Assembly: GCA_907165135.1 (NCBI GenBank)
Contig: OU015567.1
Location: forward strand, 2,666,001 to 2,730,000
Direction of reading: 5' to 3'
Source of the DNA: Oikopleura dioica
Lineage: Eukaryota > Animalia > Chordata
Length of the DNA stretch: 64,000 nucleotides
Below the pieces are notes generated by a model. It worked only from the letters and a program-made list of their open reading frames with translations. It ran no database searches and was not told the DNA's origin. Position 1 is the stretch's first letter, and every line of letters begins with the position of its first letter. The translations under genes were made by a program, and so were the position numbers. This document shows, in pieces, positions 1-64,000 of the stretch.

Positions 1-701
1 GTTTGGAAAATAAATTTTACAAAACTGAAGCGATGCTGATTTTCCGGGAACTTTTTAAGGGTTGAAAACGCTTCATTGATATCAAACCTAAATTTTTCTT
101 TCAAAACAACCCCTGAAATCTGGCATTAGAATAAAGCAACGCAGATATTGTCGGATGCTTTGGCGCATCACAGCTTCCTCGCTATACAAGGGATTTTATT
201 TCTTTTTCGGATGAAAAATTACTCCGAGAGATCCCTTTCTTTTGGTCATAAATAGAATTGACGGACCCTTGCCGTGATCTTTGAACGGACCAAATTATCT
301 CTGGGAGTAAAATTTGCATTTCGAAAAGTCTTTTCGAAGAAGAAAAATCTTTTGAAAACAGTCTTTTTATACAACATGTCTTTTTCTATTTTTCATAATG
401 TCATTTCGAATTAGAAAAATCCTCCGTGATTACTTAATTGCCCCATTTTCGAGAAAACAAACGCAAAAGCCACTTATCGAAAAATCCTCTTTTCTAAAAG
501 CCGCCTCAGCGCTTAGCCGAACGCAGCAGAAAACCTTAAATTCGTCACACTGAAATTTCCTAATGTATCGCACTAATGAAAACAACGCGCCACGGAAACT
601 AAATTGTGCCACCACCCGGTGCAAAAACATCATTTTTCTCAACCCCACCTAGTCAACAAATAAAATAGGGTTTTAAAAAAGAAGGAAAAAAAGATAGAGC
701 A

Positions 702-3700
702 ATGCAAATTTTATGGGCTGTTATAACGCTGATAAATGCTATAGGAAAGGGATGAATAAATCTATTTACTGCTAGAATTGACAGTTAAATTCTCTATATT
801 TTATCCCTTTTCAGAAGTAGAAATCGACGATACAGGGCAAAAAAAGATCGACAAGAAAGTCGAAAAAATCGTTGAAAAAATCAACGAAGAGCAAAATTAC
901 AATTTTCAAAGTTTTGTTAATGAAACATATGAAAATGCCCCATCAGATGAAGAACTCAGAACACTAGAAGGACTAGAAGAATTGGAAGAGAAATTTAAAT
1001 CGTGGAAAAAGGAGAGAAATGCGGAAGCGAGAAAAGACAGAGATGTGGGAAATTTTATCGAGAAGGAAAAGCAAAGATTTGATGAAGATGATGATGAAGG
1101 TAAGGACCATGAAGTACGGCTTTGTCAATTTTTTCTACTTCAGTTTTTAGAACAGTCGAATTCATTCACAAATGTGAATAAATGTCATAATTATGACTAA
1201 GTCTGGGGATCACTACAGATATTTCGAAAACTTTTAAGTGTATTTCAAATACTACTGAAAAAATAGAATCCGGTTCAACCTTTAGGTCTCAGATTTATGG
1301 TTTTTATAGATAAATTATCTAAGATAATATTCGTTTTTTAAGGTCTATGTTATACGGTATAACTTATACCGTAAAAAAAGTGCTCTTATCTAAAATTTAT
1401 CGTTTTCAAGAAGCTTAACGCCGGAACGCATATCGACCCATTTTTGGGCAAGGCGCTGAAATATGCCTTCAGAAATCATCATTTTCTCGTGCTAAAACAA
1501 CAGATGAGAGATATCGTATGTATCTATTTTTGAAGTTTATTGTCTGAAGATCATACTTATGAAAAAATTTGGGCTGATATAAGCAAGAAAACGGGTCTAC
1601 GGCCTCTTACCCAAAAATTGATCAATATCATATCGACGATATGCGTTCCGGGAAAAAACTATTTCATGCGTTCCATCGTTAATAAGAAATTATTTTCAAT
1701 GAATTCAACCCATTTTTAAGACCTCGGCTGCACAGTCCTCCCACCAAATTGCAACGACCGTAAATTTCGCTTCCGCGGATGCACAAATGAAGACCCATAC
1801 AAATGGAAAAATGGAGATAAGTGTCGATTTATTTCGTCTCAGGATGAAAGGTGGCGTTGGCGATCAGTACAGTGCAAGTGCAGGCGAACACGTGACGAGC
1901 GAAATTGCGGATTAGAGACGGCTTATAAATATGTGCCAAAAGAATCGCTAATTTTCAGGAACAATTTTGTCAACTCTATTTGTCTCTCTCTTGAGAATTC
2001 GGGATTTCTGACTCTCTGTTGTTGAAAATTGAACGAGAGGAAATAACCGAACCCGCCAACATGGTCATCTTCCGGGCGATTGGGAGCCCTACCGAAAAGA
2101 AAACGGCCGACTTGATTGGGTCCCGATGAAAATTCCAAATTGCGGCAGCATCGGTCGCGCGGTTTCTCAATGCCCCGGTGATTTGGACAAAAACCAACCG
2201 TTTTACATCGATCGAGACATTTCTGAGAACATCAAGTTTGGCGACATTGCGAGGATAAAGTGCCCCAATCGGATTTTGAATGAAGACGGAAGTGAGGAAC
2301 CGAGAGTCTGGAAGATAAAATGTGGAATTGGGGCTTGGACGTTTTTGAAAAATGGATCGTCTATTGATCAACCCGGCCTGGGAGAGTTCTGCAAGACGGA
2401 ATGGGGCGCCTGGGGCGAGTGGAGCCAATGCAGCTCGAGTTGTGATGGAGGAGTCGGTAAGATAAAGACTTGCTTTAGAACCCTAAGATTTCATTCTTTT
2501 CTAGCGCATCGAAAAAGAAGCTGTTTTTACAAAGGAGAATGCGCGATAACAAAACGAGATGCCGCGCTCTGTAACGAAACTACACGCGAAATTCTTCATC
2601 CTCTTTCTTCTCAAATGTGTGAAGGTGGCGAAGAAGCATCCACTGATTCTACTCTTTGTGCTGTTGGAGTAAAATGTAAGGAGCAAGGTTATTCTTTCGA
2701 TAATTATTTTGAAAGGCGTTCAATGGGCGATTTGGACCGAGTGGACAGCACCAAGTGATCGTTGTGAATCAAGAAGATTTCGCGAGTGTCAAAACTGCTT
2801 GGCAAATGGAACTTGTCTCGAAATACCCAAAAATGAACAAACTTGTGAAGGACCGAAGAAAGAAATTGAGTATCATACGAATAGAGTTGGATGCAGTAAG
2901 AGAACTTGAGGGTTGATTTAGGGTTGACGGCTTTTAGAGTATATTTTGTCGATTCAAGAAGATAAGCCGATTGAAATCTTTGACACACGAAGAGGGAAGA
3001 TTTCAGCACTTGATGCAAATCTGAAGGTAACGATGTTAAAACCCTAACTTGGCTTATGATATGATTAAAGCAGATTATTTGTTTTCAATATGTTCGAGAA
3101 CTAACAATAATTTTTAACTGCCGTGACACATAAAAATCAGTTTTTTCAATCAACTGAACGAAATTAAGGGCGTTCCAAAATCGTCCCCTTTTATCAACAT
3201 TGACTGTTATGTCAAACTGAAAGGGTCCATCTACGTCCTTGCCCAGCACGAAAGCGACTCACATCGAGCCTTTTTCAAGAGGTACCTGAAGTATTTTTAT
3301 CTCAAAAACGTTCTCATCTATGATTAAAGTAATAACGAGACTGAAAGCTGGGAACGAATCGGTGGAATTCCTGAAGATACAACTGAAGCTGGCTGCGTCG
3401 CGAGCCCGAGAAAGATTTGGAGATGCGGAGGATTTCTGAATAAGGAGGAGAATATTCGATCAGACAAATGTTTCAGGTAAAATAAAATAAACACCATAAA
3501 ATTTCACATTTTTTCGTTTTTATTACATATATATTTATACTGTGGGTTTGATGATATACAAGTAGAAGAATAGGTATAGACTACGTAGACGTGGATTCTC
3601 GACTATATGATCCGATGATAGTTAACTATTACTGTTAAACCACTATAAATAAAGTTATGTTTAAAAGGTATTTGTCTTTAGTTGGAACGGAACCGACTGG

Positions 3701-4371
3701 GTCGAGGAAGCTTCAATGAACGCCCCTCGCGCGGGCCATTCCATCTTAGCTACATCACGCACACTCTACGTCTTCGGCGGCAATGACCAAAGTACCTCTC
3801 TTGAAATCTTCTCTTCAACAAGCAAATCTTGGAAAATGTTCCCGTGGAATATTCCTCACTCCGGTAAGGCACTTCGAAAAGGAATCAGCTGCTTATCTTT
3901 TCAGATTTTGAGCCCGGGAGCCCGATTTGGAACCCAAGAAAAGATTTTGCCTGGTTCGTCGGAACAAAGGATCAAAAGTCTGATAAAATTTGGAGATTTG
4001 ATCCGAGCAATAACGAAATGAAGCTATTTGGGCATCTTTCTGAAGCAAGGTGCTTTTTAAATATTCTACTGAAGCCTAAGTTGTTTTTTTAAGGATCCAA
4101 CCATCTGTAATTTTGTCAATGAGAGAGCTTGATAGAAACGCATCCGGCCGCGGAAAACCTCAATTGATGGTTGATGGAGGAATCAGAGCTCATAAAAAGG
4201 TAATAAAAACATTTTAAAACAACCGAAATGGCAAATTTTTAGACTGAAATCTTCCGCGAACTCTGCGACATCTGGAATTGGAAAGAAGAAAATCACGATT
4301 CGAACATTTGCGAGTCAATTGATCGCCTTGGCGAAGTAAAATCATCAACAGTCGTTCTTCCCTGGCCCTGA
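702..4371 (+). CDS. Secreted multi-exon protein: signal peptide, charged region, Cys-rich segment, two TSP1-like repeats, C-terminal Kelch repeats
   Basis: MQILWAVITLINAI leader at 702; exon 815-1099; TSP1 motifs EWGAWGEWSQCSSSCDGG and WAIWTEWTAPSDRC; phase-compatible intron 2896-2937 continues into Kelch-type exons (IWRCGGF, MNAPRAGHSILATSRTLYVFGG); stop 4369-4371. Junction near 1930-2040 not resolved. Confidence 0.7.
1421..1651. mobile_element. MITE-like element, intronic
   Basis: Perfect 15-bp TIR CCGGAACGCATATCG at 1421-1435 and its reverse complement at 1637-1651, with further imperfect internal symmetry; no ORF. Confidence 0.6.
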
Positions 4372-4402
4372 TTAATGAGCTGGCAGATAATTCATAAAAA
4401 GC

Positions 4403-4560
4403 GCAAAATGACCAAATGCAATTTTTACCGATTGAGCTTTGTCTTTCGGCCTAAGAGGCAAAGCTCGACGCTAGAAAAATGGTCAAAAATGGCCTTTTTC
4501 TGGTGAGGAATGCGCTAGGGTGAGAACGCTTCCTGAGGTGAAAATTTTGGACCATTTTGC
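4403..4560. repeat. Short inverted-repeat element with internal hairpins between convergent genes
   Basis: GCAAAATGACCAAA ... TTTGGACCATTTTGC imperfect termini; 13-bp stem-loop at 4434-4466. Confidence 0.35.
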
Positions 4561-4735
4561 ATTGACACTGTTGCTTCTTTTTTGTAAATAAGAACGTTTT
4601 ATACTGTCATGAATAAATGTCGACGACTTAGATTTTTGACTGATTTATTATTTGTGTATTCGCCTGTTTCATGCTATCAGTCGCGCGAAAGAAAATCATC
4701 GAATTTCGAGGTTCAACATGAAGCGCCTTTTTCGT

Positions 4736-7341
<2,606 letters not shown>

Positions 7342-8379
7342 TATCTTCTGACTCTCTCTCTCTCTTTTGTTGTTTCCCGTCCCTGAGTAAATCGACCACA
7401 AGCTGATGCTAAAAAAGATGCAACATTAAATTTTCATCCCTTTCTTTTTATTCAGCTAAAAAGGATATGTCACGTAAGTGCTTTTATGATTCGCATTGAT
7501 GGGTATATATTTTTGATGAGCTCTAACTTCGCCCTTCTGCGGAAAATAACAATTTGAAGGGTCGAATAAAGACTGTTAGGGGTCAATTTTGCTGTCTATA
7601 TATCTTCTTGTTTTCCTCTCTAGTCAGCTACAGTCTCAATTTTAGCGCGAGAAAGGAAATGCGCGTGCTTATCAAGAGCGCTCAGTAATGTGCGAAGATA
7701 TCAAACGCTCCATTGTGGTGATAATTTGCCCAGCAGGGGCTGTCACTCGGCGACATTAGGCTCCTGTATATCATCGCTTAACTCACTTTACTGTATTTAT
7801 AAACTCATAAGTTGAATGCGAAATTCAATGAAAAGAAGTCTGAAAGCTGGAAAAGTCCCGTCAAAATAAATAATCGGAGACGACTTCATCTCATAGGTGT
7901 GCCGCCATCTTTGCTCCCGAACCCTGCCTCCGAAATCAACGAGGACTCATCTGATCCCTCCTTTTTAAAAATGCCATAAGACTGAATTTCCTTGAACCTG
8001 CCCCGTGTATTTTGATCTTAGTGATTCACTAATAGTGAAGGTCAAATAAAAGACGACTCAAAGACAAAAATAAAACCAGTTCCAACTGGTTAAAAAATAA
8101 ACTAAGATCGATTCTCCGAAAATAATCTGCCTTCGTAATCTTGGCTTATTCTTTGGGGTCGCCTGTTTCATAGCAACGGTGGGCGTGCGAGGTAAAATTT
8201 TCTCCAAATGGAGATTTGAGCGTACCTTTTTAGTTTGATATCCGTGGAAGTTAAATAAAAACGGGTCCATTCTCGTACAGCCTGTCCTCGTGATACCGTA
8301 AAACTTGAAAACAAACTCGACCCGATGGACTCGTCTGTTTTCCTCCATTATGACCGTTTTTGAGCTAATAAGTGCTCTA

Positions 8380-9320
8380 CCGCCACAGCCGGATTAGAGT
8401 ATTAAAATGAATGACAATGATTTTTTGCTTTATTCACAAGTCTGAAAATGCTCAAAACTATTCGACCTCGATTTTTCCAGCGATTTTTCAAAGTCAATCA
8501 ATTTTCCCCTGATTTGGCGAGTGTTTCGTTTTCTATTGACGGACAGCAGAAATCAAACGATTTTTCGACAATCTGGCTGAGTTAAGGGCTTTTTTTCTTG
8601 CCTCAAGGGCGTATTTTTTTATGTCGATGAGGAACATGTCCTAAATAGACATGTCAGATGTCTATTTTTTGCCTTATGAAATTTTTAGACAATAGAAGGC
8701 CAAATGACCCTGTTTTCCTTTATAGACTTTTTCCCTGTAAGTAGGTCAGTTATTGCTTCTAGCACCGCCACTCCCAGTTAAAAACTGAACAATTCTTGAG
8801 TCGAAGCTTTCATTCGAAAATACGCTGACCATGCTTAAAACTTTGAAACCTCAATTTTTTCGACGATTTTTTAAAGTCGATAATTTCACGGCAACATCAG
8901 CGAGGGTTTTTCTTGGAATAAACGGAAAGCTAAGAGAGGCTGATTTCTCCGCAATTTGGCTGAGGTACGTCTTGAGACCAAGAGAGGTTACATAGTTTCG
9001 TCAGAAGAAACCAGTTGAACCAACCCACTCTCGCCTTTGCCAAAGGCATTGATTATAATCCCGGTTTATTCTAGAAGATATACCTAAGTAGTCAATGCCT
9101 TAGGCAAAGTTCTGATTCCGCCACTTCCAGCTTAGTTGTCTTCTGAAAGCTCTGACTCGTAAATATCTTTATTCAGAGAATGCTGAAAACTTTAAGTCCC
9201 CGATTTTTTTCGACGATTTTTTAAAGTCGATTGTTTTACAACGGAACCTGCAAAAGTCCATCTTAGAATAGATGGAAAGCAAAGAGAGGCTGATTTCTCA
9301 GCAATTTGGCTAAGGTTTAT
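8380..9320 (+). repeat. Three diverged direct copies of a ~200-bp repeat
   Basis: Units at about 8380-8590, 8765-8970 and 9118-9320 share CCGCCAC...ATGCT.AAAACT...GATTTTT.AAAGTC...AAT.TGGCT.AG. Confidence 0.6.
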
Positions 9321-9370
9321 TAAAGCAGCAATCTTTAAAAAAAGAGCAAAGAGCGTTATGACTTTTTAAG

Positions 9371-10705
9371 ATTCAATTGCCACTGCCCTGATTGCCGACA
9401 ACAAGGATCGGGTCAAAAGACAATCTCTCCTCTTTCCTGGCCAAGCGAACTCAAGCTGGAGCATGCTGTTTTCGAGGATGACGTCCTGAAATTTACCCTT
9501 GAGGGTGAAGACCATGTGGGTGTGATTCCAGGAGACGTTCTTCGAAAATTTGTCAGGCAAAGTTTCAAATCTTATTTCACTTTTAACTTTTCTCTCTAAA
9601 ATAAAGAGGCACTGTCAATACTATTGAAAAGTGTTGAAATTTCGGTAAAAGCGATGAAGATGCGCGAAATAGCGCACAGACGAAAATGAGTTTCTCTCCT
9701 GTTGTCAATCCGGTGGTCGATTTTTCCGAATACCAAGATGAAGCTGGCCAATACGCACTTACAAAAAACGTCATGGACAACGGCTACTGCGTCATCAAAA
9801 ACTGCGACAACTTCAAAGACAGTGTCTTCGAAATCGCCAGCAAAATCGCAGTTCCTCAGTCGACAATGTACGGCTTCACGCAAGAAATCAAGACGGAACC
9901 GACTCCGAGGAATATCGCATTTTCGGGCATCTATCTCGGTCCGCACATGGACTTTCCTTACTACGAGTCGCCCCCGGGAATTTCTTTTATGCTTTGTCGA
10001 AGAAACGATGAGTCTGTTGAAGGTAAATAAAAAAAAGCGAAGGCTCAGAATAATCATTATTTTTAAAGGTGGTGAGTCGATTCTTATTGATGCATTCGAA
10101 GTTGCGGAAGAAATAAGAAGATGTTCCCCTGAAGATTTCAAAGTCCTCTGCGAAGTCCCAGTTCGATACCAGAAAATTCACTGGGATCGAGACGATCCGG
10201 TCTACATGGAATGGGAGCAGCCTCATATCGTCGTCGACAGTGAAGGAACAATCACAAGGTAGAAGTAATGCATTTTTCAGCTTGTAAATGACTGTTTTCA
10301 GAATCAACTGGGGACCAGCGTTTGAAGGAAAAAGCAAAAACGACTCTATGACAGCTGAGTATTTGAAGGCCTACAGATTGTTCTTGCAAAAAGTAAACGA
10401 GTCTCCGACAAAAACGGTTCGAAAACTTGAAGCAGGAGAATGCCTCGGTAAAATTGAAATAATTTCAAAAATAATATTCTGCTAGTTTTCAATAATCGAC
10501 GAATGTTGCATGGACGAAACGAGTTTGAATTGAACGGAGGAACCCGTCTTCTTGAATGTAAGAATTTCTGTGGTCACATTTGCCTAAAATCTGCTTAGTG
10601 GCGTTTTTGAACATTTGCGAATTCCGTTCAAGAGCGCAAGTGCTCGAGATCACTCAAGGTGATGGAGAGTTGGTGAAGATGATCGGAAATCAAAATACGA
10701 TTTGA
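9371..10705 (+). CDS. Gamma-butyrobetaine dioxygenase-like Fe(II)/2-oxoglutarate enzyme (5' end not located)
   Basis: N-terminal FNCHCPDC zinc site; HMD...LHGR facial triad; GGESILIDAF and VFNNRRMLHGR motifs across exons 9371-9556, ~9640-10022, 10069-10258, 10302-10448, 10485-10558 and the last exon to 10705. Confidence 0.8.
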
Positions 10706-10867
10706 CAACTCCGAAGAAACGAAAATATCAAAACCTGAAATCTGCCTGAAATCAATTTTGACCCCTTTTACTGACCAATAAAAAAGAGCAAAAAAGTCGT
10801 CGTATTGCGCGTTTATTCGATAGATACGGTATTTCATAATTATTAACACAACTGTCACTTCGGCATC

Positions 10868-12264
10868 CTAATTGTTGTAGACATCATTGACCATTGGCCG
10901 GAATGAGCTATAATTTCCACTTTTGAAATCAACAAGGAGTCTCGTTTTACCTGAAAAGAGAGGCTAGTCCGTCGCCACACTGATTCGTGCATTCGCAAGT
11001 GATGATTTTGTCCATTTTCTTGGTGAATTTATTCTTCTTGCCGTTTTCGTCGCAACTTTTAAAAAGTTTAATCGAATATAAAAAAAACTTTTCTCACGTG
11101 AAATCAACATCGATCGTTTCAGTCTTGCTGGGCTTGCAGCAATAGTCATTTTTGCAGCTTCCGCAATATCGTGGTCTGTATTTTTGATCAGATCGGCAGC
11201 CAGAGAACTCGAATTGAATGGGCTCCGTCACGCGGACTTTTTCGAGACACATTTTGTTGCGAAGTCTGGGCTTGGTTTTGAAGAGGTTCTCGATTTCAAG
11301 ACTGTGCGACGCATCACAAGGGCGCACTTGGCACAGTTTAGTTTCCTTTTTCATATCACATTCCTTAAAAATATTTTTATCAAACAGAAAAAGAGCAGAT
11401 GTCGACCTCATTATTGTTGGTAACTCGCTCCCGAACACCCCAGCCGCATTCTCTCGAGCACTCGGACCACTCAGTCGTTTGGACCATGCATTTTGTCTCG
11501 CTGTTGTAAGAGATCTTTGGCACTTTTCTGTGCGCCGCGCCAAAAACGCTCTTTTCTGAAAACTTTTTTTAATCTTATTTTTTCAAACATAATCTTACGA
11601 ATTTTGAGAGGTCGAAGCTGAGGTCGATCAGCAGATCCGCAAGTCCATTCTCCACAGCAGGCAGTTGGATCGTTTGATTCTTCGTATCGAGGGTTCAAAC
11701 ACTGAATTTAATAAATAAGTGTGTCTCGAGGGTATGTCTGACATTTGCTGGAGGTTTTTGCGCGCAAGTCGGGTAGCAGCCGATGTCACCATCGACGCAG
11801 ACGCAGGTCAGCTGGCAGGACTTTGGATTTGGGAAAAATTCATCGCCTAAGTTTCATCGTAGCGGGGGGAAGTAGAAGATTGCGTTTACCTGAGCTTTTG
11901 ATGATTCCAGAAATGAAACATTTTTTGAGCTTTGGATCTGACGCGCATTTGAACTCGTTTCCTTGTTTCTAGAGAAATCAAATTTATGGGCTCTTTTCCA
12001 ACCGTCAAATTTTGCACTTACCAAACAAGCCAGGCCCTTAGTATGATCACATGGATTCATCATATCGCATTTTTCTCCTTGTTGTTTTGCACATTTCTGG
12101 CAGCAGTCGCACTCGTCCCATAAATGGGCAACTCCCGGTTTGCACTGAACATCTTCCCCTCTCAAGTTACCCGCCCAAGAGAGCGCATTTTTTCCACAAA
12201 AATCTTGGTTGCATTGATGCTTGGCTGGACAATGAGAGCTTCTTCGGGACGCATATGCCGCCTG
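10868..12264 (-). CDS. CCN family matricellular protein (IGFBP-VWC-TSP1-CT); signal exon not located
   Basis: IGFBP DECDCCQKCAKQ...PCDHTKGLAC; VWC CQLTCVCVDGDIGC...CCGEWTC; TSP1 CMVQTTEWSECSRECGWG; cystine knot YRPRYCGSC..CCKP; stop 10868-10870. Confidence 0.9.
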
Positions 12265-12704
12265 AAATGACCTTGAACTGTGGAATGGATTATAATGAGC
12301 CCTTTCCCCTGGCCTCTGTCAAATTTATAATCGAATGATTAATCCCCTTCGAGTTTGTTTGTCCAACTCACTGTCAAATTGTCGATCTGAGGGGTGATGG
12401 ATTGATCTTCTGATAAATCAGATGCTCTTTCTTCAGACTCTTACGATGTCGAAAATGGTAATTACGAAGGTTAACGACCCCCGGTTACTCGTTATTACCA
12501 TCCGTCAAGCAGTTGTAAATTATTCATAGATCAATGAAAAAATGAACATGAATTGAATTTCAGAAAAGCGTGTAAAGGGGGTGATGAAGGAAAAATAAAC
12601 ACCACCTAAAGGTAGAAATCTATTTTAACAAAGTGTTAATTTTTGCACGAAAAAACGTGCGGGCGGAAATCCAGAACGTGCGGTCTAGCACTTTCAAAAT
12701 CTGG

Positions 12705-12729
12705 CAGAGAGTCGATGATCGACTCTCTG
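12705..12729. repeat. Perfect 25-bp palindrome
   Basis: CAGAGAGTCGAT-G-ATCGACTCTCTG. Confidence 0.8.
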
Positions 12730-13572
12730 ATCATCAATCAACAAGTTTCAAGTGGATTGAGTTCGCAAATTCTTTTTGGAACTTTTCCTGAAAGTTCATT
12801 ACTTCATTTTCTCTTTTAAGAAAGGGATTTTTTTAAATAATATATACCGATTCGACAAAAATTATCGAAGTTCAGATTTGTCTTAAAAACTATGACTTTA
12901 TGGTTCCTGTTTCAAATTTTTTTTTCATTCATATATAAAAGAGCATTATTTGTCGAATAACTTACCGATATTTGAAAGAAAACAGAAATCTTCATTGTTC
13001 TTTTCTTCCCCTCTTCGCTTAGATTTTTCTTGTAAGTCTCTAAGATGATGACCCCCTGCTCCTCTTGAACTTTTTTCTCGATTCAATAAAAAGAGGTGCG
13101 AAGTAGTTCTGAACACGAGCTGTCCAAATTTACTTTTTCCGAAGTGATGTTCAACTTCCTCGAGAAGATCAAGAGCGCCGCAACCTTTTATTAATTTCTT
13201 TTATTGAGCGAAAAAGTCAACACTAACGCGATTGACGTCAAATTTTGGAAGATCGGAGACAATGAGGAATACAATGAGGAGACGACATAAAGAAGGCTGG
13301 TCATACTGAAATTGTTCTTCTGAAGAAAAAATGAAAATACTGTATTTATGAAGAATAAAACCGTAAAATTCGGTTTTTCCAGAAAACGCTTCTTCAATTT
13401 GGAATTCGTCAGAATTGAATTCTGATAAGATCAGCGGCGAATAATCATGTCCGAAATGGCTGATAATTCACTGACTTTTCCCGCTCAACCGCTCGTGCGA
13501 ACCGAAGCGATCATCGACCGGAGATAAAACCGCAGAACCCAGGACAATTCTAAACAAGAGAAAAGTTGAGAA

Positions 13573-16167
13573 ATGAAGCTTGGAGGTTAATTAAAAGCGA
13601 ATTTAGAACAAAGTCAAATTAAAAATTCTAGCGGCGCTTTTGGCTCGCTCCCTCGGAGCTGAAACTTGTTCTGCAAGATGTGATGGAGGAGTTACCTCAG
13701 AAAACGAGCCATGTAACACACAACCGTGCTCGATCTACACAGATGGTTCAAACATATTTGGCAACGGAGGAACCTTTGATTCCCTCGACGATTGGACATG
13801 GAACAAATGCTCCGTTTCTCTTTCCCAGCCGGGCTATTACTCGGACAACGCTGCTTTCGTTTCTGACAGGGAAACTGCAGGCGCTGTTCTTGCTCAAGAA
13901 TTTGACGGAGCAACTCTTCTAGATCAGGACTACACTGGTCGGGTTTTCTTCAAACCAGCAGCAGGTAATCAGCCCGGAACGGTGAAAATGATGGTGAGAA
14001 ACAACAAAAAAGCGGACAATTCAAACAAATGGATTGCTATTTCTCTGACTCATCAAGTCCCCGCTGGAACAGAAGATTCCCCTTGGATGGGAATCGACAT
14101 TGCTTGGAATCCGCGAGAGAGTGTAAACGGCAATCCTGCCAATTTCAACTATGCGCTGTACTTGGTCTACAAAGGAGACAACAACGAGCTAGAGGACTTC
14201 TACCAAGACGAGTCTTTTATTATCCCAGCTGGAGATGCTCCAACCACAACCGCCCCTCCGACGACAACAGGAGAGCCTGTTCCGACATTTTCCTTCGCGC
14301 TTGGGGACACCACTTTCACTGGGGAGTTGACTGATTTTGGCAATGTTCACTTCAAAGGAATCGAATTCGCGACTGCAGAAAGATGGCGAGCTCCCGTGAT
14401 GACAACTTCGTGGGAATCCGAGTACGATGCTACTCAATGGGGCAAGGTTTGCATGACACACGGTTGGAAATCTTGGTGGACTGGAGGAGCTGATTTCTCT
14501 GAAGATTGTCTGTACATTAACGTTCACACACGGCCAGAATACATTGAGAACGGGGAAAAACGGCCGATTCTAGCGTATATCCACGGTGGTGGTTTAGTCG
14601 GAGGAGACAATCGAAAGAATTACAATGAATTGATCGAAAAACAAGGCGTGGTGATGTTTTCAATTCAATATCGCCTCGGCCCTTACGGTTTTCTCTACGA
14701 TCACGATGGGGTAGCGGAAAATAAGGCAAACTGGGGATTCCTCGATCAGCAGATGGCTCTTCAGTGGATTCAGCAGTTTGGTGGCTACTTCGGCGGCGAT
14801 GTTGATCAAGTCACACTTGGAGGGTGCTCTGCAGGAAGTTGGTCGACATGGTATCATTTGACGATGCCCAGCTCTTGGCCATATTTTCACAGAGCTATCA
14901 CTAACGGAATCGGCGTCTTTGGCCAGTACGATGAGCCAGCTAGCATCGAGGTCAACAGAATGTACAACGATTACGTAATGGACGAGCTTGATTGTCCAGA
15001 CGTTGAGTGCCTCCGTACAAAAACTGTCGATGAACTCAATTTCTACTTCACTGGCATTTCGAATCAGTTTAACATCCCTGAAGTTCTCCACGAACATTTT
15101 TACGGGCCGCATGTGGATGGAGTTTTAGTGTTCAAAACACCTCTTGAAGCGCTGTATGATGGGGACATAAGAAAGAATACTCCCATTTCCTGGAACTACA
15201 ACCGCGATGACTCGTGGAATCTACTCGGTGGAAAACTCAACAGCGCTCTAGGCGTAAGTTTAGCTTTTTCAAAAGTCATAATCATTTTTGATTTCAGTCT
15301 ATGGTCGAATTTGAAGACCGACTCGACGAGTTGATTGCCATTCAAACATCCTCTGGCTTCGAATTTCCCTCAAATCTCACCGACCAGTTGTTTGCCACGA
15401 CTTACGGCCAGGAACTCTGGGAGAAGCATCTCATCGACGTCTTTGGCTGCCCAGATGGAGAACATGGCGAGGTAATGGATTGCAAATATACGATGAACAG
15501 ATTCACAACGGCCAAAAAATGGACTTGCAATACTCAATACGGCTTTACCGGTGCCCCGCTTACGGACCCTGAAATCGGCCCAATCTACCCCCTTGAGCTT
15601 CATAAGGAAAACTGTGAAGATCTCACGCTTGCCTGCCACTGTCAGGACGCAAGCTGGGTTTTCGGAAACAATAACATCCACAACGGCTTGCCTGAAATCG
15701 AGAGAACTTACCGACAAGCCGGGCGAGATTATTGGGGACAATTTATTCGAAACGGAACTTTCCCAGAAAACAATTCATTCGGAGAAATGAAGAATATCAA
15801 GGAACTTGACGGGTAAAAAGCAAGATTTATATTCAAAAGTGAAAAAGAATTTAGCAAAATTAATCTGGTCGATGAAAACGGTATCGTCCACGACTTCGCC
15901 TACGAGGAGGAATGCAACGCGCTCAATGCTCTTGGAGATGAAATCGGGCACATGAGAGTTTATCAAGATGGATATTACCATACTTTCGACGGCAATGGTA
16001 AGAACAGATTTTATAAAAAATCGAATAAATCAGAACAAAAATCTTATCTCAAAAACCCCGAATTTCAAGGTTCAACTTCGAAATCACCCAAAAAGCGGAG
16101 TAAATTTCGCTCAAAAAATGCTTTTTTGAATAAAAGAAGAGCAAGGTTTCAGAAAAAGAAGGGCTAA
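13573..16167 (+). CDS. Secreted type-B carboxylesterase with mini-TSP1, CBM4/9-like module and Thr-rich linker (copy 1)
   Basis: Exons 13573-13585, 13632-15253, 15298-15812, 15855-15997 and a last exon to 16167; SEDCLYINV, IHGGGL, QYRLGPYGF, NWGFLDQQMALQWI, GGCSAG, ACHCQD. Confidence 0.88.
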
Positions 16168-16431
16168 AATATCAATTGAATTTATTCCGTTTTTTATTCG
16201 CTTCCTTATTTCTTTTTCTACCTCATGAACAGAATTTCTACTCAACTCAACTCTATTCCTCTGTATTACAATCTTCATGAATCCTTGCTTTTCTTTTCTT
16301 CACACACCAATAAAATTATTTTTACAAGCATTAACTTTGAGTGTCTCCTCATTTTCTTTATGATAGATGCTAGTGAATTCGACTTTTCGTAAGTTATTCT
16401 CTTGATAATGTCAAATCCCAAGAAAATAGAT

Positions 16432-18962
16432 ATGAAGGGTGCTGCTTATTTTTACGCCTCCGCTTAATTTTGCCCAATATCAATGAAATATTCAGCTGAA
16501 ACATGTTCCGCTCGTTGTGACGGAGGTGTAACGATTGCAAACGAGCCTTGCAATATTGAACCATGCTCTGTTTACACTGATGGATCGAACATCTTCGGCG
16601 ATGGCGGAACCTTCGACTCCATGGATGATTGGACTTGCGCGACTGCTCAATGCTCTGCTTCGATTGTCCAGCCAGGCTACTACTCTGACAATGCCGTTTT
16701 CGTCTCTGGTCGAGGCACTCCTGGTGCAGTTCTTGCTCAAGAATTTGACGGGACTACTCTCCTTGATCAGGATTACATCGGCCGCGTTTTCTTCAAACCA
16801 GCAGCTGAGAATCAACCTGGATGGGTGAAGATGATGGTCAGATGCAACAAAAAGTCAGACAACTCGAACAAATATCTTGCTATTTCTGAAACATACTCTG
16901 TTCCAGCCGGGACGAAGGATTCTGTCTGGATGGGAATCGATATCGATTGGAATCCGAGAGAAAGTGCGAACGGAAACCCAGACAATTTCAACTACGCATT
17001 GTACTTGGTCTACAAAGGCAACAACAACGAACTCGAGGATTTCTACCAAGATGAGTCATTTATCGTTCCCGCTGGTGGTGCTACAACAACTGCGCCTCCT
17101 ACGACGACTTCAACAACAAGCTCGCCACCTGACGGCACTTTCTCATTTGCTCTCGGGGACACCACTTTTACGGGAGAATTGACAGCAGAAAACAATGTAC
17201 ATTTCAAAGGCATCAAGTACGCCACTGCTGAAAGATGGAGATCTCCGGTAATGAAAACAAGTTGGGAAGCGACTTATGACGCGACTGAATATGGCCAGAT
17301 ATGCATGACTGACTGGTGGAAATCATCCTCCCCTAATGCCGATGAATATTCTGAAGACTGCCTCTACATGAATGTAATCACAAAGCCCGAGTACATCCAA
17401 AACGGCGAGAAAAAACCAATCCTTGCGTTTATCCACGGCGGCGGACTGGTCGGAGGAGATAATCGAAGAGAATACAACCTATTGGTCGATACTGAAGATG
17501 TAGTCCTTTTCTCGATGGCATATCGCGTCGGACCGTATGGGTTTTTGTATGATCACGATGGCCCAGAAGAACACAAAGGCAACTGGGGATTCCTCGATCA
17601 GCAAGTGGCCCTTCAGTGGATTCAACAATTTGGCGAGGCCTTTGGCGGTGACATTGACCAAGTAACGATTGGTGGGTGCTCAGCTGGAAGTTGGTCGACT
17701 TGGTACCATCTCACAATGCCCAGCTCCTGGCCATATTTCCACAGAGCAATTTCAAACGGAATCGGGGTTTACGGCCAGTACGACGAGCCGACGAGCATCG
17801 AAGTGAACAAAATGTGGAACGATTACGTCGCTGAACAAGTGAATTGCCCAGATGTTGATTGTCTCCGTACCAAATCGGTTGACGATTTGAATAAGCATTT
17901 TGCAGGCGTCGGTGGACTTGGAGGAATCAACATTCCAGAAGTATTCCACGCTACTGGATTTGGACCACATGTGGATGGAATTTTAGCCAGCAAGACTCCT
18001 CTTGAAGCGCTTTTCGATGGAGAAGTCAGAAAAAATACGCCGATTTCATGGAATTACAATCGAGATGACGTTTGGAATCTTCTTGGAAACAGGCTTCCTG
18101 GGATCATTGGCGTAAGTGATTTTACAAAGACGGTGATAATTTGGTTTTTCTTTTTTTAGTCGATGGTCGAGTACCATGACAAAGTAGACGTGTTGGTTGA
18201 TGTCCAAACAGCGTCTGGTTTCTTCTATCCATCAAATTGGACGGATGCGATGCTCAAGACAACTTTCGGAGAAGAACTTTTCAACCGTCACCTCGTCGAC
18301 CTCTTTGGCTGCCCAAATGGAGAAAATGGGGAAATCGTGGACTGCAAACCAAAAATGAATCGATACATGAACGCTCAAATGTGGAGCTGCAACACCCAAT
18401 ATGGCTTTTCTGGCGCTCCAATGACCGATCCCGATATCGGACCAATTTATCCACTCGAGCTTTTTAAAGAAAACTGCGTCGCAAATACAAGAGCATGCCA
18501 CTGTCAAGATGCAGCGTGGGTTTTTGGAAAAAACCCAATCGCAGGAAATCAACTTGAAAAGGCTTGGCGACAGGCTGGTCTCGATTTTTGGGGACAATTC
18601 ATTCGAAACGGAACTTTCCCAGAAAACCACTCCTTCGGACAGATAAAAAATATCAAAGAACTGAACGGGTAAAACTGAATTTGAAGGATCGACCGTACGT
18701 TTTTTTTAAGAAAAATCAATCTTGCGGACGAAAACGGAATCATTCATGATTATGGATACGAAGAAGAATGTAACGCACTCAATGCTCTTGGCGATGAAAT
18801 CGGGCACATGAGAGTCTATCAAAATGGATACTACCATACTTTTGATGCTAATGGTAAAATTCATTGAATACTATGAAAATATCAGAACAAATAGCAGTAA
18901 TGTTCGTAAAAATTGAACGTGAAAATTTCTCTTCTTATCTAGGTCACCAGGGCAAGTTCTAG
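16432..18962 (+). CDS. Tandem paralog of the CBM-like carboxylesterase (copy 2)
   Basis: Same domain order and the same three downstream intron positions (18112-18159, 18669-18710, 18854-18942); high protein similarity to copy 1; first junction ambiguous. Confidence 0.88.
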
Positions 18963-19169
18963 CTGAAGTCAAAATTTAATCGCGGTATGTTATTTTCAAG
19001 GCCAACACATTGTTGGTGGTACGAGGAGCGGGGACGAGACCACAACATCACATTTCCGTTAGCCACAAGTGCATGTGTTGCTCCACTTTCGACAACATAA
19101 AAGCAAGAGACCAACGGAAGAGTTCATAAAAAAATCGAGAAAATATCAAATATCTCAAAAATAATCAAT

Positions 19170-19730
19170 ATGAAACTTTTCTTCTCCGTTCTTCTGCTTG
19201 CTATTGCAAATGGTGAAACAACAGGTAAGATATTCTTATGATAAAATGAGAGGTCGACGACGCATAACCAGTGTTAAGAATGTTACAAGAATAAGGATTG
19301 CCTGAGCAACACCACTCCCCAATGTCGCGATGGCAGCTGTATTTGTCAAGAAAACACCTGTCAAGTCGTCGAATGCACTCGAAAAAGACATTGTTCCGAC
19401 CAGGAAATCTGCGAGTCGAACATTTGCAAAGCTGTCGAGTGCACGGCGAATCGACATTGCAACGACTGCAGATTCTCCGGAGCAAGACAGGTCTGTGACA
19501 AAAACTCGAAAAAATGCGTCAAAGTAGAGTGCGTATGGAATAACGATTGTGGAGCCGCGGAAGTTTGCTTTCAGCATTCATGCCGTAAGGTCGAGTGCAA
19601 GAAAAACAGTCATTGTCAAGTCGGCGAAATCTGTAGCGACAACAGATGCCAAGCTGTGGAGTGCCTTAGTGACATAAATTGCGGAAATAATGAGTTTTGT
19701 AACTCGAACAACCTATGCCAAGAACAATAA
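19170..19730 (+). CDS. Small secreted cysteine-repeat protein
   Basis: Exon 19170-19224 (MKLFFSVLLLAIANG), intron 19225-19278, exon 19279-19730 with six (V)EC-x5-C-xn-C-x4/6-C repeats; absent from the ORF track because exon 2 has no start codon in frame. Confidence 0.8.
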
Positions 19731-20020
19731 AGAATGTTTCCGCCATTCTTCTCGATATTGATTTCTACTTGAAAAATAAACATTTACTCATCCTACTATC
19801 AGTTTTCATAATTATTACAAAAATAAGTAAAAATTTTCTGTGGAACAAAGTGATATTTGATCAAGGTTTGGTGCACCTTTGTGAGCTTCCATCAAAGATA
19901 GGTATATTCAATATACTATATACAATATTGAATATCATCATTTTATCATATGATATAGCGGAGATCAGAGATTAAAAAATATTTGAAATAGTGGGGTTCT
20001 AAAATAATAAAGAGACAGGT

Positions 20021-23000
20021 TTATTTTTCAACAGTATCTTCAAGAAGAGCAGCACCCTTGTAAAACATTTCAGCGAAAAGGTTTTCGACGTAGTAGTTCG
20101 AAATCGGCTGTCCCAAGAAGGTTTCGACGGAGCGCTCTTCAATCTGGAAGCATTTGTCGCCCTCGTGCCATGCATGAGCTTCGGACTCAATTTGACCAGA
20201 TCTAGAACGATGATGGAAAACAATGGACGAGGTTTTTTCTTACTTTGTCGAAATTGTTCCTTCGTTGTCGATGGTGTAAGAGCCTTCGTTCAAGAACTGA
20301 CCCATAAGACCTTCTGGATTTTTGATTCCGAAAACATCTTCCAACTCGATTCCCAAGCTTCCAACTCCCGGCTAAAAAAGTCTTTTGCTGTTAAACAGGG
20401 AGAGGCATTACCTTGACAGTAAGTCGGAATCGGAAACCATCTTGCTGAACGATCTCGACATTGTGTCTGTTTCGGTGGTGCTCGTGGTCAGCGGGCTAGA
20501 ACTGCTGATCATTGAATAAATCTTCCTTTCTCACCTTCATTTTGAGATGAACATCGTAAAAGTACTCATCAACGGTGTCCTCGGATGGATTGTATTTGAT
20601 CAGCAATTTGCCATTTTCGTAGACTTCGAGAGTGTCCTAGAAAACCTTTTTTCTAGATCTTGAATTGAATAATTACTCGAGTAAGAGCCATTTGGGTTCC
20701 TTGAGGACTGGTGTAGCCAATGGCAGTGAGGAATTGCTTCTTGCCCTTCTGGACGTTTTTGAAAAGACCGTTCAATTCCAAGTTTGAGCTCGCATCACTA
20801 AGCGGGTGTCAATTAGATAGACAATGTTTAAAATACCTGATGAGATCGATGATCGATCCAGAGACAGCATTCACATCGAGACAGACGGGAGTCTCGCCAG
20901 GAGATGTAACTCGGAAGTGGGGATCACCGTAGCCAGCCATGCTGCTGCAGTAATAAGAGCCAACAGTGTTGGTACAAACAGGCATTGGCTCGGAGCAAGG
21001 ACAGCCGCCGGCGTAGGAATTAGCAGAGTTGCAAGGGGCGCACTCGTCGATATCGCCACAGCCATTTCCGGCATCACTGTAGGTAGCTGCTTGATAATTG
21101 TTGCCTTTGAGAAGATGAAATAATATCGTTTTGGAAAAACGTATCTGTTATAAAATAAATCTTTTCCTGATGATCCAGTGTAGGTTCCGCTTGAAGAAGG
21201 GTAAGTTGATGATCCAGATGATCCGGAGTTTGAATAGCTTGATCCAGAAGATGAAGATGGGTAGTTGGAACCGGATGATCCAGAGGAAGCTGGGTAACTG
21301 GAGCTTGGGTATGTAGCTGAACCAGCTGGGGCATTGCCAGTGCTAATCGTGCCAGTAGAAGCATCATAAGTCGACGCCCAATCAGGTTTAGCTCGATCGC
21401 CATCACCTGGCGCCATTCGTCCATTTCCTTTAAGACCTTTGCCGCACATGCACTGAGGACCATTGCTAGTGTCCTGGCAAGTGGCGCCACCGACACAAGG
21501 GTTGTAGTCGCCACAAGTCTGCATGGGAGCATAGCAAGTGATTCCATCGCCAGTCCATCCGCTTGGGCAAGTGCAGTTGAAACCAGTTTGAGTGTTGGTA
21601 CAAGAGGCGTTGGACGCACAGTTGTGAGTTCCAAGGGCACACTCGTCAACGTCGTCTTGTTCGCAGGAATAGCCGTTGCCTGAGTAGCCTGTGCTACAGG
21701 CGCAAGAATAGCTACCAGGAGTGTTCATGCAAGTGGCGTTAGGAGCACAGTTGTCAGTGTTGGAATAGCACTCATCGATATCCTTGCATCCGTAGCTGCC
21801 GACGCCTGAGCCGGTGTAGCCAGATGGGCAAACACAGGTGTAGCCACCGTAAGCGCCTGGTTGACAAGTTGCCATTGGATCGCAATTTGCAGCGTCGCAG
21901 GGATTGACGTATACAGGCGAGCACTGATAGCCGTTACCTTGGTAGCCGTTGTTGCAGGTGCACTTGTACTGACCGTAATTGTTGGGAAGGTCAGTGCAGT
22001 AGGCGTTGACGTGGCAATTGTGCTGACCAGTGGCACATTCGTTGACTTCGTTAGGCTTGCAAGTGTAGCCATTGCCGTTGTAGCCGTTATTGCAAGTGCA
22101 CGCATAGCTTCCCACGGTGTTGACGCTTAAAATAAATAAGATCAAATTGAATCAAATATTGAAGATTCTCCAGGCAAGATCTCATTTGACATTGAGAGAA
22201 TGCTTAAAAATTATTCAAAAAAATCAGACAGAAAAACAAAAGAGCCTCGCCAGTCGGATTTAATTGATTGGACTCGTTCTATAAAAAAACCTGAATTTGT
22301 AACAAAACTAAATGAAGAGCCGCCGCAACATGGTCATCACTATCCGGCTAAGGAAATTTTTCAGAATTCAATCCCTATACTCGAAGCTGCCTAAAGAACC
22401 CTCTTACCCGAAGTGTACAATTTTTGTCGATTTGACCTTCCTCTCGAGATAATCTTCTGAAAATCTCAGATCATACCAAATCAATGATTTTGTTTCGAAC
22501 TGCACTTTAAGATTTTCCGAAAAATGAATACTTAGCGGTTAAACTGATATAAGTTATTTTGTTACTATAAAATTTTTATGTGACGACTACGTAAAAAAAC
22601 TTTTCTTATTCTTTTCTAATGATGATTTTCGAATTCTCCATACTGGAAAACCTATTGAAAAACTCAAAACCGGCGGAAAGGTGACTCCAAGAGATAGAGG
22701 GAAATTTTTCCTTTCTTGGAGCGAGCTGGGTGGCGTGAGAAAATCAGTACTCGTGGAGTACTAACTGGGCTTATCACGCCGAAATTTTGCGAAAAGGTGC
22801 GTAAGTCTTGTGCGAATACTCATTTGAGTTTTCAGGTCATTCCGACCCACCAGTTCCATTCAGCGGGTGATTAAATCCCGAAATCGACAAAAATTGTACA
22901 CTTCGGGTATAGGGGTTAAATATAAATAAATAAGTAGATACATAATAGACCATTATTAATGGTCGATAATTTATGGACCAAAATAACTGGTAAAATACAA

Positions 23001-24678
23001 AAATGAAAAAGATAACAGTTCTATGATGAGGGCAAGTTCAGCTTTGTCAATGGCGGCTTCAAGAGAGAAGTTAACAATTTGAATCATTCTCCTGCGAATT
23101 CATCGCTCTCATTTTCAAAGAATAAATTAATTGAGACTTTGGAAGGCCCAAAACCCCTCAGGACATGAGCAAAACCCCCAAGTATGAATAGTCAAAATGA
23201 TCCCTAGCTTCTGAGGATTCTAAAACTGTATTATATTCCCTGATTTATAAGCTCTAAAATGAGCTCATTTTTCATCAAGTTTACCTACTTATGGAGATAC
23301 GCTGTTAGAACTAGCGAAGACCATCAAAGAGAACGAGGAAAAAAACACACATTTCTTCGAGACGCAACAAAAAGAAATCTATTCCCTTCAAAGGCAATTG
23401 CATCTTCTAGAAACTGAAAAAGTGTCAATGGCTTCAAATCTAAAAACAAAAGATAAAACGATTGCCGATTTGCAAAAAGAACTCCAACAGCTCAAAAAGC
23501 GAAACGATAAATTGGTTTCTGAAAATACAGATCTCATGAAAATTAAATCGGACTATGAAAATATGAGCGAGATGTTTGGTCAATTCAGCGTTCAATTTAT
23601 GGAAAGCCGAGGTTTTTTGATACAATTTTATAGATAAGTTCAAATTCATTGAAAGGGCTCTCACCCACGTGCAAGATTTGCCATGAGATCTACGATACAA
23701 ATCTACATTTTCAAGCGACACTCAAATGTGGTCATACTTTCGGGGAAAACTGCATTCGCGACTCTTTACAAAGTAATGGCCGCTGCCCAGTTTGCAACAA
23801 AAGAGCAAATGCTTCTGATATAAACCGAGTCTACTAACATCTTTCAATAAAAGTCTCTATTTACCATTGTGCGTATGTATCGCAGTTATGACTTCCATTA
23901 GCGCATTCGTTCACATCCTTCGGAGTGCAGTTAACTCCGTTGCCTTGGTAGCCATTCTTGCAAATGCACTGGAATGACCCGACAGTATTAACGCATCGAG
24001 CATTGTAGTGACAGTTGTCAGTTCCCTTGTAGCACTCGTTCACATCAGGCTGAGAATACACGTTGCCATTGTTGTTGGTGTAGTTGACCTCTTCGTTTGG
24101 AGCGTAAAGTCCTTCGTATGTGTTCTTGTTTCCAGTGTTCTTGTTGTTATTCTGCTGCTGTTGTTTTTGAGCGTTTGGTCGTGGTTTTTGGGTGACTGGT
24201 TTCTTGGTTGGCCGCTGAGTTTTTCGAGGAGCCTCAGTTTTTGGCCGCTGAGTTGGTCGATTTTTAGGTCGCTGAGTCGGTCGCTGGGTTGGCCGCTGAT
24301 TTGGTCGACTGGGCCGTTGAGTTTGCTTTTGTTGGTTTTGGGAAGGCCGGGTTGGACGGGGCTTTGGAGTGACCTTCTTGATTGGCCGCTTGGTTGGCTT
24401 GTTGAACCACTTTGCTGGAGGTCGAGCTTTCTCGCCGTAGTCGGTGTCGTAGTCGGCGTAGTAGCCGTAGACAGCATTTTCGTAGTCGTTTTCGTAAGCT
24501 TGGAAGGAAGCAGCTAATGCACCGGGGCCTTCAAATGCGGCAAATGCGTCTTTTATGATTTCAAAACAAATTAATTCTGCTTTACTAGTTTCTCGCTGAC
24601 TTGATTTTTTGTAACCATTCCTGGATTAACCTCAACCTGAGCCTTCGCAGCGAGCACAAACGCGGAGAACAGCTTCAT
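20021..24678 (-). CDS. Secreted EGF-array protein with C-terminal inter-alpha-trypsin inhibitor heavy chain C-terminal (ITI_HC_C-like) domain
   Basis: [14 protein letters not shown] leader; Tyr/acidic then QRPT-repeat region; about 8 EGF/EGF-Ca repeats; YGDPHF, EGLMGQF and CFQ...NYYVENLF match the ITIH C-terminal pattern; stop 20021-20023. Confidence 0.85.
22398..22917. mobile_element. ~520-bp MITE with piggyBac-like ends, intronic
   Basis: Perfect 29-bp inverted repeat 22405-22433 / 22881-22909, extending to CCC...GGG ends; TTAA on the right flank, degenerate on the left. Confidence 0.7.
23280..23837 (+). CDS. Coiled-coil + RING finger protein nested antisense in an intron (5' end uncertain)
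   Basis: Heptad-rich exon then CKICHE...CGHTFGENC...CPVC; stop 23837; AATAAA at 23846-23851. Confidence 0.78.
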
Positions 24679-25130
24679 GATTCTCTCTTACTCCGCCGAT
24701 ATCGCTTTTTAAATCTTATCAGGGCTAAAAGCGCTGCTCAGAATTGAATTCACGGATTTTCATAAAGGTCGAAATGCGCATTCGACTTTTCAGCCGCTTT
24801 TTCCTTCAACTTCTCGATTTTTCATTTTCAACAAATTAATTTTTGTATTTTATTAAAAACAATTAAACATTTACAAAAAACATAATAATGGGGCTTGGCA
24901 GAAACGATATATCATTTTTACAAAGTACAGAATTGTCAAATTACAGTCATTTAACCCTCTCATGTTTTCAATCATAAAATATCTCTTGGCCATTTTTAAA
25001 ATTGAAATATTTTCAAAACATGAGATGGAAAAATTCAAAAATAGATGGAAAGGGCATATTTTGATAATTTTGGAAGATTTTTCACTTCGGAAAATTGAAC
25101 CAGAATTATTCTTGATACAAGGTTAAGTGT

Positions 25131-26127
25131 CTAGCTGTCTGATTTGTTGTTTAATAAAATGTTTCGTGCACGGGTTTCGCAGGTTTCTTTCACTCTTGGG
25201 CCGTGGCAGTCGTAGATGTATCTGAAAGTAGACAATGAGGTTATGGTTAGGGTTGAAAAAAAAAGATAATTTCTCAAAAAAATTTTTTTTTTGATAAAAT
25301 ATCTTCTGTGTTTACAGTACCTGTCACACCATTTCTTGATTCCAGTCGTCAATCGCTTCAATTTTCGATCAGAAGAGTTCTGGGATCGCATTAGCTTCAA
25401 TTCTTCTGGAGAGCAAAAAGCAGCCAATGATGCTAAAAAAACTCATCATGACCTAATTTTCGAGATATAAACTTACGATCAGCCTTGTCTTCCTCAGTGC
25501 AAGTGCTCAAGTCCTGGATCGCCAATCGGTCGCAAGCAAGATCGGACATACCCTCGCAGTCCTCCTCATCCGCATTTCGTCTTCGTCGACGAACGGGGTG
25601 CTTCCCGTTGACAAGTCGGTGGCGGTAGACGCTTCGACCTTTGGCGTTCGGGTTCTTGCGCAGCACCATTCCTCGCGTTTCTTCATCTGGATTTGGACCA
25701 CCGTTTTTCACAGCGGGCTAAAAAGAAGGAGTAAGAAAAATGAAATTCTCTTGTATATTAGAAAATCTTTAGAAAAAAAGGACTTACATCGTAGAAGCTG
25801 CATTGTTCTCGGTTGAAAGCTTCGTCAAGTTGGTTGATGAAACTCGTCATTCTAGTGCAGAATCGATCGTTCTTTCCATCAGGGAGGCCGCTTTGGCTCC
25901 AGGAGCAGAGAAATTGGTTCAAACTAAACGAAAAATATAAATCACCGGATTCTCTTATGATTGAGGGGTTTTATGGGTCTAGAATCGCCAAAGAACTATA
26001 CTTACGCTTGAAGTCGTCTCTGGGGATGGCTCGCCTTGATTCTGTTTCCATCGGCATCTTTCTTCGGCGCTTTGAAAAGTCCTTCTGCGGAACTGACAGC
26101 AAAGAGGATGGAAGACAAAATTTTCAT
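25131..26127 (-). CDS. Orphan secreted protein, 5 exons
   Basis: Signal peptide MKILSSILFAVSSAEG; GT-AG exon chain reading HPQRRLQAL...CSFYDPAVKNGGP...RRRRN...LTTGIKKWCDRYIYDC. Confidence 0.72.
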
Positions 26128-27259
26128 TTTTGTGTATTTTTTCTTGATCGAAAAGCGAGAAAAAGTATTTGAAATTTACAAGGGAAGAGACTTCTACAGA
26201 ATCAGCGCTCTGAGATGCGTTTTTAAAGTCAAGCGCGCGCGCTCAGCGCAGAGGGCGCGAGAGAGGCGAAAGCAGAGAGCGCGAGTTGTCATGAAAAATT
26301 GTCCGAGTCGATTTTGACGATTTCCTGAAGATTGATTGAAAATGCATAGTAATTTATTTCAGAAAATTGGTAAAAATTATAAAAAAGAAAGCTTTTCCTT
26401 TTTTAGTTTTCTCAAAAAGAAAAGGGGTTCTGGAGATCAATAGAACGCTTAAAATTAAGGGCAATTAGAGGATACCCCATTAGTAATGGGTATTACCGGT
26501 TTTTAGTGGTTATAAATTATAAATTAAAATAGATAGCGAAAATCTAAAAATGCGATGATAAGTTATCATGAAAGCTCATAATTGGTCTTTTTTGCAGGGA
26601 AAAATGAAAAGAAATCAAAGATTTTAGCGTATAAAATTCTACTTTGAAAAGAAATGAATTGAACTTCGACAGGTTGAAATATCTATAAGCACCTCTCCCC
26701 ACCTGAATGACCAAAAACGCACGTCCGCTGTCAAAAAATAAAAATCCGTCGGATCCAAAGTTTATGAAAGGTCTGAGTGGTGCTCAAAGTTCAAGAAAAA
26801 TAAATCTTCAAATGGAGTTCCGTTCGGAAATGCAACAACTGAGTTCCCAAAAACAGGATCAGAGGGGATTTGCCGAAATGTGCACTGCAGATTTACAATC
26901 AACTCGGGCTCACGTGGTCAAGAATACTGAAGGGCGAAAAGGTTGGCAAAGGGATTCGTGGTCCAGGAACTGATCAACTTAAAATTCCCTCTGATTCATT
27001 TTAGTAAAACAGAGAGAACGACTTTTGAAATTGATCAGCTGTTTTGATAAAATGGAGAAAAGTAAGGGTGCGCTGGCTTTCCGAGTAAAATTTGCGCTTC
27101 GAGAAAGCTTCAAAAGAAACTGAACGCGGCAATTATAAAACTCAGATAGGAAAAAGCTCTAAAAACAACTCTGAATAATCCTCTGGGAAAATTTTCGCTG
27201 GAAAAGGATCAGGAGTTTGCGAGTTTCTTGAGAGGATTTTTCGCTAGGAAGTTTATGTT

Positions 27260-27307
27260 GTGACACCCTTATTTTTCAATTAAGGGGTTCATAAAATAAG
27301 GGTGTCA
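27260..27307. repeat. Hairpin remnant of the GTGAC(A/C)CCCTTATTTT inverted-repeat family
   Basis: TGACACCCTTATTTT ... AAAATAAGGGTGTCA. Confidence 0.6.
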
Positions 27308-28010
27308 TTATGAAAAAAAAGAGCTTGATTTGAAGGCTCTTTGAAGAAACCACAAAGTTGAGCGCTGGTTCATCACGTTTTCGCCCGTTCCATTCATTAA
27401 GATTTTCTCCCTAAAAATGAGAAAAATAGTAAAAATAAAATTGATAAATTTTCTGTTATGGAATTTCACGAACGCACAGAGCTATGTTTCAGGAAAGAGA
27501 TTTTCGAAGTCTTCAGAAATGACGCGAATTTTGATGTACCGAGAAAAAAGGTTGATTCTTAGCCTATTTTCCTCTGCGAAGTTCTTTTTTGTATATTTTA
27601 AAAATGGAATCGAATCTATAGTCAAAATACTGGATTTGGCGATTCAACGTAACAGGAAAGATTTATGCCAGAAAAATGCCCGTTACGATTAGCCCTATTT
27701 TGGGCTCACCAAATGTTGCTTTTTTGTACAAAAGTGCATAATCTGCTCTTTTTGATTTTTAATTTTTTAACTCCTCGACGCGTTTTTGAACTTTTTTTCG
27801 GGGAAACTGGTGTTCTAATGGGAGAGCTCATACAATAATTAAAGGATTTCCGGGTGACGAAGACTTGGTCAGATTTAACCCCTTGCTGCGGGTGTTCCTT
27901 GCGGCTTGAGCGTGTCTTAACCTATTACAGTATTACACGCACTCAGGCACCTCGACAATTACCCAAAGGAAGAAAAGAAAAAATTCTTTTATTAAATCAT
28001 GTGGTTATAA

Positions 28011-28826
28011 TCAGTCGGAATCAGAGTTTGAGGAAGAAGAGTCAGAAGAATCCGATGATGATTCTTCAACTTCTTTAGGAGCTGGATACGGATGGTACTG
28101 TCCATAGGTAGGCATCATCTCGGGCTGACCTTGTGAAGGGTACCCTTGGTAGGGAACAGTTGGGTATCCTTGAATCGCAGAGACGGCTTCGTTAACAGGT
28201 TCTAAGAAATCATTTGGCGGAGTCTTGGAGAAAACTTCTTACCAATTGCTCCGGAATCAGAGGGGTCTCTGCAGCAACATGTGCAACCGATAAAGTTAGC
28301 TTGGAAGAAAGAAAGAGCCATGACGAGAGTCAAGAAGATCCATTCACAGATGACGATGGCAACGAAAGAACCCCAAAACGGCCCGCTTGTCGTTGGCATG
28401 CCGTAAAGATGGTAAAAAACACACCAAGTGATATAGCCATAAAACACAGCAGCAACAGATCCAGCAGCATTTCCCATAGCCGCTTTGTTTGACATTAAAA
28501 ATCGGTTTTTATACTGAAATCTTACCTGTTGGTCCAAATTTGGCGAAAAAGTCTACAAGTTCTTTATTTTTCGATACGCTAACACCTAACGATCCAGCTG
28601 CAATGCCCAGTCCTCCAGCGATGATTCCTGTTCCAAATGTCCATGAGCATATCCAAAAATACCCCGAATACACATCCATCCAAATCCATGTCGAATCAAC
28701 GATAATGAGAAGGATGGAGAAAGATATGAGGGTCGCTCCTATTGCCTTAAAAAAGTCTCCAATTTAAAAGACTTGTACTGGTACAAAGATCAAAACCTTT
28801 GAAACACTTTGATAATTATGCTTCAT
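28011..28826 (-). CDS. MS4A/CD20-like four-pass membrane protein
   Basis: Four hydrophobic segments including WTFGTGIIAGGLGIAAG; Cys cluster CTCCC after TM4; P/Y/Q-rich cytoplasmic tail; start codon tentative. Confidence 0.6.
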
Positions 28827-30134
28827 CTCTTGTTACAAGACGATTCTCTCTACTGAGTTTTTCTAGAGCAGAAGCAATATAAAGGCCCTGTCTATTTGTC
28901 GTCACCATTGATATTCATGGTTACCGTGTTTATCAGACGAAGGTCGGATATTTTTGACACGATAGGGAAATACAGAAGACTCGTAGGAATTTTTCTAGCC
29001 ATAACATAGTCGATTGTAGGAACATCTGTTTATTGGTAACTAAAGCACTTGAGAAAATTAAATAAGATTCATGTCAAGCTTGTCTTTATCCTCCTCCTCA
29101 TAATGCTGAAATTTCAACAAAAAAAAAAAAGAAATTTGATTAATTTTGAATGATAAAAAGTCGATTTATTTCAACAATTTGAACGCTTATCACTTGCTTG
29201 TCGGCGAATTTGACCGCCTAACAAGCCTTGTTTCATTTTTTGACACGTTTTGCCAGTCAATGACGCGTATTGATGTTGAAAAGTATTCGGTTCTAAAAAC
29301 GAGTTCAGATTCTTGTTTCAAGTCAATATGCGAGCCTTTGAATATAATTAACATTTAGCAAGATTCTCGAGAAATCGCGACAGCTTCTAAATATTGATTA
29401 TCATATTTACACGTAAATTCACACATGCAAGTGTAAATTCCGCTTCTTCGGACGTGAAGTTTTCGTAAAAATAAAACCGGTAAAAAAAGGAATTTGTCAA
29501 AAAAGGGGCGAACGAAAAGCCTCGATAGTTTTCTTTTTCTAGCTTCTTCTTTTTTCAAGAGTTGGACTAAGAATAAGGGCGTATCTCTTGAAATTTCAGT
29601 ATTTATTTTTACATCAATGATGATCGAAAACTCTCAAAAAAGGGTTGATAATGAACAGGAAAATTTATTAACAGTATTTTTTAATTAAAAATAACAAAGT
29701 GATACCCTTAATTTCAAAAACCTATCCCCAAAAAATGAATTTAAAGACCTCTTCTCCCTTATTTATCCGTAGACCCTTCTGAAACGTTTTAATTGTTTCC
29801 AAACAACAAAGTCTTTCAACAACCCGGTCTTCCGAAAATAAGCACTCCTAATCCCCTTTTCGCCCGATTAGACAACAGCAAGGGGGTTCACTTCAAAAAT
29901 GCGCGCTTAGCTACATTTCGATTTGATGAACACGTGGTTTTTTGGAGAAAAATTTTTGAAGAAAACAGCAATTTTCTCCTGGCGCGCGAGGTGCCGTAGA
30001 GATCGTGGATGCGCGAATATCGGAGTTGGTTCAAAATAAACAAGATTAAAAATTTCCTTTCCCGGGCGAGTTATATTTTTTCAACTGATAAGGATTTCCC
30101 TTCCCTAGCGAAAATCTCTCTTACTGTAATCCAG

Positions 30135-30809
30135 CCGAGAACAGACAGTCCTGATCATCTCCGTTTTATTGGAATCACGGATGCTGATGGACACAGTGAA
30201 TTCGTTTATACCAACAGTAAGTTCACTGTACATTTGTAATCAATTATTTCTATGGGAATCCCAGCGGTCTTATGGTGTAACGGTTAGCACTCTGGACTCT
30301 GAATCCAGCGATCCGAGTTCAAATCTCGGTAGGACCTCTCTTTTTCTCATCCCTTTTCCCTCTTTTCATCCCTTTTTTCAGCCGTAAAAGACGAATGCGT
30401 CAAAACCCCATCTTCCAAGTGTTACGACGTTTGCCGGTTTTCCAGTTCGAAAGCGGATTTCTACACCAACGTCGAATGCCGTCTTTGCCTCGTTCGCTGG
30501 AAGTGCTTGGACCTCGACTCGTTAAGAAAATGTGGCAAGAGCAAATGTCACGAACAATGTCACGAGGAGCTACAGCCAAGAGTAAGGACCGTATTTCTTC
30601 GAAAAAGAACGACACGAAATAGGGATGAGCGGTAATAGCCACTTGAAGGGAGAAGACCCTTTAATTTTCAGATTCAAAGAGCGTTCCTCAAAATCCACGA
30701 TCGCTTCTCTCAGGGACAAAAGAGATCAAAGGGGATTTGTAACGTTGAATTCAGGAACTTTTTGGAATTCCGTCCAGGTGGAGACAAGAGGATTGCTTGG
30801 CTTGTATGA
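30135..30809 (+). CDS. Cys-rich protein exons (partial); hosts the tRNA in an intron
   Basis: Phase-compatible exons 30135-30216 and from 30382 (ECVKTPSSKCYDVC...CRLC...CHEQC); ends uncertain. Confidence 0.45.
30266..30337 (+). tRNA. tRNA-Gln, anticodon CTG
   Basis: 72-nt cloverleaf GGTCTTA...TAGGACC; anticodon arm CTGGA-CTCTGAA-TCCAG; TTCAAAT T-loop; T5 terminator immediately downstream. Confidence 0.96.
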
Positions 30810-31338
30810 TACAGGTAATTTTCAACTTACGAAAATTGCCCTACAGTTAGTGTTTACGATTAGGGTTAGGGTTAGAGTCAGGCTAGTTACAGTCAAGGCT
30901 GTTGTCCGGGCTTTTTTGTCGAAAATTTCGACTCAAAAGCTTCAAAATTACGGTTTTTTTTTGCGGAAAATTGAGAAGAATTGCCGTTTTTCGGCATATT
31001 TTCTTGTTTGAACCCTAATATCCGATCCTGAATGTAATTTCTATAAATTGAACTTTCTTGGAAGACGATTTCTTGTGATGCCCCAAAAATTTTCCAGAAA
31101 ATACTTCCCGAATTCCCCCTTCCGATCCGAAATGCCGAAATCGTAAAAATTACAAACTGGAAAAAATGCAAACAGATGCTGCTCGCTGTGCATTTCTGTT
31201 TAGAAAAAGCGTCAGCCAGCTCATCCGAGCTGAATTCGTAAATTCAGTTTCCCTGTCTCGCAGGAGACACCGGCCATTTCAATTTGCAAATTTAAAATTT
31301 ACTCTTACTTCCGAATTTCGAATTTTGGTTCGTTTCAG

Positions 31339-31815
31339 AAAAACTGCGCCACGGAATACGATCTGCAGATGCATTACGGTTATACTGTCGACTGCGCCAG
31401 TGAATGTGCCAGTAATGGTAAGACGAAAATGGGTTACAAGGGCGGATTCTTGAGCTTTTTTAGAATCCATGAATTGCCCGTCAATTCCTGCGGCAAACGA
31501 TTGCAAAACCGCGTGTGATGGAGAATGCCAAAATTCTGATTCTGATTGTCACATTGACTGCTTCAAACGGCAATGTCCAGAAACACAGGTAGCCTATCAT
31601 TTTTTTTCAACAGGGCAATATTAAAAGCATAACAGCGAATTTGGCGAATCGAGGTTGAAATTTTTCTTCTCAAATTTCTTCTGAAAAATACAGCTACGCC
31701 CTTTTTTAACAAGTTCTCCACCATGCTTGTTTTTCAGGACTCATGCGTCAACTGCATAGAATCGTGTTCGGCAACGAAAGTTCTCGTCGAAGGAAACAAG
31801 TTCGCACATTCTTAA
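31339..31815 (+). CDS. Cys-rich protein exons (partial)
   Basis: Three GT-AG-linked exons: DCASECASN / NCPSIPAANDCKTACDGEC..CHIDCFKRQC / DSCVNCIESC; may belong to the preceding gene. Confidence 0.45.
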
Positions 31816-32579
31816 AAGCGTACAGGTGTTGAAAAAATGCACGCAAGCCCTTATTGAAAACAAAAAAAAAATATGTTGAACTTGGAAATAAGCTCATATG
31901 AATGCTCAAATGGACAGATCGGTGATGGAATTTCCGATTTTGAAGGCGAGATTTACGAAGGACTACATGAGAGCTAACGATTTATTGCCAACATCAGCGC
32001 CCAAGCCAGCAAAATCGAAAGGAATCGGATCACTAGAATCAAAAAATTATTATTCTTTTTTAGGAACCAATCAGAGAAAGGGTTTCAAGCTCTCAACCAA
32101 TCAAAAATCCGATCTTTTTGTTCGAGCCAATCAAATTTTCGAATCGATAAATGGCTCTTGAACCTTAGATTTTTGATTGGTTAGTGCAAAAATATTGCAC
32201 TGGAAGTAGTTTTTAGAAAAAGAAAGCTATTTTAAAATACATCCGATAAAAAGGTCGAGAGCGAGTCAAAAGCGAAAAAGATAAATCCAAGCGGGCACGT
32301 GATTTAAAATCCCACTCTCAAGCTTATCACGCATTTCAACTCATTACCTTTTTCTCTTTTCTCATTTTTTGCCACACGTGCAAATGATAAATTCTGAGCG
32401 TGAGCGAAATTTTTAGAAAAGAAAAACGAAAATTAAATTAAGAAAATTAAATTTTTCGAAACTCTCAACTACTTTGAATTGAAGAAAGAAAGCTTATCAG
32501 GGTACGAAGCTGCGGTTGAACCAGCGGTTTTGAATAACTCAGAATAAGTCAAGATAGCGGCCATAAATCACGTTCGAAG

Positions 32580-33479
32580 AAACTCAAGAAAGAGCGAAGA
32601 AGGGAGAAAAGGAACAAGCGACAACAACTTCAAGCTCAAAGAAAAGTAAGTTTTCACGAAAAAAAGCAACCATGAAAATTGAATCTATTTGTAGCAAAAA
32701 AGAAGAAACCGAAAAAAGACGCGAAAGTCGAAGAAGCAGCAGCAACGCCAGCAAAACCAAAAGGGTTGAAACCAATTACACTAGTATCATCTTCTTTTTC
32801 GCTGATTCCCTTCGTTCTAATACACGACACATTTACAACGCGTTTTGGGTCGCGGGGTTAAAGCGCTAAATGCAGACTCGGCGGCAATTAACCTTTGACA
32901 AGCTGGATTTTCAAAGGATTGTTCTTTTGAAATCTAAAATTTAAGTCACCTTCGAAGATTTAAAAGTTTTAACTTTAGATACCTCAAAGATAAATATATT
33001 TCGAAAGATAAGATAAAAATATAAAATCAAGCATAACTGGCGAGATTCTGGACCAGTGCTGAGAAGGTTTTGGATCCCGAAAGAAGTTCCCCCGCAGCGG
33101 AAAATGAATACTTTCGGCTTCCGGGAATTTTTGATCGGGGCAGGAAAATAAGCGCTGACGAACTTTCTTTTGAGGACCACGAGTTCAACTCATGAAATGA
33201 CTCAAAAACTAAAGAATTTAGGATAAGATTGAATTGGTTGTAATTGCGAAGCCGCTTTGCGGCTTCGATTATAAAAAAATCCGCTATGCGGCTTTTCATT
33301 TACGCCTTTTCAGAGCCTCCAAGGCCTTTTCTGAGCCTTATCAATCGTATGAAAGGGAAGATAGGTTCAAGAGTAAGCTGCCCCAACCTCAAGTCCTGAC
33401 CAAGTTAAGAACTCGGTCCAGACAAGAAAAAGAGGCGAGAAAAAACGCGGTGTCGTGGACAAGCCACAAGCGTAATTAA
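32580..33479 (+). CDS. Putative Lys-rich multi-exon gene of unknown function
   Basis: Short open exons with GTAAG/AG borders (AKKKKPKKDAKVEEAAATPAKPK); no family recognised. Confidence 0.25.
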
Positions 33480-34066
33480 CAAAGAGGATTAGATTATCAA
33501 ATTGGTTCAAATATCGTCACCCCTGAAAAGAAATATGCGCTTTTGGAATTTAAAAATGCGGTGACAACGATTTTACGAAGTTGGATCGCGAAGGCATTCT
33601 TCGCGGTGGCGAAAAAACAAGCCAAAAGTAGATGCGAACACTGTTTTTTAAAGAATCAGTTGTGCAAGGTTCACTGAAAATGAACTTCAGCGAAAAAGGA
33701 AAAGTGTGGAACTCAGATTTGACATTTCATCACGGGCTTTTGCGGTTTGTTGGCGATCGTATTTACGCGAAAATCGAATCGCCTTTCATTACGACCTTCC
33801 AAATTCCAGCGACGTTTTTGAGATTGCTCTTGCGATTTTGCTAAGAAAGTGAGCAATGTCATGTCAGTCACAGACAGAGCTTCTTTCGGAGAGTTTTATT
33901 GGGCAATGAGTCCTTCAAAAATCAGGATAAATTAAGTAACCCTGTTTTTGACTTGTTATGTGTGGTCATAGCCCGGAAAATAAAGGTCATCTCCAAGCAG
34001 GCAAATATCAAAAAGTTCACCAAGACCAATTTAATGATTTTCAATACATTCTGACATTTTCCAGAG

Positions 34067-34949
34067 ATGCGGCGACTTATTCTTTTTCTGTCAGCTGTGT
34101 CCGCTCGGGTAGCAATTGAAGACGAAGTTTGCATGTTAGTTATTCCGCTTTGAGCTTTAATTTGACGAAAATTCTAGTGACCAAGATCTTCAACAAGACT
34201 GCATTGGAATTTGCCGCGTTGACTACACTGCTTGCCGACTTCTTTGTGAGACTGAGTATTGTCTATCGATTTGCTCCTCGAATTTTGACAGTTTGAAGAA
34301 TCGAAGAGAACTAGGATAATAAGAAATTAAGAATGCAACAACGATTGCCCTTGTGGAGAAAACTGTCCAAATGGATGCGAATGCTGTGAAAATCCGATTT
34401 GCCCGACAACAGAGTCCATTCAAACAACAGTTTCTGACGACAACGGCATCTTCTATCCAATAATCAAGGCTTGGCTCGGCAACCTGACTCATATTTCTAC
34501 ATACAGGTAGGTTGCCGAGCCGAGAATCAAGGGCCGCGGAGTTTCTGAAGCCTTTTTGAATGGAATGTATGTTCTTTGGCCAGTTGACACGCTGGGTGAC
34601 GCTGTTCGAATTGTAGAAATGGAAATTCTCGAAGGAGGAATCAAAAGAGGCAAGATTGAGGATGTTAAAACAAATGAGCAGTGGAGAAGAATTTCTTGGC
34701 TAGCTCAAAACGGAGGAAATATGATGGAGCGAGTTATTGACGAAGGTGATTTCTGGCGATTTGTTCCTCATCCTACTATGGTTAGTGCGTCCTCAAGTGC
34801 GCATCACAAGTAAACTTTTCAAGCCGGATACTTTTCAAATCCATTTGGATACTGACTATCACTATGACAACAATATCAATGACCGCAATGTTCTTTCAAT
34901 TCTCTACAATTCTTTCGCGATGGAAGATACGATTTACGGAAAGATATAA
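34067..34949 (+). CDS. Secreted protein with an N-terminal Cys-rich module
   Basis: MRRLILFLSAVSA leader; introns 34135-34177 and 34291-34331; C..C......C...C....C...C...CPCGENCPNGCECCENPIC; stop 34949. Confidence 0.72.
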
Positions 34950-36013
34950 AATAAGATTTTTAGAAAAGATTTTTCAACTAAAAAACTCATTCATATCAAA
35001 ATAAGCTCCAAGAATTTTTTACGAAGAATCGGTCAACATGGAAAATGAAGAATATCTCTGGACATTTGTTCGCCAATAAATTGAACTTATCAATTATCTT
35101 TTATGATTTTGACTCGCAAAAATATTTTTATAATTAAAAAGTGGTTGCGAAGCCTTTGATTCAAAATTTAAGGAATCAAGGAAGACAACTCTGTTTAAAT
35201 GAATCATTCAGCATAATTTCTTTTCCATCAGCATTATTCTTCCCAACCTTGCCTCTAGTTAAGTTGATTTAGGAGACAGAAACACGCAAATCTTTCCAAT
35301 TTTCTAACTCATGGTCTAAACGCTATAAATTAAGAGTCTGATAATCTTCCCTAATATCGACCCTCACTTTTCAACACACAGACCTTCAAAAGGCCCCTTC
35401 CAACGATCAAGTAGAATATCTCTAAAAATGCCAAAATTTGCCGAAAGAGAACTTGTTGTTCGAAAAATGAACCAGCAATTCCAGGTAGCGTCGTTTTTAT
35501 CTTTCAAAAGTCTTATTTTACTTCAAGGATAATTTGAGAATGCGAAAAGAAACTAATGTTTTGAACACCAGAGCACTCAGTTTGACCAAAAATCTACAAG
35601 TTTTGCAAAAAGTAAGTCCCTTCATCACCTCAAGACCCGAAAATCGCCCTTTTAGGATATCCGATGCTTTGGTTCTTACGTAGAAGACCTCAAATACCAA
35701 GCCCGATCAAACTACAAAAACATTCGTAAGTTGTTTTCCTTACTTCAGTGTAGGTCCTTGTTTTTGTCCAGAGAAAGACCTTTTCGTTAGTCGATAAATT
35801 TTTACTGTTATCGTGTTATTAACTCGAGCAATTCTCACTTCAATTTACGAGCTGCCTTGGTGTGAAAAGAAAATCATACAGTTATTTAGAGGCGATTCTG
35901 GAGCGACAAGACATGAAAATGCTTACTGGCGAATAAAAAGTGTTTCTGAACTTTCATACTTGTATTTTTCTGTTTCAATAAAATCAAACGTATAAAGTTG
36001 CTTACAAAATTGC

Positions 36014-36371
36014 TTAAGGACCCCCCCGTCAACAATTTTCCTCAAAAAATCGAAAATTTCAAAAAAGCCATATCTTGGCTTCTTTGTGTTCCTGGAAGTT
36101 TTATAGTATAAAATTTATACACCATAAAAACTTGTTCGGAGCACTTTTTGACCAATAAAAATCGAAAATTATAGCAAATTTGGGACTTTTTCGTCATTTT
36201 TCGTCAGAAAGTCCAATTTTCAAAGGCGATTTTGAGGGTGTTAGAGTCGAGATAGACCCCCAAAAAATGAAGCCTTAAAATCGTTTTTTCACCCGTAGAA
36301 TCCATTTCCGGGGTCAAAATTTTGAAATTCCGAAAATAGATTTTTCGAAAATTGTTGACGGGGGTCCTTAA
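36014..36371. mobile_element. ~360-bp MITE, TTAAGG-ended
   Basis: TTAAGGAC(C)nGTCAACAATTTTC ... GAAAATTGTTGAC(G)nTCCTTAA. Confidence 0.7.
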
Positions 36372-36684
36372 TAACGAAATGCAAATAGTTTATGACTCTC
36401 TAAGTCTGATAACTGCACACATTAATCGTTGAAACTTATTCCGAAGCAAATCATCCCTCGACAATGTGCGAGTTGTTCGTGTCTTCAAGTTTGCCATAAA
36501 AAACACTACCCATCCTTTGGAAATGTCAAATTGCGATGTTTATAGAAGTCTAGGTATGTTCAGTCGCGTGTGGATGCCTGGCGGGCGCGGCGGCCACATC
36601 CAGCCGAGTACGGTTGGCTCCCGTTCTCCACCACCAACTCTGCTCGCCCCGCTATAACTCGATTTTATTGCAACCACGATTATA

Positions 36685-39600
36685 ATGCTGATCGAGTGTC
36701 TCTTCTGCGACAAAAGAGATAACCAAGAGAATTTTTTGAAACACTTGAAGAAAGATCATAAAATTGAAGAGTTTTTACTGCAGGTTTTTTGTTGAGAATG
36801 GGCTAGCGCTAGAATTTGAGTTTTTAGGCGACGAACGGATATTTTGTGGAAAAACAATGTAGAGAATGTGGACTTGCCGGGGCTGAGAATGTATGAATAT
36901 CAAATATATATACAAGAAATGGTCGAAAAGAAAGTAAAAAGGAACGATTCAGATTTTCAAGCTTGACTTTACTCAGATTAATAAGGGTATCTTAGCATTA
37001 TATCATACAGAAATCAGCTTGAAAATCGTGATCCGCAAAATTTCTTTTAAAAATTTTTTAATAGATTCACAAAAACGACGATCAACTTGAAAACTGCAGA
37101 AAGCTCCAAACACATCTCAAATCCTTCGGAATTTCTCCCTGCATCCCTCCTGAAGGATACAGTCATCCCACTCCAGAAAACTTCGAAGGGCAAGAGGAAG
37201 AATACGATTGGGTTGGAGATCTGTATTCTCGATTAGCAGAAGCTGTTAAATTAGCGAAAAAATGTCCCCTTTGTGGATTAATTCCAAAAAGCAGCAAAAA
37301 GATCGAAAAGAAGATCAAACAGCACATTATTTCTCGCCATAAAATCGCCATTTATCCATGCAGAGGTACGATGCTAAAACACGTGATATAAATCTGACCG
37401 ATTTGCAAGACGAGATAAATTGCGATTTCGAGTCCCCATGGCCTGCAGAATTGGCAGAGCATGTCGAAGAAGTGCACCGGCGGCAAATAACTGAAGCGGA
37501 AGAGCAAGGTACGCTCTACCCGATTTCTGTCCGGAAGGAAAATATTCGAAAAGAGCTCGAGAAATTTTTTACAAAGAGAAATGATCGCCAAGGAAAATCA
37601 AAGAGAAAATCTAAAACAGAAGAGCCACCAAGGTATCGGCTAAGTAAATCTCTTACAATCAGAGCAGAAAGTTTATTTTCTTGCCCATTCTGAATGTATT
37701 ACAGAATGGGTGAGGTTATAATACAGATTGGGGATACAGAATGGGCCATTCATATTTTGATATCGAAAATATTCAAGGTAACCAGAAAATATAATTGCTC
37801 ACCCGATCAAAGTTTGACACCACTGGAAGAAATTTCATCGAGTAGAAAATCTGCTCTCGTCAAGAATCAAGCAAAGGAGAAATCTCAAGAAAAAATTGGA
37901 AAATCACAGAAACCTATTCAACCCGAAAATCAACCAAAAGAAACATCTACCCCAACTTCAAACTCTACGTCTAGCTCTTCCTCTAATCCTGAACCAGCGA
38001 ATATTTCCCAACCCCAAACATCTGAGCAGAAGATTCCAGAAGAAGACGACATGGCCCTGGACGAAGTGATCATTCTTACCCCTCGCGAAAACCCCCGCCT
38101 CACGCGAAATCAATCCAAACCCGAGCCCAGCTCTTCTGATCGCGTGAAGTGTCCCTTCTGCGAAATGGTCGTGACTAGACGGGGAATCGTCCAGCATGTC
38201 GGCTACTCGCACGCACTGCACTCCGAGAAATTCAGAAAAGACAAAGCTTACAAGGATATTTTGCCGTACAAGTGCCTGAGCTGCAAGCTTCAATTTGCGG
38301 GAAAGGAGAGTATGAGGAAACATTATAATTCTAGAGGAAAAACGAAGAGCATGTGCAAGCGGCCGGAGAGAGATGATACTGATTTGGTCGATCCAGCGAA
38401 AAATATTGGTAAGAAAATTTTCCTTTTTTACCCCTTAATGAGTTTTTTCAGAGTACAATTGTCCGTTTCCAAAATGTCCTTTTGTCGGAAAACTGCAGCT
38501 CATACTGAATCATCTCTTCCGCCATCCAGCGATGAACGTCAAGTTTCGAACAAAGAAGTCCTCCCTTCTTCCAGTAAAATGCCATGCTTGCAACTTCCAT
38601 TTCACCCAACGATCTTCTCTCCAAAAACACATCGAAATGAACCGCTGCGAACGAAATCAAATGATGGTCCAGGAGCAAGAAAAGCGAAAGAATCGGGATC
38701 ATCTTCATCCCTGTCCTTTCAAATGCGGCCGGTTGTACACTTCAAAGGACAAGCTAGATGAGCATATTGAAAAACATCACGAAAAGGAGAAAGAAGTCGA
38801 GTCAAGAATCGTTTCTCAAAGTGGATCGCTGCTCAAACAACTAAAAAGGGATCCGGAAAGCGGGAAATTGATTTGTCCCTTTCCAGAATGCTCTGCTGTC
38901 ATCGCCAAATCCTTCAGGTACTCTCGATCGGAAAGTGTTCAGGTTAATCGTTTTATTTCAGTCTTCTTTCGTCACACATCAGAAAATGCCATACAAGGGA
39001 TGAATACGCCGTTTTCCGGATCATCCCAACTACAGACTGTCCCTACGTTTGTCAAAAATGCTCTTGGGCTTTTACGGAAGGCCAGATCAAGAACCATTTT
39101 CATCAAGTTGCCGCTGTTTGTACTCGGAACAAGAAAACAAGGGATGAAATCATAAGAAAAGGACTCGATGAATCTATCGTTCTTCAATTCGTCGAGCCGA
39201 AAGTCGTCGTCCAAGAAGCAGTTGATGAAACGCCACAGCAAAGAATCGAAAGAATCTTCCAAGAAAAACGAAAAATATCAAGAGAAAAGGAAGTCAAAGA
39301 TATTCCAGCGCCAGTTGAAGAGTCTACCGAAGAAACGCCAAATATCTCGGAAAAAATTGCGAATGAGAATAATTCGAACTCAGAATCGCAGGTCGGGGAG
39401 GCAAAAAGAGGCTCCTCTGAAAGAGTGGTGCCCTCTTTGAACCTCGTTCCACTGTTGGAGGCGAAAATAGAACCAAATTCTTCAGCCGAAAATTTAGAAT
39501 TGTCCGATTCTGAGAATGAAGATGACACTGAATCTCAGCAGAAAGAAGACATCGAGGAAAACGCTACGAATGACGAACCTACAATCGACAAGGAGAGGAA

Positions 39601-42062
39601 AAGAAGTGGTCATGTTAAAATTGATCTATCTCCGGAAAACACAGATATACCAACTGAATCAAGGGAAATGCTGAAGCGCCCTCGTGAGGATGATGCTGAA
39701 GAAGTCATTAATCGAACGGAGAAAGAAGACGAAACTGGAAAAACTGAAGAGGAAGCCAACACAGTTGCGAATCCTGAAGTGCAAGATCAACTTCCAGTAA
39801 GAGAGCTCGTCGATCCCGTCAAAATAATAAAAACCAACCCTGATGAGCAGACCCAGCCTTTAACGATTCCACTCACACCAATAAAGACGCCAAAAGATAA
39901 GGATACTATTGAAGAATCTGTGCAGCCTCCGTCCAAGAAGCAAAGAATGGAAGTAGATGAACCCATAATTGAAGCTCCAGAAGCATCTCCGGGTCAAGAA
40001 GCAGTCATAATTGAGCCCGAGCAAGCCGGAACCGAGCAAGAGCAAATCGAAAAAAAGCCTGTGCCTGTGGTCTCCGAGAACATTTTAGAGCCTGAGCCAA
40101 TTGAAAAAATCGTTTCTCCTGAGGTCGAAACCAGAAAAAGTCCTGAAGAAATCATAAAAGCTTCTTTTCCGAGTTTCGAAACCTACAAGTTCAAGTGCTG
40201 CGTAGAAAATGCCTGTGATGTGCAATGCGATACATTATCTGAACTCACTTCTCATGTTCAAATCGATCACTCTACTTCTGATTACATTCGGTTCAGAGCT
40301 ACTACCAGATATTTCAACTTTCAATGCCAAGATTGCGGCTACCGAAGCCAATCACAAGAGCAACATGATAGGCACAAAGCCCCAGGGCAGGTCAAAAACT
40401 GCCGAAAGTTCAAAGCCTTTCGTTTCAATTTTGGGATTTCGATGGAATCAGACGGCTTGCCAATTCTTGCGTTGAATCTTTCTGAAACAGCTCCGGAGGA
40501 CAAAAAGGTAGAAATTCTTGAGAAGTGTGAGATTTGTTCATTGATCTTTCCAGATCAGAAAAATCTCTTTGGTCACTTGATAGAATCACACGGTATCGAA
40601 GAGTATTATCGAATCAGATCGTCAAAGAAAGCCAGATTGAGCTTCAAATGCGATAAATGCTCTTGGTTCTTCCCAAGTGCCGAATTTTCCCATTCTAGCG
40701 TTCTCTGCACCGCTCAGAAAACCATCACCAAAGAAATCGACGGGGATGGCCACGAATGTCCGTTTTGCAAAATCACCCTGAACGGTAAAGAACTTCTGCA
40801 TCACGTGGACGAAGAACATCAAGACTTCCAAATCATTTTCCGCCTAAAAGAGTCCAAACTCCTGAAAATCAAGTGCTCCAAATGCGGTTTTCATTTCATC
40901 TCAAACCACGAAAAAGAACAACATCATCAGAAACAACAATGCAAAATGAACATTCAAGCGAAACGAGATTTCTTCACGGCTCTTGATGGTCCGGCGGATG
41001 AACCTGCTGATCTTCCAAAAACTCCAGAGCCTACTCCACCTAAACAAGCAAATCCGATTCCTTCTCCAAAGGGATCGATCGCATCCAATTCAAAAAGTCC
41101 TCATCTAATTCTCCCAAATTTAAATATTTCATCAGGCCTGTCTCCCAATCTTTCAGCGGTTTCTCCGACGAATCTCGCCAGTATCTCCCCAACTCTTTCA
41201 ATCCCCAAGAAAAGCCAACAACTAAACTCCTTTCCGTTCAATAATCAAAATCTCCAACAGCACCAAGCCCTGGCAAACGCCCTCCATGCCTCTTTCCAAG
41301 CTCATCAAGCTTCCTCTGCTCAGAATAATCAACAAAACAACCCTCTCCAATTTCTCAATCAGCGCCAGAATCAGCAATATCTCAACACAAACATCCCCGT
41401 CCCAAATTTTCTGACCGCCGCTCAAACTCCTGTCTCTCAGGGGCCAGTTAACCGGCAAATCCTCCAGCTCGACCAGCCAAATCGCTACGGTAATTCTGTC
41501 CTTGGAACTTGCTCCTATTGCTTTGTGCCTATGCGATCCAGGCAGGAGATGGTCAGGCATGCTTCAAGCATGCAGGTATAAAATGATTTCAAGAGACGGA
41601 GAATTATACTATTTTAGGATTGCCTGACTTTTGCGCAAACATGCCAAAGAGCTTCAAGAGTTCCCTGTCCATATTGTGGCGAAGAAATCTCTGGAGACAG
41701 CAAAATCTTACAGGAAAGAGTTAAAATTTTGGATACCATAAAGAAGTAAACGATTTAAAGCTATTTAAATTTTATAAAATAGGCTTGATTGATGAAACCA
41801 ATATACGTCGTAAGTAAATTACAAATAATACGTGATTTTTTTCTGCATTCATTAGCGGGGATTAAAAATAACCTTTTTTGTTAATAATCAGTAACACTCT
41901 TGAAAGAACCACATCCAAGCGAACCACAGTCAATTCTACCATCAATTTCGTCACATGAAATCAGTCGCCCTTCCTTTTCAATGCATCAAATGCAACGGCT
42001 CATTCGGTGAAATGCTTCTTCTGCAGATTCACACTCAAAGTTGTGGCATCAATTTGAGCTGA
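36685..42062 (+). CDS. Large multi-zinc-finger protein (C2H2/C2HC) with acidic and Q/N-rich regions
   Basis: Many C-x2-4-C...H-x3-5-H/C motifs in ORFs 37694-38761, 38532-39155, 39425-41581 and flanking exons; last exon FQCIKCNGSF...HTQSC, stop 42060-42062. Confidence 0.8.
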
Positions 42063-42128
42063 AAATTTGAAAAAAGACTGTTGATGAATAAATTATTTAA
42101 TAAACAATGTACAGAATGAGGTTTGTTT

Positions 42129-42809
42129 CTAGCAACAACCATCGCCTTCTATTTTCTTGCCGACGCTTCGCCAGGAGAATAAAAAGTTGCCAGTTGCCAG
42201 GCCGAAGACGATTGAAAAGAAGACCCCGTAGTTGTAGCTCATTGTTGCCAGCATGATGTAGTAGCCAAATGTTACTGTAAAACGGTGAACTCATGGTTGT
42301 ATATTATTTCCACCTTGAGGGATGTAGAGAAGACTTGAAAGAACGTAAAACTTGCTAAAGGCAATTTCCCGAAAACCGAAGTAGATATCATCAGTGATTT
42401 TTTGCTCGAAGTAAAATCTCAACGCTAGAATTTTATGACACACGATGAAAAGGACAAGATACCTTTGATTCCTTCAAAAAATATTGCCATGAAGAAAAAT
42501 GCAAAACACGCACCAATTTCTTGCTTCGCGCTCATGATCATCCATTTTTCCCAAAGAAGCTGTTTAAAGTTTCTCAAGAGAGAAATCAATTGTCAAAATA
42601 ATTATTACGAACTATCCGACTATGGTCGATTCGTCAGTGACAATAGATACTATGGTCTTATAGGATAATCGAATCAATGAGTCGAGAAAAAAATTAAGAA
42701 AATATACCAAAATGAGCAATTATGGTTTTCAGAAACTTTCATAAAATCCCCAGTGGTTTGAAAAATACATCGGCATCATCATCATCTCCATATTTTCCTG
42801 ATCTTCCAT
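42129..42809 (-). CDS. SLC31A1: CTR-family copper transporter
   Basis: Met-rich N-terminus MEMMMMPMYF; TM1 ending FFEGIK; MxxxM (MLATM) in TM2; GLATG in TM3; C-terminal CC. Each exon is below the ORF-track cutoff. Confidence 0.88.
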
Positions 42810-43066
42810 CTTTCTCTCTTTCACAAAAACCTTCAAATACCCTCTTTTTCAAGCTCTCAAGCCCACTTATAAATTTTCCGAACAAAGCCCCTGCGTGACT
42901 TTTTCACACATCGTTGGGAAACCTCTTCTCTTTCATTTTGATTTCGTTGAAGGCAAATAGTCATTTTATAATATCATTTCATAATTTACAAATGAGTTTA
43001 TTCACAGTTTTCTGAAAAATGAAGAAATAATGCATCGGTTTCATCTTGTACTCTTCCTTGATTTCA

Positions 43067-45420
43067 TCATCCAATCAGCGCATGACGGAAATCGGCAGCG
43101 CGCCACCAAGTGACATCTTTCTCAGCTGAAAGCGTCGTGATTGGACGGCGTGACGCCAGCGGCAGTAGAGAGTGATCACTGATACTGATAACATCAGTAC
43201 GACGCCTGAATTATCTTGTTAGAATTCTTGTAGGAAGGAAATAATTGGGAGGGACAAACAGTGATAATTGCTCCTTAGATTCTTGTTGTTTTATTCAAGA
43301 AAATGGGATTTAAATTAATAAATAGCAATGTCAAAGCAAGGAGGCCTACCTAAAAGTGCTGCGATCAAAACATCCGTCTGACTGAGTTGAAATCCATTTT
43401 TGATCAATACTGGAGCCCCGAACTCATCAAAATCCTCGTTTTTGCTGTGTCTCAAAATTACCCGTGGCCCGTTTTCAAAGTTTTCTAAATCGTTATTTTT
43501 CTCCTTTGAAATGTAAAACGGGCCGATAGACACGACCTCCCCGTCTTCCGGAAGGTCCTGTGCAAATCTCCGAGTTCTAGAATTCGAGTCGCATTCTTCC
43601 TCGTCCTTTTTCGGACAAGTCTCGTTGTCCTGAAAGCAGACACGCACCTTTGCGTGTAAATACGCCTTTTCGAAGTTGGCGAATTTGAAAACGCCAGTCG
43701 AGAATGTTGACAGATTCGACTCGCCGTTTGTGTATAATTTCACGTCAAGACTATCCAGAAACGCCAGACTTGGACATCTGAATTGGCAAAAATGAAGATA
43801 GTGTTAGATTCACGATTTTAGGGGTCATCCTTAATTCCAAGCAGTTATTCGCCGAAATTCATAAAGTGACACCCTTATTTATGCCCGTCATTACCTGTCA
43901 TCAACAATAGGAATATTAATCGGACTTCCGCTTGCCGTCGGTAAGGGTGTAGCCCACGCTTTTTCGACAATGATATTCACTCCTGTGTCTGAGGTCAAAA
44001 GTTCCACTCCAACAAAAACGTTATCATCAATTCCAAGCTCCTGAAAGAAAGAATCTAGTTTCAAAGCCGCATCTTGTTCAAAGCTGTTTCGATTTTGGTT
44101 TTAAGGGACTTACTGGAATATCGTCCAAGGGCTCGGAGAAGCTTTCGTCGCTGTACAGGTGCATCTTGGCAGAATACACGCCCTCGCCGATTACATCTGA
44201 TACGATTTCGACCGTGCTAAAGAAAGCTTAGTTGAAATCCAGGAAGATAAAATTGATGTTACTCATGAAGTTCGAATTCTGATTCGTGAGAAGTAGAGAC
44301 GAAGACATTCAGGGGCCAAGCACAACCGAATGGCATCGAGATTGCGCGGGGAATGTCGTTTCCGATGATGATTTCTAGAGAAAATACAATGAGACAATTT
44401 TTCTCAAAACGGAGCTCTGATTTTTGTTTAGTTCAAAAGTTCCCCTCAGCGGAAGAAAAAGTACGTGTTTTATCATCTTATGAAAAGCCCTTACCTCCTG
44501 GAAGTACGTCGCGCTTTAGGGCGTTGCGGTAGACAATATGGGTGGAGTTAACTTCGCTCTCCGTTAAACAGTCGAAATTCGGCTCGAGAAGCCCATCTTC
44601 GTTTTCGCTTCTTCTAGTGCACCAGCGCCATTTTCCACTTTCAGTTTTCTGAAAAAGTAGCAGTTTTAACTAATGATTATTTATGTCTGTTCCTAGAATA
44701 CACGGCCCTGGGTATTTAAAATGTGATAAGCACGGTGCTGCCAAATCCTGGCGCGCGTGTATTTGTCGCGTGACAGATTTCGCTGAACCCCGAAGAGGAT
44801 CTGATTAAATGAAGCATCGTGAAGGTTTAGCATTTGCTTGAATACAAAATTTTTTTCAAGAAATTAACGCTATTGGTCGCTTTTTCAACGGTAAAATACT
44901 CAAAACCAAAAACGGTAAGTTTAGCTTAGGATGCTTTTGGAACAGTGTTCACAGTTTCTAATTTTCAAGCCCGGGCTCTGAGAAATTCAAGAGCTCCGTG
45001 CCTAAGACATGCGCTTTTATTCAATCATTTCGCAACGAACAAAAACCTTTCCCATCCCTCCATTTTTTCTTCGAAAACCGTACTTGGGCGATCAAGATCT
45101 CAAGAACTAAATGGCAAAATCCAGTGATTAGAAATTTTAGAGGCTCGAAATTACGTTTAGCCATGCAACCGCGAAACGTGCTCGCTAGCCGCTGCACCTT
45201 TAGGAGTGGTATTTTTACTCCGTCATCCAATTACGCTTTTTTCAAAACGAGCCCCTTTTCAATTAGAAAAAGATCTTTTCAGTTAGAATGAGTACCTCTC
45301 GCTCGCCAAAGCAGCTAGAATCTTTCAGGTGGATTTTCTCGGGACTTCGAATATCGTGGTCGATGAAGAACTGCTCTTCTAGCTCCAGGCAGATTTCGTC
45401 GAGTTCGCATGACAGCTCCA
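43067..45420 (-). CDS. ZP-domain membrane protein (5' end not located)
   Basis: ZP-N start VELSC...LKDSSC; ZP-C AYLHAKVRVC; furin site RTRR; VVSIGPF patch; C-terminal TM. Confidence 0.8.
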
Positions 45421-45470
45421 CTAGAACAATCTGTTAAAAAACGATTCTCTTTAACATTTTTAAAAGCTAG

Positions 45471-45542
45471 CGAAGTGACACCCTTATTTTTCTATCTTTA
45501 AATTTACAAAAATTCAAAGAGAAAAATAAGGGTGTCACTTCG
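45471..45542. repeat. Hairpin of the GTGACACCCTTATTTT family
   Basis: Perfect 23-bp inverted repeat CGAAGTGACACCCTTATTTTTCT. Confidence 0.75.
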
Positions 45543-45969
45543 TTATCTTTAAAAACAAATTTGGTGAGTAAAGTTGATTGAGCGTAATTTAAAATTTCTC
45601 ATTCAAATTGAGTGGAAATCAACCACCCCGCGGTCAAGAGAAAACCCCACGATGTTCCCCGAACCAAGTGTCTTGAAACCACACTCGGAATTGAAAAATA
45701 CGCTTCGCCTCGGTGAATTTTCTCATATCATACTTTCGATATTACAAAAAAATGAAGATGGTGCGATGTCGTAAGAAGATAAGGCACGAGCACTTAGACA
45801 CGGATTGTTTCCCGATAAGCTTCGTCACTCACTTTGCCGCGGTCGCTTTATCTTTTCAAGTGGCGAATACTTATTTTATTTTTTGGTTCGTTAATTACTT
45901 TTATGTTTGATCCAATTCATGATAATAATTCGACTAAAAATGCACTATTGTAAAAAAAAACAGGGAATT

Positions 45970-46160
45970 AAAATGCTCGATTTTATAAAACAGCCAATCA
46001 AAATGCTCGATTTTTTAGAACAACCAATCAAAATGCACGATTTTCTTAAAGGGCCAATCACAATACTTGGTTTTCTAAAACGGCCAATCAAAATGCTCGA
46101 TTTTCTAAAACGGCCAATCAAAATGCTTTATTTTTAAAAACCGCCAATTAAAATTTTCGA
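45970..46160 (+). repeat. 30-bp tandem repeat, about 6 copies, nearly all with CCAAT
   Basis: Unit approximately AAATGCTCGATTTTCTAAAACGGCCAATCA. Confidence 0.9.
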
Positions 46161-47899
46161 TCTTTTTATCCGTCTTATAAAAAAGATGTAGGCAACTTTC
46201 GCTGAAAAATATTCAAAAAATTTGCAAAGAAAAAGCCTTATCCGCTCTTTTTTGTCGTAGCACATAATATTTATGCTTTATCTTCCTGTAAAATTAACCT
46301 AAGAGCACCTTCCAAGCAGCTTATTACCTGTCTCACTCTCTGATAAGATATGAAAAAGCTGCCCTTTGTCAGGACAGAAAGCCACGTACTTAGTTCTTTC
46401 CACATATGTTTCGTTCAATTATCTTTATTTCTCCCGCTCCTATTTGGACTTATGCAACCGACCCAACGGTCGGACCAAATTGATGAGCATCTATGAGTTG
46501 TTTTTGAGTTGAGCGAGGAGGTGTCGGAAAAACCGAAGAACAAGCTGTCGGAGGAGAAAATCAAAGCTCGATCTTGTTCAAGCCACGTCTTTGGGCTGAT
46601 AACAAGCACAAATTAGAAATCATTATATTGCCATATAACGATACATAACATAACAGGCCACGTGATTTGGGGATTCAATAATGCAGGGAAGCTCAAACAA
46701 CCACGACAACAGGCTAAAATATCTCTCAAAAGCAAGATTGAAAATTTCCGTCTTTTGAAATTTTGAAAATTTGAGTCAAAATCATAAATGCTCTAGAAAA
46801 TTATCATTTTAATCCGCTTTGCCACGGCGGTATTAAATCCTATACACTTCGATATATCATGTTGAAAAATCCCACGTGTCCTCGTCCTCTTTTTTTCATA
46901 ATGCTAGCATCAATTTCTAGCAGAAATTGAATAAGGGTGGTATAACCTAAAGCTTCCGCTGCTCACTTAGTCCGGTGGGTAAGCCTCTTCGTGCTTGAGT
47001 TAAGCTCTCGAACGTTGAATTCAGAGAATTTTCGCAACACGTTTTCAGGTGTTTCATCAATTTGAAAGTACTACTTACAGTTTTCCTCTAGAATTTTCTC
47101 CACAACATCGTTTTGCTGCATTTCTGAACAAATTATTAAAGGCGTGAATTTCAAGATAAATTTTCTTTCATGATTCATGAAAATCAAAATGGACCAATCA
47201 GAAGGCTTGATGATGAAATTCGTTATCAGTAACTCGATCAGTAGAAAAAAAAAAGAAAGTTTTTTTTGAATTTTTTTATTAATTGAAATAGAACCGCAAG
47301 TCCCCGATTTTTAAAATTGCTGAGACAATGTTATTCCAACAGATTTGAGGCCGCAAAAAACTCGAAAAACCGAAAAGCAAGCAAGTCAAAATAAACGCTC
47401 GGTTAAAGTAATCCCACTGTGACAATACTCAATTTCCTCCGCTCCTGCTGATTTTCAAGAGAGAGAGCTAAATCAATTGAGTTTCTTTATGCAATGAATT
47501 TTCTGGTATGAAATCGAGCAGAGCCAAAAATCGCATGTATCCCAGGTCCCCGGTGACGTTCTTGTGACACAGGCCACCGGAAAATCAGAATTATCATAAT
47601 TATCACGTGAGCGGTTAAAACATGTCATTGCGCGTTTTCTATAGCCTGGATCAGCAGCTTGATTGAATAATCTCTCTTCAAAGCGTCTTTATTCCGTATC
47701 TGTCTCGAAAATTTATTGAAAAAAGTCTAACAATATGATAACCATTAATAATAGAGCATTATTAATTAATATATTATAATTATATTATTTATTTATTATT
47801 TTATTTATTATATTATTATATTATTAATGGTCCATTATTATGTGGTTAGATAAGGGATCAGAAATATGTGTAAAACCTGAGCAACACAGTGTGAGTGAG

Positions 47900-48067
47900 C
47901 TTAACATTGTGACCCCCTTATTTTCAACAAACAATTATTCTGAGTCCATTTTCGATCTCAAAGAAATTTTTCCGAATTTCAAATCGGGCTTTCAATTTCT
48001 TTGAGATAGAAAATGGTAATATGATAGAGTAATTGTTTGTTGAAAATAAGGGGGTCACAATGTTAAG
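47900..48067. mobile_element. 168-bp near-palindromic MITE
   Basis: Perfect 38-bp TIR CTTAACATTGTGACCCCCTTATTTTCAACAAACAATTA plus an internal 23-bp inverted repeat with one mismatch. Confidence 0.8.
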
Positions 48068-49317
48068 TTAACGGGAAAATCCGATGTTTATATGTGATGG
48101 ATTCGTAATTTGATAGAAATAGAAACTGTTCCACGAAAAACGTGAGACCCTCTCTTGAAAATATTTTCCGATAAGTAAGAAAGTGGGCGGGCGCTGTTTT
48201 CTGATGATAAAAAAATTCGAAAAAATTATGGCAGGTGGGAAGCCGTGCTTAGCGGATCCCGGCCGAAAGCAAATAATCTCTTCTAGATCCTCGGAAAGCC
48301 CGGCACATGACCGCTTTGCTGATGTAAAAAAAGCAAAAGGAGGATTGATTTTTAGAAAAAAAAATTCGCTGACTTTAGAAAAGAAATAAACGAAAAAGAT
48401 GATGCGACGTTTTGTTCTTAGAAAAGAAGCAGATCTAACTGACGTTAATTCCATTTTAGTTTATCGTTATTTTGATTAGCTCAATTATTTTTGGTTCAAA
48501 TAGAGCTTTCTCCATCGAGGTTTGGCCAAAAACACGGGTCAATCGTATTTTGAATTTGATTTTTGGACAACGTTTTCCTGTCTTCCAGGAACCTTCTTTT
48601 GCATTAGAAACTCAACGGGGAGTAGACTCAAAACTTGACTTTCTATTTGACTAGCAAAACTTTTTCAGAAATTTCAGAAAAAAAATTATAATCGAAAACC
48701 ATAAATCTGACTCCGAAGATTCTTTTATATTTTTTTAAATTCTCTCTCTTCTGACCTGTTTAATTAATGCTCCGTTGGAGATTAATCCCATTTGGGAATA
48801 AGAGAAACAATATTATGTTAAAAACTTACTTTCAAAAATTATCTTCTTTTCCGTTCTTCAAAAAAGCGCGGTTCGGAGAGGACTTTCTTCTTTGGTTTTC
48901 TCTTTTATAAAAATTTCTACTATTATTATTTAATAATTTTTCTTTTGATAAAGCAGTACTCGTAAAAGAAGAAAAATCATGAATCCTCATTCCGAACCGT
49001 TTTGCTCGCGCGCGCCCTCCCCGCAGCGCAACTTTTCTCATGCGTCAGAAAAATGTTCCTCCGCCGCAAGTTGCAAGAAAACACGCCTGCTACGCAAATT
49101 AGCGACAGCAACTTACAATTTTCTCAGTTGAACATGTGTTTTCAGAGCAGTCGAAAAACTGTATTTTCGAATTTCTTTGATGGAAGTTATTATTCTGACA
49201 ATATTCGATAAATATTGTTATCAAAGTTTTAACCAAAGAAGTTGATACAATCGTTGCCGATATAATATCGGGGATATTGAAGATAAGAATTATTGGAGTT
49301 TATTTAGGATTGAACAG

Positions 49318-52300
49318 TTATCGGGTTGATTCGAAGATTTGCAAGTTTCTGTAGAATTCACGGACAGCTTCGTCGAAATCATCCGTTTCGCTCAACGAAA
49401 TTGCATCTGAAAAGAATTTTTCTTTTCTCTATCTCTCAAATTTTATTGGTTCTCAAAAGGATTTCTCGTCTTTGATTTGATAAAAGCCAATCAGATAGAG
49501 AAATTTCAACTGATAGGCTATCACCGATTGAATATTCTCTTACTCATTTTTTCCACAAGCGCATCGTTCGGTGCAGATTCAACGACATAAACAGATGATG
49601 CATTTGAACTATGAAAAGATCATCATCATCATTCTTGGGAGGGTAGGGCCTACCTTCTTCTTCTTTCAAATTTCCTCGCTGGCAACGCTGGTTTCGGTCT
49701 CAAAGCAGGCTTTTGGCTCGCTACTTGAGGTGGCGGTTTCGGAAAATCGAATTGCGAATTTTCGAACTGTTGTTGAGCAATTTGAGTTGATTGAGTGAAA
49801 TCCTCGTGGATTGATTCGTAAGCTTCTGAGCTTCATGAAAGAACAGATGATTAGATAAGAGGGATAAGAAAGAGACTTACTTGGGACGATCTTTGAAGGA
49901 ATTGAAGGATGATCGATTGCCTGAGCTTGAGCTTGAGCTTTTTCGAGAAGGAGTGATCGGTCTTGGCGACAGAGATCCGTCTTTGATGGATCCGGGACGC
50001 GGGCGAGGGGAGATCAAGGGTTTCGGTCTGAAAAGCATGAATTTCTTGAGTCAATTATGTGCATAAAAAATTTTATTGGCTTATTGAGCTTATCAAATTT
50101 GAAATGACTAGTCTCCATAAATGTTTTGCAGCGATCATTGTCTTTTTAATATCACGATAATTACACTTGATAACAAAGACGATTAGCCCGAACCTCCAAT
50201 TAATTCCAGATAAAACAATTACACGCCTGACTAAATCGCAAGTGGCATAATAGTAAAAGTACCTGAACTGAGCGGCACTTTCGCCTTTTATTTGTCCAAA
50301 TCGCTTTCGAATGTCTGTAACACTTCCTGGATCGTCATAAACGATCTGAGATCGGGGCTCGTCAGAACTCATCGTTGATTTCAAAAATGAAATTTAATAA
50401 ACGTCAGATCTCAATCTAAAAAGAAAGAAGAAAGTACAGGAGCTTTCTTATGTCAGAGGGTTCAGAACTGAACTTACAAGCAGCTCTATTTAAATGTTCA
50501 TTTGGATAGAAAATTCTTCTTGATTTCTCTCTATAAAAAAATAAGAAAAAGTAGCTCTTCTTTGATTTACGAGCGCCTGGGCGCCCTTTTCAGTTCTCAA
50601 GAGAGGATATTCTGCTTTATTTTGATCTGAGGTCCTTTTGTTTGAATTGTTTAAAAAATACTTTACACTCTTCTCTCTTCTCTACTTTCTTTGTTGTTTT
50701 CTTTCTTAGATATATGTATATCTTTTAACGAAAAATGCGAATTGTAAAAAAACCGGGGATTTTATGAGAGCTCAAGTACGCTTTTCGATATTTTCTCGCG
50801 CGCGGTACCTTTCCTGTCGTAAAAATGTCTAAAGAAACATGATTTGTCGATTCGACACCCTTAAAATAATTATTTGACAAGTTGCTTAGGGTTCGGGGTC
50901 CTCAATTGCGGAATCTCTCTTTTTCTGTTTTTACCAAAAATTCTCTATTTTGTACCTAAAATGTCTCCTATTGATTTCTGCTCTATTGGTTTGATCAATG
51001 ATCGTCACGTGGCCATAGTCACGTTCAAAAAGAGTAAAAAAAGATAAGCTTTGAAGAAAAAAATTATATCAAAGAAGTGGGAGATAAGAATAGATTGAAA
51101 AGGAATCGATGGGTTCCACACAACTGGGGATCGATGATCATCCTCTCCGCTTGTTGAGATGAATTTTAGTTGGGAATGTTAATTGGGTTAATAAATGGCC
51201 CCTTTGGGGGACCTCAGAGCATTTTGGACCTTGGAAGGTTAATGGAAGTATTCAATTTGAATGAGTTAGTTCTGAATACCATACGGTATCAACCGGTTAT
51301 ATTCTTTCATTTTCTAACGAAGCCGCGGAGATCAATAAAATAATTGGCGAACAATAATTTTGTCGTCTTTTAGTTATTTCTCAGCTGAAAGATGAAAACT
51401 TTTTTTCTGAAAAAATTCTCTTATGAGTTTCATCTCTATTTGATCTTCTGCGCTGCACGAAAGGTCAATATTAGCCATTTCATTTTTCCCCCATCGCTTC
51501 AAGAAATTAGAAATTCCTCTAACAAAGCGTAACATGCTCTGGGCGCCGTGAGTCCGGTCACCTTCAGATTTTCCAATCACAAGATCTTCCGAACTCATTT
51601 CTTGTCAGTGGAATATGCTGGTTTATTTACAGTTGGCAATGGCAGTTTTGGTGAATAATGTGAATAAATAAGGTGGATAAAGGGAGTCAAAAGCATCAGA
51701 AATTGGATGTTCTTATCGTTAGCTTTTGAGTTGTTCTTTTGCTTTTTTCGGTTTCTTGCCTGGAAAAGAAACGATTATTAAAATATTAAAAATAAAAACA
51801 AGCATAATTAAATTGTTTTGAAGATGTCTCACCTTTTTCTTTGAAAACGCACGTGATTGTTTCTTACATCTTGTTGTCTCCTCAGTCTCCTGACGGCGTC
51901 AATTTTGTATTTTAGAAAACATGTGATCATTGTTACAATTATCGCCGCGCATAGCCAAATAATTAATCTGAAATGAATAAATAAGCTCACCTTTAATTTT
52001 TACTGTGAACAATCAAAGCAAATTTTTTCTGAAAAATTAAAATTATCAACAGATCAGACCAGCCTAACCATCATTAATGAAGCATTTTGATGAATTTATA
52101 ATTTGAATTTTTAAGCAAAAAAAATTTGAAATCATAGAGGAGAATCGAAAACTCGATTTTTCAAGTCTGTTTTTCAGATCCCGTTCTGACGAAAAAATAG
52201 GTAAAATGGAGCTATATTTTTATTTTCAATACGAAATATTCGTACTTACATGAGTAAAAGCGGACTTCGCCTCTCAAACGTCACAAAATATCCGTCAAAG

Positions 52301-52395
52301 TCTTCATCAATTTCAATTTCAATCCGCGTCCAGTTTTTACCAATACTTTCAAATTCTCTAAAAGACTCTTCACTGCTGTTCATTATTGGACTCAT
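49318..52395 (-). CDS. Putative multi-exon gene with Pro/Ser-rich low-complexity exons (may be more than one gene)
   Basis: Exons with GTAAG/AG borders reading RPKPLISPRPRP and PALRPKPALPARK; no family recognised. Confidence 0.4.
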
Positions 52396-52690
52396 GAGTC
52401 GGTTTGGTTTTACTATCAGAAGGAATTCGAGGGAGAAAAGGATCTGAAAATGCTGCTACATGGCGCGCGAGAGACGCCTCATTTCTTGCCTGAATAATTT
52501 CTATAATCACTGCGCCAATGGAACTTCAAAAAAAGTCCTTTATATAAAAATATTCCCATTTAGCTTCAGACCAATTAAACATAGTAGTCCCATTTTCCAA
52601 ACAAAGTAAAAGTAGAATTCTAACACAAAAGGGGTCGTTTCTTGATTCTTTAACAACGAAAAACATCTTGTTTTCTACAGCTGTGTTGTA

Positions 52691-53395
52691 TTATGTTCTG
52701 GCAATATCTTGTTCGTATTTTTGAGCGCCTTCGTTCAGGGTTTTGTCGTCCAAAAGATAGTCCATCGATCCGGTTTGAATCGCCTCTAGAATTGAGAATT
52801 CGTGTTTCTTTTGATTCCCATGTCTTACCTTGACCAGCAGCACAGCAAGGGCAGCAGCACCAGAAAAGAACATCTTTCCAAAGCTCACCTAAAAATGATT
52901 AAAATGCATTATTTATGTCTATATTATTTGAATTTATTTAACGTAGTTATTTTAAATTATAATTAATTGAAGTTACATAACATTTGTTACTTTGCTAATG
53001 CGTAAAATTTATATGAGATGTTGAACAATAATAATTGTCCTTTTGAAGCCGGAGATATGCATCCTCGCCTTAGATTGTTCTTACTCACCTTCAATTCCAT
53101 GTTTCTTTCTTATTTGCTGCCTGAGAAGAGCATTTATGCAAGGGGCAAAAGACATCATTGCCCAGAGGGTGGCATCTTCTCCGATTGATTCTGCGTTTTT
53201 TCCTTAGATATTTCTAGAACTCATGAAGACTCATGTAACAGCGATTTATTCATAAATAAACCGATAGTAGAAACAATTTAAATCTTAAAAATAAACATAA
53301 ATGTTACCTTGAATTAAGGGCGTTGCAAAACAAGAAGCAAACATCATCGGCAACTTCGAAAAACAACCAAAAAGTCCGGTTTTCCAATCGCTCAT
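52691..53395 (-). CDS. PLAC8/cornifelin-family Cys-rich protein
   Basis: MSDWKTGLFGCF; GKNAESIG; RQQIRKKHGIEG; WCCCPCCAAGQE across four exons. Confidence 0.88.
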
Positions 53396-54071
53396 TATTT
53401 CACAATCTCGGGAGGGGAAACTCTAGTTCGACAAAAAAAAATCCGCTGTTTGAAAGATAAAATGTCCTCGGAAATTGACAATTTGCTCGAGCATCAGTGA
53501 AATATTTGGATAAACGATGTTTGTCCAAAACGCGACTGTTTGCTGATCAGAGGCTTTTTTGCTTTTGTATGACTGTAGCTTCATTCTGACTAGAATAGCT
53601 TATAGTTGCATATAAGAAACTGTTTATTAGACTTTATTCTTGAATTTTACACACTCAACAGTTGGATTCAAAGAAAGATATTGTCTTTAATTCAGCTCTC
53701 ATATAATTATTTCTCAAATAAAAAGATTCTTCTTGAACTTTTCGTAGTGCACTTTTTATGAGAGCCGTTCATTCTATCCTCCGAATAATTGCTGGGAATA
53801 TTGCTTTTTTGCTTCATCTTCTTCTCCGATCGTTTTTGATCAAGTCCCCTGTTTTTCATATTTTTGAATTTAATTTCTTCATGAGCTTTTGAGCCTTTTT
53901 ACAAGATATTTAAAAATATGCCAATATTCCTACAGAGTAGGCAGGAAACACCAAGGGCGACGATTTGGACGAAACCGGCCGAAACTGATATGCTCAGCAA
54001 AAGATTCTAAAAAAAAAGATTTGACATTATGTACAGAACAAGGTAGAAGGTATCATAAATGCCGACCGAAG

Positions 54072-54218
54072 GTGTCTGGAACCGAAAAAAAATTTCGACA
54101 AATTTCGTGTGAAAAATTCCCAACCAATCAGAAGCCGGGATTCGGCAATCCACCCAATCAGCAGTCGAGTAGCCGCCCACGCAAAATTTGTCGAAATTTT
54201 TTTGTCGGTTCTAGACAC
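54072..54218. repeat. Inverted repeat enclosing two CCAATCAG boxes
   Basis: ~34-bp imperfect arms GTGTCTGGAACCG...TTTCGACAAATTT. Confidence 0.65.
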
Positions 54219-54292
54219 TATCCCGGTTTAAGATAACTATTTTAGATACCAGTAGGCTATTTTTACTCAAAAGTGGATAATTTAACATTATT

Positions 54293-54989
54293 TTAAGGGA
54301 TCCCCCCCCCGATTTCGTCAACTTTGACTCCGAACTACTTTTTTTAGGGCTGAGCTTTTTACAAGGATAAGGGCTCATTTTGAAGCCCGTTTTTTAATGA
54401 ACAAACTCTAGTATAGAAATTAATTTTCATCAGGGGGAACACCTCGAAAAGACGGGCTGAAAACATTGATACTCGCGAAAAACCCCATTTTGGGCCATTT
54501 TCAAAATCGAACTAGTTTTTTCTGCTCTTAGATAGAGCCCTTAATCAATAACAACTGTCTTCCTTGATCCCTTATCTACAATCTCTAGTACAGGCATGTG
54601 ATTCTGTCAAGGATTGTAGAATTTTTCTTAACAAGATGTTTTTCAACTGATTTTTGCCATTTTTACGACTTTCCATGCTCTCTAGCGCCTTTTCGTGGTT
54701 AGATATTTTATTAAATCTACTTTTTTCTAATTCAGTTTTTTCTAAGCTTTCTAAAGAGCCCTTATTCATCTGATTATGTCGACTTTGAAAAGTCGAAAAA
54801 ATTGCGAATTTTTTCTAAGTAAAATTTTTCATTAAAATAAGCCATTTTCAAAGCTTTGTCACGGTTAACCACGTGACGGACCCCCCTTGACATAATATAT
54901 GAAAATGATCGCCAAACAACGGAGAATCCAAAAATATATCACACGAAGGCTTTCGATGATATTTTTCAAATCGGGAGGGGATCCCTTAA
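54293..54989. mobile_element. ~700-bp non-autonomous TIR element, TTAAGG-ended
   Basis: TTAAGGGATC(C)nGATTT ... AAATCGGGAGGGGATCCCTTAA. Confidence 0.65.
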
Positions 54990-55001
54990 TTCAAAAATAA
55001 C

Positions 55002-55773
55002 TTAAGGCTATAACCTCTCTTTTGGCCTCTTCGGAAAACCGACTACCCTTGGTCGATTTCAAAAATTAAAAAGACTCATATACTCAAAATCTATCGTAGA
55101 TTTCAGAAATGCTATCAAAAATTAATTTTTCATTTGAAATTTCGACTTTACAATCATTTAAAAAACGCCGATCGGTTTTCCGAAGAATTTTACCATTACA
55201 GAGGCAGATTTTTTTTGATCAATTAATAGATTAAAGCCTTCTCTACAATCCCTATGGAAAAAATCTTCGAAATCTCTTCAAATTTTCATTCTAGGGCCAT
55301 GTTAGTGCTGGCACCTGAGGATAAAAATGCGCGTGGACGCGCTGCGCGGAGTGCTTTCCTCCAGGCCAAAAAGAGAGCGCTGTTGGCGAGCGTGTGAGTC
55401 AAGCGATTCATCGCGCTCTGATTGGCCGCGTGGATCTCAAGCGTCCGTCTATAAACAAAAGAGATTTGAAAGAAGAGAAAATTATAATCATAATTTAGAC
55501 AATTTCTTGATATTTTTTCCAAAGGGATCATAGAATATGCCCTACTTAATATTATTGTCGGATTTATTCTACCTCAGAGCTTCCAGTTTTCTCGGAAAAC
55601 CGATCGGCGATTTTTGAATGATTCTAGAGCAAAAAATTACCAGAGAAAAGTATTTTTTGATGGCATTTTTGAATTCTTTTGGAGAAATCAAGTATGTTTG
55701 CCCTTTAAATTTTTGAAATCGACCAAGGGAAGTCCGTTTTCCAGAGAGGCCAAAAGAGAGGTTATAGCCTTAA
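55002..55773. mobile_element. ~770-bp foldback/MITE with ~185-bp imperfect TIRs
   Basis: Perfect 29-bp termini TTAAGGCTATAACCTCTCTTTTGGCCTCT; symmetry continues to CGCCGATCGGTTTTCCGA. Confidence 0.78.
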
Positions 55774-55872
55774 TTCTTTTTGTTCACGCTATTTCGAGAA
55801 ATAATTTAACAATAAGAAATAATATTTTATTTCCTGTATCGTCTATCTGGAAGAGGTCTTTTGAGGATATTC

Positions 55873-57394
55873 TTATCGGAAAAGAGCTTTCTTTCTGAAC
55901 CTAAGGTGATAAGTTATCAAATTTTGCGATATAATCGATAGCACGATTTTATCAAAGAAAAACAGTCCGACAAGAGTTAGATTATATAGATGTTCAACAA
56001 TTATCCTTTGAGCATCAATTTTCAACCAGATTATCAATTTAATTGTACTTACCGAGTAGACATTTATTCGATCCCCACAGCCATAATCGTTGCTTATTTC
56101 TCCATCATCCGGGCAAAATTCAAACAAGAATTGTTCGCTTGAATTTGTCGGAATGATCGTTTCATTAACGCGAGATTCGGGAGAGCAGCAGGTTTTTGGA
56201 ATCTTTCCGAAAAATCGAGTTTGGTTGGAAAATGTCGTCCAGTCGCTGATTCCGTTGATCCCGCAGCATTGGAACTGAAAAAAATAGACTCTTGGGATGA
56301 AGTTTGAATGATTACCAATTCATGAACATTATCCCAAAGTTGCTGAACAACGGGAGCTCCAATTTGAATAATCTCCACGGGAATTTCACCACTTTAATGA
56401 GTATTAAACGGCTGAGAATTATAATACTTATTTCTTCATTAAAACTACTTATTCATTATTATTCATCTGCTAGAATAAACTAAAGGATCTCGAATTTACT
56501 TAAGTAGCAACTTATGTTATAATTGAAGCATTATGATCGCAATTATGATAATCCTTCATTTCCTTTTATCACTTAAAACCGGTCCTTTTCCAGTCATGCG
56601 TGATTAAATTATCAATCCAGTCGTTGTTTTCCCCATCACCTCCTTTTTTCTTCTGCTAGAAATTGAAGTATATAGTTGTCTTTATTGTTGCAGCACCTGA
56701 GTTTCTTGAGATATCGTGCAAAACTTAGGAACAGTCGAATTTTCAGCCTTTAAAGTCCTCAGCTCCGTTTGATCACAACTTTCAGCCGCGTTCCAATTTC
56801 ACTCGATATTATGTATAGAAGATAACCAAAAGATTCTATGATCATATTTAAAAATGCGGGTTTCCTGTAGCGATAGATGTTGAGGCTTTGGTTGACGAAT
56901 TGGCGCGCTTCAGAAGCATTGAGGAAGATAATTGTCCCAGCAGTCAGCTCAATCACCAAAATTACAAAGATGATTGTAAAGAACTTAAAACATTAAAAAA
57001 GAAAAACATCAAAGAGTAAAGTTTACCAAGCTCAAGAGGCATTTATTCTCACGGAGGGCACCGTAGCAGCCGAAAAAGCCGATGATTGTGAGGAGTCCTC
57101 CGGATAGAATGACCAAATACAGCGCTAGAAATTAGTTTAACATTGGTTTAAACAAGGCGAGGTACCTTTGTTTACAAGGGAAAGCTGCTCGACCGATTCA
57201 ATGATTTTCGTAAACTCGGAGCTCATTTTCATCGCCATAAAACCGCATGTTAGCAAAAGAACCCCTGCGATGAAGAAAATGAAATTGAAAGTAAAGACTG
57301 AGTATTTGAGACATTTTGCTGTTCACGCCTTTTTCAACGCTGCAATATTTTTTTTGAAAAATTTTGAAAAAAACGGGCCTGAGGATTGTTGCAT
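55873..57394 (-). CDS. Tetraspanin
   Basis: KCLKYSVFTFNFIF (TM1); GFFGCYGALRENKCLL (TM2); large loop FQCCG..DW..PKTCC..C..GC; start codon tentative. Confidence 0.88.
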
Positions 57395-57968
57395 TTTCTC
57401 TATTTTTCTGAGCTGCGACTTCTCCTCCTCCTTTTTTTCGCTGTTTTTCTCATTTTCAAACTTGGCAAGTTCGTTGATTTGATTAATTAGCTCGAGTGCT
57501 TTTTGAAGTTGTCGTCCATTTGATCTTGCGTATTTACGTCAGCCCTTTCCCGTTTTCAGCCTTTTTTTGAGTCTGTCGATCCTAAAATCGACTATCTTCA
57601 TCAATCATCATAAAAATAAGTCGACAATCTTTGGCCAATCAAACTAAAAATAAAACAAAAAAGATGCATTATGAGATTTCGCGCAAAACGTATGTTTAAC
57701 CTTAGCTTTGAAAATATAAAGAAAAATCTTTTGTTTTGATTTCGCGCCAAGCGTAAAAAAAATTCGCCCGGACAATTATTTTTTTCGAAGATTTGGCGAG
57801 TATCAATGTCAGTTTACGAGAAAGTTCAGAAGTGAAAAGGAGCTTAGATTTGATTTTTGGGCGATAAATTGAATCGTAAAATCGCCGCTCGTAATTCTCC
57901 AGTGACGAAATGAGAAGCCAGAGAGGAGAGAAAAGTTGATAGCTTAAACGCTTTCCGAAAAAAAACAG

Positions 57969-60900
57969 ATGAAGAGAAAATCGCTGCTGGATTTTCTCAT
58001 CGCTCTGGCGATTGGGTAAGTTGTATTTTTGAAGACCCAGGGTCCCAAGTTCTTCATCTTCAGATTTCTCATTGGCGACGTCTTGCAAGCATACCTCAAG
58101 CAAAAACGCTGCCTTCCCGAGCTCATCCGCGCCCGTCTCGAGTCAAAAGCCAAGCTTCGATTTCAACCCTCAAATTTTGACCTCCAAGAAGCTCCAGAAG
58201 TTGACTTTGGCATTTCAAACTCACAATCATCTTCTGAAGAAAATAATTTTGATCGAATCCGGCAAGAAATTGGGGGAAAGAGAAAGAAACGAGTTTTTAT
58301 TGCTATTCACTCAACGCCTGATTATTTGCTTACTCGTGGCCAGGAAATGCTCCAAAAAGGAATTTTCTAGTCTTTAGTTGTATCATCATCCCATTGGCAT
58401 TCAAAACAAACCCTTTTTCGAGCTTTTAAACAGGCAATAAAAGACACCTGGCTCCAAGAAATCGACCCTCGAATCGCAACCGTCCGTTTTATCTCCTCCC
58501 CCGTCCCAGGTTTCCCGACTCTAACCCTCCCTGGCGTCGACGATTACGCCTACCCGCCGCAGAAAAAATCATTCAAGCTCTATGCATACTTCAACTCCAT
58601 CGCCGACGACTACGACTGGTTCATCCGCGTCGACGACGATCTCCATCTTCAGTTCGATCTTCTTATTCAATTTTTGAACAAAATAAACCCGGACGAGCCG
58701 CATTACATTGGAGGAACTGGATTTGGAAGAAATGCTGATGATTATATTCCTCATGGCACGGCTTTTTGCATGGGCGGCTCTGGTGTCATCTTTTCTCATA
58801 AACTTATCAGAAATTTGAGACCCTATCTGACGACATGTATAAAGGTATCATGGAAGCATTCTCCATATTCCGTATCTACATAAGAGTTTCTTAGAATTGT
58901 CAACATAACGACAGATTGAGAAAAATTATCCAACAAAATTTGCTTGTAGAGTTATGCTTTTTTACTCAAAATTCTAGAACCTGATGACCGAACACGAAGA
59001 TGTAGAAGTTGGCCGCTGCATTTGGACTCATTTGAACATGGACTGTACCAAATCTTACGAAACCAACGCAATCCTCCATCAAAACTGGAAAAAGCATGTT
59101 GCACCTGGCGAAATCGGCTACAAAAACGACATCGACGCCGAACTCGACCTCGACGACAAAATTCTCCGGAGCGCGATCACGCTACATGCTGTCAAAAATC
59201 CGTCTTCTCAAATTTCCGTCCGAATGAGAATTCTGCGACATCGAGGAGAACTTATGTTCAACAGGACTCAGGAACTGCAGAAAATGATCAAGAGCTCGCA
59301 CGGGCGAATGAAAGAGCAGATGAATGGGTGTATTTGGGATTATGTGAAGAACATCGATACGAAATACACGACAAGTTTGTTCAGTTTGGATCCGATTCCG
59401 CAGCTGAAATTGGTTGAGCCGTTTTTGACTGCGATTCGACAGCTGAAATATGTGAAGAAGGACATGACTCTCAATCACATGCTCTATCAATGCGTAACAA
59501 GGTAATCGTATGAAGTATGGATTTATTATCACGGTTAATATTTGTAAAAGGCAGTACTATTTGATTCATCAATATAAAATAGTTTTTATTGAAGGAGGAA
59601 ATGCATGCACAACAATTTGATATGCTCACGATTCATTTCAAGACAAAATTATCTTCATCAGTAGTCTGATATTTTCAGCATACGTTCAATTCACTTATAA
59701 TTCTGGATGACTCTAAAGTTTCATTTAAAAATCAAATCTTGCAACTTCTGATATTGAATCTCTAAGCGATTCTTCGTTTATATCTACAAAAAATCAATCC
59801 TCCCCCCTGCTTGGTTTCGATTTTTGATAGTCTTGATTTGGCCCCCTTTCAAGCGTTAAATTTAATTCGGTATTGATTGGCATACAAATCCATCTTCTTC
59901 TAAAACTTGGCTGATACAAGGGCATTTTGGGCCTTTTTTTTGACAATTCTTCAAGCAGTTTGCATGCCACCTTAGATAAATGACGAAATACGGAAAGTTT
60001 CGGTATTTGAATTTATTTGATCATCCTTTTCAAGAAATCTGAAAAATTAAGAGTATGTGCATATTTGATTGTCTGATTATCATCAGATTCAATTAGAATA
60101 CTTTTATCGCCACCGCGATAGCCAAAATACCCACTATTATCGTGATGCTCAGTGGTAAATAAGTATAAATCTTCAATATTCTGCTGTCAGATCTAAACTG
60201 ATCTTCAAACGATATCAATTTTGAATTAAGTTTGCTTATGTTCCAACTATAATTGTCAATTTGATTTATCAAATTATTCATTCTTTCTTCAAATGAAGCC
60301 ATAAGTAAAGCTTGGCTCTCAATTTGACGCATTTTTTCAAGATTGATGTTTTCAATCAGCTCATCATGTTTGTTTTTCATTTCGAGCTGCTCCTGTTTTA
60401 TCTTCGTCAGCTCGGCTTTAATGAGTTGAAGCTTGCCTTCAATAATCTTGTCGGTCGCCGATTCAATTATCCCTTGAATTGCTTGATTTTCACTCTCAAT
60501 TGTCATCAATTCCACTTTTTCTTCGAACGCATTTGTTCTAAGATTGTGATTTTCGACTTGATTCTCAAAATCCGCCACTTTTTCAATGAGTTCTTCATTT
60601 TTCTTTTTCAGCTGGTATTGTTCTTCCTCGTAATTGCCTATCTTGGTCCTGTAGAATTGAAGTTTGCTCTCGATAATCATTTCGATCTCTGCCTTTGAAA
60701 GGTTTTGAGATTCATGAGAACGCGAGTCGTTTTCTCTGTCATATGTTACGATGCTTTCAGAGTATTTCGAATTTTGCGACATTTCTCAAAAAATTATTTT
60801 CGTCTTTATAAATTATTAATTGAACAGAGCAGTAGTCTTAGCTTCAGTATTTTCCCTTCAACAAAAGTACAGTCAGATGTCAATATTTACGCTTAACAAA

Positions 60901-63508
60901 AGAGTTTGAAGAGTCTTGTATGAAATAATTGCCCTTTTTCCACACACGCGATATTGAAGACCGCCATTGCGAGTTCTTAAATCAAATTTCTAGCGACATG
61001 AAGGCCTATTTACGATCCTTTTACGAGCTGTCTCGCTGGCATTTGACGATGTTTTCTCAAAAAATCTCGTCCTCATCCTTTTTTCGCGAGCCAACGCCTC
61101 TTAAAATCGACTTGGAGAAGAAAGCGCAAAGATCTGTTACTTTAATTGTACCGCTTTTTGGCCGAATGGACAATTTCAAACGCTTCCTTGGTGTTTTCAA
61201 AACTCTGACAGAAACAGACGATGATCTCAATCTAATTGTTTCACTCTCTGGAACGCCTGAAGAGCGATTTTCTTTGATCGACGTTATTCAGTCAATTTTA
61301 CCGACGACCTCGTATCAACGAGCCGTGAAGGTGATCACGTGCAATATTCCGTTCAAGAAGGCCGATTGTCTTCAAAAAGGAATCGATCTGTTGAAGGGGG
61401 AAGATTTGTTCTTCGTTTACGATGTGGACCTGATTATTGATCAAGGTTTCTTGAGGAGGATTCGAGCTGTGACCGAGTCGGAAGTTTACTTTCCAGTTTT
61501 GCTTAGTCAATTCGAAGCGTCGAAGAAAAATGGACCAGGGAACGGTTGACACGCGCTTTTTGCATTCTTTTCTAAATTGCAATTCTTTGAACAAGTCTCA
61601 ACCATATTAAAAGAGGTGACAGAAACGAACGGCTTCTGGCGAACCTGGGGTGTTGGTCCTGTAGCCATGACAAAGAAAACCTACGACTCATCAGATCGCT
61701 ACAATCAAACCATCTCTGGCTGGGGAAATGAAGATACTGAGTTGTACGAGAACTTCATCACCAAAAAGATAAAATTTTCCCGCTCCCGCGACGCTGGAAT
61801 CTTTCACCCCTGGCATGCGAAGAATTGCGAAGGCCTGCCCAAAGAAACAACGCAGTATTCTGCTTGTGTCAAGGTCAATTTGGAACACAGGATGAATTTG
61901 AAGAAGATGGGAGATATTCACCTGAAAAACTCGAATAAATTCTTGGAGTTTTTGGAGACGGATCAGATGATTGTCTCGCCTCCCATGCCTATCAACAGGA
62001 AAAAAGCGGTGCTGGTAAGCGAGAATATTCTCTTAGTTTTACTTTCAAGTATTGAATATTTTTAATTGATAGAGGATTAATTGGATTTTCCGAATGGATG
62101 ATTCTTTTCAAAATTGCAATACTTTGATAATATTAAATGAAAGAAAAAAGACGGCAGTATATAATCGTTTTTGTAGCTCCTGACGTTTGGAAAGTCTGGT
62201 GATGACTTTATCGGTGAGATCTTCAATTCGCACGAAGAAGCGTTCTACATCCACGAACCCCTGCATCCGCTCTACAAGCTCGGTTTCAAAAGCAGCTCCG
62301 TCATTCCCCGACTCAACCTTCTCGGCAACCAGCTCAGCTGCAACTTCGAGGATCAATACGACCAGCGCCTCTCCTGGGCAAAATACTCGCAAGACATCAC
62401 CGCCGACCAAAAACTCGACCAACACGGCAACTTTCCTTTTCGAAGCAAACATCGAAAGCTCTGCGCTCCGCCCTTCTGCCATTTGGATCTTTCCGACGAT
62501 TTGAAAAAGTGTGAAAGTGTTTGTCCTCCTGCGAATGTTGAGCAGCTCAAATCAAGCTGCGAGCCCTTGGTTACGGTGGCTAAGGTTATCAGATTTGTGG
62601 AAATTGAGAAGATAAAGAGCATGGCCGTGAGGATGAACCTTGACTTGAAGATAATGTTTTTGACCAGAGATCCTCGGGGTATTTTGGAATCAAGGAAGAG
62701 TTCAAAAACACTTAAAAATTATAAGTTACAAACCGATTTAGCGAATTTTCATTGAGAAGAAAATATGAAAGCATATTCTTCGATCAATGATTAAAGGTTT
62801 TCAAATTAAGGAATCTGCATCGAGCTAACTCTCATAGATTTAGTACCAGAGTTTCGCTCGGCTAGTAAAAATAAAATTCGTTTATGTGTAATTAAAAAGA
62901 AATTTATGATTTCTTTTAATTTTTAATCGAAATAAAATTTGAGCTCTTTGAAGACTCACAAAAACAACAGGCAACTTTGGCCCACTAGTCGCTACCGATG
63001 ATAAAATAAATTCGATGGATTTCGTCTGCAAGCACACAGAAAAAATCCTCAGTCAAATTCAAAACGACCCTTGGCTGAGCTCCCGATCGCATATTATCCG
63101 ATATGAAGACTTTGTGATGAATAGAGGAATTGAAACTACACAAATTCTGAGACATTCTGGATTGGGTTCGGACTCGAAGGTCAAGGCTTACATTGATGGG
63201 TTGAATGTTGATCAGAAAAGTGTCAACAGCTGGATGGAAAATTTGCAATCAAGGAAGAGTTCTCGATCACTCATCGACGATGAGCATTGTCATAAAAAAG
63301 CTTTATGGGGTTTTTCTTTTAAAAGATCCCTTTCGATCAATTCTAGAGCTCGTCAAACAGCGCTGTTGCAAAAATCCAGCAAATGTGCGAGTCACCAATG
63401 CGGCGCCTCGGCTACCTGCCCGTCACTTTCCGACCTACCTCGACTGAACTTGGCGGCAACGACAACATTGACTCGTTCAGTTTCGAAGGAAACACCTATC
63501 TTGTCTAA
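57969..63508 (+). CDS. CHSY1: Chondroitin synthase (CHSY-type, two GT domains) fused in frame to a C-terminal carbohydrate 6-O-sulfotransferase-like domain
   Basis: Type II anchor; YPPQKKSF, RVDDD, CMGGSG, HEDVEVGRC; IVPL, YDVD, VYFP, GFWR, GWGNED; GT-AG intron 62015-62176 joins KKAVL to LLTFGKSG..F.GEIF; then FYIHEP, RDPRGILESR, RYEDF, IQQMCESPMRRLGY. The symbol names the family; exact orthology is not established. Confidence 0.85.
60093..60782 (-). CDS. Intronless coiled-coil protein with C-terminal transmembrane tail, nested antisense in a synthase intron
   Basis: 229-aa ORF, heptad-rich, ending LPLSITIIVGILAIAVAIKVF; lies inside intron 59502-60993. Confidence 0.7.
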   Translation of the reverse strand: MSQNSKYSESIVTYDRENDSRSHESQNLSKAEIEMIIESKLQFYRTKIGNYEEEQYQLKKKNEELIEKVADFENQVENHNLRTNAFEEKVELMTIESENQAIQGIIESATDKIIEGKLQLIKAELTKIKQEQLEMKNKHDELIENINLEKMRQIESQALLMASFEERMNNLINQIDNYSWNISKLNSKLISFEDQFRSDSRILKIYTYLPLSITIIVGILAIAVAIKVF

Positions 63509-63602
63509 GGCTACAACTGTTTGTATTCTTTTATTGCCGAATAATAATAATAATAAACTTCCCTACTACTAAAAGCATGCAATAGAACTTGTTCAATGAA
63601 TC

Positions 63603-64000
63603 TCATGGAAGATTGTTATCTTTTGGCCCTTCTGGAGACTTTTCTGGTTCTTCAGGGATAGTTGTGATTGGTGTTACTGATAGAGTTGTTTCGTAATCAG
63701 GAGCAGGATCTTCAGGAAATTCTAGCGTAAGTAAGTACTGGAAAAAGATAATCATTACCGTTGAAAGATGGCTCGTCGCGCAGTCGTGGGAGGATGTTGA
63801 TAACAGCGCCACCAACAGTTGTTTGGTTATTTGCAGGAGTATTGAGCTGAGATTCCGCCATCGGAGCATTACCAACAGCATTATCTTTCTGGGTACAAAG
63901 CTTGTTTAACTTCACCGCTAGTATCGCAAGTAGAAGAACGCCACCTACGGAGCCGAAAGCTACGATGATATCCCTAAGTATGCTTCGGAATTGTTCATCG
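63603..64000 (-). CDS. 3' part of a single-pass membrane protein running off the window end
   Basis: TM IIVAFGSVGGVLLLAILAV; intron near 63730-63757; tail PAPDYETT; stop 63603. Confidence 0.6.

What the first reader, a model, noticed from the sequence alone, without database searches (positions are those of the whole stretch)
20021..21104. ITIH C-terminal GDPHF domain grafted onto an EGF array: possible protein-to-glycan ligation tag
The last, truncated EGF runs straight into [20 protein letters not shown], followed by EGLMGQF and [26 protein letters not shown], matching both ends of the ITIH pro-domain. Established: ITIH1-3 are cleaved at this Asp-Pro bond, the new C-terminal Asp is esterified to chondroitin sulfate of bikunin, and it is later transferred to hyaluronan. 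Here the VIT and vWA domains are replaced by EGF repeats. Inference: the EGF rod could be covalently anchored to a polysaccharide of the extracellular matrix by the same chemistry.
Basis: partly seen in the sequence, partly recalled or inferred. Interest (0 to 1): 0.75.

Follow-up and report, generated by a model that had tools for sequence, protein, structure and literature searches.

The report
ITIH-type self-cleaving tail on EGF protein
A secreted Oikopleura matrix protein made of EGF repeats ends in a true relative of the self-cleaving tail that vertebrate inter-alpha-inhibitor heavy chains use to bond themselves to a sugar chain; whether it does the same chemistry here is untested.

Summary
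Window 21104-20021 (minus strand) is the last six exons of a nine-exon gene (24678-20021). The gene is the ortholog of Oikopleura dioica CBY09576.1/E4XEH3, which is annotated only as "EGF-like domain-containing protein". RNA reads confirm four of the introns.

The roughly 235-residue C-terminal domain starts at GDPHF and is homologous to the ITIH C-terminal region over its whole length:
- hhalign gives 98.7% probability, E 2.8e-16.
- A family profile finds real ITIH3-like proteins among 1.84 billion sequences, E 7e-11.

Pfam ITI_HC_C itself misses this protein, and Pfam VWD hits no member scanned. The predicted fold is a VWD-like beta-sandwich (Z 15 to the MUC2 and VWF VWD domains). Its best predicted-structure match is ITIH3 (TM 0.74). 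GDP sits in the turn between strands 1 and 2.

Asp-Pro-His is present in all 88 relatives that span the site. The domain is always C-terminal. No disulfide can bridge the cut. O. dioica attaches this module to EGF arrays, a laminin-G-annotated protein and mucin-like stretches.

Self-cleavage is likely (about 0.7). Ester ligation to a glycan is plausible but unproven (about 0.3). It is weakened by paralogs with almost no cargo and by FCGBP, where the anhydride is simply hydrolysed.

This is a new variant of a known kind, of moderate interest.

The parts
24622..24678 (-). Exon 1: start codon and signal-peptide-like N-terminus ([19 protein letters not shown]). It is followed by a probable GA-AG intron.
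   Evidence: 17 of 19 residues are identical to P0149 residues 1-19. The signal peptide is inferred from the sequence; no predictor was run.
23865..24550 (-). Exon 2: acidic/Tyr stretch, a very basic Pro/Thr/Gln/Arg/Lys-rich repeat region (..[19 protein letters not shown]..), EGF1 and most of EGF2.
   Evidence: It aligns to P0149 residues 20-254 at 82% identity. One search gives EGF_CA/EGF_3 on P0149.
22126..23864 (-). 1.74-kb GT-AG intron that splits EGF2. It holds plus-strand ORFs, including a RING-finger-like ORF at 23649-23837.
   Evidence: Joining ...HNCDTYAQ|C|[11 protein letters not shown] restores a complete EGF. The Bergen ortholog has a 1492-nt intron at the same place.
21167..22125 (-). 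Exon 3: end of EGF2, EGF3-EGF7 (EGF7 has only 5 Cys), then a Ser/Gly/Tyr/Pro-rich mucin-like linker.
   Evidence: EGF_3 6.4e-42 and EGF_CA 2.9e-30; 88% identity to P0149 residues 256-588. The Cys count was made on P0149.
21105..21166 (-). Probable non-canonical GA-AG intron of 62 nt between the linker and the last EGF.
   Evidence: no in-phase GT donor is available. The junction ..TYTGSSG|NNYQAATYS.. matches P0149 ..SNSG|STYQAASYD... It is not covered by RNA reads.
20837..21104 (-). Exon 4: truncated calcium-binding EGF (7 Cys), strand beta1 (MAGY), the GDPH motif, strand beta2 and the first conserved Cys.
   Evidence: EGF_CA model positions 1-35 of 43; strands at model residues 47-50 and 54-57 flank GDP. 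RNA joint at 20797|20837.
20917..20928 (-). Gly-Asp-Pro-His codons. The predicted scissile Asp|Pro bond lies between 20923 and 20922.
   Evidence: DPH is present in all 88 relatives that span the site. Asp and His are required for cleavage in FCGBP D10 (PMC10880436).
20677..20797 (-). Exon 5 of the gene, the second exon of the GDPH domain (..[40 protein letters not shown]).
   Evidence: 97.5% identity to P0149 residues 671-710. One search shows RNA joints on both sides.
20535..20636 (-). Exon 6, GDPH domain.
   Evidence: 91% identity; joints at 20495|20535 and 20635|20676.
20412..20495 (-). Exon 7, GDPH domain.
   Evidence: 96% identity; joints at 20371|20412 (18 reads) and 20495|20535.
20244..20371 (-). 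Exon 8, GDPH domain. It holds the G-L-M-G-Q-F motif (20314-20294) shared with ITIH (HGLIGQF).
   Evidence: 98% identity.
20021..20201 (-). Exon 9: end of the GDPH domain with the second conserved Cys (20152-20150), the FLG...Y.VENLF tail, and the stop codon at 20023-20021.
   Evidence: 95% identity. The exon 8/9 junction is confirmed only by P0013 and P0149, not by reads.

Best explanation
The gene encodes a secreted matrix protein of about 860 residues. Its parts, in order:
- signal peptide
- a strongly basic Pro/Thr/Gln-rich stretch
- a rod of seven EGF-type modules
- a Ser/Gly-rich mucin-like linker
- a truncated calcium-binding EGF

Shown:
- The C-terminal domain is a VWD-like beta-sandwich.
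- Its first two strands are joined by Gly-Asp-Pro.
- It is homologous to the ITIH C-terminal domain over its whole length.

Inferred from the chemistry established for GDPH sites: once the sandwich folds in the secretory pathway, the Asp side chain attacks its own peptide carbonyl, helped by the His. The Asp-Pro bond breaks, leaving a transient Asp anhydride at the new C-terminus of the EGF rod (...SSMAGYGD).

Inferred from the cysteine pattern: the only two conserved cysteines of the domain lie after the cut, so no disulfide holds the halves together. The EGF rod and the 26-kDa sandwich are then linked at most by strand beta1. This is as in ITIH and unlike mucin or FCGBP VWD domains.

My estimates:
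- homology 0.97
- self-cleavage about 0.7
- anhydride captured by a sugar hydroxyl (ITIH-style ester) about 0.3
- otherwise it is hydrolysed
For: Homology:
- The family profile finds ITIH3-like proteins of Clarias (E 7.4e-11), Ambystoma and the hemichordate Ptychodera.
- hhalign of the larvacean clade against true ITIH C-termini gives 98.7%, E 2.8e-16 over 209 columns. It aligns GDPHF, GL(I/M)GQF and the ..Y.V..LF tail.
- Paralogs touch Pfam ITI_HC_C: P0140 at 28.2 bits (cut-off 27), P0032 at 3e-5, P0043 at 3e-4.
- The protein language-model search ranks an ITI_HC_C cluster first, score 0.94.

Fold:
- AF2 mean pLDDT is 81, above 90 for most of the domain.
- The best predicted-structure match is an ITIH3 cluster, TM 0.74.
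- Among solved structures, Z is 15.1 to the MUC2, VWF and MUC5AC VWD domains and 11.4 to RGMB. The next unrelated fold scores 4.5.

Cleavage logic:
- DPH is present in 88 of 88 relatives that span the site, although mean column identity is only 22%.
- Asp and His are both required for cleavage in FCGBP.

No tether: many complete paralogs have only two Cys in the whole protein, both downstream of the cut.

Position: the domain is always at the extreme C-terminus, behind unrelated cargo.

Selection and expression:
- The domain exons are the best conserved part between two O. dioica lineages, 91-98% against 82-88% elsewhere.
- The gene is expressed and spliced as modelled.
Against: - No experiment on this protein exists. 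No peptide ending in ..YGD or starting with PHF.. is on record, and the house-proteome supplements hold no peptide lists.
- Pfam ITI_HC_C does not reach this protein or its ortholog even at E 10.
- The truncated EGF was modelled with low confidence (pLDDT below 50). Its seven cysteines could not be paired. A disulfide from one of them into the sandwich cannot be formally excluded for this particular protein.
- I could not read model coordinates to measure Cys-Cys distances.
Confidence: 0.68

Rival explanations
1. First reader's reading; a sub-case of the best explanation. After cleavage, the Asp anhydride is attacked by a hydroxyl of a polysaccharide: chondroitin or another glycosaminoglycan, or another house or matrix glycan. 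The EGF rod then becomes ester-linked to the matrix and the C-terminal sandwich leaves as a pro-domain, as in ITIH1-3.
For: - Nearest relatives are ITIH C-termini, and the ITIH clade is nested inside this family.
- There is no bridging disulfide, the module is strictly C-terminal, and the cargo is interchangeable: EGF arrays, a laminin-G-annotated protein and mucin-like stretches.
- ITH3's Asp is esterified to GalNAc C6 of chondroitin sulfate (PMC8267560).
- The same window carries a chondroitin synthase family gene (CHGN).
- Sulfated glycosaminoglycans are present in the pre-house rudiment and are needed for its inflation (PMC3390340).
Against: - Paralogs P0046 and P0092 have only about 15 residues between signal peptide and GDPH, so in them the sandwich itself must be the product.
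- In FCGBP all GDPH sites are cleaved, but the anhydride is hydrolysed and no cross-link was found.
- No acceptor such as bikunin was identified here.
- The gene matches none of the published oikosin in-situ primers, so a role in the house is not established.
Confidence: 0.3
2. Maturation only. The Asp-Pro bond is cut and the anhydride is hydrolysed. Strand beta1 stays in the sheet, so the two chains remain a non-covalent pair, as in SEA-domain mucins. The beta-sandwich is itself the working part, for example a matrix-binding or self-assembly module at the end of the EGF rod. Cleavage serves to stabilise it, as shown for FCGBP D10.
For: - The fold is VWD-like, and in FCGBP cleavage raises stability and protease resistance (PMC10880436).
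- Short-cargo paralogs show that the sandwich can be the main product.
- The domain is the most conserved part of the protein.
Against: - Classic VWD GDPH proteins keep the halves together with a disulfide (C472-C611 in FCGBP), which this family lacks.
- The domain is never followed by C8 or TIL modules and never sits internally.
- The closest relatives are ITIH pro-domains, which are discarded.
Confidence: 0.4
3. No cleavage. GDPH is only a conserved structural turn, and the protein works as one chain with a C-terminal binding domain.
For: - Nothing specific.
- ITIH4 lacks the cleavage consensus and is not coupled (my own knowledge, not tested here).
Against: - D, P and H are invariant in 88 of 88 sequences, while the rest of the domain has drifted to about 22% mean column identity.
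- The motif sits in the same beta1-beta2 turn where cleavage is documented.
Confidence: 0.1
4. Artefact: chance motifs in non-coding DNA, or a pseudogene.
For: None.
Against: - The exons are open.
- RNA joints are seen.
- The domain exons are 91-98% identical to the annotated ortholog.
- Relatives are found at E down to 1e-112.
Confidence: 0.01

Closest known systems
[quoted passage not shown]
   Same: - Homologous over the whole domain (hhalign 98.7%).
- (G)DPHF lies at the N-terminal edge.
- Two conserved Cys, both after the cut.
- Shares the GLIGQF motif and the ..DY.V.NLF tail.
- Sits at the extreme C-terminus.
- No disulfide crosses the cut.
- Best predicted-structure match (TM 0.74).
   Different: - The cargo is an EGF rod, not VIT plus VWA.
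- About 19% identity in the hhalign alignment.
- The Pfam model misses it.
- It lacks the 'HRVWKKHP' insertion and the long loop before the second Cys seen in ITIH.
- Cleavage, chondroitin sulfate coupling and any bikunin-like partner are not shown.
GDPH-type VWD domains (FCGBP, MUC2, MUC5AC, SUSD2, BMPER) and the RGM/hemojuvelin domain
   Same: - Same beta-sandwich fold (Z 12-15; RGMB 11.4).
- GDPH lies in the turn between strands 1 and 2.
- The Asp-Pro autocleavage chemistry is expected to be the same.
   Different: - No member scanned hits Pfam VWD.
- No Cys in strand 1, so no inter-fragment disulfide.
- Not followed by C8 or TIL.
- Always terminal, never internal.
Hedgehog/Hog C-terminal autoprocessing domain (analogy only, from my own knowledge)
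   Same: The logic is the same: a constant C-terminal self-cleaving module behind interchangeable N-terminal cargo. It could load a non-protein nucleophile onto the cargo's new C-terminus.
   Different: - Unrelated fold (Hint).
- Thioester chemistry.
- The nucleophile is cholesterol.
Plant Root_cap proteins (PF06830)
   Same: Appear as look-alikes by structure (TM 0.57) and by language-model features (0.92).
   Different: No sequence-level test was done here. Treat as a lead only.

Membership tests
ITI_HC_C (PF06668) domain family | Scores above the Pfam gathering threshold (27 bits) | tested here: not met
   P0013 and P0149 (the window's ortholog, 91-98% identical in this domain) and P0001 get no hit at E up to 10. 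Single exons of the window also get none. Among paralogs, P0140 scores 28.2 bits, P0032 24.2 and P0043 20.9.
ITI_HC_C (PF06668) domain family | Homology to true ITIH C-termini over the whole domain | tested here: met
   hhalign 98.7%, E 2.8e-16, 209 columns. Profile search E 7.4e-11 to ITIH3-like Clarias, 1.4e-4 to Ambystoma and 4.6e-4 to Ptychodera.
ITI_HC_C (PF06668) domain family | DPHF cleavage consensus at the domain's N-terminal edge, with two conserved Cys after it | tested here: met
[quoted passage not shown] | VIT and VWA domains before the C-terminal domain | tested here: not met
   Pfam on P0149 finds only EGF-type families. The true ITIHs P0129 and P0141 show VIT + VWA + ITI_HC_C.
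[quoted passage not shown] | Asp-Pro cleavage with ester transfer of the new C-terminal Asp to chondroitin sulfate | not testable with these tools
   Needs biochemistry and mass spectrometry.
VWD domain (PF00094) | Pfam VWD hit | tested here: not met
   No VWD hit for any family member scanned, at E up to 10 and at E up to 0.01.
VWD domain (PF00094) | VWD beta-sandwich fold with GDPH between strands 1 and 2 | tested here: met
   Z 15.1, rmsd 2.8-3.0 over 164-167 residues to MUC2, VWF and MUC5AC VWD. Foldseek E 8.5e-6. Strands at model residues 47-50 and 54-57 flank GDP.
VWD domain (PF00094) | Inter-fragment disulfide that holds the cleaved halves together (C472-C611 in FCGBP), and a C8/TIL context | tested here: not met
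   Strand 1 has no Cys. Eleven complete family proteins have only two Cys, both after the cut. No C8 or TIL was found. For the window's own protein, the pairing of the 7 Cys in the truncated EGF is unresolved.
Oikosin (described Oikopleura house protein) | Identity with a published oikosin | tested here: inconclusive
   None of the 41 primer pairs of Table S3 (PMC3390340) matches the Bergen locus L001 at up to 2 mismatches. No member of the 90% cluster is named oikosin. Oikosins 1-8, 18 and 32 have no primers there, and accession numbers could not be mapped.

The most novel reading that the evidence does not exclude
The ITIH-type GDPH sandwich is a portable C-terminal 'glycan-ligation tag'. 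In larvaceans it has been attached to many secreted cargos: EGF rods, a laminin-G-annotated protein and mucin-like peptides. Each cargo would be esterified through its new C-terminal Asp onto a glycosaminoglycan or another polysaccharide of the matrix or house. It would be a carbohydrate counterpart of Hedgehog's cholesterol-loading domain. The vertebrate ITI heavy-chain link would then be one specialised survivor of an older system.
Probability: 0.25. Interest if true: 0.85.

Novelty: new variant of a known kind. Interest (0 to 1): 0.5.

Why it matters
As far as I know, the ester between an ITI heavy chain's C-terminal Asp and chondroitin sulfate is a rare kind of covalent protein-glycosaminoglycan bond, described so far only for vertebrate ITI-family proteins. 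How the discarded pro-domain drives that bond is poorly understood.

This work shows the same pro-domain without VIT or VWA. It sits behind at least four kinds of cargo in one small tunicate, and six or more loci are named in O. dioica. That gives a simple comparative system for asking two questions:
- Does the pro-domain alone suffice for cleavage?
- Does it alone suffice for transfer?

It also raises a testable idea for how some matrix or house proteins of Oikopleura might be fixed to polysaccharide.

Public databases call these proteins only "EGF-like domain-containing" or "uncharacterized", so the domain assignment itself is a useful annotation.

Tried and rejected
- Pfam on single exons gave only EGF. 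The exons are too short to detect the C-terminal domain.
- A PDB sequence search with an exon, with P0001's domain and with the 4-sequence profile found nothing real. No ITIH pro-domain has been solved.
- The first AF2 run, on a 4-sequence alignment, was unusable (pLDDT 44). The 49-sequence alignment fixed this.
- A word search with the 424-aa ORF missed the true ortholog because of the length window. The ortholog surfaced only through cluster look-up.
- I tried to tie the gene to a published oikosin, without success:
  - no primer match in the window (14 of the 41 pairs, at up to 4 mismatches) or in the Bergen locus (all 41 pairs, at up to 2 mismatches)
  - no accession or peptide match in the supplements
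  - no paper cites the accessions
- Cluster look-ups for 30 family members gave names only for O. dioica and for true ITIHs. The claim that the non-ITIH branch is restricted to larvaceans therefore stays unproven.
The public spliced proteins P0013 and P0149 of the ortholog stood in for it (91-98% identical per domain exon).
- I considered a chance motif and a pseudogene and rejected both.
Full report
**What is in the sequence**

The region 21104-20021 is coding on the minus strand but is split by very short introns.
- [20 protein letters not shown] at 20931-20872
- EGLMGQF at 20314-20294
- [26 protein letters not shown] at 20152-20075
- stop codon at 20023-20021

They lie on six exons: 21104-20837, 20797-20677, 20636-20535, 20495-20412, 20371-20244 and 20201-20021.

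The whole gene runs from 24678 to 20021 in nine exons. It includes a 1.74-kb intron (23864-22126) that splits an EGF module and contains plus-strand ORFs. It also has two probable GA-AG introns.

**Support for the gene model**

A word search with the large EGF exon found a 741-aa cDNA-like relative, P0001, with the same architecture. Three further relatives followed. Each window exon aligns in order to them.

A profile search returned P0013, a 239-aa public protein that starts at MAGYGDPHF and carries every predicted junction. Its 90% cluster contains Oikopleura dioica CBY09576.1 (UniProt E4XEH3, 874 aa; P0149) and CBY30562.1. Both are named only "EGF-like domain-containing protein".

The window's nine exons tile P0149 residues 1-874 without gaps:

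| Part | Identity to P0149 |
|---|---|
| N-terminal low-complexity part | 82% |
| EGF exons | 88% |
| Exon 4 (truncated EGF plus GDPH motif) | 89% |
| Exons 5-9 of the GDPH domain | 91-98% |

The window is therefore the ortholog in another O. dioica lineage.

RNA data show joints at 20371|20412, 20495|20535, 20635|20676 and 20797|20837, all GT-AG on the minus strand. The RNA came from marine metatranscriptome contigs at 95-99% likeness and from species-labelled RNA-seq reads at 90-95%. The last intron and the GA-AG intron were not covered.

P0013 and P0149 served as referenced stand-ins.

**Is the C-terminal domain ITIH-like?**

Pfam alone says no. Neither the window's exons, P0001, P0013 nor P0149 hit ITI_HC_C or VWD at E up to 10.

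More sensitive tests say yes:
- A profile of four larvacean domains, searched against 1.84 billion representative proteins, found 137 proteins at E up to 1e-3.
- These include P0063 (E 7.4e-11), P0115, P0127, P0129 and P0141. Pfam shows that all five carry ITI_HC_C, and that P0115, P0129 and P0141 also carry VIT and VWA.
- Their sources name three of them ITIH3-like, from Clarias, Ambystoma and the hemichordate Ptychodera.
- Profile-profile comparison of the larvacean EGF clade with true ITIH C-termini gives 98.7% probability, E 2.8e-16, over 209 columns. It runs from five residues before GDPHF to the final ..Y.V..LF and aligns GLMGQF with GLIGQF.
- Intermediate paralogs touch the Pfam model directly: P0140 at 28.2 bits against a cut-off of 27, P0032 at 3e-5 and P0043 at 3e-4.
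- A language-model search ranks an ITI_HC_C cluster first.

The Pfam model starts about 34 residues after GDPH (P0129: the family-profile match starts at residue 666 and the Pfam match at residue 700). This partly explains why it is blind to the motif end.

**Fold**

With a 49-sequence alignment, AlphaFold2 gives mean pLDDT 81, above 90 for most of the domain. The truncated EGF stays below 50. Strands at model residues 47-50 (MAGY) and 54-57 (HFRV) flank Gly-Asp-Pro.

| Comparison | Result |
|---|---|
| Solved structures: VWD domains of MUC2, VWF, MUC5AC, MUC5B, FCGBP | Foldseek E about 1e-5; Z 14-15.1, rmsd about 2.8, about 165 residues |
| Solved structure: RGMB | Z 11.4 |
| Next unrelated fold | Z 4.5 |
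| Predicted structure: ITIH3 cluster | TM 0.74 |
| Predicted structure: ITI_HC_C cluster | TM 0.60 (query) / 0.78 (target) |
| Predicted structure: SUSD2-type VWD | TM 0.58 |
| Predicted structure: plant Root_cap | TM 0.57 |

This agrees with Yeshaya et al. 2024 (PMC10880436). They noted that ITIH3, ITIH5 and ITIH6 carry GDPH between the first two strands of a VWD-like sandwich that no database annotates as VWD. The superfold is VWD-like and the nearest kin is the ITIH pro-domain.

**A family, not a single protein**

Named members outside the ITIHs are all from O. dioica, and they carry different fronts:
- this 874-aa protein
- a 1784/1866-aa protein with 18 EGF_CA modules (CBY37716, CBY15215)
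- a 332-aa EGF protein (CBY07260)
- a protein annotated as laminin-G-domain-containing (CBY33142)
- low-complexity proteins (CBY20515, OKI2018 g10324)

The many unnamed members come from marine metatranscriptomes and metagenomes.

In a maximum-likelihood tree the ITIHs form one clade (95/87) nested among these proteins. The window's clade is well supported (100/99). The O. dioica members sit on several deep branches.

**Features that bear on mechanism**

1. DPH is present in all 88 hits that span the site. The 49 without it are fragments that begin downstream. Mean column identity of the family alignment is only 22%. In FCGBP D10, both the Asp and the His are needed for cleavage.
2. The domain has two conserved cysteines, at D+14 and about D+190. 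Eleven complete proteins have no other cysteine at all. A disulfide across the Asp-Pro bond is therefore impossible in those proteins, and there is no Cys in strand 1 anywhere in the family. Cleaved VWD proteins such as FCGBP are held together by exactly such a bond, C472-C611. ITIHs share the two-cysteine pattern (P0129).
3. The domain is always at the extreme C-terminus.
4. P0149 has 50 cysteines, made up as follows:
   - 36 in six full EGFs
   - 5 in EGF7
   - 7 around the truncated EGF
   - 2 in the sandwich

   The total is even, but the pairing of the odd ones is unresolved.

**Most likely mechanism**

I take the protein to be secreted and the sandwich to cut itself at Asp|Pro (codons 20925-20923 | 20922-20920) by the established GDPH chemistry. 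That would free an EGF rod ending in ...MAGYGD from a 26-kDa C-terminal piece that is not covalently tethered. I put this at about 0.7.

What happens to the transient anhydride is open.

For ITIH-style esterification to a glycan:
- the kinship with ITIH
- the missing tether
- the terminal position
- the interchangeable cargo
- a chondroitin synthase family gene in the same window (CHGN hits at 58984-62062)
- sulfated glycosaminoglycans in the pre-house rudiment (PMC3390340)

Against it:
- P0046 and P0092 have only about 15 residues between signal peptide and GDPH. In them the sandwich must be the product, and cleavage looks like maturation.
- In FCGBP every GDPH is cleaved, yet the anhydride is hydrolysed and no cross-link was found (PMC8267560).
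- No acceptor protein was identified.
- The gene could not be linked to any published oikosin.

My split is ligation about 0.3, hydrolysis with or without continued non-covalent association about 0.4, and no cleavage about 0.1.

**Novelty and score**

The domain type, its fold and its chemistry are known. Three things are new relative to databases and to the papers I could search:
- the ITIH-type pro-domain exists without VIT or VWA
- it sits behind EGF rods and other cargo
- it is expanded in a larvacean

That makes it a new variant of a known kind. I score interest at 0.5. It is a solid, useful domain assignment with a clear experimental question, but the exciting part (ligation) rests on inference and has real counter-evidence.

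**Limits**

- I had no access to model coordinates.
- Most family members have no taxonomy.
- The AF2 alignment included ITIH rows, which may favour the ITIH match slightly.
- The scan's other notes identify the genome as O. dioica. I confirmed this only through the roughly 90% identity to named O. dioica proteins.

Noticed in passing
window 22126-23864 (intron of the EGF gene); plus-strand ORFs 23398-23637 and 23649-23837: The 1.74-kb intron that splits EGF2 holds plus-strand ORFs. One of them has a RING-finger-like motif (CKICHEIY...CGHTFGENC...CPVC). This looks like a gene nested in an intron on the opposite strand. A few RNA-seq reads of run X12 lie at 23514-23837.
   Followed up: partly
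window 21105-21166 and about 24551-24621: Two introns of this gene can only be spliced in frame as GA...AG, the non-canonical type known in O. dioica. The Bergen ortholog has a GA-AG intron after residue 19 as well (L001 3058-3119). Neither intron in the window was covered by reads.
   Followed up: partly
L001 6744-7256 and 7281-7580, against window exon 20797-20677: Intron positions differ between the two O. dioica lineages. The annotated Bergen gene model splits the window's exon 5 with two extra introns (513 and 300 nt) around an 8-codon micro-exon. That part of the Bergen model may be an annotation artefact or real intron turnover.
   Followed up: no
window 21167-21500 and 21040-21104 (P0149 residues 456-600): EGF7 has only five cysteines, and a lone extra Cys (..AGNGC) sits just before the last EGF. 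The Ser/Gly/Tyr-rich linker of about 110 residues may be an insertion inside the C5-C6 loop of EGF7. Its many Ser-Gly pairs could be O-glycan or glycosaminoglycan attachment sites.
   Followed up: no
window about 24100-24430: There is a strongly basic repeat region ([40 protein letters not shown]...) at the N-terminus of the same protein. It is a possible polyanion-binding (sulfated glycan) stretch and the least conserved part of the protein (82%).
   Followed up: no
window 58984-62062, plus strand: Three ORF pieces hit Pfam CHGN (chondroitin N-acetylgalactosaminyltransferase / chondroitin synthase family) in colinear order (model positions 11-118, 252-396 and 414-505). This confirms that a chondroitin synthase-type gene lies 38 kb from the GDPH gene.
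   Followed up: partly
protein P0103 (264 aa) against window 20839-21650: A public 'protein' of this locus is mostly an out-of-frame read-through of the EGF exon that runs into exon 4. It is an example of prokaryote-style ORF calling on eukaryotic DNA polluting protein collections.
   Followed up: no
window 16483-18672, plus strand: Two adjacent ORFs look like a carboxylesterase-type gene with an N-terminal extra module and a Thr-rich linker. I did not examine it here.
   Followed up: no

What the first reader, a model, noticed from the sequence alone, without database searches (positions are those of the whole stretch)
57969..63508. Chondroitin synthase fused to a carbohydrate sulfotransferase in one polypeptide
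Seen: the CHSY C-terminal exon ends ...PINRKKAVL|GTAAGC (62014) and a TTTTTGTAG acceptor (62176) resumes in phase with LLTFGKSGDDFIGEIFNSHEEAFYIHEP. The joined KKAVLLLTFGKSG reproduces the first strand and PAPS loop of CHST1-7-type 6-O-sulfotransferases (RxHVLxLxxxRSG), so the domain start straddles the junction, and the sulfotransferase part has no start codon or membrane anchor of its own. Established: in vertebrates CHSY/CHPF polymerases and CHSTs are separate genes; NDST and DSEL are the familiar Golgi fusions with a sulfotransferase domain. Inference: a polymerise-and-sulfate enzyme that could make a lineage-specific sulfated glycan. Read-through of the donor would stop at 62065, giving a possible synthase-only isoform.
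Basis: partly seen in the sequence, partly recalled or inferred. Interest (0 to 1): 0.85.

Follow-up and report, generated by a model that had tools for sequence, protein, structure and literature searches.

The report
Chondroitin synthase fused to sulfotransferase-like domain
An Oikopleura-type tunicate genome encodes one 1055-residue Golgi protein that joins a complete chondroitin synthase to a carbohydrate-sulfotransferase-like domain; a very divergent sister lineage keeps the fusion, but the domain's sulfate-donor site is remodelled, so it may not sulfate.

Summary
Nine exons (57969-63508, + strand) join in frame into an intact 1055-aa ORF. It has an N-terminal signal anchor, a CHSY3-like two-domain chondroitin synthase with both DXD motifs, a 38-aa linker and a CHST1-7-type sulfotransferase-like domain.

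The start of that domain straddles intron 6 (62015-62176). The 9 residues before the donor fit the family profile (p about 4e-4). A stand-alone O. dioica paralogue has a phase-0 intron at the same alignment position.

Two metagenome contigs carry a highly diverged orthologue: synonymous sites are saturated and protein identity is 63-83% by region. It has the same junction, split by a 50-nt GT-AG intron that is not a multiple of 3. Neither lineage has an in-frame ATG for the first 148 domain residues, and the O. dioica spliced leader has no ATG. An operon or two-gene reading therefore fails.

No fusion appeared among the 270 listed sulfotransferase relatives. Junction-spanning RNA reads could not be obtained.

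The PAPS 5' loop, invariant RSGS[ST]F in relatives, is KSGDD[FY] in both lineages. A conserved TxRxS motif is deleted, and the invariant 3'-site Ser is Glu in the orthologue. The fold stays under purifying selection. "Polymerise-and-sulfate" is therefore unproven; a non-catalytic or altered domain, as in DSEL, is more likely.

The parts
57969..58015 (+). Exon 1: ATG and the first part of the N-terminal signal anchor (MKRKSLLDFLIALAIG...). AACAG lies directly before the ATG.
   Evidence: The orthologue starts MKRKATLDFFIAL.
58064..58343 (+). Exon 2: rest of the anchor and the stem. It ends at a GA-AG intron (58344-58433).
   Evidence: The reading frame closes only with this non-canonical donor.
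58434..58844 (+). Exon 3: Fringe-like (beta-3 transferase) domain with the DDD motif at 58632-58640.
   Evidence: Pfam Fringe, E = 8e-10. Best solved relative is CHSY3, E = 8e-27.
58978..59501 (+). Exon 4: start of the CHGN region.
   Evidence: Pfam CHGN, E = 1.6e-17.
60994..61544 (+). Exon 5: CHGN / beta-4-GalNAc-transferase domain with the DVD motif at 61421-61429.
   Evidence: Pfam CHGN, E = 5.9e-18. CHSY3 match with the DVDL region aligned.
61614..62014 (+). Exon 6, a chimeric exon: end of the CHGN domain (GWGNED), a 38-aa linker, and a last stretch ...PINRKKAVL (61988-62014) homologous to the 3' end of a sulfotransferase first exon.
   Evidence: Pfam CHGN reaches profile position 505 of 512. 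Junction profile score 9.16 bits. Paralogue intron at KRKVIL|IFTF.
62015..62176 (+). Intron 6 (162 nt, GTAAGC...TTTTTGTAG, phase 0): the fusion junction. In-frame stop at 62063-62065 if the intron is retained.
   Evidence: In the orthologue this intron is 50 nt, GTAAG...TTTCAG, with an unrelated sequence.
62177..62699 (+). Exon 7: sulfotransferase-like domain, N-terminal 174 residues. The 5'-PSB loop KSGDDF lies at 62192-62209 and the 3'-PB motif RDPRGILESR at 62666-62695.
   Evidence: phmmer, 377 relatives, best 52% identity. Loop comparison.
62971..63253 (+). Exon 8: sulfotransferase-like domain, middle part (RYED). It ends at a GA-AG intron (63254-63360).
   Evidence: BLASTP to relatives. 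The same GA donor context is conserved in the orthologue.
63361..63508 (+). Exon 9: C-terminal part of the domain (…QQMCESPMRRLGYLP…) and the stop codon.
   Evidence: The orthologue ends with the same …FEGNTYLV.

Best explanation
This is one gene, conserved in at least two deeply diverged Oikopleura dioica-type lineages. It encodes a type-II Golgi membrane protein of 1055 aa. The parts, in order, are an N-terminal signal anchor, a complete CHSY1/3-type chondroitin synthase with both DXD motifs, a short linker, and a C-terminal domain derived from a CHST1-7-type carbohydrate 6-O-sulfotransferase.

The fusion arose when the end of the synthase reading frame was joined in frame to the last few codons of the first exon of a neighbouring or duplicated sulfotransferase. 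That event removed the sulfotransferase's own start codon, anchor and stem, and kept its first intron, which is now intron 6. These steps are shown or directly implied by the sequences.

The rest is inferred. The synthase half polymerises chondroitin. The sulfotransferase-like half keeps its fold, its cysteines and most family residues. Its canonical PAPS site has been remodelled: the 5' loop reads KSGDD, a TxRxS motif is deleted, and the 3'-site Ser is variable. It therefore most likely no longer works as an ordinary PAPS-dependent sulfotransferase. It probably serves as a tethered non-catalytic module, for example holding the nascent chain or recruiting active sulfotransferase paralogues. 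The activity-less sulfotransferase domain of DSEL is a parallel.
For: Gene model:
- The nine exons give an intact 1055-aa ORF.
- Fringe-like and CHGN domains are found by Pfam, and the best solved relative is CHSY3. The DDD, DVD and GWGNED motifs are present in the window and in the orthologue.

Sulfotransferase-like domain:
- There are 377 relatives by phmmer, named carbohydrate sulfotransferase 1/3/4/5/6-like by their sources.
- Pfam Sulfotransfer_3 scores above its cut-off on the orthologue's exon.
- An AlphaFold model (pLDDT 86.8) matches only PAPS-dependent sulfotransferases in the PDB.

Junction:
- The 9 residues before the donor match the family profile, p about 4e-4.
- The stand-alone paralogue P0001 (O. 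dioica assembly GCA_000209535.1) has a phase-0 intron at the homologous KRKVIL|IFTF.
- The orthologous contigs L003 and L004 have ...MPINKKKAVL|50-nt GT-AG intron|LLTFGKSGDDY. Their sulfotransferase frame has no ATG upstream, and retaining the intron shifts the frame.

Selection:
- Third codon positions are only 44-53% identical and dS is saturated, yet amino-acid identity is 63-83% by region. dN is 0.13 for exon 7 and 0.14 for the linker.

Trans-splicing:
- The O. dioica spliced leader contains no ATG (PMC6883708).

Remodelled PAPS site:
- R744K and S747D occur at positions that are 100% invariant in 163 relatives. S/T748D is conserved in both lineages, with a synonymous GAT/GAC difference.
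- S910, also 100% invariant, is Glu in the orthologue.
- The TxRxS motif is deleted and WR reads WM or WK.

Precedent:
- DSEL has a predicted C-terminal O-sulfotransferase domain with no detected activity (PMC9957132).
Against: No RNA read across 62014/62177 was seen. The four RNA runs tried laid no read at all on this stretch, which is no test either way.

The role of the altered residues in PAPS binding is inferred from other sulfotransferase families. No close relative has a solved structure by sequence search. Lys is the normal 5'-loop residue in many active sulfotransferases.

RDPR, K874 and R877 are kept, and the window keeps S910, so some PAPS or PAP binding may survive. Strong purifying selection is also what an active enzyme would show.
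Confidence: 0.6

Rival explanations
1. The fusion is real and the sulfotransferase domain is active. The protein polymerises chondroitin and sulfates it, probably at GalNAc C-6, in one polypeptide. The KSGDD loop would be an unusual but working PAPS site.
For: The fusion evidence is the same as for the best explanation. In addition:
- 29-31 of 35 family-conserved columns are kept in the window, including RDPR, K874, R877 and all cysteines.
- Exon 7 has the second-lowest dN of the regions tested (0.13), after CHSY exon 3 at 0.05.
- Lys replaces Arg conservatively.
- CHST3 and CHST7 of this family are chondroitin 6-O-sulfotransferases (established knowledge).
Against: Two acidic residues replace the hydroxyl residues of the phosphate-binding loop. 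Those positions never vary in 110-163 relatives. The TxRxS motif is deleted, and the invariant 3'-site Ser is Glu in the orthologue. These changes cluster on the cofactor site rather than on the fold.
Confidence: 0.3
2. There are two transcription units: a synthase gene that ends by read-through at 62065, and a downstream sulfotransferase gene that is trans-spliced at 62177 (an operon) or is a decaying relic that lost its first exon.
For: - O. dioica operons have intercistronic gaps of at most about 60 bp, and a single spliced leader is added at AG acceptors (PMC7986045).
- The orthologue's 50-nt gap contains AATAAA-like strings, and the window's contains ATTAAA.
- No annotated fused protein was found in the protein collections.
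Against: - Neither lineage has an in-frame ATG before residue 887, and the spliced leader has no ATG. The first 148 domain residues could therefore not be translated from a separate mRNA.
- Those residues are nevertheless 83% identical between lineages whose synonymous sites are saturated. That excludes a relic.
- The first beta-strand is completed only by the upstream exon.
- A separate product would have no signal anchor.
Confidence: 0.06

Closest known systems
Vertebrate CHSY1/CHSY3 (chondroitin sulfate synthases; solved CHSY3-CHPF complexes 9q8z and 9o4g)
   Same: Type-II anchor, an N-terminal Fringe-like beta-3 domain with DDD, and a C-terminal CHGN/GT7 domain with DVD and a WGxED-type motif. 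CHSY3 is the best PDB sequence match for both domains.
   Different: About 360 extra C-terminal residues form a linker and a sulfotransferase-like domain. Known CHSY and CHPF proteins end after the CHGN domain.
CHST1-7 family (Gal/GalNAc/GlcNAc 6-O-sulfotransferases, including chondroitin 6-O-sulfotransferases CHST3 and CHST7)
   Same: Clear sequence homology and a sulfotransferase fold. RDPR, the conserved cysteines, EP and RYED are kept.
   Different: It has no anchor or stem of its own. The 5'-PSB loop reads KSGDD[FY] instead of the invariant RSGS[ST]F. The TxRxS motif is deleted, and the 3'-PB Ser is variable between the two lineages.
O. dioica stand-alone paralogue P0001 (FN653080, GCA_000209535.1)
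   Same: It is the closest relative found, at 52% identity over exon 7, and has a phase-0 intron at the same place in the first beta-strand.
   Different: It has its own Met, membrane anchor and acidic stem, a canonical RSGSTF loop, and no synthase upstream within the 10 kb fetched.
DSEL / DS-epimerase 2, and NDST
   Same: Both are Golgi glycosaminoglycan enzymes that carry a C-terminal sulfotransferase domain on the same polypeptide. For DSEL no sulfotransferase activity has been detected (PMC9957132), which parallels the remodelled site here.
   Different: The N-terminal partner is an epimerase (DSEL) or a deacetylase (NDST), not a polymerase. Their sulfotransferase domains belong to other subfamilies, and the NDST domain is active (established knowledge).

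Membership tests
CHSY-type chondroitin synthase (Pfam CHGN PF05679 plus a Fringe-like domain) | N-terminal type-II signal anchor | tested here: met
   MKRK followed by a hydrophobic stretch of about 20 residues, read from the sequence. It is conserved in the orthologue. No dedicated membrane-segment predictor was run.
CHSY-type chondroitin synthase (Pfam CHGN PF05679 plus a Fringe-like domain) | N-terminal beta-3 transferase domain with a DXD motif | tested here: met
   Pfam Fringe, E = 8e-10. CHSY3 match, E = 8e-27. VDDD at residues 175-178 in both lineages.
CHSY-type chondroitin synthase (Pfam CHGN PF05679 plus a Fringe-like domain) | C-terminal CHGN/GT7 domain with a DXD motif (absent in CHPF-type partners) | tested here: met
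   CHGN is found on three exons at E = 1e-14 to 1e-18 and at E = 1e-37 on the orthologue. DVD at 564-566 and GWGNED are conserved.
CHSY-type chondroitin synthase (Pfam CHGN PF05679 plus a Fringe-like domain) | GlcA and GalNAc transferase activity | not testable with these tools
   This needs an enzyme assay.
CHST1-7-type carbohydrate 6-O-sulfotransferase | Sequence homology to the family | tested here: met
   377 phmmer hits, 57 of them at E <= 1e-10. Sources name the relatives carbohydrate sulfotransferase 1/3/4/5/6-like. PF13469 scores 29.8 bits against a cut-off of 27 on the orthologue's exon.
CHST1-7-type carbohydrate 6-O-sulfotransferase | Sulfotransferase fold with a strand-loop-helix at the 5'-PSB site | tested here: met
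   The model has pLDDT 86.8. Residues E2-4, loop 5-9 and H10-17 form the strand-loop-helix. All top PDB matches are PAPS-dependent sulfotransferases.
CHST1-7-type carbohydrate 6-O-sulfotransferase | 5'-phosphosulfate-binding loop RSGS[ST]F | tested here: not met
   The loop is KSGDDF in the window and KSGDDY in the orthologue. Arg and the first Ser are 100% invariant in 163 relatives.
CHST1-7-type carbohydrate 6-O-sulfotransferase | 3'-phosphate-binding motif RDPR...SR | tested here: inconclusive
   The window has RDPRGILESR, which is intact. The orthologue has RDPRAILEER, where the invariant Ser is Glu.
CHST1-7-type carbohydrate 6-O-sulfotransferase | C-terminal TxRxS......WR motif | tested here: not met
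   There is a 12-column gap in both lineages, and WR reads WM or WK.
CHST1-7-type carbohydrate 6-O-sulfotransferase | Own N-terminal signal anchor and stem | tested here: not met
   There is no in-frame Met before residue 887 of the fusion. The anchor is supplied by the synthase.
Bifunctional Golgi glycosaminoglycan enzymes with an appended sulfotransferase domain (NDST, DSEL) | Two glycosaminoglycan-pathway domains on one translated polypeptide | tested here: inconclusive
   Comparative genomics supports this strongly. No junction-spanning RNA or protein evidence was obtained.

The most novel reading that the evidence does not exclude
The appended domain is a repurposed sulfotransferase fold that no longer uses PAPS in the ordinary way. 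Selection would keep it as a chain-binding or processivity module, or as a docking site that brings active sulfotransferase paralogues to the polymerase. That would be a hard-wired glycosaminoglycan-synthesis complex (a "GAGosome") that shapes a larvacean-specific glycosaminoglycan, possibly for the house-secreting epithelium.
Probability: 0.3. Interest if true: 0.8.

Novelty: new variant of a known kind. Interest (0 to 1): 0.62.

Why it matters
Glycosaminoglycan polymerisation and sulfation are normally done by separate Golgi enzymes, and their coordination (the "GAGosome" idea) is still debated. A naturally fused polymerase plus sulfotransferase fold, kept by selection across lineages whose synonymous sites are saturated, is a natural experiment on that coupling.

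The specific remodelling of the PAPS site makes it a candidate pseudo-sulfotransferase next to DSEL, whose own sulfotransferase domain is still unexplained. In O. dioica, glycosaminoglycan synthesis and sulfation genes are among the top-expressed genes in the house-producing epithelium (bioRxiv 10.64898/2026.03.31.715263). The protein could therefore bear on house or matrix chemistry.

It is also a clean example of a gene fusion that kept an ancestral intron as its seam.

Tried and rejected
1. RNA reads. Four RNA runs of the same species label were laid on 57850-63700 (5851 letters) and gave 0 reads in all bins. This is no test: the runs probably come from another cryptic lineage.

2. Word-indexed protein searches.
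- Exons 6 and 7 alone gave one fragment each, with no junction information. The length filter excludes long fusions.
- A profile search with a 646-aa first sequence (candidate lengths 355-1130 aa) listed 120 of its 331 hits. All 120 carry sulfotransferase Pfam domains only, and none carries CHGN.

3. BLASTP of the 150 listed phmmer representatives against the window's synthase exons found no similarity.

4. A PDB sequence search with exon 7 found no hit at E <= 10.

5. The 5' end of the Tara metatranscriptome contig L002 (paralogue P0002) has an in-frame stop just before the loop, so it is uninformative.

6. An alternative first exon or ATG inside intron 6 was looked for. The ATGs there are out of frame and stop quickly.

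7. Intron 6 was tested as a transposon. It has only one weak inverted repeat and no other copy in the window.

8. Canonical GT donors were tried for introns 2 and 8. None is in phase, and GA-AG gives a gapless fit to relatives and is conserved in the orthologue.

9. Paper searches for an Oikopleura chondroitin enzyme or a chondroitin synthase-sulfotransferase fusion found nothing relevant.


Full report
**Observation.** The region 57969-63508 holds a multi-exon gene on the + strand of a eukaryotic genome with very short introns.
- I built a nine-exon model: 57969-58015, 58064-58343, 58434-58844, 58978-59501, 60994-61544, 61614-62014, 62177-62699, 62971-63253 and 63361-63508. It gives one uninterrupted ORF of 1055 codons plus a stop.
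- Six introns are GT-AG. Introns 2 and 8 close the frame only as GA-AG.
- The sulfotransferase frame opens immediately after the TAG of the acceptor. Its first in-frame Met is residue 887 of the fusion, 148 residues into the domain.

**What the two halves are.**
- Pfam finds Fringe-like and CHGN (PF05679) matches on exons 3-6.
- Against solved structures, both transferase domains match human chondroitin sulfate synthase 3 best (9q8z_B, 9o4g_A). CHPF/CHSY2 matches far more weakly.
- Both DXD motifs (VDDD, DVD) and GWGNED are present, so the synthase half looks like a complete, dual-activity CHSY1/3-type enzyme.
- Exon 7 alone has no Pfam hit and no PDB sequence hit.
- An exhaustive phmmer search of 1.84 billion representatives gives 377 relatives for exon 7. 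A profile search returns proteins that their sources call carbohydrate sulfotransferase 1/3/4/5/6-like.
- The orthologue's single large sulfotransferase exon passes the Pfam Sulfotransfer_3 cut-off.
- Its AlphaFold model (pLDDT 86.8) matches only PAPS-dependent sulfotransferases in the PDB.

**Organism.**
- The best relative of exon 7 (P0001, 52% identity) is encoded on FN653080 of assembly GCA_000209535.1, the assembly used for Oikopleura dioica in PMC7986045.
- Introns of 48-133 nt and GA-AG introns fit that genus (my knowledge). Earlier notes of this scan also call the genome Oikopleura-like.
- Runs that carry the same species label as the window hold the orthologous contig at about 0.9 of its words. 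That contig differs from the window at about half of third codon positions.
- This fits the deeply diverged cryptic species described for O. dioica (PMC11067885).

**Is the fusion real?** Four independent lines say yes.
- *Domain start across the intron.* The 9 residues encoded just before the donor (PINRKKAVL) score 9.16 bits against the family's own columns upstream of the PAPS loop. Only 0.037% of all stop-free six-frame 9-mers of the window do as well, none in the synthase part reaches it, and it is far ahead of the other 122 stop-free 9-mers that end before a GT in the gene.
- *Paralogue intron.* P0001 is a stand-alone type-II protein with its own Met, anchor and acidic stem. Its gene has a phase-0 intron exactly at ...KRKVIL|IFTFMRSGSTF, the position homologous to ...RKKAVL|LLTFGKSGDDF. 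The tail of the "synthase" exon is therefore the remnant of a sulfotransferase first exon, and intron 6 is the sulfotransferase's ancestral first intron. This is the signature of an in-frame fusion that deleted the intergenic region and the sulfotransferase's N-terminus.
- *Orthologue.* A scan of metagenome contigs found two loci, L003 and L004, from two different metagenomes. They carry the orthologue with all parts in the same order. The junction reads ...MPINKKKAVL|GTAAG...TTTCAG|LLTFGKSGDDY, with a 50-nt intron whose sequence is unrelated to the window's 162-nt intron. It is not a multiple of three, has stops on read-through, and has no ATG upstream in the sulfotransferase frame.
- *Selection.* Third-position identity is 0.44-0.53 and dS is not computable (saturated) for most regions. 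Amino-acid identity is 70% for the synthase C-terminal half, 77% for the linker and remnant, 83% for sulfotransferase exon 7 and 63% for exon 8. dN is 0.05-0.26. The linker, the seam and the Met-less first 148 residues of the domain are therefore all translated and constrained.

**Introns elsewhere have turned over.**
- Window introns 5 and 7 are absent from the orthologue.
- The orthologue has an extra intron in exon 4.
- The 1.5-kb intron 4 with its nested gene is about 37 nt in the orthologue.
- The seam intron is nevertheless kept.

**The operon rival.**
- O. dioica has many operons with gaps of at most about 60 bp, resolved by a single spliced leader (PMC7986045). The 50-nt gap in the orthologue and its AATAAA-like strings make this rival worth stating.
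- It fails on translation. The leader ACTCATCCC...CTAACAG has no ATG (PMC6883708).
- The first AUG of a trans-spliced mRNA would be out of frame. The first in-frame one would remove the PAPS loop and 148 conserved residues, and the product would have no signal anchor.
- I put this rival, together with "decaying relic", at about 6%.

**RNA evidence.**
It returned zero reads in every bin, including over the nested and neighbouring genes, so it is no test.
- Afterwards, six metatranscriptome or poly(A) runs from four studies were found to hold 0.53-0.64 of the words of L003:541-2626.
- The synthase part and the sulfotransferase part each make up about 46% of that stretch (coordinates), so both halves are present in each run.
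- This suggests expression, but it does not show the junction. An RNA run may also hold the stretch as DNA.

**Function of the appended domain.**
- In 110 relatives that contain the loop, the 5'-phosphosulfate-binding loop is always R[ST]GS[STK][FL].
- In alignments with 77 and 163 full-length relatives, the window keeps 31 of 35 columns conserved at >=80% and 29 of 35 conserved at >=85%.
- Thirteen columns are 100% invariant in the 163 relatives. The fusion differs at R744 (Lys) and S747 (Asp), and the next S/T is also Asp.
- Both lineages share KSGDD, with a synonymous GAT/GAC difference, so the change is old and selected.
- The orthologue additionally has Glu at the invariant Ser of RDPR...SR.
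- Both lineages lack the conserved TxRxS motif (a 12-column gap) and have WM or WK for WR.
- The cysteines, EP, K874, R877, RDPR and RYED remain.
- The model places KSGDD in the strand-loop-helix that forms the 5'-PSB site in sulfotransferases. The role of these motifs comes from established structural knowledge of the superfamily and was not tested here.

The departures fall on residues expected to contact the cofactor's phosphates, while the fold stays constrained. That pattern is what a pseudoenzyme or an enzyme with altered cofactor handling would show.

DSEL is a precedent: an epimerase with a predicted C-terminal O-sulfotransferase domain for which no activity was found (PMC9957132).

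**Novelty.**
- None of the 150 listed phmmer representatives shows similarity to the synthase exons.
- None of the 120 listed profile hits, drawn from candidates of 355-1130 aa, carries CHGN.
- Paper searches found no description of such a fusion.
- The limits are real. Only the best-scoring hits are listed, the window's own annotated protein was not seen in any collection, and InterPro architectures could not be queried.
- Earlier unchecked notes of this scan report other glycosyltransferase-sulfotransferase fusions in the same genome. If true, this is part of a wider habit of the lineage.

**Verdict.** I class this as a new variant of a known kind: a Golgi glycosaminoglycan enzyme with an appended sulfotransferase domain. 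It is real as a gene fusion with about 0.9 confidence, and its second activity is unproven and probably altered.

Noticed in passing
window 60093-60782 (- strand), inside intron 4 (59502-60993): A nested gene on the opposite strand: an intron-less 229-aa ORF, coiled-coil-like (a visual impression; no coiled-coil predictor was run), with a hydrophobic C-terminal tail. It has no significant Pfam family. The orthologue's equivalent intron is only about 37 nt, so the nested gene is specific to the window's lineage at this place.
   Followed up: partly
window 58344-58433 and 63254-63360; L003 2363-2478: Two GA-AG introns are needed to close the frame. The second keeps the same donor context (CAATCAAG|GAAGAGTTC) in the diverged orthologue, which supports real non-canonical splicing.
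   Followed up: partly
window 62688-62703 and 63247-63262 (also 43048-43063, - strand, 1 mismatch): The 16-mer AATCAAGGAAGAGTTC occurs at the donor of intron 7 and at the donor of intron 8 (0.02 copies expected by chance). Intron 7 is absent from the orthologue, which has the 16-mer only once. This hints that intron 7 was gained by copying a donor-containing segment. In the model the two copies are spliced 5 nt apart, as A|GT and G|GA.
   Followed up: partly
window 61545-61613 and 62700-62970; L003 about 300-460: There is heavy intron turnover between the two lineages within one gene: two window introns are missing in the orthologue and one orthologue intron is missing in the window. The seam intron is retained in both, and in the paralogue P0001.
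   Followed up: partly
window 57964-57971: AACAG lies directly before the ATG, and the orthologue has AACAG 15 nt upstream of its ATG. It could be a spliced-leader acceptor for the whole gene.
   Followed up: no
L002 (Tara metatranscriptome contig) 1-80: The transcript contig of paralogue P0002 has an in-frame stop 14 codons before its called Met (10 codons before the loop Arg), and that loop reads RFGSSF. It may be an unspliced 5' end, or another family member with an intron near the same place.
   Followed up: no
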